Virus genome (UHGV): UHGV-1419674
Origin: a virus
Direction: 5' to 3' (one strand)
DNA length: 24,307 nt
In this document: positions 1 through 24,307 of the stretch, piece by piece
How positions within the stretch are numbered: the stretch's first letter is position 1
How the letters are laid out: every line of letters begins with the position of its first letter
Notes under the pieces: model-generated
Databases searched by the model: none
What the model was told of the DNA's origin: nothing
What the model saw: the letters and a program-made list of their open reading frames with translations, nothing else
Translations under genes and position numbers: made by a program

Positions 1-202
1 TAAGGCTTTATGCTAGATGCATTCCGCTTTGCGACTCAACCTTTTTCACCTAAAGGATGACAAAATAACATTAATCACTTAAAAATCATCGCATTACACT
101 AATCTGTGGTTAAATGATAGACTACATAATGCGACAAAACGCAACATATCCAGTCACTATGAATCAACTACTTAGATAGTATTAGTGACCTGAGACAGAG
201 CA

Positions 203-243
203 TTAGCGCAAGGTGATTTTTGTCTTCTTGCGCTAATTTTTTG
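203..243 (+). terminator. Rho-independent terminator-like hairpin (TTAGCGCAAG / CTTGCGCTAA, 10-bp perfect stem, 14-nt loop) followed by TTTTTTTG
   Basis: Stem 203-212 and 227-236 with a T-run at 237-242 on the plus strand; on the minus strand the hairpin is preceded by A's, so it is unidirectional. Confidence 0.5.
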
Positions 244-436
244 TTATCAAACATGTCGTTCTCCAGAGAAGCACAAATCCTTGCAATCCAATGCAAAGCT
301 TTGTGTGTCTCAGTTTTGTCTGAGTGTTCTACTGAAAACATAGTAAAATCGGTAACGGCTGGAAATCATTCAATACTCGCACTATCGAAAGTTCGCCAGC
401 CAGCCGCAGCACGTTCTTGCATACGGCGTGGTTGCG

Positions 437-1744
437 TCAACTTTCAGATCCCGGCCCATCCGGTATATCGGAGCCATTGTTTGCTTCTGCCTGCTTCCGG
501 TTCCAGACGCTGTCTTCTGGCATATCCATACGAACATCGATCCAACTGCAGACCGGGACGTCGATCGGCTCGCCTTTGACTTTTATAATTTCGCCGTCAT
601 CAATCATCATGTATTTACGCCTGAACAGGCGGATCGTGATTTCGCCGCTTTCCGTCTCTTCTCCTTCGACAATGCCAAGTTCACCCATACCTCCTGGGTC
701 CATTGGTGGAATCAACTGCCAGCCTTGTGATGCCAGGCCAGACGAACCGGTAATCACATACACTCCGGTTTCCTGACGTGAAATACTGATACCTTCAGCT
801 TCTTCGTTTGCTGTGCCGCATCCACACCATGCAAAGCCATTTTTATCCACATCCATACGCTGGTTTTCTTCCTGCGATTTGACAATACGGGCGACCGGAG
901 AGGCGGACTTCAAAGTACCGTCACTGGATTTCGTCGTATTTGCCGTCGTGTAAACTTCATGCCAATTGTAGGTCTCGTTCTGTGCATGTGCCGTCTGAAT
1001 AAATGCCCGGCCATCAGTTGTCCATACAAACCACGTAGTCGATGGGGTGTTGTCAAACTGCAATTGCAAGCCTACACCATTCCCCTGCGGTTTATTAATT
1101 GTACTGCCAGTGTAGCGGCCAAAACCAATTAAGGTTGTATCAGAGAAATTATCTATATGACGCGCTACTGCCATCCCTATAGATTTTGCGCTAAAAAGAT
1201 TCTCTGAGTTAACGCCAGGCATTAATTTATCTATAGTTGCATTGGCCGTGGCAGCACTTCCGAGGCCTAGAGTTCTTCTCCCCCCTTCTGGGGTCGTTGC
1301 ACCGGTCCCGCCCTGATCAATCGGGAGAGCACCGTTGGTCCCTTTCTGTGCCAGCTTACCGATTCCGGGGATGGTCACGGGGGTGCCGTTTATGGTGACA
1401 GTGATGCTCTGGTTTGCTGATGTGGTGGCGAACGTCTCCCACGCGCCAATGTTCTCATCGTACTCGTTGATGAGCTGTGACATCGCCTGTGCCAGTCCAT
1501 CAACCGAGATAATGTCTGATACCAGAATGCCGTACTTCTGGCCGCTCAGCGCCGGGGAAGCAGCTGGAGTAACCGTCATTGACGTGGCGCTGTTCACGGA
1601 TGAAATCTGAAACAGCTGAACCGGGTTAGACATCACGATAATCGTCTGGCCAGCGCGGACCTGGCTGGCGGGAGCTGTCCAGTTTGTGCCGGAGCCGGTT
1701 GCGGTATTTCCGTTAATTGCGATGGTGCCGGTGTTATAAAGCAT
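437..1744 (-). CDS. Side tail fiber protein (435 aa)
   Basis: Located distal to J in the tail module; Gly/Thr/Ser/Asn-rich fibrous composition; AGGTAG-type RBS before the ATG at 1744. The N-terminus (MLYNTGTIAINGNTATGSG...) resembles prophage tail-fiber N-termini from memory. Confidence 0.7.
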   Translation of the reverse strand: MLYNTGTIAINGNTATGSGTNWTAPASQVRAGQTIIVMSNPVQLFQISSVNSATSMTVTPAASPALSGQKYGILVSDIISVDGLAQAMSQLINEYDENIGAWETFATTSANQSITVTINGTPVTIPGIGKLAQKGTNGALPIDQGGTGATTPEGGRRTLGLGSAATANATIDKLMPGVNSENLFSAKSIGMAVARHIDNFSDTTLIGFGRYTGSTINKPQGNGVGLQLQFDNTPSTTWFVWTTDGRAFIQTAHAQNETYNWHEVYTTANTTKSSDGTLKSASPVARIVKSQEENQRMDVDKNGFAWCGCGTANEEAEGISISRQETGVYVITGSSGLASQGWQLIPPMDPGGMGELGIVEGEETESGEITIRLFRRKYMMIDDGEIIKVKGEPIDVPVCSWIDVRMDMPEDSVWNRKQAEANNGSDIPDGPGSES

Positions 1745-1775
1745 GAACTACCTCACGATAATAACGATCGTTAAA

Positions 1776-1803
1776 AGCGATCAATCGTGTAAAATTGATC
1801 GCT
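1776..1803. promoter_or_regulatory. Perfect 10-bp inverted repeat AGCGATCAAT-N8-ATTGATCGCT in the divergent intergenic region between the tail fiber and lipoprotein genes; candidate operator
   Basis: Arms at 1776-1785 and 1794-1803 read directly from the sequence; AT-rich intergenic context 1745-1870. Confidence 0.3.
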
Positions 1804-1870
1804 CATATCAATCTGACTATTTTTTAAACTCAAATAAAATGGAAGTTCCCGCATAAACAGGAATGTTGAA

Positions 1871-2233
1871 ATGAAACTTTTATTTGCTGCAGCGCTTTTG
1901 CTGTTGGCTGGATGTACGAACAAACACACAGATAACGCATTCCAGATGGACTATCCCGTTGATGCCGCTCGTTTATCGCTGGGTGGCGATATTCACGTTA
2001 ATATCGACTGTGCCACCAGAGAAGTAGAAGTTATTTCAGACAGCAGCAACGGAATATTCAGCCGACATATTAAAAAACGGTTAAGTAATATTTGTTATAA
2101 AAAAACGGATAAGCTGGATGTGGTGTATCGCTTCAATTCAGCAAACGGCGTAAAACAAGATATGATCGCGACTCATTACCCGCGCGTTCCTCCCGTCTCA
2201 AATTCCAACAAACTGAGCAATGGGGATTCTTAG
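1871..2233 (+). CDS. Lipoprotein (120 aa), accessory gene on the opposite strand to the tail operon
   Basis: N-terminus MKLLFAAALLLLAGC has a hydrophobic signal peptide and LAGC lipobox; AGGA RBS 8 nt upstream; visibly AT-rich compared with flanking tail genes; 3' end overlaps the convergent 213-aa ORF by 36 bp. Confidence 0.65.
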   Translation: MKLLFAAALLLLAGCTNKHTDNAFQMDYPVDAARLSLGGDIHVNIDCATREVEVISDSSNGIFSRHIKKRLSNICYKKTDKLDVVYRFNSANGVKQDMIATHYPRVPPVSNSNKLSNGDS

Positions 2234-2839
2234 GCCTCGCCCCTGAAACGTCTGGCTCCAGCTGCGCTGATTATTTGAAATGTATCTGCCCTGCAGCTGT
2301 GAGCCAGTCCATTTGAGCACCACACCTGAATAACCGACGACCGTACCATCATCGCTGAGGTTTCCCGGGCAGTTGTTTACCAGAATCCAGGGGTTGAAAC
2401 TTAAACTGACTGAAAAGGTATTGTTCTGCAGGTCATAGTTTGCTGGTACATCAAAGAACCCAACGACTCTCGGCATCTTAGAGGCTGATGCAGCGCTCCA
2501 GATAAGGCTACCGGCACTGTCAAACACATCGAGATAACCACTCTGCATGCCAATATTTCGCGCAGTTCGGATCATGCTACCAGCATTATCTTCAAGCATA
2601 TCAGCACCAGGAAAACCGTATTTGTTTGTGCCCAGCTGCAGCCACCTTAAACGGCCGTCGTTCCAGAATGACTGCTGCGTAAAGCCGAGCGTACTGCCAT
2701 CACCAAACGGGCTGTTAACGCGGTAGGCACCTTTATCGGTTACGGCACCCAGCGTGCGCTGATCATAAAACAGGGTCGATCTGTTTTGTGAATCCACCAG
2801 CAGTTTTCCGTTGCTGTTGTAAACTTCGAATCCGCTCAT
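2198..2839 (-). CDS. Hypothetical tail-associated protein (213 aa), translationally coupled downstream of J
   Basis: Its ATG overlaps the stop of the upstream 100-aa ORF (ATGA at 2836-2839); same strand and GC content as the tail operon; no recognisable motif. Confidence 0.55.
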   Translation of the reverse strand: MSGFEVYNSNGKLLVDSQNRSTLFYDQRTLGAVTDKGAYRVNSPFGDGSTLGFTQQSFWNDGRLRWLQLGTNKYGFPGADMLEDNAGSMIRTARNIGMQSGYLDVFDSAGSLIWSAASASKMPRVVGFFDVPANYDLQNNTFSVSLSFNPWILVNNCPGNLSDDGTVVGYSGVVLKWTGSQLQGRYISNNQRSWSQTFQGRGLRIPIAQFVGI

Positions 2840-3138
2840 TGAAAGTTATAAACCTCAACATTGAGAGTGATTGCGGCACTTCCACCCGTGGGGAGATAGT
2901 AGAGAGTAAAGCCGCCGTTATAAGCGCGGCAAAAATACTCGTTTACAGTCACGCCAGTTGAAACGATGGTGACAAACGTCCCGTCCTGCGTTGCGCCAGA
3001 AAAAGCGACATTTTTTGACGTCTCTCCTGAAGCAAGCGAAACCGTTGCGCTGCCCATGTAACGGATCGCGTAATCGCTTAAATCCACTGCAACCCGCCCT
3101 GCACTGTCCCAGCATTGCAAACCCTGTGGCATTACCAT
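2836..3138 (-). CDS. Hypothetical tail-associated protein (about 98-100 aa), coupled to the J stop
   Basis: The J stop TAA (3132-3134) overlaps ATG candidates at 3138 and 3132 (TAATG coupling); the start is either 3138 or 3132. Confidence 0.5.
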   Translation of the reverse strand: MVMPQGLQCWDSAGRVAVDLSDYAIRYMGSATVSLASGETSKNVAFSGATQDGTFVTIVSTGVTVNEYFCRAYNGGFTLYYLPTGGSAAITLNVEVYNFQ

Positions 3139-6100
3139 AACCCCATTCTGACGCGCAGCACGTTGTTACTGTCATAGATACGAATGAGAGTGCTCGATAT
3201 CAGCATCCTCCCGCCCCCGGCCACGCCGTTAATTTCGAACGTTCCGCCCTTATCAAGCTTCCAGCCTGCAGTACCAGCCACATAGTTATTCGACTGGATA
3301 TAGTTGCCGATTTTGGCGTTCTCAATGGTGCCGTCCTGGATGAAGCTGGCCCGGATGAATGTCTGCCCGTTCTGGATCACAAACGGCAAAGCCACGCTAT
3401 TTCCGGCTGCCGTGGTGACGGCGAAGCGATCAGCCAGGAAGATAACCTGCGACTGCATGCCGGATGGCGTATTCTCCACGCCGATACCCATCCCCGCGGC
3501 GTAATACTGACCGTTGCTGGAAACGCCAACCTTGATGTTGTACATCGCGCTGAGGTCGCCATTAACGTTGGCTATCGCCTGAGCGTTAGTGGTGATGGCG
3601 GAGGTATGCCCGTTCACCGTCGCCGTTATGCCGTTTATCTGCGTGGCCGTAGCCTGCTGATAGTCGGAGAACGTCTGATTCAGGCTGTTTATGGATGCCT
3701 TGTTGCCGTTGACATCCGTCTGCAGGCTCAGCAGAGAACGCGCCGTTGCCTCCTTCTCGTTAACGATTACCTCATCAATACGATCCAGCTGCGCACTGTT
3801 CCCTGCGACCGAAGCTGACAACGATTTACGCGTAGCCACTTGTGCCAGCCCGTTCTGGATAATTGCGATAGCAGAGTTCTTCACCCCGCCCGTCATGCCG
3901 TCCATAGACACGCTGATGCTGTCGATTCGCTGGCCCAGTGCGGTATCAGCAGTCGCAACAGTCTGCTCAAGATCTGAGAGAGAAGACGACACATCACCGA
4001 CCGTGCTAGAAAGCTCATTAACGCTGGTCTGAACCTGCCCGATGTCCTGCGCGTTTTTTGCGATTTCCTGCGCCTGGAGTTCAAGTTCATCGTTGGCCTG
4101 TTTGATGTCGTCAGCCATGCCAGCAATTTTTTCATTGCTGTCCACAGCGTTCTCGATCAGGTCTTTGAACGTCTCAGATCCTTTGATGTCTTCAAGGATC
4201 ACATCTGTGATGTCAGAAACATCGATACTGGCCTGCCCACGAACCCAGCCGGTATAACCTGACTCGTTACCGCTGCGGTCAACCAGCTGCGCGCGGTACC
4301 AGAAAATCTGCCCAGCCTTAAGGCCCATCTGCTGATATTTGCGCTGCGGGTAAGGCACATCGGCCAGCAGCATGGCATCGTCTTCAGTACCGGTCAGGCT
4401 GTACTGAATTTCCGTCTTCAGCGTGTCGTCGGTATTCGCCGGGAATCCCCAGTTCAGCTCGATACCGAACACCACGTTTTCAGAGGCGATAAAGCCAACC
4501 GGCTTCGGTGGATTGCCCACTTTACCAGTCAGCGTTTTCTCTTCTGAATAGCCCCATCCGGATGAAATTTCTGCGGCATTGATGGCGCGTACACGTACCA
4601 GATAGCGCCCGGCATAAATCCCAGGAACGTCGAATGACGTGGTGGAACTGCGCGGCACGTTAACCCAGTTCCCGTCGTTGCGGCGCCATTGCGCTTCATA
4701 GGCGATAGCATTCTGCGCCTGGTCCCAGCTCACGCGCATGGTTTCGACGCTGATATTCTGCTGCACCACCGAAAACGAACTGATTACGATGTTGTCTGGC
4801 GGTGACTGATTGCCCGGCGGGATCACGCTCACCGGCCGCTGGTCAATAATGGCTCCGGTATCGATTCGGGCATATTTATCCGGATCGTGCCATGCACCGG
4901 TAATGGTGAAAGTGCCATCATCGTTATCAGTGACGCTCACAACACGGTACTGCTGTGCGTACAGTTCGTTTGACTCAACCACCCAGACAGCTTCGGCCTG
5001 CGGCGTCTCACTGTATGCGGTGGTGACTGTGACCGATTCCCCGTTAACCGCCTGAATTGTCCTGCTCTGTGACGCTCCGGAGGGAAGGTTGAGGATAAGG
5101 CGATCACCTGCTGCCGCATCAGCTACACGGTCAAGTTTGATAACGCGACCATTAACGGCGCTGATGCGTCCGCCCATAACCTTTCCGGAAAGCAGCTCGT
5201 CTGCCACAGCGATGATATAGCCAGGCTGCGGTATGTTTCCGTCCAGCCCGACATCGAACGAAACAACGCGATCCTTGTTGTTGGTGAGAATACCCCAGCG
5301 CCCCTTTCGGTTCGCTTCTGACTGTCTGGTACAACCAATGGCTGTCATTTCGAGCTGATTTGTGCCAAAGCGAGCAACGAGATCCTGCTCAAATACAGGC
5401 TCCATCGCATCCGCGTAGGCATTACCCGGATCGGACCAGGAAACCAGTGCTGTGGTATAGCGGGTTTTCGTGGTGCTGCCCGAATAGGTAAAGCGCCCAT
5501 TAACCACGTTTGCACGCGTGTAGCTGTAATCCACATCGCGGGGCATATCCGCCAGCGCAACGATTTGATCGCCACCCCAGTAAGTCATGCCCCGGAATAT
5601 CGCCGCAAAATCTCGTAACACGGTATAGGCGTCATTCCTCTCCTGCACATACACGTTGCAGGTATAGCGAGGCTCAGTGCCGCTACCGCCTTTACCATCA
5701 GGAACCGGCTGATCGCAATATTGCGCGACCTGGTAAAGCGTCCATTTATCAATATTGGCCGCCGTCAGGCGATTGCCCAGCCCAAAGCGGTCGCTCACCA
5801 CCAGATCGTAAAAAATCCAGGCTGGATTATCCGTCCACGCCCACTTAAACGCCCCCGTCCATGTGCCGCTATAGGTGCGGGTCTCCGGGTCATACGTATC
5901 CGGAACGCGGATTACACGCCCTCGCGGTTCGCAGGATATTTGCGGGATAGAGCCGTTAAACTGGCTTGAGTCGAATTCGATGTACAGCAGCGCGGTATTT
6001 GGATAACGCAGTTTGGCGTCAATGACCTCTGTATAGCTCTGCAGCGTCATCGTGTCACCAATTTTCGCGCTGTTGGCATCCGCCGTTAGCTTACGCAGGC

Positions 6101-6662
6101 GCACCGTCCATGTGCTGCCTGCCTGCGGTAGGTCAATGCGATGGCTGCGTTCGTAGCCGGAAGTTGTCTTGCCGGTTACGCTGGTATTAAGTACCGTCTG
6201 CCAGGTGCCGCCATCGGTCTGCAGATCAATAGCGTAGTTAATTGAATAGCCAACCAGATCGCCATCATCCTCCTGTTTAAAAAGCGATGGCCACTTGAGG
6301 CGCAGGCGAACGGCTGACAGTTGCGTGTTGGTAAAGGTATGTGTCCAGCCGGTGGTGCTTGACACTTCGGTGCCCACGCTGATTTCATTTTCGGTGCCGG
6401 GGATACCCTGAATATATTTTTGTGCCTGAGTCCCCGGACGAAATTCCCACGTAACGCCGCTGAAGTTTTGGGAGCCGTCGGCGTTCTCCAGCGCCGTTCC
6501 GTCCAGGTAGATATCCTTCCCGGTGAGCTGTCCAGCAAACTCCCCTTCCCCAAGCGCAACGAGGATCTTTGCCTTCGCTACAGATTGCAGATCATCAGGC
6601 TGTTCGGTGGGAGTTCGGGAACTGGAGCTCCCGCCTTTTCGTCCGGTAATTGTTTTAGCCAT
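3132..6662 (-). CDS. J: Tail tip / host specificity protein J (central tail fiber), 1176 aa
   Basis: Size and position after I match lambda J (1132 aa); the C-terminal receptor-binding region is diverged from lambda J as recalled. Confidence 0.93.
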   Translation of the reverse strand: MAKTITGRKGGSSSSRTPTEQPDDLQSVAKAKILVALGEGEFAGQLTGKDIYLDGTALENADGSQNFSGVTWEFRPGTQAQKYIQGIPGTENEISVGTEVSSTTGWTHTFTNTQLSAVRLRLKWPSLFKQEDDGDLVGYSINYAIDLQTDGGTWQTVLNTSVTGKTTSGYERSHRIDLPQAGSTWTVRLRKLTADANSAKIGDTMTLQSYTEVIDAKLRYPNTALLYIEFDSSQFNGSIPQISCEPRGRVIRVPDTYDPETRTYSGTWTGAFKWAWTDNPAWIFYDLVVSDRFGLGNRLTAANIDKWTLYQVAQYCDQPVPDGKGGSGTEPRYTCNVYVQERNDAYTVLRDFAAIFRGMTYWGGDQIVALADMPRDVDYSYTRANVVNGRFTYSGSTTKTRYTTALVSWSDPGNAYADAMEPVFEQDLVARFGTNQLEMTAIGCTRQSEANRKGRWGILTNNKDRVVSFDVGLDGNIPQPGYIIAVADELLSGKVMGGRISAVNGRVIKLDRVADAAAGDRLILNLPSGASQSRTIQAVNGESVTVTTAYSETPQAEAVWVVESNELYAQQYRVVSVTDNDDGTFTITGAWHDPDKYARIDTGAIIDQRPVSVIPPGNQSPPDNIVISSFSVVQQNISVETMRVSWDQAQNAIAYEAQWRRNDGNWVNVPRSSTTSFDVPGIYAGRYLVRVRAINAAEISSGWGYSEEKTLTGKVGNPPKPVGFIASENVVFGIELNWGFPANTDDTLKTEIQYSLTGTEDDAMLLADVPYPQRKYQQMGLKAGQIFWYRAQLVDRSGNESGYTGWVRGQASIDVSDITDVILEDIKGSETFKDLIENAVDSNEKIAGMADDIKQANDELELQAQEIAKNAQDIGQVQTSVNELSSTVGDVSSSLSDLEQTVATADTALGQRIDSISVSMDGMTGGVKNSAIAIIQNGLAQVATRKSLSASVAGNSAQLDRIDEVIVNEKEATARSLLSLQTDVNGNKASINSLNQTFSDYQQATATQINGITATVNGHTSAITTNAQAIANVNGDLSAMYNIKVGVSSNGQYYAAGMGIGVENTPSGMQSQVIFLADRFAVTTAAGNSVALPFVIQNGQTFIRASFIQDGTIENAKIGNYIQSNNYVAGTAGWKLDKGGTFEINGVAGGGRMLISSTLIRIYDSNNVLRVRMGLW

Positions 6663-6673
6663 ATCGCGCCCAT

Positions 6674-6696
6674 AAAAAAAGCCACCCGAAGGTGGC
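6674..6696 (-). terminator. Intrinsic terminator-like hairpin between I and J (minus-strand RNA: GCCACC-UUCG-GGUGGC followed by U7)
   Basis: Stem 6681-6686 and 6691-6696 with a CGAA/UUCG tetraloop; an A7 run at 6674-6680 on the plus strand gives U7 on the coding strand. Sits 19 nt after the I stop and 11 nt before the J ATG. Confidence 0.55.
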
Positions 6697-6715
6697 TTGT
6701 AAAAAGGTTTGTTAA

Positions 6716-7303
6716 CTACTGCTGATCTTCGACATAAATTCCGGCAGAAATAATTGCCCCGCCGATTCTCCGGCGGCCGTACAGGAGCGGAACCGGGTAA
6801 CCCTGTGCGGCGGTATTTGTGACTCCGCCGAACGCGTATGAGGCGCGGTTATCTGAGCTCTGTTTGCTGGCCAGCCCTGTAGCCTGAGGGGATATCATCT
6901 GAACTACCCCCCCCAGCGTTATGGACGCACCAGCAGCAAACATCATATTGCTGGCAGCTATACTCAGACCTGGCATCCAGATCGATGCAATCACTAATAC
7001 TGCGCCCAGGATAGTTTGAATCAAACCGGCTTTTTTACTCCCGATGATTACCGGGACAATGCGGATAACATCGCCGGTAACCGGGAAACCGAGGTCATCC
7101 ACACCGATGTTTTTTTTACCCTTAAATACGGAGTATGTGAGCCCACGGCGCTGGCTGGAAATCATAAACTGCTCAAAGCCCGGAATAGTCTTTGCGAGCG
7201 CCACTCCCGCCTCGCTTACACGGGAAATCAGGCGGTGGTGAATTTTACCGAATGATTTCCCGAGCACGCCGCCAAGCTCAATGCGGGTCATTACTTCCTG
7301 CAT
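6716..7303 (-). CDS. I: Tail assembly protein I (195 aa)
   Basis: Position, size and hydrophobic C-terminal region as in lambda gpI; overlaps the K stop. Confidence 0.88.
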   Translation of the reverse strand: MQEVMTRIELGGVLGKSFGKIHHRLISRVSEAGVALAKTIPGFEQFMISSQRRGLTYSVFKGKKNIGVDDLGFPVTGDVIRIVPVIIGSKKAGLIQTILGAVLVIASIWMPGLSIAASNMMFAAGASITLGGVVQMISPQATGLASKQSSDNRASYAFGGVTNTAAQGYPVPLLYGRRRIGGAIISAGIYVEDQQ

Positions 7304-8022
7304 GTTTCACCTGCCATTACATCTTTATAGCGAACGATCTTCATCGTGCGCTCCTGCCAGTATCCGCCATAAGGAACTCGCTGGCTCAGATGCCCGTAAA
7401 GATGGTGCAGCAGCATGTTACCCTCCAGTAAAATCCCGGCATGATTCCACTTATCAGCCTGCACCTGCATGATGACGAGGTCCCCTTCCTGAGTCGGGCC
7501 GTCAAACTCCCTGAATCCGCATTCATACCAGCAATCCTGATAGAAATTGTCCGGGTAGTCGTTTTCCCACCAGGGATAATCCACCCGGTAATCGTAGAGC
7601 TCGATACCGTGGGTCTGCCGGAAATAGCTCATTACCAGACCCCAGCAATCGAAGTGGCCAAGCACAAACGGTCGCTCCAGCAATGGGAGCTCCCCGCGTG
7701 GCTGAATGGTACGTAAATCCCCCTCTGGCCAGCTCACAATATGCCAGGGCAGCAGTGTTGCATCACACTGCGCCTTATCAAGCTCGCTGGCCTGTGTCGT
7801 CGCGTCAGGATGGCTGTGAACAATGGCTACCACCGTCCCCCAGTCTTCTGCCGCTGCGTAATCTTCGGGGGACAGGTGAAAATGTTCAGTCGGCTCTGCT
7901 GCGAGATTACGACAGGGAAAATAGCGCTCAACCCGGCTTTTCTGTGCCACCACGCCGCAGCACTCGCGCGGATATTCCGCTGCAGCGTGTGCCATGATGG
8001 CATCAATGGTTTTCTGACGCAT
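7291..8022 (-). CDS. K: Tail assembly protein K (243 aa), MPN/JAB plus NlpC/P60-like
   Basis: Position between L and I; contains His/Cys-containing motifs (HSHP, DCWGLV) consistent with lambda gpK-type domains. Confidence 0.85.
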   Translation of the reverse strand: MRQKTIDAIMAHAAAEYPRECCGVVAQKSRVERYFPCRNLAAEPTEHFHLSPEDYAAAEDWGTVVAIVHSHPDATTQASELDKAQCDATLLPWHIVSWPEGDLRTIQPRGELPLLERPFVLGHFDCWGLVMSYFRQTHGIELYDYRVDYPWWENDYPDNFYQDCWYECGFREFDGPTQEGDLVIMQVQADKWNHAGILLEGNMLLHHLYGHLSQRVPYGGYWQERTMKIVRYKDVMAGETCRK

Positions 8023-8023
8023 A

Positions 8024-8779
8024 TCAGCTCCTGATAAGAGATGTACCCGGGAAACCGCCGAACGGCAGTTCGTTGCTGTCTCCGTGCCGGAGCTTGCAGG
8101 CCGTCAGCGTGCCGGTGCAGACATCCAGCGAGGGATCGTCAACCGGATTATTGTTTTTGTCGAAATAGCGCGTTCCGGCATAGTCGCAGCCGTCGCCGGT
8201 CCGGTACTTGTTCCGGATGCACCAGCTGCATAACGAATGCAGCTGACGCGTCGGAATCATCTGGCCCTGTAAATCCATCGGACTGGAAAGCGTAAATTCG
8301 ACAACTTCATCCGTCTCGGTGCTTCTGGCATCGATATAAAAGACCTTCAGCTTTTCCTGTGACGGGTCTGCAGTGGGATTGCCCTGCGGAAAATTTCTGG
8401 CGTCCAGATACTGTGCCAGCGTGTCGTGGATACTCACTTTCGCCTGCAGCAGATCGTCATACGCCAGACAGAGCGCTGAGATCGAGCTGTCCAGGTTCGC
8501 CACCCTCAGTTTTGGCTGTGGGCTGGTACCATCCGTGGTCGCTTCAATACCCTCAACCTGACACGGCCAGGCTTTATACTCCTCCCCCTGCCACCAGATG
8601 GACTTCGCCGGAAGTTTATTCTCGTCGCCGCCTGCGGCTTCAATCTCTTCCGGGGTGTGCGCGATATTGTGTGCGTGGAAGCGGAGCACATCTGACATAC
8701 CGAACGCTGTACCATCGACAGAAAAAAGCCGGACTTCATTGCCCGGCTCAAGTTTTTGATAATCAGCATTAAGACTCAT
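8024..8779 (-). CDS. L: Minor tail protein L (251 aa)
   Basis: Position and size (lambda gpL 232 aa); Cys-rich C-terminus as in gpL. Confidence 0.88.
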   Translation of the reverse strand: MSLNADYQKLEPGNEVRLFSVDGTAFGMSDVLRFHAHNIAHTPEEIEAAGGDENKLPAKSIWWQGEEYKAWPCQVEGIEATTDGTSPQPKLRVANLDSSISALCLAYDDLLQAKVSIHDTLAQYLDARNFPQGNPTADPSQEKLKVFYIDARSTETDEVVEFTLSSPMDLQGQMIPTRQLHSLCSWCIRNKYRTGDGCDYAGTRYFDKNNNPVDDPSLDVCTGTLTACKLRHGDSNELPFGGFPGTSLIRS

Positions 8780-9123
8780 GGTGTAAATGCCTGTTCAAAC
8801 GTTGCGGTTACGGTTATCACTTTTACGTTTTTAACCACCTTTTTGAGCGTGTCAGCCTCTACACGCCACAGCGCGGTATCGCCGAAAGGCGGAGTGAAAA
8901 TAAATGACTTCACTTTATGCCGACGAAGGAAGGCATGGATTTCATTCGCTGTAGTCGGATCTCCTGAAAAGGAATATTCATAGGTGCGAATCTCATCATT
9001 CAGGCCGGAGCCGCTCACCTGTGCGTACCCGTCGCCGAACTGGACTTTCCTGACTATGTCTTTACTTCCCTCGGTGGGCTGGCTGGAAACCTTAATGCCC
9101 CAGGGGAATGTTTCTATCGTCAT
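8776..9123 (-). CDS. M: Minor tail protein M (115 aa)
   Basis: Position immediately after the tape measure gene and size (lambda gpM 109 aa); ATGA-type overlap with L. Confidence 0.88.
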   Translation of the reverse strand: MTIETFPWGIKVSSQPTEGSKDIVRKVQFGDGYAQVSGSGLNDEIRTYEYSFSGDPTTANEIHAFLRRHKVKSFIFTPPFGDTALWRVEADTLKKVVKNVKVITVTATFEQAFTP

Positions 9124-9128
9124 AACTG

Positions 9129-11645
9129 TTACCTGCGATTGGTCGCATTCCAGATAAGCCCACCGGGCTGGATTGCCCTAGCGATACCATCATTGACAGA
9201 TTTGTTAATCACCTGCTGATACGCCTTACCCAGCCTGTCTCCGTCGTTTTGCTGCTGTGCGTTACCGGAAGCATTCTCGACCGTCACCGGGGCATACACA
9301 CTGACACCGAAAGGTGCTGCAGCCGGGCCTGTACCACCGCCCCCGACATACCCTCCCGTTGCATAGCCTTTCATCATCCGGTAAAGATTGCCGACGCCGA
9401 TCCTGCTGGTAGCCTCTTTGGTGAAAACAAACTCACCACGGTGAACGACACCTGCTGGCTCATATTTCCCGCCTGAACCGGTATAACCGCCACCTGCAAA
9501 TCCCAGCGCGGTTGATGCTGAATCCACCAGGCCTACCATCGCCTGTTTCAGCAGGATCTGTGTCAGCATGGAGAGCGTGGAGCGGGTGAAGTCAGCCCAG
9601 TCAGCCTTTCCGCGCGTCAGCATGTCAGCCATATTTTGCCCAATGCCATCAAACGTACTGCTGGCAAACGACTTTATCTGGCCATAAGCATCAGAAGCAG
9701 AATCAACATAATCTGCCCATGCGGATTTGGCTCCGGATTGCCAGTCACCCCGAAGCTTATCCTGCTCGGCGTAATACGCATGCAGCCCCTGCAGCTCATT
9801 CTGATAACCGGCATCGTTTTCGGAACCTCCACCATTTTTCCACCCCTGAAGAAGCTGGGCCTCCTCGTTGCGGCGTTGTGCTGCACGACTGCTCATACCA
9901 GCACTTTCCGCCAGGGCTCGGGTTTTCTCGCCGATCTGCGTGACGTATTTTTGGGACGTATCCTGCAGGCGATTAAGCCGCTCCTGCGCCACTATCTGAT
10001 CGCCGAGCTTCGCGTTCAGCTCCGCACGGGAAAGCACCTCGCTTTTACTGGCCAGCAGGGATTTTTCCTCGGCAGAAAGCGTCCGGGTCTTCGCGGCCTC
10101 TTCCAGAACCGTAAAACGGGACTGCTTACGCCACAGCTCCTGACGCTGCTGGCTGATGGTGTCATTTATCCCCTTATGCTCCTGCAGGGTGCGCAGCTGT
10201 GCTTCCAGCTCCATCGTCTGGGCGCTGGCCGCATCGGTTGCACGGGTACCGGCAGGAGTCCTGACTGCAGGTGTTTTCTTCGGCTTTTTAAGGGTGTCTT
10301 CGTACTCTTTTTTCGCGGCAGCCAGGTTGATGTTGTAGTCAGCCTGGAGGATCCGCCCCTCTTTCAGCGCCTTGTTGAGCTCGCTCTGCCTGGCCGTGTA
10401 TTTCTCCAGTGCCGTCTGCGTTTTGGCATAGTTTGCCTGTGCCTGCGCAGCATACTTCTGGCGATCCGATTCCGCAGCCGCTTCGCGCGATGCATTCTCT
10501 TCGTTCGCCCTGGCAATTCCCGCCTGCTGCTGCGCCATATCCAGCGCAAGCCTGGCCGTTTCGCGGTCATTCCAGAATCGGGCGCGAGCCTCATCATTGA
10601 CATATCGGTCACCTTTACGCAGGTTCCAGATTTCATCAGCCTTTTTAAACGCGGCCTGGGCTTTTGCCACCATCTCCTGGGCGGTGTCAGGTCTGCCAAT
10701 ATCAAGTGCAGCATCCCACATCGACTTGAAGGCACGCTTCAGGGAATCCGCTGAAGACTCAATCGTCCCCATATTGTCGCGGATGGCCTTGGTCTGATCG
10801 TTGAATCCGGCAGTAGCAGCCTGATTAGCCGCCTGCAGTGCGCCAGCCTCATCACCGGCACGCTGCAGCTGTGCCACATGGGCAATCTGTTCGGCCGTAA
10901 CGTTGTGGAACTGCTGAGCCATCGCGATCAGGCCTGATGTAGGGTCAGTAGTGAGCTTGCCGTATGCGGCTGCGACTTTTTCCACCGGCACGCCGGAGGC
11001 ATCAGTAAATCGCGCCACCGCCTGGCTCATTTCATCAAAGCGCGAACTCGCGCCCACCCCCGCGTTGATAAGCTCGCTCAGGGCTTCGCTGGTCTGATTG
11101 AACGTCAGCCCCGCTGCCTGGCCGTTTCGTGCCAGCGCCAACATACGATCGGCAGTCAATCCGGCCGTGTTCCCCGACAGTACCAGCGTTTTGTTGAAGT
11201 CAGATAGTGTGGATGAGCCCTGGTACCAGGCATAGAACAGCGCACCCGTTGCGGCGGACAGCGCACCGATGCCGACCATCAACGGTGAGATCGTACCCAG
11301 TAAGGCCCTGAATGTTGGTATTATCCCGCCAAAGGAGTCCTTAACCTGACCGCCCTGCTGAAGCAGAATCAGCCATGGGTTCTGCCCGCCCGCTAGCTGC
11401 GTAGCTATATCGGTAAACTGCGCCGGAAGCATACGCATTGCTGCGTTATACTGGCCTATTGAAATACCCGCCTTGCGCGCGGCGTTCTCCTGGCGGCTAA
11501 AGGACTGCTGGATCCGTAGCGCTTCGTCGTTCGCCGCGCTGCCAGTCTGCTTTAATTCTTTTTTGACGTAGTTAAGCTGCTCGTTAAATTTCGTCGAGTT
11601 AACGTCAAGGTTAACGACCAGATCACCCACTGCCGTCTGGGCCAT
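9129..11645 (-). CDS. H: Tail tape measure protein H (838 aa)
   Basis: Long Ala/Gln-rich, largely helical protein between G-T and M; size close to lambda gpH (853 aa). Confidence 0.93.
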   Translation of the reverse strand: MAQTAVGDLVVNLDVNSTKFNEQLNYVKKELKQTGSAANDEALRIQQSFSRQENAARKAGISIGQYNAAMRMLPAQFTDIATQLAGGQNPWLILLQQGGQVKDSFGGIIPTFRALLGTISPLMVGIGALSAATGALFYAWYQGSSTLSDFNKTLVLSGNTAGLTADRMLALARNGQAAGLTFNQTSEALSELINAGVGASSRFDEMSQAVARFTDASGVPVEKVAAAYGKLTTDPTSGLIAMAQQFHNVTAEQIAHVAQLQRAGDEAGALQAANQAATAGFNDQTKAIRDNMGTIESSADSLKRAFKSMWDAALDIGRPDTAQEMVAKAQAAFKKADEIWNLRKGDRYVNDEARARFWNDRETARLALDMAQQQAGIARANEENASREAAAESDRQKYAAQAQANYAKTQTALEKYTARQSELNKALKEGRILQADYNINLAAAKKEYEDTLKKPKKTPAVRTPAGTRATDAASAQTMELEAQLRTLQEHKGINDTISQQRQELWRKQSRFTVLEEAAKTRTLSAEEKSLLASKSEVLSRAELNAKLGDQIVAQERLNRLQDTSQKYVTQIGEKTRALAESAGMSSRAAQRRNEEAQLLQGWKNGGGSENDAGYQNELQGLHAYYAEQDKLRGDWQSGAKSAWADYVDSASDAYGQIKSFASSTFDGIGQNMADMLTRGKADWADFTRSTLSMLTQILLKQAMVGLVDSASTALGFAGGGYTGSGGKYEPAGVVHRGEFVFTKEATSRIGVGNLYRMMKGYATGGYVGGGGTGPAAAPFGVSVYAPVTVENASGNAQQQNDGDRLGKAYQQVINKSVNDGIARAIQPGGLIWNATNRR

Positions 11646-12374
11646 AGCGCACGCCTCCTGAAATACCTGCAGCCTTCGCCATCAGCGTATCGTCATCCGG
11701 CTCATCAACGTCGATGCTTTCCGATACAGGGGAAAGGATGCTGAAACTGTCCGGTGTTAATTCCGGATCAGCAAAAAACAGGGTTGAGATGGTGTAGAGC
11801 AAACCGGAGAAATGAGCATCCAGCTGCGCATCATGAAAGTAATTGTCCTGGTAGAAGATTTTCCAGTCGCCGTATTCCGTTGAGGACATGCCAGCAAGCA
11901 TGGCACGCCAGTCCGGGCGACCGAACTCACGCGCCAGTTTCATGGCAAACTTCAGCTCACTGGCGAGGGCTTTTCCGCAGTAACAGGTTCAGCGGGTTCA
12001 TTACGTTCTTCACCGGGCTCAGCCTGGTCATCAGTGACCGGCGCAATCATCCCGGACAGGAGTTTCACCTTATATTCGGCTTCGGCAACAAGTTCGGTCG
12101 GCCATGTCTGCATGACCTCATCCTGAATCTGCTCCACTTCCGCCGCCGCGTTTTCTCCCTGCGATCCTTTAAGCGCGTGGCCATGCCAGAGTGACATTGC
12201 CACCAGATATGCTCCACTCTTCACGGTAAGGGTAATGGCAGCCTGAAAATCACCAGCTTCAACCGCCTCAAGTTGTTTCAGGTATTCGAGGTATTCAATA
12301 CGCTGCAGCGCCGACAGCTGGAACAATGTGACGCTGCTGCCGTTACTTTCAAGCAGCTCGCTCTTTAGAAACAT
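11623..12374 (-). CDS. GT: G-T fusion tail assembly chaperone made by -1 programmed ribosomal frameshift near the 3' end of G
   Basis: The T frame (11623-11943) is -1 relative to G; it is open upstream only for about 18 nt beyond the heptamer GGAAAAG (minus strand, plus coordinates 11970-11976), the counterpart of lambda's GGGAAAG. Exact fusion coordinates not determined. Confidence 0.75.
11952..12374 (-). CDS. G: Tail assembly chaperone G (140 aa)
   Basis: Aligns from memory with lambda gpG (MFLK...SALQRIE...LVAMSLWH...TWPTE...AEPVSA); GGAG RBS upstream. Confidence 0.9.
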   Translation of the reverse strand: MFLKSELLESNGSSVTLFQLSALQRIEYLEYLKQLEAVEAGDFQAAITLTVKSGAYLVAMSLWHGHALKGSQGENAAAEVEQIQDEVMQTWPTELVAEAEYKVKLLSGMIAPVTDDQAEPGEERNEPAEPVTAEKPSPVS

Positions 12375-12390
12375 AATTACTCCGGGGGAA

Positions 12391-12406
12391 CGGGGCTTTC
12401 GCCCCG
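12391..12406 (-). other. Stem-loop between V stop and G start (RNA: CGGGGC-GAAA-GCCCCG, GNRA tetraloop)
   Basis: Perfect 6-bp GC stem read directly from the sequence; followed on the coding strand by UUCCCCCGGAG (the G RBS), so not a canonical terminator. Confidence 0.45.
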
Positions 12407-12410
12407 GTTA

Positions 12411-13148
12411 TCAGGAAACAGTGACTTTGCAGATCGCCACAAAGTTACCGTCATTGCTCATTACGATGATCTCGACGGTGCCTGCCGCCACGCCGGTAAC
12501 AGTCAGGGTATTGCCGCTGACGGTGACCGTTGCTTTTGACGGATCAGAACTGGCTACGCGGAAAGACTTATCTGAAGCACTTGCTGGCAGGACAGAAACA
12601 ACCAGTTGCGTCGTGGCCGCGACAGCCACAGCCGCCGTGGATTTATCCAGGCTGATCCCCGTAACGGCAATCGGCGCGGTACCACTGTCTTCGGCCAGCG
12701 ATGGTTTGCCATTGTTGGTGATTTTTGCCGTGCGGGTCATGACCTCTTTAGACGAGATGGTCTTGCCGAGACTGCTCACCCAGCCCTTAAAGACATCGAC
12801 AACACCATTCGGATATTTGATTTTATACCCCTTCACGGTGCCTTCATCGAACCAGTTCACCAGGTCCTGCTGACCGGAATCCTCCGGCATCCATGCGAGC
12901 GTCAGGTTTGTTTCACCGGCTGATTTCTGCCCCTGCATCGTTGATGTCCAGTCGGCATTCTCATCATCGATGTAGGTGTCATCTTCCGATTCAGCTGTCA
13001 GTTCTCCGGGCTGCAGGTCTTTAATCTTTGCCAGGCGCAGCCAGTCAACGTCTGAAAGCGGATTGGCGTATGGATCACCAGTTCCGGTGTAAACCCAGAG
13101 GGTGGTACCAGCACCTTTTGTTGGTGCCAGCGGGTTTGGTGTGGCCAT
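12411..13148 (-). CDS. V: Major tail protein V (245 aa) with C-terminal Ig-like domain
   Basis: Position and size (lambda gpV 246 aa); C-terminal segment with alternating beta-pattern typical of the gpV Ig-like domain. Confidence 0.93.
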
Positions 13149-13155
13149 AGGGTCC

Positions 13156-13554
13156 TCACATGTCGTAAGTAATGGAATATTTCAGGTCGGCAGAACTCCA
13201 CAGCGCCATATCGTCATCGCGCTGGTAGTCATAGCCCTGCTGAACCATTGTGGTGATAAGAGATTCAAGCCCAGTAACCTCTGCGAGAACCGGATACACT
13301 CTCGTCTCCATCCAGTCATCCAGATCAGAATCAGGTACCTGAGCCTCAAGAAAGACTTCGATATGCAGAATGGCCTGCCAGCTATCGGCGTCCAGTTCTT
13401 CCCCTGTGTATTCCGCATCTGTCAGGTAGACGGCAACAGCGGGAAAATCACCCTCTTCGAGCACTGCAGGTCTGCCGTCAAAATAAATGACATCAGTACC
13501 AATCGCGCTTTCCAGCGCGTCAATAATCACCTTGCGAATATCGCTGTGTTTCAT
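13156..13554 (-). CDS. U: Tail terminator protein U (132 aa)
   Basis: Position and size (lambda gpU 131 aa). Confidence 0.88.
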
Positions 13555-14105
13555 CGTGTCAGAATTAACCTGAGTTGGTTGGTAAGGGATGCCCGGAGCT
13601 CTTTGGGCATATCTGACTCCATGAGCTTCGGCAGTTCTTCTTTAAATGCCGTAGTTAATGGAGCTGCCAGCGGGATGCTGACCACTTCAATGGGGTAACG
13701 AGGTTTTGAAGTCCGCCTCATGACATGCCAGCGACCATTTTTAAGTTGCTGGATAAAGCCGCCCGGAAAACGAAATGGCCCTATGCGCAGAACGCTGTTG
13801 GCCCCTTTCTTGTCCCGTTTTCTGCGGGAAAGTCGCACGCTTGCGGTACCGAGTTTAATGGCCGGTAAATTTCCCCGGTTTACCCGGATAAGTGCACGAG
13901 GTCTATTGACCGTCGCACGCTTCACCCTGGCGCGTTGCTTTACCAGTTTTCGCGGTACGCGCGTATCTTTTGATACGACTGCCACGCTGCGGCTGACGGC
14001 CCGGTTTGCCACGCGGTTAACGGCCTGCGCCGATGCCCGCGGAACAGCCGTTTTGCTGATGCTGTTAAGGTTTTCTATGGCCTGTTCAAGGCCTTTTATG
14101 GACAT
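13551..14105 (-). CDS. Z: Tail completion protein Z (184 aa)
   Basis: Aligns from memory with lambda gpZ (M-IKGLEQA-ENL..ISKTAVP...KNGRWHVM...). Confidence 0.88.
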   Translation of the reverse strand: MSIKGLEQAIENLNSISKTAVPRASAQAVNRVANRAVSRSVAVVSKDTRVPRKLVKQRARVKRATVNRPRALIRVNRGNLPAIKLGTASVRLSRRKRDKKGANSVLRIGPFRFPGGFIQQLKNGRWHVMRRTSKPRYPIEVVSIPLAAPLTTAFKEELPKLMESDMPKELRASLTNQLRLILTR

Positions 14106-14114
14106 ATGCGCTCC

Positions 14115-14468
14115 TTAACGGCGACGCGAAGATGCAGGTGGAGAGCCGTTACCCAGACAGATATGACAGGAGCCACAGTCATCCGGACCAATACGTTCAA
14201 CCCAGAATTGCCGACCGTTAATCGTCAGCGTGTCCATACGCTGCAGCTGCCTGACAGTGGCGGTTTCCACAAACAGGGTCGGGCTGGTTCCTTCAACACG
14301 AATCCCGGCACCGGCATATCCGATATTTTCTGGATCATCGAATACACCGACCAGGGTGGCACCTGACAAAGCGCCTGACATCACCTTTGCCTCTGTGCCC
14401 ATCACACCACGGATAGCGCTATCAGCTCGCGACATGGCCTCGTCAAAGAGATTATCGAAATCAGCCAT
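14115..14468 (-). CDS. FII: Head-tail joining protein FII (117 aa)
   Basis: Near-identical N-terminus to lambda gpFII (MADFDNLFD...FDDPEN..YAG.G.RVEG.SP.LFV...DD.GSCH..LG.G.PPA..RRR). Confidence 0.93.
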   Translation of the reverse strand: MADFDNLFDEAMSRADSAIRGVMGTEAKVMSGALSGATLVGVFDDPENIGYAGAGIRVEGTSPTLFVETATVRQLQRMDTLTINGRQFWVERIGPDDCGSCHICLGNGSPPASSRRR

Positions 14469-14478
14469 GTGGCCCCCT

Positions 14479-14913
14479 TCAGACTTCGAAAGCCAGCCCC
14501 TTTGCGATCAAGTCGTCGGCATCCTGTTCAGATACGCGGATAATCACACCAGGCTCTACGATAGATACCGGCTCGTTACGCGTGGCATGCAGAGCGTCAA
14601 TATGCAGGGTGGCCAGCGTTTCTACTGATACCAGGTCACCCGTTGTGGCCGATTCCGTTTTTACTTTTGCCACGTTAGCAACATTGCTGTCGGTGCTGTC
14701 GGTGCTGTCGGTGCTGTCGGTGCTGTCGGTGCTGTCGGAAGCATTCTGCACGCCGTTTTCACCGTCAACTGACCCGGCATTGCCATCCAGTTCCTCTTCA
14801 AGCTCAGCAATACGCATCGTCAGTTCCTGAATGGTGCCGCTGGTACTGACCTCGCGGTTAAGCTGGGTCCCAAGTTCATTCAGGCGGGCGACCAGCTTTT
14901 CTTTTTCTGTCAT
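14479..14913 (-). CDS. FI: DNA packaging protein FI (144 aa from the ATG at 14913), with an internal (STD)n linker repeat
   Basis: Aligns with lambda gpFI (LIARL..LG.QLNR.VS..GT..EL..R.AEL.EELD...LHTDALHATRDEPV). The ORF-track start at 14949 is a GTG; the ATG at 14913 has a GGAG RBS and matches the lambda N-terminus. Confidence 0.85.
   Translation of the reverse strand: MTEKEKLVARLNELGTQLNREVSTSGTIQELTMRIAELEEELDGNAGSVDGENGVQNASDSTDSTDSTDSTDSTDSNVANVAKVKTESATTGDLVSVETLATLHIDALHATRNEPVSIVEPGVIIRVSEQDADDLIAKGLAFEV
14686..14730. repeat. In-frame 9-bp tandem repeat (GCTGTCGGT x about 5) encoding STDSTDSTDSTDSTDS inside FI
   Basis: Four perfect 9-bp units at 14686-14721 plus one unit with a single mismatch, read directly from the sequence. 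Confidence 0.9.
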
Positions 14914-14931
14914 GGGAAATACTCCAGAAAG

Positions 14932-14949
14932 GTGGCCCGACAGGGCCAC
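14932..14949 (-). other. Stem-loop 9 nt downstream of the major capsid gene E stop (RNA: GUGGCCC-UGUC-GGGCCAC)
   Basis: 7-bp GC-rich perfect stem; followed by CUUUCUGGAG (the FI RBS); lacks a long U tract. Confidence 0.45.
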
Positions 14950-14958
14950 TGGGGGAAG

Positions 14959-15984
14959 TTATGCCAGTTTGACGGAGACGAATGCGTCAGGGTCTGGCAG
15001 CAGCATCAGCGGAGCTGACTGAATCATGGTGAATTCGCGCGCCGGATCCCCCGACTGCACCCAGTTTTTCGGGTAGCGTGTCGAGGCATTGATACCTTCG
15101 CGCTGGGCATCAGCATCAAGAATGCAGCCATAGGTACGCAGGCCACGAGCCTGGGTATTCCCCAGCACCATTGTCAGGTCCGGCAGATAATTCTTTTTGA
15201 CGTCGTTTTCGACGTACTGGCCGGAGTACACCACGATGGCCACATCGCCAAACATCCCCTTGTATGAAACAGCCATACCCAGGTCTTTCACGGCAGTTTC
15301 CAGCTCAGAGTTAGAACCACGACGCGTATCCAGCTTCTTCTCAACAGCCTTGAAGGAACGGAACAGCGCCCAGCCTTTCGGATCGAACACAATGATGTTG
15401 ACCACACCGCTGGCGTTGAGCGCGTAGGCTTCAATGTCATCGGTCGGGTCATACGTTTCTTTGTCGCGGGTTGACCATGCAGCCGCACCGGCCTGGACAA
15501 TGTTGTTACCAGCGCTGCGGCCCATATCGACTTCAACAGGCTCGAACGCTTCCCCGGTCATGGTGTATTTACCGCTGAGCACCGCCGAAACAGCCTGTTT
15601 CTCTTCGACCTGAGCAATCGCCAGCTCTTCATCCTTCATGTTCTGAAGGATAATGCGGCGACGGCGATAGACCGGGTCAGCGAGATTCTGCGGATCCTCA
15701 TCCGGCAGGCGGCGGAGAGTCATCAGTGGGTTAACTTCGTGTTTCGGCTTCACATAACCCGGCGTGAATTCAGACGTGCTGCCGCCACGGGAGCGGATCA
15801 CTTTGCCGGAGACAATCGGCGAGACGTAAAGCGCCATATTGACCAGGCCAGGAATTTGCGACAGGTAAACCTTCTCTGTACTGAAGGGATAGGTTTCGCG
15901 GAAAAAGATACGCAGGAAAAGCGGATCGAATTTGAATTTCTTCTCATTGACCGCCAGCAGTTGGGCAGTGGTGTAAACGGACAT
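14959..15984 (-). CDS. E: Major capsid protein E (341 aa)
   Basis: Position between D and FI and size identical to lambda gpE (341 aa). Confidence 0.95.
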   Translation of the reverse strand: MSVYTTAQLLAVNEKKFKFDPLFLRIFFRETYPFSTEKVYLSQIPGLVNMALYVSPIVSGKVIRSRGGSTSEFTPGYVKPKHEVNPLMTLRRLPDEDPQNLADPVYRRRRIILQNMKDEELAIAQVEEKQAVSAVLSGKYTMTGEAFEPVEVDMGRSAGNNIVQAGAAAWSTRDKETYDPTDDIEAYALNASGVVNIIVFDPKGWALFRSFKAVEKKLDTRRGSNSELETAVKDLGMAVSYKGMFGDVAIVVYSGQYVENDVKKNYLPDLTMVLGNTQARGLRTYGCILDADAQREGINASTRYPKNWVQSGDPAREFTMIQSAPLMLLPDPDAFVSVKLA

Positions 15985-15997
15985 AGATTTTTCCCGT

Positions 15998-16018
15998 AAA
16001 AAAAGCCGCGCAAGCGGC
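15998..16018 (-). terminator. Strong intrinsic terminator-like hairpin in the 67-bp D-E intergenic region (RNA: GCCGC-UUGC-GCGGC followed by U7)
   Basis: Stem 16005-16009 and 16014-16018; A7 at 15998-16004 on the plus strand gives U7 after the hairpin on the coding strand; T4 on the other side makes it weakly bidirectional. Confidence 0.6.
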
Positions 16019-16051
16019 TTTTATGAATGATGATGGTTGTAGAAATGCGGA

Positions 16052-16384
16052 TTAAACGATGCTGATTGCAGTACCGGCGAACGCGTTACGTTTAATGTTG
16101 TCGTCGGTGACGGCAGATGGCCAGAGGACATCTTCAATACGGAAAGAGCCAGATTTGTAATATGCCAGTTCCGCGCTGTTCTGGTCTGCGGTTACAGCCA
16201 GAACGCCCACAGCCTCGCCAGCATGAGTACCATCCCAGGCGGTCAGCTTGCCAGAGGTAGCATCCAGCATGAGCGGTGTCATGGCTGGGGTGGATGCCGT
16301 CAGTTCGCCTGGACCATACGCGGTGTGCGCCGGGTCGCTGTTACCAAGCGGCTGGGTATGTGTGAAAACTTCGGTAATTACCAT
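16052..16384 (-). CDS. D: Head decoration protein D (110 aa)
   Basis: Aligns with lambda gpD ([30 protein letters not shown]...KL.AWDGT..G.AVG.LAV.ADQ.S..L..YKSG.F..EDVLWP...D...[12 protein letters not shown]). Confidence 0.95.
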
Positions 16385-16393
16385 GATTGCCTC

Positions 16394-16807
16394 TTAAACG
16401 GGAGTATTTAACAAATCATCAACGGAATCAGTCGATGCGTTGCCTGCTGATACTGCACCTGGTGCAGCTTCCATCAGGCGATCCAGTGCCGTATCGGTAC
16501 GCGCCTGGGCACTTTGCGGTGCAGCAGCCAGAATGCGCTGTGCGCTCTCGACCGTCATTCCCGGCGTTTCGGCCAGTACGCGAGCCTGTGACTCTCGCCC
16601 TTTCGCCTCTTCGCAGTTCAGGATCCCCATGATGCGACCGTTCTCTGCTGCTACTGCTGCAGAGACCTGAGCACTCACATCTACTGGAGACATTGCGGCA
16701 GTAGTGGTTGCGTCAACCGTGGTGACCTGCTCAGCCGGTGCAGTAGTCTGAGTAGCTGACTGGTCGGCTGGATTATTGGTCGCTGCAGATGCAGAAGGTG
16801 ATGGCAT
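16394..16807 (-). CDS. nu3: Nested in-frame scaffold protein Nu3 (137 aa) started internally within C
   Basis: Internal ATG at 16807 is in frame with C and preceded by GGAGG with 4-nt spacing (GGAGGaactATG); lambda Nu3 is likewise nested in-frame in C. Confidence 0.6.
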   Translation of the reverse strand: MPSPSASAATNNPADQSATQTTAPAEQVTTVDATTTAAMSPVDVSAQVSAAVAAENGRIMGILNCEEAKGRESQARVLAETPGMTVESAQRILAAAPQSAQARTDTALDRLMEAAPGAVSAGNASTDSVDDLLNTPV

Positions 16808-17737
16808 AGTTCCTCCAAGGGTTGTTTTTTTGCGTCTGTCGAGTGCTTCGCGCATCACGCCGAGCGCATCGGTATTGTTAACAAGTTCATCCGCCAGCCC
16901 GTTATCCACGGACTCCTGGCCGGAAAATACTGCCGCTTCGGTGTTCAGTACGTCCTGAACGGACATACCGGTATAAGCGGAAACTTTTTCGGCAAACATC
17001 TGACGGGTGGCATCGATACGCGTCTGGAAATCAGCACGCACATCTTCAGGGAGCTTTTCGTAAGGGTTGCCGTCGACCTTGTGATCTCCGCTGTAAATCA
17101 GCGTGACCTCAACGCCGTTAGTTTTTAGCGCAGCACCATAGTTGCTGTGCGCCATCATTACCCCGATGGAGCCGGTTCTGGCCGTTTGCGTGACCAGCCG
17201 TCGCGATGCCGAACTAGCAATAAGCTGACCTGCACTGCAGTTCATGTCATTGGCCAGCGCCCAGATGGGTTTGATATCGCGCATACGGGCAATAATGTCA
17301 GCGCAGTCAAATGCCCCTGACACCATTCCACCCGGCGTATCCATGTCCAGCAGAATGCCGTCGACGCCGGGGTCACTGATGGCCTGCTGCAGGCGAGCGA
17401 TGATCCCGTTGTAACCCGTCATCCCGGAATAAGGCTGCAGCGCACGGGTTTTACTCACCAGAGTGCCGGAAACCGGCAAGACCGCGATACCATTTGCCAC
17501 CTGATAGCTGCGCGATGGTCGGGGTTCCATGTCATCATCATCACCAAACAGCGCCAGCGGTTCGGCTATTTGTCCGGCGTCAAGCGTGATGCCAGAGACG
17601 GTATCTGTCAGCCGGGTGATGCCCAGCTGACCAGCTAAGGCACAAAAGAAAACCCGCGCGTAGGCGGGTTCAAGCATCAGCGGCTCATTAAAGGCCATAC
17701 TGGCGATATGCGGAAGATTACGCAGCTCGTGCGCCAT
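16394..17737 (-). CDS. C: Head maturation protease / scaffold C (447 aa), S49/ClpP-like peptidase
   Basis: Position between B and D; size close to lambda gpC (439 aa); overlaps the B stop. Confidence 0.9.
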   Translation of the reverse strand: MAHELRNLPHIASMAFNEPLMLEPAYARVFFCALAGQLGITRLTDTVSGITLDAGQIAEPLALFGDDDDMEPRPSRSYQVANGIAVLPVSGTLVSKTRALQPYSGMTGYNGIIARLQQAISDPGVDGILLDMDTPGGMVSGAFDCADIIARMRDIKPIWALANDMNCSAGQLIASSASRRLVTQTARTGSIGVMMAHSNYGAALKTNGVEVTLIYSGDHKVDGNPYEKLPEDVRADFQTRIDATRQMFAEKVSAYTGMSVQDVLNTEAAVFSGQESVDNGLADELVNNTDALGVMREALDRRKKTTLGGTMPSPSASAATNNPADQSATQTTAPAEQVTTVDATTTAAMSPVDVSAQVSAAVAAENGRIMGILNCEEAKGRESQARVLAETPGMTVESAQRILAAAPQSAQARTDTALDRLMEAAPGAVSAGNASTDSVDDLLNTPV

Positions 17738-19310
17738 CTTGCTCCTCCTCGTTTGATTTTTTCAGTCCAGCCTCAAAAGCGGCAGCGGCCCATGCCGGTG
17801 GTTTCAGACCCGCAGCACGACGCTCCATTGTTTCCCGGACCTGCTGGGCAAAAATCTCCTGATAATCATCACCGCGTTTGGCGCATTCTTTCTCATACGT
17901 ACTGAGACCAGCCTCGATGAGCATGACGGCTTCCTGTACCTCTTTCAGCCCGTCAATAGCCATGCGGCCTGAGCCGATCCAGTTGGCATTTCCCCAGGCT
18001 GTTCTCGCTTCCTGAAAGCTGAATCTGGCTTTTGAAGGAAGTGTGACCACGCGGCGGACAATTGCCTCTTCCAGCCAGCAAAGAAACATCTGACAGGCCT
18101 GTCGGGATGCCACAAACTTGCGACGGCCCATGAAGTACGCCCATGACTCGTTAGCGCTTGCGCGCGCAGTCGAGTAACTCATCTGAGAATAATTTCGCGA
18201 AAGCTGCTCATACGATACACCCAGCCCAGCGGCAATATAGCGCAGCAGTGACTGTTCAAAAGTCGAGTAGCCGTTATCGGTATCCTGCGCCGACTGAAGG
18301 TTGAGAGAATCACCCGGCAACAGGTGTGGAACCCTTGCCCCACCCAGGCGAACCGGCGCAGCTGAGTAATAGGACGCCATTTCACCGAGCCAGCCCGTCA
18401 GTTTGCTCTGCTGCTCTTTATTATCCGCGCCGAGAATGAAATCCATCGCCGTCTGCGTATCCAGCTCACTCTCGATGGTGGCAGCATACATGGCCTTCAC
18501 TATCGCACTCTGGAGCTGAGTGTTTTGCAGGGTATCGAGCATTTTCATCTGCTCCATAACGCTGTAAAACGCATTGGCTCCTCGGGTCTGTCCGTCCTCT
18601 ATCGGTTCGAAGACATGGATAAAAGAGGGGCGCCCTCCGGGGAGCTCGCGAGGTATGTAGGTCCAGTTCTGCGCCATCCAACCAGGATAACCGTCATCGC
18701 TGACGTAATATCCCAGCGCAGCACCACTATTATTGATTTTTACCCCGGCGCGACAGTTCCGGGTATCACCGATGTTGCTTGGATTACTGACGCGCTTCGG
18801 ACTAACCATTTTGAACTGAGTACGGAAAAGACGCGTTGAATCGCTGTCCCATGTCGCCTGCATGCATAATTCACCGTTAAACGCATGCATTGCTACACCT
18901 TCACGAATCATCATCGTAAACGTTCGCTTGCGTTCGGCATCAATCCCGCAGAAGTCATCTTCGGCATACTCATTCCAGGCGGCTTCCACATCCCGAGAAA
19001 ATGCGCGTGAATCCTCCTCATTGATGCCAAGATAGCGCCAGCTCGGTCGATAACTGAGTCTGAAAAATGACCCGACGATGTGGTCCTGGTGGAGCTGCAC
19101 GGCGTTTGCTGCATAGCCATTATTTCGCACCAGATCGTCAGCGCGGGCATTTCCACGAGAATAGTTGGGAAGGAGTGCGGCATCTGCACTTTCACTCGGC
19201 GGATTCCAGCCCCGCAGCTGCCCACCAAACCCGCCACCACCACCATGATATCCCGCGTATTCCCGAAGGGATGTTTTCCCGTCAGGTCCCACTAAAGATG
19301 GTATTTTCAT
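17718..19310 (-). CDS. B: Portal protein B (530 aa)
   Basis: Position between W and C; size close to lambda gpB (533 aa). Confidence 0.95.
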
Positions 19311-19513
19311 ACGTAAAACCCTGCTGGCCCCCGGCGTCGTGATGTGGTACCAACCTGAGATTCAAGGTCAGCAATATATTTTTTGAGATCGCTGACTGAT
19401 GTGGCTGTAAATTCCACTCTTCGACCGTCTTTCTGTACCGTCGCCACGCGCTTTCCCATCATCAGGTCATGTAACGCAGCGCGCGCGGCATCCAGTTCAG
19501 TCTGTGTTGCCAT
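19307..19513 (-). CDS. W: Head-tail connector / head completion protein W (68 aa)
   Basis: Aligns with lambda gpW ([46 protein letters not shown]...[10 protein letters not shown]). Confidence 0.92.
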
Positions 19514-21435
19514 TATTCCTCTCCAGATAATGCCCGCGCGTAATCCGCCAGGGTCTTGTTATTGTTACGGCTGCCTTCTTCCTCCAGCAGGCTGGCCAGA
19601 AGTGAATCAAGATTTAGCTGCCAGCGGGATATGCTGATACGAAGCGCCGCCAGTGCATAAACAAAGCAATCGAGCGCCTCATTTCGTCGTTTTTTGCTGT
19701 CCCAGACGATCTTTTTCTTTCCGTCTACCCATTTTTCCACCTGCTCTTCAGCAGTTAGTTGTTGGGCCTCGGTTAGATCGTAGATTTCTGGGTTATTCGG
19801 GAAATGAACCGCTCCCGCCAGCGGCTCGTCTCTTTGCGCCACCAGCGTGAAACGGTTATAAATCTGCTCTTTTGCGGTGTCTGTTCCTACCTCAGTGAGG
19901 TAAACGCCACTCTTGTTACGCTTGCGTGGCATGTTCGCCACCGGCTTTCCATAAACCGACGCACCCTTTATAGGGATCACACGAAACAGACCATGTTTTT
20001 TTGAGCGGTTGTAGACGATGGTGGGATCAATGCCGCCAATATCCCAGCAAGTGCGGGATATAACCATTTCGAGACCGTTCTGGCGCTTATATGTCCTGTT
20101 GATCGCCTCATCCACTCGAGCGAGAGTCGACTCATCATCATGACGACCCATAACGATGATTTTGTCGATAAGCCAGCTTTCCTCTCCCGGTCCCCATCCC
20201 CATACACGCATTTCGTAACGGTCAAGCTGGGAGTCAATACCCGCTGTTAGATATGCCACTCGCTCCGGCACAGACGCTTCAAAGTGCTCTTTGCGCTCCG
20301 CTAAAACTTCAGCATCGGGTCGTTCGCCTATTTTCGGTTCCCACGTTTCGCCCAAGGTCGTGTTAACGAAGGTTTTGCGCTTACCCGTATCACCTTTTGT
20401 TTTTATCCAGTCCTTGACGATCTGCACCCAAGTTGTGAACGGGCTGTAAGCGGTCCAGATGTGGAATGTAACGCTGTCAGGAGGTTCAATTTCAGTACCG
20501 GATGAAGCAAACCAGTGAAGGCCGTCTCGCGTCCAGATACCTGTTTCATCACAAATATACCTGGCCTCAAGGAAATCCAGCTCTTGTTGTTTAATCACAC
20601 AGGCATTGTGTTCACAGAGGTAGTAAACGCTGGAAGGTTCTCCCGGAGACCATTTAAAGCCAAATGGTGTCTCTTCATCGCCAAATTTCAGATACTGCTC
20701 TTCCCCGCAGTGTGGGCATGGAACATGGAACCGAAGAAAATGTTCTGACTCCTTAGCAGCCCTTTCTATCTGGCACGTACCTTTGACTTTCGGTGTAGAG
20801 CCGCGAATGGATTTTGGCCATACAGAACCCTCAATACGCTTATCTCCCAGAAAGGTGGGAGAACCTTCTTTCTCGATGTCATCATCGAAAGCGGCAAGCT
20901 CGTCGTAGCCAGCCACATCAACGGATTTTTCACGGTAGTTTTTTGCAGCCTTACCGCCCAGGCACCAGAAACCACGACCATTTGAGAAACGCTTCATGCT
21001 AAGCGTATTGTCCCGGTGTTTTTTGCCGTACCAAGGAGCAAGCGCCAACAGCGTCGGAATATCACGAATGGTCGGTTCGACATGAGACTTCATGAAGTTT
21101 TCAGCGTCACCGTCGGTTGGCAACCATATTAGGGAGTTACGCTGTTTATGCTGGATGAAATATGCGTAAACGCCGAGCAACATTTTTGAGTAGCCGACAC
21201 GAGCAGATTTAACGACATTCACTTCGCGGATATAGTCATTGCCCATCGCATTCATAATTGCACGCTGAAAGGGCAGTGTTTCCCAGCGCCCTTCCTGGTA
21301 GGCAGACTCTTTCGGGAGATAGTAATTCTCATCTGCCCATTCAACCGCTGTTTGCGGTTCTGGCCGGTAAAGCGAACGTAGCCCCGCCCGCGCAGAGTGC
21401 TGCAGCCCCTTAACCTGACTGTTCGATATATTCAC
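19513..21435 (-). CDS. A: Terminase large subunit A (640 aa)
   Basis: Size (lambda gpA 641 aa), position after nu1 with 26-bp overlap. Confidence 0.96.
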
Positions 21436-21955
21436 TCAGCAACCCCGGTATCATTTCATCCAGCGCAGCTGCTTTGTTCATGGCCTTAATGATGTCCTTC
21501 TTGAGGAAATCAATATGTCGGTTCTCCAGCTCCGGGAAGCGCCGCTGAACCGACAGAGGTATTCCATCGAGAATACTGGCAATTTCTCCGGCTACCCGCG
21601 ACAGCACGAACGTGCAGAATGCGGTCTCCACCACTTCAGCGGACTCTTTTGCATTTTTTAATTCCTGAGCGTCAGCCTGAGCTCGCGTAAGTCGGTGTCG
21701 CTCATATTCAATAGTGCCAGGTTGAAGATCGGACTCAGAAGCAATGCGGAGATCTTCAACTTCCTTCCGCAACTTTTCATTTTCTATGGCTGCATCGCGC
21801 GCACTGTACCATTCGATTGCGGCAGCAGATTCAAAGAGAACCTCATTACCCTTGCCACCACCGCGGGCAACCGGCATACCTTGTTCCTGCCAGTTCTGAA
21901 TCGTTCGGACGCTCACCCCGAAAATTTCGGATAAGCGTTTTTTGTTAACCTCCAT
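21410..21955 (-). CDS. nu1: Terminase small subunit Nu1 (181 aa)
   Basis: Near-identical to lambda Nu1 along its length ([157 protein letters not shown]); AGGAG RBS. Confidence 0.96.
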   Translation of the reverse strand: MEVNKKRLSEIFGVSVRTIQNWQEQGMPVARGGGKGNEVLFESAAAIEWYSARDAAIENEKLRKEVEDLRIASESDLQPGTIEYERHRLTRAQADAQELKNAKESAEVVETAFCTFVLSRVAGEIASILDGIPLSVQRRFPELENRHIDFLKKDIIKAMNKAAALDEMIPGLLSEYIEQSG

Positions 21956-22130
21956 GGCTCACTCCTGGCACAAAACAGAGAAAGGAAACAATCAACGGTT
22001 AACTTCCGTTTTCCATGATTAGCATTTCCTTTCTGGAGAGAGGATGTTTTCAACAAAAACAATGAGAAAACAAGAAGAAGAACGGAAATGGCATAAACCA
22101 GAAAATTTTCATAAATAGCGATAATCTGCG

Positions 22131-22142
22131 CGGACGCCGCCC
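22131..22142 (-). other. cosN: Predicted 12-nt cohesive end (cosN) GGGCGGCGTCCG on the minus strand
   Basis: Corresponds to lambda GGGCGGCGACCT with two differences at positions 10 and 12; flanked by the conserved GTTACG right-end sequence. Confidence 0.7.
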
Positions 22143-22172
22143 CGTAACAAGGCGGATCGCCGGAAAGGACCC

Positions 22173-22197
22173 GCAAATGATAATGATTATCATTTGC
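22173..22197. repeat. Perfect 25-bp palindrome GCAAATGATAATGATTATCATTTGC upstream of cosN
   Basis: Read directly from the sequence; lambda has an imperfect version (GATAATGATTATCA) at the same position of its right end. Confidence 0.9.
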
Positions 22198-22243
22198 TGG
22201 AATGCGACTTGATTCGCACCCATTTGGACGTCTAAACGTCCAT

Positions 22244-22711
22244 TCATCGCAACAGCGCTGACCATATCGTGCCACCTGGCCGAAGACTCTTCTTCAGTTC
22301 CTCGGACACAACATCTGAGATCGCTTTTACCATTTCAGGGGATAGCTTCACGCCGGTCTTAATTTCGGGACAGATGCCAACATTGATGGCATAGCCTTTT
22401 CGTGGGTCGTTCTCTATCCGGCCAAACTGAATATTTACAGAGCCACCAATATAACCACCAGCAGGAACACCAAAGCGCGTATTCACCAGGTGCTTAATGG
22501 CGAACTCCTGCCCTTCAGCGGTCAGGAAGGTGTAATAATTTTCCTTTTGATACTCCGTCGCGGTATGGCGTGTTTCAGCGAATCCCAGCTCTAGAAGCTC
22601 AGCAGCACCAGATTTGGCTGGCAGATCACCAGACTGAAGCGCGCCACGGAAAAACAGCGCATACAGAACATCCGTCGCCGCGCCGGACAACGTGATAATT
22701 TTATGACCCAT
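22244..22711 (-). CDS. Hypothetical protein (155 aa) immediately upstream of cos; possibly DUF1398/YbcV-like by position only
   Basis: Good RBS (AAGGAA, 7-nt spacing); no TM segment or signal peptide; sits where lambdoid phages carry small accessory genes between the lysis cassette and cos. Family assignment not verified. Confidence 0.55.
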   Translation of the reverse strand: MGHKIITLSGAATDVLYALFFRGALQSGDLPAKSGAAELLELGFAETRHTATEYQKENYYTFLTAEGQEFAIKHLVNTRFGVPAGGYIGGSVNIQFGRIENDPRKGYAINVGICPEIKTGVKLSPEMVKAISDVVSEELKKSLRPGGTIWSALLR

Positions 22712-22824
22712 GATTTATTTCCTTTTAGGCGTGAGCCTGTCGCACGGCAAAGCCGCCGAAAGTTAACGGTTTGCCCAGGCTCACAGCTGAAAGACTTTCT
22801 ACGATGTGCGCGTGCGATGCGCAT

Positions 22825-22847
22825 AAAAAAGCCGCGTGATGGCGGCT
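22825..22847 (-). terminator. Terminator-like hairpin (RNA: AGCCGC-CAUCAC-GCGGCU followed by U5-6) between the small-ORF island and the 155-aa gene
   Basis: Stem 22830-22835 and 22842-22847 with an A6 run at 22825-22830 on the plus strand. Confidence 0.45.
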
Positions 22848-22976
22848 ACTGTTTGAATATCAGGGTGTTGTTTCGTCTTAACCCTGGTTAATGTAGGCAT
22901 TCAGCCCGTCGGTGGTGGGACACTGGCGCACTTAATAAAGAGTAATGGCTGATTACCTCAGAATAAGGAATCAAAA

Positions 22977-23237
22977 ATGTCAGAAGGTTTTGGTTTAAAA
23001 GAAAAGGTTGAGCAGTTAGAAAAAGAATTAGCCGTACAAAAAATAGCAAATCAGCTTGCTTTTGGAGCACTAATTAAAGCAGTTAATGAGCTGTACCCGA
23101 ACAAAGATTTATATGATGGGTTGACAAAATTTGTCCAGGAAAAACTTGATCCTGAACGTGTTAAAAACATCCCTAATCTTCACGAGGCCTTTCTAGAAGC
23201 TGCGAAAATACTGAGGACTGACGCATCTCCTGAATAA
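22977..23237 (+). CDS. Hypothetical small acidic protein (86 aa) in an AT-rich island, opposite strand to the late genes
   Basis: AAGGAA RBS 7 nt upstream of the ATG; long ORF in AT-rich DNA where stop codons are frequent; no signal peptide or TM segment. Confidence 0.5.
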   Translation: MSEGFGLKEKVEQLEKELAVQKIANQLAFGALIKAVNELYPNKDLYDGLTKFVQEKLDPERVKNIPNLHEAFLEAAKILRTDASPE

Positions 23238-23331
23238 TTTTATCAACAAAGGCAGTTGTGTCCTCTTGCTTTTCATTCACAATGCATGTGACTGCCTTTT
23301 CTAAAGCTGTAATTCGTTCTTCAAGTGTCAT
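23173..23331 (-). CDS. Hypothetical small acidic coiled-coil protein (52 aa from the ATG at 23331)
   Basis: AGGAG RBS 7 nt upstream of the ATG at 23331 (the ORF-track start at 23355 is a TTG); 3' end overlaps the convergent 86-aa ORF by 65 bp. Confidence 0.4.
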   Translation of the reverse strand: MTLEERITALEKAVTCIVNEKQEDTTAFVDKIIQEMRQSSVFSQLLERPRED

Positions 23332-23364
23332 ACCCACTCCTGTCATTGGCTTCAAAATGATAAA

Positions 23365-23429
23365 CCCCGCATTTGCAAGTCCTATTTATACCCCGCAGGG
23401 GATAAAAACCATATTATCCGCTTGCGGGG
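23365..23429. promoter_or_regulatory. Cluster of CCCCGCA motifs including the imperfect inverted repeat CCCCGCAGGGGATAA-N8-TTATCCGCTTGCGGGG; candidate operator or structured element upstream of the 52-aa ORF
   Basis: Motif copies at 23365-23371 and 23391-23397 (plus) and 23423-23429 (complement); inverted-repeat half-sites at 23391-23405 and 23414-23429. Confidence 0.3.
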
Positions 23430-23471
23430 ATAACCATTATCAAGCCCACCAGTAGATGGGCTTTGTAATGG

Positions 23472-23729
23472 CTACTTCGCTTTTGCTTCCGCTCGCTTAC
23501 GCCGGCGCTCTTCTTTCCTCTCGGCTTTTGCCATGTCCATGAATGCCTGCATGATCGAGTTCCGCATCATGTAGCTAACAAAGTGATGATTGACACAGCC
23601 GTTGAGGCGCAGCTGCTCGCCAAACTCATCCACCGAGGCCAATGCTTCCATCATGCCCTTCTCGCCTTTCATGAACTCTGAGAAGTCGCGCCCCGCTCTG
23701 GAGGCGCATTCTATTATTCGGGTGCTCAT
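23472..23729 (-). CDS. Hypothetical protein (85 aa) with a highly basic C-terminal tail, translationally coupled to the upstream KilA-N gene
   Basis: ATG at 23729 lies 2 nt after the KilA-N gene stop (TGATCATG); C-terminus KAERKEERRRKRAEAKAK; followed 8 nt after its stop by a 7-bp stem-loop (23442-23463). Confidence 0.55.
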   Translation of the reverse strand: MSTRIIECASRAGRDFSEFMKGEKGMMEALASVDEFGEQLRLNGCVNHHFVSYMMRNSIMQAFMDMAKAERKEERRRKRAEAKAK

Positions 23730-23731
23730 GA

Positions 23732-24307
23732 TCAGGCCGCCGCATAGAGCAATTTCATCTGCCCTTTCACCGGGAATGCCGACATGCAACGCGCTTCGAA
23801 ATCACGATAATCAGAGCACCCATTGGCAATGCTGGTAACGGCAATGATCTGTCGCTCAACCAATGTCAGCGCGTCAGGTTTAAGGTGCTGATGGATTTTG
23901 TCTCCCGCAGCCAGCCGTCTTTTAACCTCTGCATATACTTCTGGTGGTAATACCGGGCCATATACCCACTTGGCACTGATCATCCCAAATAGTGCGGGGC
24001 GACGACCTGGTCGATGACGGGGCAGCCCTGACATTTTGAACATCGCAGAATAAAACGGATCGCTAAACCTCTTTTCCCATGGCTGAGATTTATCCAGAAG
24101 GAAAATAGCCTTTATTCTTTCATCGTCGATATGATGAACGGAACCCTGAATGATTGCGTCAATTTGCTCATCACACCAGATCTCAAAATCTACAGAAAGC
24201 CATCGAGCAAATCTGACCGCCAGTTTTGGGTGAAGCCATGTTCCGCCGCCACGGTCTTTGCGAGCGCGGCTGGTTTTTACATATGTGATATTCCCATATC
24301 TACTCTT
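23732..24307 (-). CDS. KilA-N domain protein (antirepressor-like), partial; N-terminus lies beyond the window end
   Basis: The reading frame is open from 23732 to the window edge with no in-frame start codon upstream of 24043; the translation contains GTWLHPKLAVRFARWLSVDFEIWCDEQ, matching the KilA-N signature as recalled. The ATG at 24043 has no RBS. Confidence 0.65.
   Translation of the reverse strand, partial: KSRYGNITYVKTSRARKDRGGGTWLHPKLAVRFARWLSVDFEIWCDEQIDAIIQGSVHHIDDERIKAIFLLDKSQPWEKRFSDPFYSAMFKMSGLPRHRPGRRPALFGMISAKWVYGPVLPPEVYAEVKRRLAAGDKIHQHLKPDALTLVERQIIAVTSIANGCSDYRDFEARCMSAFPVKGQMKLLYAAA

Follow-up and report, generated by a model that had tools for sequence, protein, structure and literature searches.

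A predicted lipid-anchored SIP-1 homologue encoded beside the receptor-binding genes of a lambdoid phage, a probable superinfection-exclusion factor at PqqU/YncD

The small outer-membrane lipoprotein Llp of phage T5, whose gene lies beside the receptor-binding gene and whose product carries an intramolecular disulfide, binds the TonB-dependent transporter FhuA at its periplasmic face and blocks phage binding on the outside by reverse allostery; it engages a non-native conformation of the FhuA plug from the periplasm, with loops 7 and 8 folded inward (PMC9586334). Cor of phi80, N15 and T1 is likewise a small lipobox lipoprotein (77 aa, gene on the J strand) that brings about exclusion at the TonB-dependent receptor of its own phage, FhuA in this case. 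The Rtp accessory protein comes from a hypervariable receptor-binding protein (RBP) locus downstream of gpJ and is credited with superinfection exclusion at the periplasmic face of LptD (cited in bioRxiv 10.64898/2026.04.02.716166). The same work reports four receptor-specific RBP families at the gpJ-downstream locus as unrelated to one another and takes >30% identity as the limit for the YncD-specific RBP family among them (bioRxiv 10.64898/2026.04.02.716166). The closest described protein to the one considered here is SIP-1 (bas10_0024, QXV80559) of Escherichia phage IsaakIselin (Bas10), a virulent member of the Drexlerviridae; the protein received its name in 2025, in work on PqqU, the PQQ transporter previously called YncD (PMC12124388). 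An AlphaFold2-multimer model placed SIP-1 on the periplasmic side of PqqU, so that its role was assigned by structure prediction alone, and SIP-1 was described as inducing a conformational change (PMC12124388). RBP-1 (QXV80560) and RBP-2 (QXV80561), the products of the two genes upstream of SIP-1, were modelled on the extracellular face of PqqU, and the PQQ-bound closed state of the transporter clashes with the modelled RBP complex (PMC12124388). Dependence on PqqU/YncD has been shown experimentally for the phages IME347, Bas10 and Bas11 and for the Klebsiella phages KLB19 and KLB26 (PMC13412088).

We analysed a locus in the window, a 24,307-nucleotide stretch of the UHGV virus genome UHGV-1419674, in which a sequence-only reading had pointed to a plus-strand ORF of 120 aa with a lipoprotein signal and the lipobox LLAG|C. 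That reading had set the ORF in AT-rich DNA, in the slot between the J-coupled ORFs and a side tail-fibre gene, with a 36-bp overlap onto a convergent 213-aa ORF, and it was accurate on each of these points. The ORF is present and is preceded by an AGGA Shine-Dalgarno sequence 8 nt 5' of the ATG (Table 1). GC content is 0.365-0.42 over 1701-2200 compared with 0.49-0.58 on both flanks, the overlap with the convergent ORF covers 2198-2233, and ORF, Pfam and PHROG data place the gene between the two J-coupled ORFs of 100 and 213 aa, both on the minus strand, and the minus-strand tail-fibre gene. Homologous stretches were taken from six sequenced phages (HK639, LMessi, CharmingMan, LLS, Flotzy and Eeyore), from 11 bacterial-genome loci and from 80 IMG/VR contigs. 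Over 13 homologous loci the nucleotide differences in the plus frame were distributed 155:63:564 at codon positions 1:2:3, and the median dN/dS of the gene was 0.067 against 62 distinct homologues, falling to 0.039 for residues 26-90. Together, these data indicated that 1871..2233 (+) is a real gene under strong purifying selection and not a chance ORF. The HK639 record carries no annotation of this gene and lists instead an opposite-strand ORF of 52 aa, HK639_26, although the intact 120-aa gene is found in HK639 at L001:6172-6534. The antisense ORF (1771..1929, minus strand, in the window) was rejected as a true gene, as three of the 14 loci have stop codons within it and the substitutions suit the plus frame.

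Table 1. Features of the lipoprotein locus and its neighbours in the window.
Feature	Coordinates	Strand	Evidence or description
Lateral tail-fibre gene, late operon	437..1744	-	phrog_1591 tail fibre, E 1.9e-126; Pfam Phage_tail_C_2
Perfect 10-bp inverted repeat, just upstream of the -35 hexamer	1776..1803		Repeat search, 14-locus alignment
Sigma-70-like promoter candidate CTGACT-16 nt-TAAAAT, 31 nt upstream of the ATG	1813..1840	+	Consensus match only
Prolipoprotein gene, 120 aa, SIP-1 homologue (PHROG 25729)	1871..2233	+	ORF list, homology
Signal peptide and lipobox L-A-G-C (Cys15, Thr at +2)	1871..1915	+	Sequence, homologue conservation
TonB-CTD-like core, residues 26-90, with YP motif, Cys47 and Cys75	1946..2140	+	Fold prediction, alignments
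C-terminal tail, residues 91-120, modelled as disordered, with motif D-M-I-A-T-x-x-x-R (residues 97-105)	2141..2230	+	
RBP-1 homologue, 213 aa	2198..2839	-	50% identity to QXV80560 over 215 aa, E 9e-72; phrog_4524
Long hairpin, 19 nt past the lipoprotein stop codon, within the RBP-1 coding region	2252..2307	+	Folding
RBP-2 homologue, 100 aa	2836..3138	-	35% identity to QXV80561, E 4e-16; phrog_7961
J-like central tail fibre/tail tip protein, 1176 aa	3132..6662	-	Translationally coupled to two small ORFs; 40-97% identity to J proteins of related loci

The encoded protein starts with MKLLFAAALLLLAGCTNKH, in which a lysine at position 2 is followed by an 11-residue hydrophobic core and the lipobox; judged by motif, this is a lipoprotein-type signal peptide. 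A lipobox-like cysteine context is present in all 78 distinct prophage-type homologues, canonical in 66 and MFGC in 12, and the motif predicts that the 120-aa protein is lipidated. In E. coli, lipoprotein sorting obeys the '+2 rule', by which the residue at +2 governs the membrane destination. Since Asp never occupies +2 (0 of the 66 canonical-lipobox homologues scored), the family is expected to be sorted to the outer membrane, and under the same rule an outer-membrane location is predicted for the window protein.

Searches of Pfam, PADLOC and PHROGs placed the 120-aa protein in no named family; its sole strong match was phrog_25729 ('unknown function'), over the full length at E 5.6e-68. NCBIfam returned a single weak match, to the C-terminal part of enterobacterial TonB (residues 28-88, E 0.0025). 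When a profile built from 26 homologues was compared with all PDB sequences, five chains were returned, all of them TonB C-terminal domains (CTDs; best E 0.0043), and the top matches of a profile of 20 more diverse members were eight TonB chains (E 0.014-0.17). The AlphaFold2 model of the lipoprotein has the order helix, strand, strand, helix, strand, with pLDDT 82-94 over residues 31-90, and in a Foldseek search of the PDB with this model the first nine ranks were TonB CTDs (probability up to 1.00), the TonB complex structures 2gsk and 2grx being among the top matches. Tyr28-Pro29 of the family aligns with the 'YP' motif of TonB. Pro29, Ala32, Arg34, Cys47 and Cys75 are invariant in 20 of 20 diverse family members, and since two cysteines are invariant in a periplasmic protein, a Cys47-Cys75 disulfide is suggested. 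In the tail, residues 97-107 are modelled with pLDDT < 50; its D-M-I-A-T-x-x-x-R motif, R105 included, is conserved in lipoprotein and non-lipoprotein members alike.

The core is thus predicted to have a TonB-CTD-like fold, yet the protein is not a TonB, because it lies below the Pfam threshold and has neither a membrane anchor nor a Pro-rich spacer. Pfam TonB_C (PF03544) gave no match to it at E <= 1, only 1 of 20 family members reached E 0.1 with that model, and the NCBIfam TonB score was 17.7 bits, against a curated cut-off of 265. What precedes the domain is a 12-residue linker, with no transmembrane anchor or Pro-rich region. TonB of E. coli and FusB of Pectobacterium have an inner-membrane anchor, a Pro-rich spacer and coupling to ExbBD, and the lipoprotein, which is without all three, should for that reason be unable to transduce energy. 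It further differs from the TonB CTD in its predicted tether to the outer and not the inner membrane, and in the addition of the putative disulfide and the 30-residue tail.

BLASTP aligned the lipoprotein with SIP-1 at 33% identity over 88 aa (E 3e-16). The two proteins share the TonB-CTD-like fold that marks the SIP-1 family, the two invariant cysteines, the YP motif, the C-terminal motif and an export signal, which in the window protein takes the lipoprotein form with LAGC. They also share their setting, near J and beside RBP-1 and RBP-2 homologues, the window having PqqU/YncD-type genes for both RBPs downstream of gpJ. Homology, fold, export signal and setting thus all assign the 120-aa lipoprotein to the SIP-1 family. 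The sequence-only reading had proposed a distinct protein, and this holds with respect to Cor and Bor; the protein is not an orphan, as it has a TonB-CTD-fold core and a homologue in SIP-1. The differences from SIP-1 lie in anchoring, host phage and layout. SIP-1 has a plain signal of the signal-peptidase-I type without a lipobox and would accordingly be soluble in the periplasm, whereas the window protein is a predicted lipoprotein with a linker of ~12 residues and belongs to a temperate lambdoid phage. The SIP-1 gene runs in the same direction as RBP-2 and RBP-1 and converges with J; in the window, the gene is by itself on the strand opposite, shares 36 bp with RBP-1 and comes with a promoter-like site of its own.

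The family is a small one: its profile found only 21 cluster representatives at E <= 0.001 among 1.84 billion proteins and matched Drexlerviridae-type members at E 1e-15 to 1e-20, and the three structural matches in BFVD all had 34-40% sequence identity to the query. The members take three forms: lipoproteins at prophage-type loci (78 distinct proteins); in virulent Drexlerviridae phages, proteins whose signal peptide is of the ordinary kind; and longer proteins that carry an N-terminal extension and a hydrophobic segment ahead of the domain, exemplified by the 256-aa protein of KW1E_UTAR and by P0058, P0062, P0063 and P0065. A translated search of the phage collection added another 37 records with distant homologues, at 31-51% identity; almost all of these are T1-like phages of Escherichia and Klebsiella. 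The lipid-anchored form occurs in HK639-like temperate prophages of Enterobacter, E. coli, Pseudescherichia, Kosakonia, Franconibacter and Siccibacter. The new elements are this lipid-anchored form, its broad presence in HK639-like prophages, the antisense overlapping layout and the prediction of the receptor.

Given that the SIP-1 gene lies next to its RBP genes, the linkage of the lipoprotein gene with its neighbours was examined. Among 100 loci with a lipoprotein homologue, an adjoining RBP-1 homologue was found at 99, RBP-2 at 96 and J at 95, and 90 of the 100 have the convergent overlapping arrangement of the window. A lipoprotein homologue was present in 44 phage records, every one of which is also in the set of 59 that have an RBP-1 homologue; even KW1E_UTAR has both genes, at a distance of ~29 kb. 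Across loci, J ranges widely in identity to the window protein (28-98%) while RBP-1 stays at 43-99%, so the three genes travel as a cassette between tails. The sequence-only reading had suggested that the lipoprotein may be matched to the receptor used by J. The match to the phage's receptor is supported, but the link to J itself is not: because J varies in this way while the module stays together, the specificity goes with the RBP-2 and RBP-1 homologues, the two small ORFs that follow J.

With 50% identity to RBP-1, the 213-aa protein fits the published identity limit for YncD-specific RBPs. All five phages with experimentally shown PqqU/YncD dependence carry RBP-1 and SIP homologues, and within the BASEL phages homologues are confined to the two that are YncD-dependent. 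A literature search for receptor data on LMessi, CharmingMan, Flotzy and HK639 yielded nothing useful. On the strength of the RBP-1 homologue at this level of identity and of the accompanying RBP-2 homologue, we infer that PqqU/YncD would be the receptor of the phage in the window and of HK639-type phages.

The same slot is filled in phi80 by cor, the gene order there being J, gp22 (100 aa), gp23 (224 aa), cor and tail fibre. The 100-aa window protein resembles gp22 at its N-terminus (E 4e-5), and this common part is probably the one that docks on J; the 213-aa protein shows no resemblance to gp23. The lipoprotein has no detectable similarity to phi80 Cor by BLASTP (E = 2.0). That the lipoprotein is unlike Cor and the 213-aa protein unlike gp23 is what would be expected if the cassette is swapped as a unit according to receptor, which for phi80 is FhuA. 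Membership in the Cor, Llp or Bor families was rejected, since Pfam, PHROGs, NCBIfam and PADLOC gave no such match, in keeping with the remark in the sequence-only reading that the protein resembles neither Bor nor Cor, and Llp chains were not among the listed Foldseek matches of the model. The features of Bor or of an o-spanin (Rz1) are also missing: there is no match to either in Pfam, PHROGs or NCBIfam, and the gene sits among tail genes with no overlapping same-strand partner. What the protein has in common with Cor and Llp are the lipobox, the phi80 cor slot beside receptor-binding genes and the invariant Cys47 and Cys75, whereas Cor is not TonB-like. By analogy, the lipoprotein would work like Llp and Cor while being unrelated to both. 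A comparable parallel holds for the Rtp accessory protein, namely a place in the hypervariable RBP locus and periplasmic action on the phage's own receptor; that receptor, LptD, differs from PqqU in not being TonB-dependent.

Several features of the locus bear on how the gene may be expressed. The promoter candidate is the sole promoter-like site in 1400-2700, and its two hexamers do not vary over 14 loci, among them the divergent L009; the number of promoter-like sites in the lipoprotein region is no higher than in shuffled sequences. A Fur box in this region was rejected because the best match, 13/19, equals that of several random sites in the window. The 126-nt spacer 1745-1870 has a mean window-base frequency of 0.81, compared with 0.63 at third codon positions of the lipoprotein gene, and is thus more conserved than the gene's synonymous sites. 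Within it, the perfect 10-bp inverted repeat described from the sequence was found as claimed, with arms AGCGATCAAT (1776-1785) and ATTGATCGCT (1794-1803) and an 8-nt spacer; by a rough estimate, the chance of such a repeat in 126 nt is ~0.002. It extends imperfectly to arms of 20 nt (1766-1785 and 1794-1813, 80%). Its 8-bp core, CGATCAAT-N8-ATTGATCG, is kept in 14 of 14 aligned loci, the most divergent included, while the outer positions vary in one arm only, with no matching change in the other (AGCG to AACG). This pattern does not favour a structured RNA with covariation, and the fixed core fits a DNA site or a plain hairpin. In minus-strand RNA the repeat is the dominant hairpin. Late transcription has to run antisense across the lipoprotein gene to reach the tail-fibre gene, which is further along the late operon. 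GATC occurs at 1766, 1779 and 1797, in the repeat region with its flanking site, and no other place in the window has three GATC within 40 bp. The hairpin downstream of the gene has an MFE of -34.9 kcal/mol (z = -3.64, with 0 of 200 shuffles folding as well), and at least 94% of 53 distinct homologues retain its core pairs, with few compensatory changes. It may possibly terminate the lipoprotein mRNA or stabilise its 3' end, although the pairs are kept mainly through the conserved overlapping RBP-1 codons. Low GC, an opposite-strand position and an own promoter-like site are the usual marks of prophage 'morons', and since the gene has all of these, expression in the lysogen is suggested.

Taken together, homology, fold and context argue that the lipoprotein is a lipid-anchored superinfection-exclusion factor of the SIP-1 family that masks the phage's own receptor, PqqU/YncD, and we put the probability of this reading at about 0.7. 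It agrees with the earlier proposal of a receptor-blocking exclusion lipoprotein distinct from Cor and Bor, which gains support from the cor slot, the SIP-1 homology and the RBP linkage. In the mechanism that we propose, the conserved candidate promoter, lying antisense to the late tail operon, would allow expression in the lysogen independently of the late genes. The precursor would be exported, lipidated at Cys15 and, by the sequence rules above, sorted through Lol to the inner leaflet of the outer membrane, where the linker would hold the predicted TonB-CTD-like module, probably locked by the Cys47-Cys75 disulfide, at the periplasmic face. The module and the conserved C-terminal tail would then dock on the periplasmic side of PqqU/YncD, at the TonB box and plug region, and hold the transporter in a state whose extracellular loops refuse the phage RBPs, as T5 Llp does with FhuA. 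Phages of the same receptor class would neither adsorb nor inject and progeny would not be lost on cell debris, with a block of PQQ import through PqqU as a side effect.

Simple competition with TonB is weakened as the exclusion mechanism by the equal plating of Bas10 on a tonB mutant: mere competition is not enough to explain exclusion, and an allosteric effect on the outer loops must be assumed. There is a way for TonB exclusion to act indirectly, in that the domain could occupy the TonB box of PqqU so that PQQ-loaded transporters, denied TonB, stay closed with loops 7 and 8 down, and traces of PQQ in the medium, not an Llp-like allosteric jam, would be what exclusion requires. We consider this improbable but a real alternative, because PQQ protects tonB mutants from Bas10 ~1000-fold better than wild type and the closed state clashes with the modelled RBP complex, as cited above; the fold, moreover, is compatible with strand addition by a TonB box as in 2gsk and 2grx. 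Yet E. coli makes no PQQ, so that such protection would fail in PQQ-free settings, and the conserved tail and residues beyond the strand-pairing edge suggest contacts outside the TonB box, as the conformational change ascribed to SIP-1 also speaks against a mere trap. A bolder version of the receptor-masking reading, which we find doubtful as a whole, has a copy of the host TonB C-terminal domain turned into an outer-membrane decoy that captures the TonB box and plug of PqqU, a lysogenic conversion that would close one phage entry route and silence host PQQ uptake. Two extras belong to it: the C-terminal motif QDMIAT resembles the PqqU TonB box QTMIVS and might act as a pseudo-TonB-box that engages TonB or autoinhibits the domain, and the three Dam (GATC) sites in the palindrome might make expression methylation-dependent and possibly phase-variable.

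TonB boxes are alike across TonB-dependent transporters, and with a TonB-like fold the lipoprotein could in principle bind many of them (FhuA, BtuB, FepA, Cir and others) and give the lysogen broad protection from TonB-dependent phages and colicins instead of from one receptor class. Such a general anti-TonB role is unlikely, and we allow it only a slight chance, because the gene is strictly linked to one RBP allele class, at nearly every locus and in every phage genome with a homologue; furthermore, no homologue is found in any BASEL phage that targets FhuA, BtuB or LptD, and blocked uptake of iron and B12 would presumably be costly to the lysogen. Slimmer still is the chance that the protein blocks no receptor and instead acts in lysis as an o-spanin-type protein, in serum resistance or virulence in the manner of Bor or Lom, or as a helper of tail assembly. 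Lambdoid phages do carry several small lipoprotein and outer-membrane morons, and the AT-rich layout with its own promoter is a generic one, but no Bor, spanin or other family match was obtained in the four databases, no partner i-spanin gene is present, the gene lies outside any lysis cassette, and an exported lipoprotein should be unable to act on assembly in the cytoplasm. These roles would also leave the strict RBP-1 linkage unexplained, and we find no support for lysis, virulence or assembly functions.

The receptor-masking reading has several consequences. Blocking of the receptor from the periplasmic side, as with Llp on FhuA and the Rtp protein on LptD, is emerging as the common route of exclusion among siphoviruses. 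A class of TonB-like blockers that had been noticed once before, in silico and in a virulent phage, is now seen at ~100 loci and in temperate prophages, and for HK639-like prophages it yields a direct prediction, namely that the receptor is PqqU/YncD. Reference annotation overlooks or miscalls a candidate lysogenic-conversion gene at this locus, the antisense ORF standing in its place in HK639. The single gene of 120 aa offers a simple system for studying how TonB mimicry may jam a TonB-dependent transporter. If the reading is true, lysogens would trade PQQ uptake for phage resistance, which would be relevant to the prediction of host range in phage therapy and to phage-resistant production strains.

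The 120-aa lipoprotein gene is intact in phage HK639 (NC_016158), and the HK639 record leaves it without annotation and instead lists a 52-aa antisense ORF, HK639_26, at this locus. HK639_26 looks like a mis-annotation, since stop codons interrupt the antisense ORF in related loci. The family also includes a longer form of 196-271 aa, whose TonB-like domain comes after an N-terminal extension and a hydrophobic segment. In phage KW1E_UTAR (MZ506873) the longer-form gene and the RBP-1 homologue are separated by about 29 kb, yet the genome carries both. The longer form may reflect miscalled start codons or else a membrane-anchored variant.

A tail motif found family-wide, Q-D-M-I-A-T (residues 96-105 in the window protein), resembles the TonB box Q-T-M-I-V-S of PqqU, which is located in ADEQTMIVSAAP, the mature N-terminus of the E. 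coli K-12 protein. This resemblance raises the idea that the lipoprotein tail might act as a pseudo-TonB-box, or it could be due to chance, given the short match.

Directly upstream of the lipoprotein gene's promoter-like site, within and beside the inverted repeat, three GATC (Dam) sites fall in 35 bp, and this is the sole place in the 24.3-kb window where three such sites occur within 40 bp. The cluster might point to methylation-sensitive control of the kind found in some prophage surface-modification operons. On the other side of the gene, a strong hairpin lies 19 nt past the stop codon, within the 3′-terminal part of RBP-1; the lipoprotein mRNA could be terminated or stabilised by it, although its pairs are kept mainly through codon conservation. 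The late-operon strand carries two terminator-like hairpins with T-rich tails in the stretch that separates the 213-aa ORF from the tail-fibre gene, and therefore tail-fibre expression may depend on read-through (antitermination) at them.

Features of the lipoprotein locus, its relatives and other window sites
Feature	Location	Strand	Remark
Lipoprotein gene, HK639	6172-6534	+	
HK639_26, HK639	6072-6230	-	
HK639_26 counterpart	window 1771-1929	-	antisense, 52 aa in HK639
Longer form, KW1E_UTAR	2982-3752		other members P0058, P0062, P0063, P0065
Tail motif	window 2156-2185		
GATC cluster	window 1766-1800		
Strong hairpin	window 2252-2307	+	z = -3.64
Terminator-like hairpin	window 1846-1863	-	T-rich tail
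Terminator-like hairpin	window 1765-1783	-	T-rich tail
RBP-2 region compared	window 2839-3138	-	phi80 6211-6510
Tail-fibre gene, LLS	3974-6544		
Perfect 25-bp palindrome	window 22173-22197		GCAAATGATAAT-G-ATTATCATTTGC
cos-like stretch	window 22040-22193		
Small terminase gene	window 21410..21955	-	

Upstream of the small terminase gene, a palindrome lies at the edge of a stretch with 83% identity to the lambda cos site. Of the 19 positions in the Fur-box consensus it agrees with 17, which makes it a candidate Fur site, or else a candidate packaging element.

In the related phage LLS (PQ299149) the tail-fibre gene adjoins the module and is annotated as containing an invertible segment, with inverted repeats on either side and a DNA invertase of the Fin type. 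The first 400 bases of the window have a GC content of 0.36-0.40. Lastly, the 100-aa RBP-2 homologue is similar to phi80 gp22 at the N-terminus, over about 45 residues (E 4e-5), despite the different receptors of phi80 and the window phage. The common segment is probably an adaptor that fixes exchangeable receptor-binding proteins onto J.

Follow-up and report, generated by a model that had tools for sequence, protein, structure and literature searches.

Between the 155-aa gene and the 85-aa gene of the viral genome UHGV-1419674 (24,307 nucleotides, referred to here as the window) lies an AT-rich island, 22712-23471, in which two small open reading frames run towards each other. The question raised by this locus is what such a pair represents, and whether its antisense arrangement plays a part in its expression. 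The preliminary description had read the segment as an accessory island near cos, insulated by hairpins and encoding two acidic proteins that resemble nothing recognised, and had suggested that the overlap could give antisense-coupled expression.

The basic layout is as had been described, in that the reading frames with their convergent overlap, the two hairpins, the CCCCGCA repeats and the low GC content are all present. ORF A (22977-23237, plus strand) encodes 86 residues and ORF B (23173-23331, minus strand) encodes 52 residues from its ATG, and the 3' ends of the two frames converge with an overlap of 65 bp. Each frame has the Shine-Dalgarno sequence attributed to it, AAGGA at 22965-22969 for ORF A and AGGAG at 23341-23337 for ORF B. 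An alternative TTG start at 23355 would lengthen ORF B to 60 residues; the conserved start is the ATG with AGGAG. The terminase, head, tail and lysis genes lie on the minus strand together with ORF B, the 'forward' partner, and ORF A, the 'reverse' cargo, is antisense to this late operon. The GC content is 0.372 over 22977-23331 and 0.428 over 22712-23471, compared with 0.527 for the whole window.

A mobile two-gene unit in the late operon

The core of the cassette spans approximately 22825-23335 and is a mobile two-gene unit that a lambdoid prophage has acquired within its late operon. Its left boundary is an intrinsic terminator (22825-22847, minus strand) that stops late-direction transcripts, with the sequence AGCCGC-CATCAC-GCGGCT followed by TTTTTT (U6) and a folding energy of -10.3 kcal/mol, and which was called by the terminator scan. 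The arms of this hairpin co-vary across loci, GCCGC/GCGGC in some and GCCAC/GTGGC in others, which is a compensatory change, and the equivalent hairpin is annotated as 'terminator' in HK97, ES18 and HK639. In cassettes of the L011, L016 and SP016 type the terminator is degenerate and the rest of the element is retained. The leftmost 125 nt (22712-22836, minus strand) had been counted as part of the island, but belong instead to the structured, separately conserved leader of the neighbouring 155-aa gene, a separate unit that lies outside the cassette. The leader itself covers 22712-22824 and its RNA is predicted to form a long hairpin (fold z = -2.15); the gene that it precedes resembles the N-terminal part of phi80 gp49.

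On the opposite side, the region upstream of ORF B (23332-23471, minus strand) contains the AGGAG Shine-Dalgarno sequence, two CCCCGC palindromes (23386-23405 and 23414-23433) and a long hairpin (23431-23474) that sits just past the stop codon of the 85-aa gene. Copies of CCCCGCA at 23365, 23391 and 23424 give rise to two 20-nt palindromes and a 24-nt long-range inverted repeat, and the minus-strand RNA of 23320-23472 is predicted to fold at -56.9 kcal/mol (z = -3.7). The hairpin at 23442-23463 is more stable on the minus strand (-15.1 kcal/mol) and has no U tract. The 23332-23471 region is kept solely in the close relatives L001-L010 and is missing from L007, L011 and L013. The suggestion that hairpins insulate the island therefore holds on the left, where the hairpin is an integral and conserved terminator of the cassette, but not on the right, where the hairpin is confined to close relatives.

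A terminator-like hairpin for ORF A is found within the ORF B coding region (23248-23302, plus strand). Here AAAGGCAGU (23248-23256) pairs with ACUGCCUUU (23291-23299), followed by UCU, with a folding energy of -13.3 kcal/mol. None of the five lineages shows a change in either arm, even at positions that are synonymous for ORF B; in L007 the loop is 15 nt shorter. HK97 and ES18 both carry an annotated terminator at the equivalent position. The constraint on ORF B is itself weak, and the embedded ORF A terminator could explain part of its conservation.

The distribution of the island is that of accessory cargo in a variable slot, as had been proposed. It occurs in just 4 of 5426 complete E. coli genomes, and the leader of the flanking 155-aa gene is found without the island in 446 of the same genomes and in many lambdoid phages, including phi80. 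In near-isogenic prophages with identical holin, lysozyme and small-protein accessions the island is absent, and these prophages, like phage mEp237, run from the lysis-region genes directly into the 155-aa gene leader. Comparison of related prophages thus shows that the island is not common to all and that the slot is variable. Moreover, the module recurs at unrelated positions: it adjoins packaging genes of three terminase types (Terminase_4/TerL, Nu1/GpA and DUF1441/GpA) and in one case lies between tail genes L and M. Since the same cassette sits elsewhere between tail genes, its proximity to cos in the window, which had been part of the original reading, is incidental.

The island is a member of a larger class of cassettes annotated 'moron / reverse moron' in HK97 (gp22/gp23), and the HK022 and ES18 records annotate the same layout. 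Morons are recognised as extra DNA relative to close relatives, with a differing base composition, their own terminator and their own promoter that is active in the repressed prophage. The concept is said to be that of Juhala et al. 2000, and reportedly likewise of Cumby et al. 2012. In the present case the extra DNA is there, the base composition departs from that of the surrounding genes (by the GC values given above), and the unit has its own terminator (22825-22847, minus) together with a terminator-like hairpin on the other strand (23248-23302, plus).

The 132-nt element upstream of ORF A was found in 27 phage records, 211 E. coli genomes and at least 120 viral contigs, and it precedes at least 54 distinct small cargo proteins. 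Among 54 cargo genes, 46 have an overlapping convergent partner and the remaining 8 have a partner within 40 nt; the partners in other cassettes are as long as 111-132 aa. Read along the late strand, the order is the Shine-Dalgarno sequence and N-terminus of the forward gene, a variable centre with overlapping 3' ends, the ~130-nt leader of the reverse gene, and the late-direction terminator. As judged from the alignments, both ends of the cassette are conserved around central proteins that are unrelated or barely related to each other. One of these ends comprises the Shine-Dalgarno sequence and the MTLEQRVEALE N-terminus of ORF B, and partner 5' ends are conserved at the nucleotide and protein levels alike. 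Recent recombination, instead of function, could also be the origin of conserved ends.

The named members of the class share several features with the island. In HK97 22/23, HK022 gp22/gp23 (srb) and ES18 24/25, as here, small forward and reverse genes converge with overlapping or abutting 3' ends; a terminator for late-direction transcripts is situated past the reverse gene, and one for the reverse direction within or beside the forward gene. The element upstream of their reverse genes is homologous to 22845-22976, at 74-88% identity. The reverse-gene products differ, in that HK97 gp23 and HK022 gp23 have no detectable similarity to ORF A and ES18 gp25 is marginal (pairwise E = 0.006). These cassettes lie between tail genes (I/J or M/L), whereas the one described here lies between the lysis genes and cos. 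A search of the literature on 'reverse moron', HK022 srb and HK97 gp22/gp23 returned no function, and no transcription or phenotype data were found for the island or any member of the class.

Coding content of the two frames

ORF A is clearly coding and under purifying selection, with a pN/pS of 0.22 in frame compared with 0.97 and 3.29 in the other two frames. Its product is all-helical, with a GRAVY of -0.41 and no membrane or hydrophobic segment; the AF2 model is likewise helical (pLDDT 73.6), and comparison of this model with known folds gave no specific match. The family comprises 8 close clusters, or 67 clusters when drawn more widely, all from Enterobacteriaceae prophages.

ORF B is probably coding. 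The frame is open in all five lineages, up to ~40% protein divergence, with AGGAG and ATG kept throughout, and L007 carries an in-frame deletion of 15 nt. Outside the overlap the pN/pS is 0.66, against 0.96 and 1.65 off frame; inside the overlap it is 1.00, and the substitutions there track the ORF A frame. The product has a GRAVY of -0.50, no membrane segment and a coiled-coil-like N-terminus, MTLEERITALEKAV. The N-terminal motif M-T-L-x-x-R-V-x-x-L-E recurs in the partners encoded by many other cassettes, where it is often written with different synonymous codons. Both proteins are acidic, as had been noted, albeit mildly so (pI 5.2 for ORF A and 4.7 for ORF B).

Much of this bears on a simpler account, in which ORF A alone is functional and ORF B is open because its DNA serves as the ORF A terminator and as an antisense template. 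The modest pN/pS of ORF B outside the overlap, its value of 1.00 inside and the invariance of the terminator arms at its synonymous sites would all be expected, and PGAP calls ORF A alone, without ORF B. This account is nevertheless unlikely, though the best placed of the alternatives to the reading preferred below. It sits poorly with a frame that stays open in five lineages through an in-frame deletion and with its AGGAG-ATG kept, and with the recurrence of MTLEQRVxxLE in unrelated cassettes that use different Leu, Arg and Thr codons. Moreover, the partners elsewhere reach the lengths given above.

The statement that neither protein is recognisable stands. ORF A matches phrog_21164 and ORF B matches phrog_28630, both orphan PHROGs, the former without an assigned function; scans of the two frames against Pfam, NCBIfam and PHROGs gave no informative family beyond these orphans. 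Searches of PADLOC-DB 2.0 at E <= 0.1 gave no match for ORF A, ORF B, the HK633-type cargo or its 111-aa partner. A PDB sequence search returned only a marginal match to lambda cI together with generic coiled coils. Altogether, the homology and fold comparisons that the preliminary description had called for gave no functional match.

One name does appear in the databases. UniRef labels a family member 36% identical to ORF A (the ECL_01684 group) 'Anti-adapter protein IraP', which opens the possibility that ORF A regulates the host as a lysogenic-conversion factor, for example by stabilising RpoS in the manner of the anti-adaptor IraP or by acting as a decoy of a cI-type repressor. ORF A and IraP are indeed alike in length (86 aa) and helicity, and a profile search weakly matched residues 47-98 of lambda cI (E = 0.0096). 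However, hhalign of the family against E. coli IraP gave a probability of 0.1%, and ORF A and nine family members had no match in Pfam, to IraP, HTH or any other family. Taken as a single domain, the cI match reaches an E-value of 0.4 at best, and it leaves out helix 2 and the turn of the HTH. In addition, an arms race would explain better than a conserved host target why a single leader precedes such extremely diverse cargo. The identification of ORF A as IraP was rejected, and a host-regulatory role in general appears improbable.

The conserved element upstream of ORF A

In terms of sequence identity, the most conserved part of the cassette is the non-coding leader upstream of ORF A and not the proteins: the ~130-nt region upstream of the reverse gene remains ~85% identical even where protein identity is 36%. 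Its first part (22848-22899, plus strand), ~85% identical across unrelated cargo, contains the putative promoter. The best conserved sigma70-like site is TTGTTT (22868-22873) separated by a 15-bp spacer from TAATGT (22889-22894); this candidate is weak, at ~4 bits mean, and was missed by a standard promoter scan. An inverted repeat, CAGGGT (22861-22866) and ACCCTG (22881-22886), spans the -35-like site and the spacer. The fifth pair of this repeat is mismatched in several lineages without compensation, so that an RNA helix was discarded and a role at the level of DNA is likelier.

The second part (22900-22976, plus strand) is a structured 5' leader that ends with the AAGGA Shine-Dalgarno sequence. 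Helix P2 is formed by pairing of 22907-22914 with 22921-22928, and variation within it is restricted to U-G, U-A and C-G. Helix P3 lies within 22939-22961 and presents an invariant loop, GAUGGCUGAUUA. A pseudoknot is possible between CAGCC (22902-22906) and GGCUG (22947-22951). In an alignment of 62 leader sequences, 95.1% of cells are paired; three pairs of P3 are changed on both sides (21 cells), which none of 500 shuffles reached. The conserved helices also contain ~84 G-U cells, which on the minus strand would be A-C or C-A mismatches. The compensatory changes and the G-U pairs support an RNA structure on the plus strand. The leader matched no Rfam family, its sole alignment being a chance-level one to isrK. 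A short leader peptide starting from ATGGCTGAT was also considered and was rejected because neither its frame nor its stop is conserved.

The conserved element could in principle be mainly a minus-strand feature, namely an Hfq-type sRNA, similar to IsrK, that ends at the 22825-22847 terminator. The minus strand does end in a stem-loop, an A/U-rich stretch and a strong U6 terminator, and the alignment with IsrK (RF01394) covers 22825-22905 on this strand. However, that alignment scores 17.6 bits against a gathering score of 50 (E = 0.88) and rests mostly on the terminator, and cassettes of the L011, L016 and SP016 type keep the element despite the degenerate terminator. No conserved minus-strand promoter was found in the element, the best site, TTAACC-18-CACCCT, being without the key -10 bases. 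Together with the G-U cells that would be lost as pairs on this strand, these observations leave an sRNA of this type with little likelihood, and the identification as IsrK was rejected.

It is similarly doubtful, to about the same degree, that the conserved ends are simply recombination linkers of mosaic lambdoid genomes, kept alike by frequent exchange and with no regulatory role. There is an abrupt loss of conservation at the start codon of ORF A and at the partner N-terminus, as at mosaic joints, and many different centres are flanked by the same ends. This explanation does not account well for the compensatory and wobble-preserving changes in P2 and P3, the invariant loop and pseudoknot segments or the co-varying terminator arms, and the roles of linker and regulator are in any case compatible with each other.

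Expression, possible function and relation to known systems

The positions of the predicted terminators have a direct consequence for expression. With the minus-strand terminator located past the start of ORF A and the plus-strand hairpin located within ORF B, each transcript should cover the other gene. The antisense-coupled expression suggested in the preliminary description is thus plausible, and related layouts have experimental precedent (PMC11364771; PMC11087260).

The reading preferred here, which is offered tentatively and as falling a little short of an even chance, is that ORF A is an effector expressed in the lysogen and ORF B a neutraliser expressed late, with antisense control between the two. 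In the lysogen, ORF A would be transcribed from its own weak promoter (-10 at ~22889-22894), giving an mRNA that begins with the structured leader at its 5' terminus and ends at the hairpin within ORF B. On this account ORF A would be the effector expressed by the prophage. Following induction, Q-modified late transcription would read through the cassette on the other strand and ORF B would be translated. This read-through would be antisense to all of ORF A and its promoter, and either collision or duplex RNA could lower ORF A expression. ORF B would then neutralise leftover ORF A protein, possibly via the N-terminal heptad helices of both proteins. The likeliest role for the effector would be the exclusion of, or defence against, other phages, with ORF B shielding the phage's own lytic cycle. 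Through the conserved ends, the central pair may also be exchanged by homologous recombination, both among phages and from site to site.

A further alternative is a toxin-antitoxin-like module for addiction or abortive infection, controlled by 3'-overlapping convergent RNAs in the manner of txpA/RatA and bsrG/SR4 of Bacillus prophages. These type I systems are, as here, small convergent transcription units of prophages with a 3' overlap; the terminator positions imply long complementary transcripts and the pair moves as a unit. Type I systems combine a hydrophobic membrane toxin with a non-coding RNA, whereas in the island hydrophilic helical proteins are encoded on both strands. Neither protein has a hydrophobic segment, as reflected in their GRAVY values of -0.41 and -0.50, both strands hold a conserved coding frame in place of a non-coding antitoxin, and models of toxin-antitoxin or defence systems in Pfam and PADLOC gave no match. 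A type I assignment was rejected on these grounds, and the wider toxin-antitoxin interpretation is given only a slim chance.

Returning to the effector and neutraliser, a broader interpretation is possible, albeit on balance doubtful, in which late-operon cassettes throughout the Enterobacteriaceae have a fixed frame, an exchangeable, hypervariable effector/neutraliser centre and ends that act as recombination handles, and in which the leader represents a new class of cis-regulatory RNA for the switch between lysogeny and lysis. The fixed frame would consist of the late-direction terminator, the RNA leader of the backwards-read gene, and the Shine-Dalgarno sequence and N-terminal coil of the partner, and the handles would shuffle dozens of cognate pairs among phages and insertion sites. 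If the proposed logic of effector and neutraliser is correct, a single leader of ~130 nt flags at least 54 small prophage proteins, each with a cognate partner, and so provides a sequence-searchable catalogue of candidate pairs for exclusion or defence and self-immunity from prophages of E. coli, Salmonella, Enterobacter and Citrobacter. It would also extend, with a compact example, the idea that prophages avoid autoimmunity by means of an antisense gene nested in an operon. The leader is a candidate new RNA element, absent from Rfam and supported by covariation. Even if the proteins should prove unimportant, the cassettes would still illustrate how accessory genes can move among unrelated sites in phage genomes by means of conserved ends.

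Two characterised phage systems can be compared with the arrangement described here. In phi80, the reverse-oriented gp52 (204 aa), taken here to be taiEcA/orf63, and gp51, taken to be atiEcA/orf64, occupy the same slot as the island, which is flanked by the lysis region and by the conserved leader of the gp49-like gene and lies upstream of the packaging genes. In both phages a reverse gene is nested in the Q-dependent late operon beside a small forward late gene. In phi80 the two genes diverge and overlap at their 5' ends, whereas the pair described here is convergent with overlapping 3' ends and the forward gene comes first; phi80 is also without the conserved ORF A leader element. TaiEcA, if it is gp52, has an Rx4H-like motif, whereas ORF A is an 86-aa helical protein. 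Homology to TaiEcA and AtiEcA was rejected on the basis of hhalign, which gave a probability of 0.6% when the ORF A family was aligned with gp52 and of 0.1% when that of ORF B was aligned with gp51. TaiEcA and AtiEcA constitute a tail-assembly-inhibition defence and its counter-defence, encoded in a noncontiguous operon; TaiEcA is produced in the lysogen, its level drops upon expression of Q, and Ati protects the phage (He et al. 2024, PMC11364771).

In the Tha/Ith system of the Staphylococcus aureus phage 80alpha, likewise a noncontiguous operon, the antisense layout is needed to balance immunity against autoimmunity (Rostol et al. 2024, PMC11087260). The roles are reversed in 80alpha, where the inhibitor is the antisense gene and the operon that surrounds it is that of lysogeny; that phage also has a Gram-positive host, and its proteins are unrelated to those of the island. 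The principle would be shared: a phage operon encloses an antisense gene that has a promoter of its own, so that the expression states of lysogeny and lysis are mutually exclusive, and a small protein inhibits the effector.

Extent and mobility of the island

The window comes from a lambdoid prophage and comprises its late region, in which Nu1 (21410-21955, minus), terminase A, portal, head and tail genes are all on the minus strand, with cos near 22130. Over this stretch it is identical to prophages of E. coli O68:H12 97.3 and MB06022, whose lysis genes are on that strand too, further upstream; late transcription therefore crosses the flagged interval (22712-23471) from right to left. ORF A (22977-23237, plus strand, 86 aa) and ORF B (23173-23331, minus strand, 52 aa) overlap by 65 bp, and GC content is 0.37 in this pair vs 0.527 for the window. 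The left hairpin (22825-22847, minus) is a canonical intrinsic terminator, and the minus-strand CCCCGCA repeats and right hairpin fold into a pair of long, unusually stable hairpins (-56.9 kcal/mol, z = -3.7). Both ORFs, their Shine-Dalgarno (SD) sequences, the overlap, the low GC, the hairpins and the repeats are all present as in the preliminary description; the proteins, there called acidic, are so only mildly (pI 5.2 for ORF A, 4.7 for ORF B).

That description also treated the interval as one island, which holds for the core, about 22825-23335, but not for 22712-22836, a different unit. The core is the portion present in every copy. Phages mEp213 and mEp043 carry the full island at 99.5% identity, and just 4 of the 5426 complete E. 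coli genomes contain the island; it is absent from phage mEp237 and from prophages whose holin, lysozyme and two small proteins have identical accessions. In mEp213 the island adjoins Rz, and in the window it comes after a KilA-N gene and the 85-aa gene. Enterobacter prophages have 83-84%-identical copies upstream of three different packaging modules, and a 73%-identical copy lies between tail genes L and M. Rarity, the empty slot in near relatives and the differing insertion sites all uphold the earlier proposal of an accessory island: it is real, and it is cargo in a variable slot.

The 155-aa gene has a 125-nt structured leader, the unit at 22712-22836 (minus). With or without the island, 446 of the 5426 E. 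coli genomes carry this leader at 93-98% conservation, and so do many lambdoid phages, among them phi80, where it precedes gp49. It folds as a long hairpin, GUGAGCCUG...CAGGCUCAC, ending directly before the SD, and had no match in Rfam. The 155-aa protein (22244-22711, minus) has only its N-terminal ~80 aa in common with several PHROGs, the C-termini being different, and longer versions exist (phi80 gp49 and a PGAP 'Fur-regulated protein', each 242 aa); it seems to be modular, its conserved N-domain being encoded beside cos. On the other side, the minus-strand RNA of 23320-23472 (CCCCGCA palindromes plus the hairpin after the 85-aa gene) folds far better than shuffles and has no U tract. This element is kept in close relatives only, with constant ATCCC...GGGAT stems and varying loops, and may serve in RNA processing or stability, or act as an operator bound by a protein.

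A cassette class with conserved ends

Subfamilies with a protein identity of only 36% retain ~85% identity in the terminator and the ~130 nt that precede ORF A. A sensitive DNA search for this leader element returned 27 phage records and 211 E. coli genomes. The genes behind it include HK97 gp23 ('reverse moron product'), HK022 gp23 ('srb') and ES18 gp25, and in these three phages the reverse gene faces a forward 'moron' gene, convergently, between tail genes. A pattern scan of viral contigs gave at least 120 loci, in which the element takes 73 distinct forms and the cargo is one of at least 54 different proteins of 65-154 aa; the partner is convergent and overlapping for 46 of 54 cargos and at most 40 nt away for 8 of 54. 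Exact matches to the element in species-representative genomes were confined to Enterobacteriaceae, and the window holds one copy. Partner 5' ends are conserved too (GCCGAAAGGC-GGGAGA-N-ATGACTTTAGAACAACG), so that the class combines conserved ends with a hypervariable centre. The island is not a one-off, but one member of a widespread, barely annotated and functionally uncharacterised cassette class; no description of the cassette frame, leader or protein families was found in the literature. The conserved ends might also be read as a 'recombination linker', which may be part of the truth and is compatible with a regulatory role.

Some single genomes have two leader copies and hence two cassettes (L096 and L101 on one IMG/VR contig; L151 and L154, 2 kb apart in Enterobacter bugandensis). 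Four viral-contig loci (L034, L048, L051 and L130) encode, behind the same leader, a 142-154-aa cargo very unlike the small helical cargos, with a D-T-G-A motif that also occurs in retropepsin-like aspartic proteases.

Coding status and protein families

Coding was compared across five diverged copies: the window, three Enterobacter/metagenome lineages and one copy between tail genes. By its substitution pattern ORF A clearly codes for protein, with a pooled pN/pS of 0.22 in frame vs 0.97 and 3.29 in the other frames. ORF B is open in all five copies, with AGGAG-ATG kept and an in-frame 15-nt deletion in one lineage. Its pN/pS outside the overlap is 0.66 vs 0.96 and 1.65 off frame; within the overlap the substitutions keep to the frame of ORF A. 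An invariant hairpin inside ORF B, in which AAAGGCAGU (23248-23256) pairs with ACUGCCUUU (23291-23299) and is followed by UCU, looks like the terminator of ORF A and accounts in part for the low synonymous rate of ORF B. That ORF B is a non-functional frame is possible, but less likely, since its N-terminus, MTLEERITALEKA, fits a motif (M-T-L-x-x-R-V-x-x-L-E) common to partner-ORF starts in many other cassettes, where it is written in different synonymous codons. ORF B is probably a real, fast-evolving gene.

Neither protein had a match in Pfam, NCBIfam or PADLOC, and each defines one small PHROG of unknown function. Among 5.8 billion proteins, close homologues formed 8 clusters for ORF A and 5 for ORF B; a full HMM scan and profile search extended the ORF A family to 67 clusters (75-86 aa), exclusively from Enterobacteriaceae prophages and including HK633 gp65. 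The AF2 model of ORF A has one long N-terminal helix and three short helices (pLDDT 73.6), and fold searches with it returned nothing specific. The first impression that neither protein is recognisable stands, as no family or fold match has pointed to a function. In HK633-type members (36% identical) the partner, of 111 aa, is again convergent and overlapping. The C-termini of this partner (...SSELFSQLS) and of ORF B (...SSVFSQL) are similar and the overlap phase is identical, so the convergent arrangement appears ancient. HK633-type cassettes often adjoin a glycosyltransferase-like gene (L016 3559-5016, L024 1054-1869 and L014 667-1233, all minus), among them one that encodes a DDGS-motif protein of 485 aa, as well as annotated glycosyl-/glucosyltransferases in CharmingMan and HK633; this neighbour may be a linked lysogenic-conversion module.

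A role as a host regulator, IraP-like or as a cI decoy, lacks support from sequence comparisons. One ORF A-family member is labelled 'Anti-adapter protein IraP' in UniRef, but profile comparison with IraP gives no support; the cluster name (P0043, ECL_01684 family) has no backing from Pfam either, and probably reflects a misannotation that could spread. Residues 28-78 of ORF A (22977-23237) match lambda cI marginally, in helices 3-5 of its N-terminal domain (GALFNGINAL vs GALINAINAL; whole-sequence E = 0.0096, best single-domain E = 0.4), probably by chance. A type I toxin-antitoxin module fails on the hydrophobicity of the proteins.

The leader RNA and a model for expression

The leader structure was tested on a 62-sequence alignment, in which the predicted helices are paired in 95.1% of cells. 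In helix P3, directly upstream of the SD, three pairs are changed on both sides (21 cells), a result reached in 0 of 500 shuffles, and variation in helix P2 is limited to U-G, U-A and C-G. A candidate pseudoknot, CAGCC with GGCUG of the invariant P3 loop, does not vary across the alignment. About 84 G-U cells become mismatches if read on the opposite strand, which places the structured RNA on the plus strand, as the 5' UTR of the reverse gene. This wobble-pair evidence contradicts a minus-strand sRNA, a reading that also fails because the terminators are degenerate in some copies. No Rfam family matched the leader, which, by sequence comparison, is the most conserved component of the class.

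The sole conserved sigma70-like site upstream of the leader is weak (TTGTTT, 15 bp, TAATGT; 22868-22894). The inverted repeat spanning it shows no compensatory upkeep, which suggests that it acts at the DNA level. In E. coli a helix at the 5' end stabilises an mRNA, and a transcript start near 22900 would put the first leader helix in that position.

Within the late operon lies the reverse gene, preceded by a conserved leader of its own, and the forward partner overlaps the 3' end of that gene. The late-direction terminator lies beyond the start of the reverse gene and the reverse-direction hairpin lies inside the partner, so each transcript should span the other gene. By analogy with two experimental precedents, phi80 and 80alpha, we infer the function of the cassette as follows: ORF A would be produced in the lysogen; after induction, Q-modified polymerase would read through, ORF B would be expressed and ORF A opposed; and the ORF A protein would be neutralised by ORF B. 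Their heptad-like N-termini point to possible direct contact between the two proteins. Across the class, cargos and partners that share this one frame are extremely diverse, as fits a function in an arms race.

In phi80 the slot directly upstream of the same 155-aa-gene leader carries gp52, which is reverse-oriented, and gp51; we take them to be taiEcA (orf63) and atiEcA (orf64), respectively. An R-N-D-L-A-H (Rx4H) motif and weak PADLOC matches to CARF_HEPN models (E = 0.004) in gp52 (phi80 locus L026, 1866-2480, minus) hint that this protein, described as an inhibitor of tail assembly, has a HEPN-like domain. The lysogen contains TaiEcA, whose level drops upon Q expression, and AtiEcA is required to avoid self-inhibition (PMC11364771); in 80alpha, immunity and autoimmunity stay in balance only with the antisense layout of tha/ith (PMC11087260). 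Neither gp52 nor gp51 is similar in sequence to the cassette proteins, and the phi80 pair is divergent, whereas the cassette pair is convergent. As a moron, or as an antisense gene lying within a phage operon, the cassette belongs to an already known kind.

Follow-up and report, generated by a model that had tools for sequence, protein, structure and literature searches.

The two minus-strand open reading frames at the right-hand end of the window (the whole 24,307-nt stretch of viral DNA analyzed here, UHGV-1419674) probably constitute, with a confidence slightly better than even, one functional two-gene accessory cassette. This cassette would belong to the phage 'Bro/KilA' domain-shuffling network and would be carried in a lambdoid late operon, in the region that extends from the lysis genes to cos. 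Both genes were already known; their linkage and the leader RNA appear to be undescribed. The cassette starts with an intrinsic terminator, which is followed by a covarying hairpin of about 100 nt that pairs with the Shine-Dalgarno (SD) sequence of the KilA-N gene. These two elements and the first ~51 codons of the KilA-N gene lie beyond the window edge; a leader of the same kind is also found inside the window. The features are listed in Table 1.

Table 1 Features of the cassette and its surroundings (window coordinates)
Feature	Position	Strand	Remarks
KilA-N + P63C gene, 3′ 576 nt	23732..24307	(-)	C-terminal 191 of 242 codons and TGA
KilA-N domain, C-terminal part (APSES-like, predicted DNA-binding)	24146..24307	(-)	contains GGTWLHPKLAVRFARWL
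P63C domain (PF10546)	23885..24112	(-)	Pfam match
85-aa partner gene (PHROG 875; HK97p61 family)	23472..23729	(-)	ATG 2 nt past the KilA-N stop
Hairpin AAGCCCA-N8-TGGGCTT	23442..23463	(-)	directly past the small-gene stop; right-hand mosaic boundary of the cassette
Intrinsic terminator preceding the in-window leader	22824-22847		locus L002, 7461-7478
In-window copy of the SD-sequestering leader	22709..22812	(-)	covariance model R1, 43.8 bits, E 3e-9

The minus-strand frame that begins at 24307 comprises 191 open codons, contains GTWLHPKLAVRFARWLSVDFEIW and ends with TGA at 23734-23732. The preliminary description had read a KilA-N-type motif in this frame, and the Pfam search bears this out: even the truncated protein matches KilA-N (PF04383) with an E value of 6.8e-11 (42.4 bits; cut-off, 23.8). 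A second domain, P63C (PF10546), is matched by residues 66-141 of the partial protein (E 5.2e-11, 43.5 bits; cut-off, 26.1); it had gone unnamed in the first reading of the sequence. An early in-frame stop past the window edge, which was conceivable from the window, can be dismissed because the gene is intact in a 99.9%-identical E. coli prophage, where it is a 242-aa ORF whose product gives a full KilA-N match (E 1.2e-22, 80.2 bits, profile positions 4-106; Pfam). The KilA-N domain conforms to the APSES-like alpha/beta fold, and the P63C domain is all-helical, with the invariant residues WE..F, Y, P, K.HQ and D..DF; no solved structure similar to the latter was found. The large protein is of the HK97 gp73 type (PHROG 1136), and its architecture was found in 821 clusters. 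These profile matches show a protein in which a predicted KilA-N DNA-binding domain is joined to a predicted helical P63C domain.

The small ORF starts with ATG at 23729, after two bases (TC), and runs for 85 codons to TAG at 23474-23472; its product has the basic tail KAERKEERRRKRAEAKAK. The 2-nt gap and the basic C-terminal tail are thus exactly as previously described. This ORF is a real gene, since four lines of evidence agree. One is that PHROG 875 matches the 85-aa protein end to end (E 1e-53). Another is that the family, which comprises 137 clusters, has invariant motifs. The third is that the nucleotide differences among the genes show a third-position bias (133/85/281 for the three codon positions), with 195 synonymous versus 167 non-synonymous codon changes. 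The last is that the AlphaFold model is confident (pLDDT 93.7) and consists of three helices, the last of which runs into the basic tail. NCBIfam gave no matches, and a sequence search of solved structures gave none for either the large or the 85-aa protein. Distant relatives of the 85-aa protein were found as the N-terminal domain of T5orf172 (GIY-YIG-like) proteins, and one such T5orf172-fused relative adjoins a KilA-N+P63C gene; the T5orf172/MUG113 fusions are confined to the distant relatives. A zinc site formed by C8, C45, H48 and H49, which are conserved in close relatives, was also considered and is doubtful because these residues are not retained in the T5orf172-fused relatives.

The positional relationship between the two genes was examined in 88 loci, a sample dominated by near-identical E. 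coli prophages. In all of the 88 loci, the KilA-N gene lies directly upstream of the small gene. The distance from the KilA-N stop to the small-gene start is +2 in 14 loci and -4 (an ATGA overlap) in 72 loci; the other 2 loci carry a truncated KilA-N ORF located 45-51 nt from the small gene, and the spacing is therefore invariably +2 or -4 wherever the KilA-N ORF is intact. The tight coupling inferred earlier from the 2-nt gap is borne out in this way, with the ATGA overlap taking its place in the other KilA-N partner type. The partner of the small gene carries either P63C or ORF11CD3 at its C-terminus, two types that share only 24% identity. Nevertheless, identical small proteins occur with both, and every combination of small-protein subtype and partner type occurs, so that no signal of co-variation is seen. 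The pair is located after the lysis genes and, in Klebsiella phages, also among the tail genes, and it spans several genera; in the Klebsiella phages the KilA-N partner has been exchanged within an otherwise identical context. The small gene was found behind none of 54 Rha+ORF11CD3 genes and, in these together with the 88 loci, was in no case seen on its own or after a gene of another type. The reverse does not hold: among 79 viral KilA-N+P63C loci, ~23 have the small gene, ~18 have a different gene of ~120 aa instead (PHROG 24826), and in the remainder, to which the Salmonella-type loci L125-L146 belong, no coupled partner was recognized.

The two genes might instead be unrelated neighbours, their adjacency being a frozen accident of lambdoid mosaicism. 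The close relatedness of most of the sampled loci and the frequent absence of the small gene behind KilA-N+P63C genes are consistent with such an accident. However, the adjacency is kept with highly diverged KilA-N partners, in two unrelated contexts and in several genera, the spacing takes only two values at intact genes, the small gene was not found elsewhere, and the fused relative again adjoins a KilA-N+P63C gene. We regard an accident as very unlikely. The two-component module proposed in the preliminary description is supported by this synteny: in the gene neighbourhoods, the small gene occurs only immediately behind a KilA-N gene, regardless of the C-terminal domain of the latter, and may be described as the obligate partner of one KilA-N subfamily.

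The closest relatives of the cassette are found in the HK97 group. HK97 gene 73 (NP_037755) and HK97p61 are the same pair, which also occurs in mEp234, mEp506, mEpX1/X2, mEp235, HK446 and HK022; the DNA is 96-99.5% identical over window positions 24307-23435, and the order (lysis genes, KilA-N+P63C gene, small ORF) and the late-operon orientation are shared. The HK97 small ORF as deposited is frameshifted, with 77 aa. The difference lies on the cos side, where HK97 carries gp74, an HNH gene, and another terminase, while the present virus has lambda-type Nu1/A and an mEp213-type island. No published function was found for HK97 gene 73 or HK97p61, nor, in the literature on KilA-N+P63C, HK97 gp73, the mEp phages, ORF11CD3 and rha/IHF, any functional study of this family. 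The second group of relatives comprises the KilA-N+ORF11CD3 proteins (the WP_000839224 type) encoded in E. coli O157:H7 prophages and related ones. Their genes are likewise found at the position after Rz, with the same architecture of the leader, and are accompanied by an 85-aa partner gene that is 97% identical. They differ from the present pair in the low identity of the KilA-N domain (the 24% given above), in the C-terminal domain and in the ATGA overlap at the junction.

In HK97 and in the 99.9%-identical E. coli prophage, the holin, endolysin and Rz genes are found just upstream of the KilA-N gene, and the O157:H7 prophages likewise have them immediately upstream. The statement that no lysis genes are present between the pair and cos thus holds within the window, but the contrast with lambda that had been drawn from it does not: the apparent lack of lysis genes is a window-edge artefact, because the lysis cassette lies past 24307, as it does in the relatives. 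The KilA-N gene is co-oriented within the late operon, away from the immunity region. The boundaries of the cassette are sharp. At the right-hand side, HK97-type matches end at window position 23435 and mEp213-type matches begin at 23470, and the hairpin that follows the small gene is also present 3′ of the small gene in O157:H7 and at the empty site of mEp213, from which the cassette is absent (a presence/absence polymorphism). The empty-site sequence reads ...CAGTTCATTACAAAGCC... This hairpin has no T-run and is consequently not a canonical intrinsic terminator. A terminator upstream, a hairpin downstream and presence/absence among relatives are characteristics of a moron. The remaining one, a sigma-70 promoter of its own, was not found between the terminator and the ATG (locus L002, 5692-5848) by a consensus scan, which could miss a weak promoter. 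This locus, in whole or in part, is present in ~12% of complete E. coli genomes.

Two other sequence elements near the cassette were examined and set aside. The TTATCCC-N-GGGATAA hairpins, considered as operators for the KilA-N protein, proved to be part of the downstream mEp213-type segment; the strict pattern was not found at the cassettes in HK97 or Klebsiella. Looser variants do come after the O157:H7 cassette. The 9-bp direct repeats CATTACAAA that flank the cassette were rejected as a target-site duplication, since they are present in only 2 of the 88 loci.

The consensus of the leader contains 20 base pairs, 17 of which show compensatory changes. In the alignment, 93% of the cells are paired (70% in shuffles), and the covariation score is 0.67, as compared with 0.24 in shuffles and 0.07-0.20 when the partners are slid. 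In single-sequence folds, CCUUU pairs with AAAGG, and the folding z of locus L002, 5660-5860, is -3.4. The in-window copy ends at the ATG of a 155-aa ORF (22711..22244). The same leader is common to Rha, ANT/KilAC, T5orf172, HNH_3/AP2 and HNH/His-Me genes. The leader was considered as a C4 or IsrK RNA or another known family, and this was rejected: it has no Rfam match, and model R1 finds nothing in the isrK/C4 region of Gifsy-1. In six leader-carrying loci, RF01695, RF03163 and RF01394 gave at best 17.6 bits (isrK, E 0.95; gathering score, 50), while the Rfam isrK, c4-a1b1 and C4 models score 48-79 bits in Gifsy-1. The leader may represent a genuine family of cis-regulatory RNAs, as yet undescribed and common to the Bro-network genes; we put the chance of this at even or a little better.

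Taking these features together, the two-gene cassette may work as follows. It would be transcribed late in lytic growth by Q-antiterminated read-through, and translation of the KilA-N gene would stay low as long as the leader is neither opened nor processed. Termination-reinitiation would then yield the small protein in constant proportion to the KilA-N protein; as an adaptor or co-factor, it would join the KilA-N domain in acting on DNA. Candidate targets are host DNA, the DNA of a co-resident element and the phage's own genome; a GCGCA-N6-TGCGC palindrome that lies upstream of the leader is one candidate binding site.

The label 'antirepressor-like', which the KilA-N gene had been given, implies a different role, in which the KilA-N protein inactivates a repressor (that of its own phage, of a co-resident prophage or of a satellite) and the small protein modulates this action. 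Some PHROG families with KilA-N or ORF11CD3 parts in common do carry the label transcriptional regulator or anti-repressor (phrog_129, phrog_2127), although these labels are annotation only, and the leader also precedes a gene of the ANT/KilAC type. A comparable arrangement, a structured RNA between a terminator and an antirepressor-like gene, is seen in the IsrK (c4-a1b1)/C4/AnrP locus of Gifsy-1 (PMC4825925) and in P1/P7 c4-ant; at the Gifsy-1 AnrP locus, the RNA keeps the read-through transcript translationally silent (PMC4825925). However, the RNA is a different one: the present leader pairs with the SD sequence itself, and no trans-acting RNA is known. The domains and sites expected of an antirepressor gene are also missing. 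Only KilA-N and P63C were found in the large protein, with no ANT/KilAC, AntA or P22_AR domain. The LexA box whose presence the preliminary description had proposed to check was absent from the 260 nt upstream in 7 loci, where neither the CTG-N10-CAG core nor a match to the 20-nt LexA consensus within 6 mismatches was found. No C4, c4-a1b1 or isrK RNA was detected at significance. Moreover, the late-operon position of the gene, past a terminator, means that its product would come after the lytic decision. The label is not supported by these results, and an antirepressor module seems to us decidedly improbable.

A role in prophage defence or exclusion was also considered, either as BstA-like abortive infection or as a toxin-antitoxin pair. 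Incoming phage DNA would be sensed or attacked by the KilA-N protein, and immunity or antitoxin activity would come from its small partner. BstA, a prophage abortive-infection protein, has a KilA-N-like N-terminal domain (PMC8585504) and resembles the large protein in its two-domain organization, and ParDE and HicAB pairs are also present between the lysis genes and cos in relatives. BstA differs in being encoded by a single gene, whereas the gene analyzed here is coupled to a partner and located in a late operon, with a terminator and with its ribosome-binding site closed. Among the defence-system models of PADLOC, the only match for the KilA-N protein was to 30 residues of PDC-S22 (E 9e-5), and the small protein gave nothing significant. 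BstA is reportedly expressed by the lysogen, with a DNA sequence within the gene as its self-immunity element. Here, expression in the lysogen is disfavoured by the terminator that lies upstream, by the failure to find a consensus promoter and by the sequestration of the SD sequence. No toxin-antitoxin family was matched in Pfam, NCBIfam or PADLOC. Furthermore, cognate toxin-antitoxin pairs usually co-vary, but the KilA-N partner is freely exchanged. A defence function is accordingly quite improbable.

Another interpretation is that the pair is a selfish, homing-type mobile cassette, directed at a particular site in DNA, that moves from one co-infecting phage to another as free-standing endonuclease genes do. 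In its wider form, the pair would be one payload of an undescribed leader-marked cassette class, each member consisting of a terminator, a ~100-nt SD-sequestering RNA, one or more DNA-targeting genes (HNH and T5orf172 genes among them) and a closing hairpin; the present member would be a two-part element, with P63C supplying or recruiting catalysis. Genes of the HNH_3/AP2, HNH/His-Me and T5orf172 (GIY-YIG clan) types indeed have the terminator-plus-leader unit in front of them as well, and T5orf172 proteins have an N-terminal domain homologous to the small protein. A stand-alone domain of such a kind has a precedent in PLE CapR, considered together with the T5orf172 homing endonucleases of ICP1 (PMC8096241). 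The small protein likewise stands alone and corresponds to the N-terminal module of T5orf172-domain proteins, although its partner here is a KilA-N protein rather than a satellite regulator. The presence/absence polymorphism, the sharp boundaries and the varied genomic positions also agree with mobility. In T4-type phages, hairpins sequester the ribosome-binding sites of free-standing and intron-encoded endonuclease genes (I-TevI, mobE), and a late promoter inside the hairpin yields translatable transcripts. The present leader may be analogous, in that a stable hairpin would hide the SD sequence of a dispensable DNA-targeting gene whenever that gene is transcribed by read-through, but no such promoter was found here; lambdoid late transcription is not known to have a dedicated late promoter for each gene. 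Against homing, no nuclease domain (HNH, GIY-YIG, LAGLIDADG or others) is recognizable in either protein, the flanking repeat is nearly always missing, and ordinary mosaic recombination at conserved leaders would equally explain the shuffling. We consider both the homing of the pair and its membership in such a class unlikely.

The two genes themselves are ordinary and have been sequenced many times already. Few unexplained genes are as common in temperate phages as those of the KilA-N, Bro, Rha and ANT types. The present findings make a defined unit out of what was an anonymous 'KilA-N domain-containing protein': it has a small partner, whose relatives include the targeting module of T5orf172 endonuclease-like proteins, and a covarying leader, used across the network, that hides the ribosome-binding site. 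This unit predicts complex formation between the two proteins, leader-controlled translation and possibly selfish spread. Should the leader act as a general switch, it may also account for the tolerance of late operons towards such genes.

The minus-strand frame that is open for 191 codons from position 24307 contains GTWLHPKLAVRFARWLSVDFEIW and carries, at residues 7–54 of the partial protein, the C-terminal portion of a KilA-N domain (Pfam, E 6.8e-11) and, at residues 66–141, a P63C domain (E 5.2e-11), both above the curated cut-offs. The alignment with PHROG 1136 (244 positions, unknown function; E 6.5e-98) starts at profile position 53 and reaches the profile's end; thus, about 51 codons lie beyond the window. 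The DNA identity is 96–99.5% to HK97 gene 73 and neighbours in mEp234, mEp506, mEpX1/X2, mEp235, HK446 and HK022, the prophages of two E. coli genomes are 99.9% identical over 1608 nt, and the query was matched at least in part in 648 of 5426 complete E. coli genomes. In the 99.9%-identical prophage L002, the homologous ORF is intact and has 242 codons, a full-length KilA-N match (E 1.2e-22) and P63C. The KilA-N assignment made in the preliminary description, for which a truncated ORF lacking the domain was the alternative, thus holds. Recent mEp records label the large protein 'KilA-N-P63C'.

The 85-codon ORF begins two bases (TC) after the KilA-N stop, and the large frame, the small ORF and this gap lie exactly where they had been described. 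The small protein ends in KAERKEERRRKRAEAKAK and aligns over its full length with PHROG 875 (E 1e-53). Its relatives form 137 clusters, nearly all from Enterobacteriaceae and one from Rouxiella, with the near-invariant motifs ECASRAGRDFSEF.KGEK and GCVNHHF; just 21 representatives were found among 1.84 billion representative proteins, so the family is narrow. The ORF is a real gene; the differences among its copies are concentrated at third codon positions (133/85/281), and the differing codons comprise 195 synonymous and 167 non-synonymous ones. The predicted structure (pLDDT 93.7) has three helices, the last of which (residues 48–84) bears the basic tail, and a fold search with this model returned generic helical bundles only. 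In HK97 the copy, HK97p61, has 77 aa and an unrelated C-terminus (…SYMDAELDHAGIHGHGKSREERRAPA); it is frameshifted relative to all other copies, so that either the record of 2000 contains a sequencing error or the gene is truly inactivated.

Searches with the small-gene sequence as query in viral contigs, annotated records and reference genomes yielded 88 loci. In all 88, its immediate upstream neighbour was a co-oriented KilA-N gene, with a spacing of +2 nt in 14 and an ATGA overlap (−4 nt) in 72; in the other two, a truncated KilA-N ORF leaves a gap of 45–51 nt. The partners are of at least three kinds: KilA-N+P63C of 242 aa (HK97 type), a divergent KilA-N+P63C of 251 aa (Scandinavium, Trabulsiella, Klebsiella), and KilA-N+ORF11CD3 of 165 aa (O157:H7 and many other prophages). 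The ORF11CD3 and HK97 types share only 24% identity in the KilA-N domain and are unrelated beyond it, and nevertheless their small partners are 97% identical. In Klebsiella phage contigs, the pair lies not after lysis genes but between a tail-chaperone-like gene (DUF6246) and a gene of ~885 aa, and two such contigs differ in the KilA-N partner while their small proteins and the remaining context are identical. A pattern scan of viral contigs for the leader RNA described below, which covered one sequence subclass of its motif, gave at least 120 matches, of which 80 were inspected. Among these 80 loci, chosen by the RNA pattern alone, the small gene occurs twice, both times behind KilA-N+ORF11CD3, and behind none of the 54 Rha+ORF11CD3 genes; one distant relative (E 9e-8) is present as the N-terminal part of a fusion protein. 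Therefore, the small gene tracks the KilA-N domain and not the C-terminal domain, the genome position or the leader. The two-component module suspected earlier is thus supported across varied partners and contexts, and adjacency by chance is very improbable.

The converse linkage is not absolute. Among 79 KilA-N+P63C loci, the PHROG 875 gene follows in about 23, and in about 18 an unrelated gene of ~117–121 aa (PHROG 24826, unknown function) follows with equally tight spacing (L100, L106, L116, L117, L120, L121, L144, L163 and L164–L174, including Gilliamella-type phages); no coupled partner was recognised in the rest, including the Salmonella-type L125–L146. We consider a defence or toxin–antitoxin function improbable for the pair.

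The late operon crosses the window in minus-strand orientation, with genes for Nu1, the large terminase subunit, portal, capsid and tail, and the cassette formed by the pair is co-oriented with it in all contexts. The earlier remark that no lysis genes separate the pair from cos is correct within the window; as an oddity it does not stand, since holin, endolysin and Rz lie directly upstream of the KilA-N gene in HK97, L002, O157:H7 and other prophages, that is, beyond 24307, and such an absence is therefore usual in these phages and only shows where the window ends. At the other end of the cassette, HK97-type similarity stops at 23435 and mEp213-type similarity begins at 23470. Phage mEp213 has the terminal hairpin and everything downstream and lacks the cassette; therefore, the pair is a discrete unit, present or absent among relatives. 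In one phage lineage, a 9-bp direct repeat, CATTACAAA, flanks the cassette (left junction in L027 and L096), and the corresponding site of mEp213 contains the repeat once; it looks like an insertion or deletion scar and was seen in only 2 of the 88 loci. The TTATCCC-N4-6-GGGATAA hairpins occupy intergenic spaces of the late region, downstream of the cassette and of the Rz-like gene; they form part of the mEp213-type segment, and a strict pattern found none beside the HK97 and Klebsiella cassettes. The 86-aa ORF runs counter to the late operon, as lambda bor does; no promoter was identified for it, the promoter-like site in L002 being on the opposite strand at the 3′ end of the ORF.

Coordinates of the features (window positions unless a locus is named)
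Feature	Position	Strand	Remarks
KilA-N+P63C gene	24307-23732	-	TGA 23734-23732
85-aa gene, PHROG 875	23729-23472	-	ATG at 23729; TAG 23474-23472
HK97p61	L001 (HK97, NC_002167) 4579-4812		
Hairpin AAGCCCA-N8-TGGGCTT	23442-23463		after small gene's stop; cassette's other end
Direct repeat	23459-23467; L183 (mEp213) 2495-2510		
TTATCCC-N4-6-GGGATAA hairpins, 20 nt, palindromic	23386-23405, 23414-23433; L002 5020-5037, 5048-5065; L003 about 3780-3830		
52-aa ORF, PHROG 28630	23176-23331	-	small, conserved; tail-to-tail overlap with 86-aa ORF
86-aa ORF, PHROG 21164	22977-23237	+	small, conserved; between cassette and 155-aa ORF
Promoter-like site	L002 7044-7071	+	
155-aa ORF	22711-22244	-	PHROG 16910/17079 match
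Leader unit, element 1			intrinsic terminator, AGCCTCGC...GCGGGGCTTTTTT
Leader unit, element 2			short palindrome, GCGCA-N6-TGCGC; TTGCC-N7-GGCAA in Gilliamella-type loci
Leader unit, element 3			irregular hairpin, about 100 nt; end ~10 nt 5′ of start codon
Leader copy, window	22709-22812	-	
Leader copies, other loci	L002 5724-5850; L001 3724-3850; L003 2860-2991; L092 3124-3245; L164 2383-2500; L180 2881-3003		
Palindrome	22170-22200		beside cosN-like site
cosN-like site GGGCGGCGTCCG	22131-22142	-	2 mismatches to lambda cohesive end; about 175 nt upstream of Nu1 start
Nu1	21955-21410	-	
HNH_3-type gene region	L008 (Scandinavium hiltneri) 2561-3250		leader, HNH_3-type gene, KilA-N+P63C gene
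isrK sRNA and 'orf45' region	L304 (Gifsy-1, NC_010392) 34131-34329	-	

The layout 5′ of each KilA-N gene examined was alike in E. coli and Klebsiella contexts: a terminator, a palindrome and a hairpin. The hairpin was evaluated with 25 leaders of less than 90% mutual identity, from hosts including Escherichia, Klebsiella and Gilliamella-type loci. Compensatory changes were found in 17 of the 20 pairs predicted by RNAalifold, and by direct count 93.3% of cells were paired, compared with 69.8% in shuffles. The covariation score was 0.668 against 0.236 for the shuffled sets (reached by 0 of 500), and it fell to 0.07–0.20 when the 3′ partners were slid by 1–3 columns. The G-U pairs indicate that the folding strand is the sense strand of the gene. 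The L002 leader has a fold energy of −69 kcal/mol (z = −3.4). Single-sequence folds agree in architecture: the outermost pairs join CCUUU/CUUUU with the AAAGG Shine-Dalgarno sequence; above them are a lower stem of 14–18 bp, an internal loop of 6–7 nt on the 3′ side, and upper stems with conserved GAG and GGGC(U/G)G. An Rfam search of six leader-carrying loci gave no family match for the leader.

The covariance model of the leader (R1) matches ahead of all KilA-N genes (72–104 bits), and also ahead of a T5orf172 fusion gene (L180) and of HNH_3/AP2 and HNH/His-Me genes (L087, L008, L159). The window copy (43.8 bits, E 3e-9) is preceded by a terminator and ends at the ATG of the 155-aa ORF, which has no match in Pfam, NCBIfam or PADLOC; having its own terminator and leader, this ORF is probably another member of the leader-controlled accessory gene class. 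Its mEp213 homologue is annotated as similar to a phi80 protein. In the pattern-scan loci, the next ATG lies 21–24 nt 3′ of the motif in 80 of 80 and a terminator-like element lies 5′ of it in 77; the genes that follow are Rha+ORF11CD3 (54), KilA-N types (15), other Rha-/ANT-type genes with one unclassified 198-aa family (7), and T5orf172 fusions (4). Thus, Bro-network genes and free-standing endonuclease genes have this leader in common as a cis element; the Bro network is a domain-shuffling network so named (PMC10111431). In L008, a full leader and an HNH_3-type gene precede the KilA-N+P63C gene, whose own leader is reduced to the final ~35 nt; it looks as if an endonuclease gene had been inserted within the leader region.

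The most distant relatives of the 85-aa protein are proteins of 164–179 aa (E about 1e-5 against the whole library), in which its helical module is the N-terminal domain before T5orf172/MUG113 (GIY-YIG clan). One such fusion gene sits between lysis genes (plus HicAB) and terminase; the other sits among tail genes close to a P22-type immI region, with a KilA-N+P63C gene next downstream, about 230 nt off. In phage ICP1, T5orf172 proteins are considered to be homing endonucleases, and their N-terminal DNA-binding module also exists on its own as the satellite protein CapR (PMC8096241). This company, and the presence or absence of the cassette as a unit, might suggest a selfish homing-type element; no nuclease domain was recognised in either protein of the pair, and we regard that reading as unlikely.

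A structured RNA that silences an antirepressor-like gene on read-through transcripts has been studied experimentally at isrK-orf45-anrP of Gifsy-1 (PMC4825925). The logic is similar and the RNA is different: Rfam assigns c4-a1b1 and C4 to Gifsy-1, and R1 gave no match at that locus, so that the leader is distinct from C4/IsrK. By Rfam, the published isrK sRNA also scores as c4-a1b1, and the 'orf45' stretch that separates it from anrP scores as C4 antisense RNA (69 bits); therefore, the IsrK-orf45-AnrP switch is a c4-type system. The resemblance might favour an antirepressor, as the KilA-N gene had been labelled; the label proved over-specific, no LexA box was found in the 260 nt upstream, and we hold this function to be improbable.

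The large protein bears a DNA-binding-type domain, its tightly spaced small partner is obligate, and a terminator and a Shine-Dalgarno-occluding hairpin stand before the cassette; no consensus sigma-70 promoter was found between the terminator and the ATG. The cassette would be transcribed by Q-antiterminated read-through late in lytic growth, and the leader would restrain translation until opened or cut, candidate triggers being RNase III, a helicase, temperature, or a trans-acting RNA or protein. With no more than a weak GGCGG 7 nt ahead of its ATG, the small protein may be produced by ribosomes that reinitiate past the KilA-N stop, and the two proteins may cooperate on DNA. On balance, we lean towards a two-protein DNA-binding accessory cassette under leader control.

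Both genes are known sequences, annotated 'KilA-N domain-containing protein' and 'hypothetical protein', and a literature search found no published function for either. Three features appear to be undescribed: PHROG 875 is obligately linked, in one direction, to KilA-N genes; it is akin to the T5orf172 N-terminal module; and a covarying Shine-Dalgarno-sequestering leader is common to the Bro network. The pair as first described is thus a correct, ordinary annotation, and its surroundings are of more interest than the pair itself. By analogy with CapR, the 85-aa protein may be a free-standing module of the Bro network, for targeting or as an adaptor.
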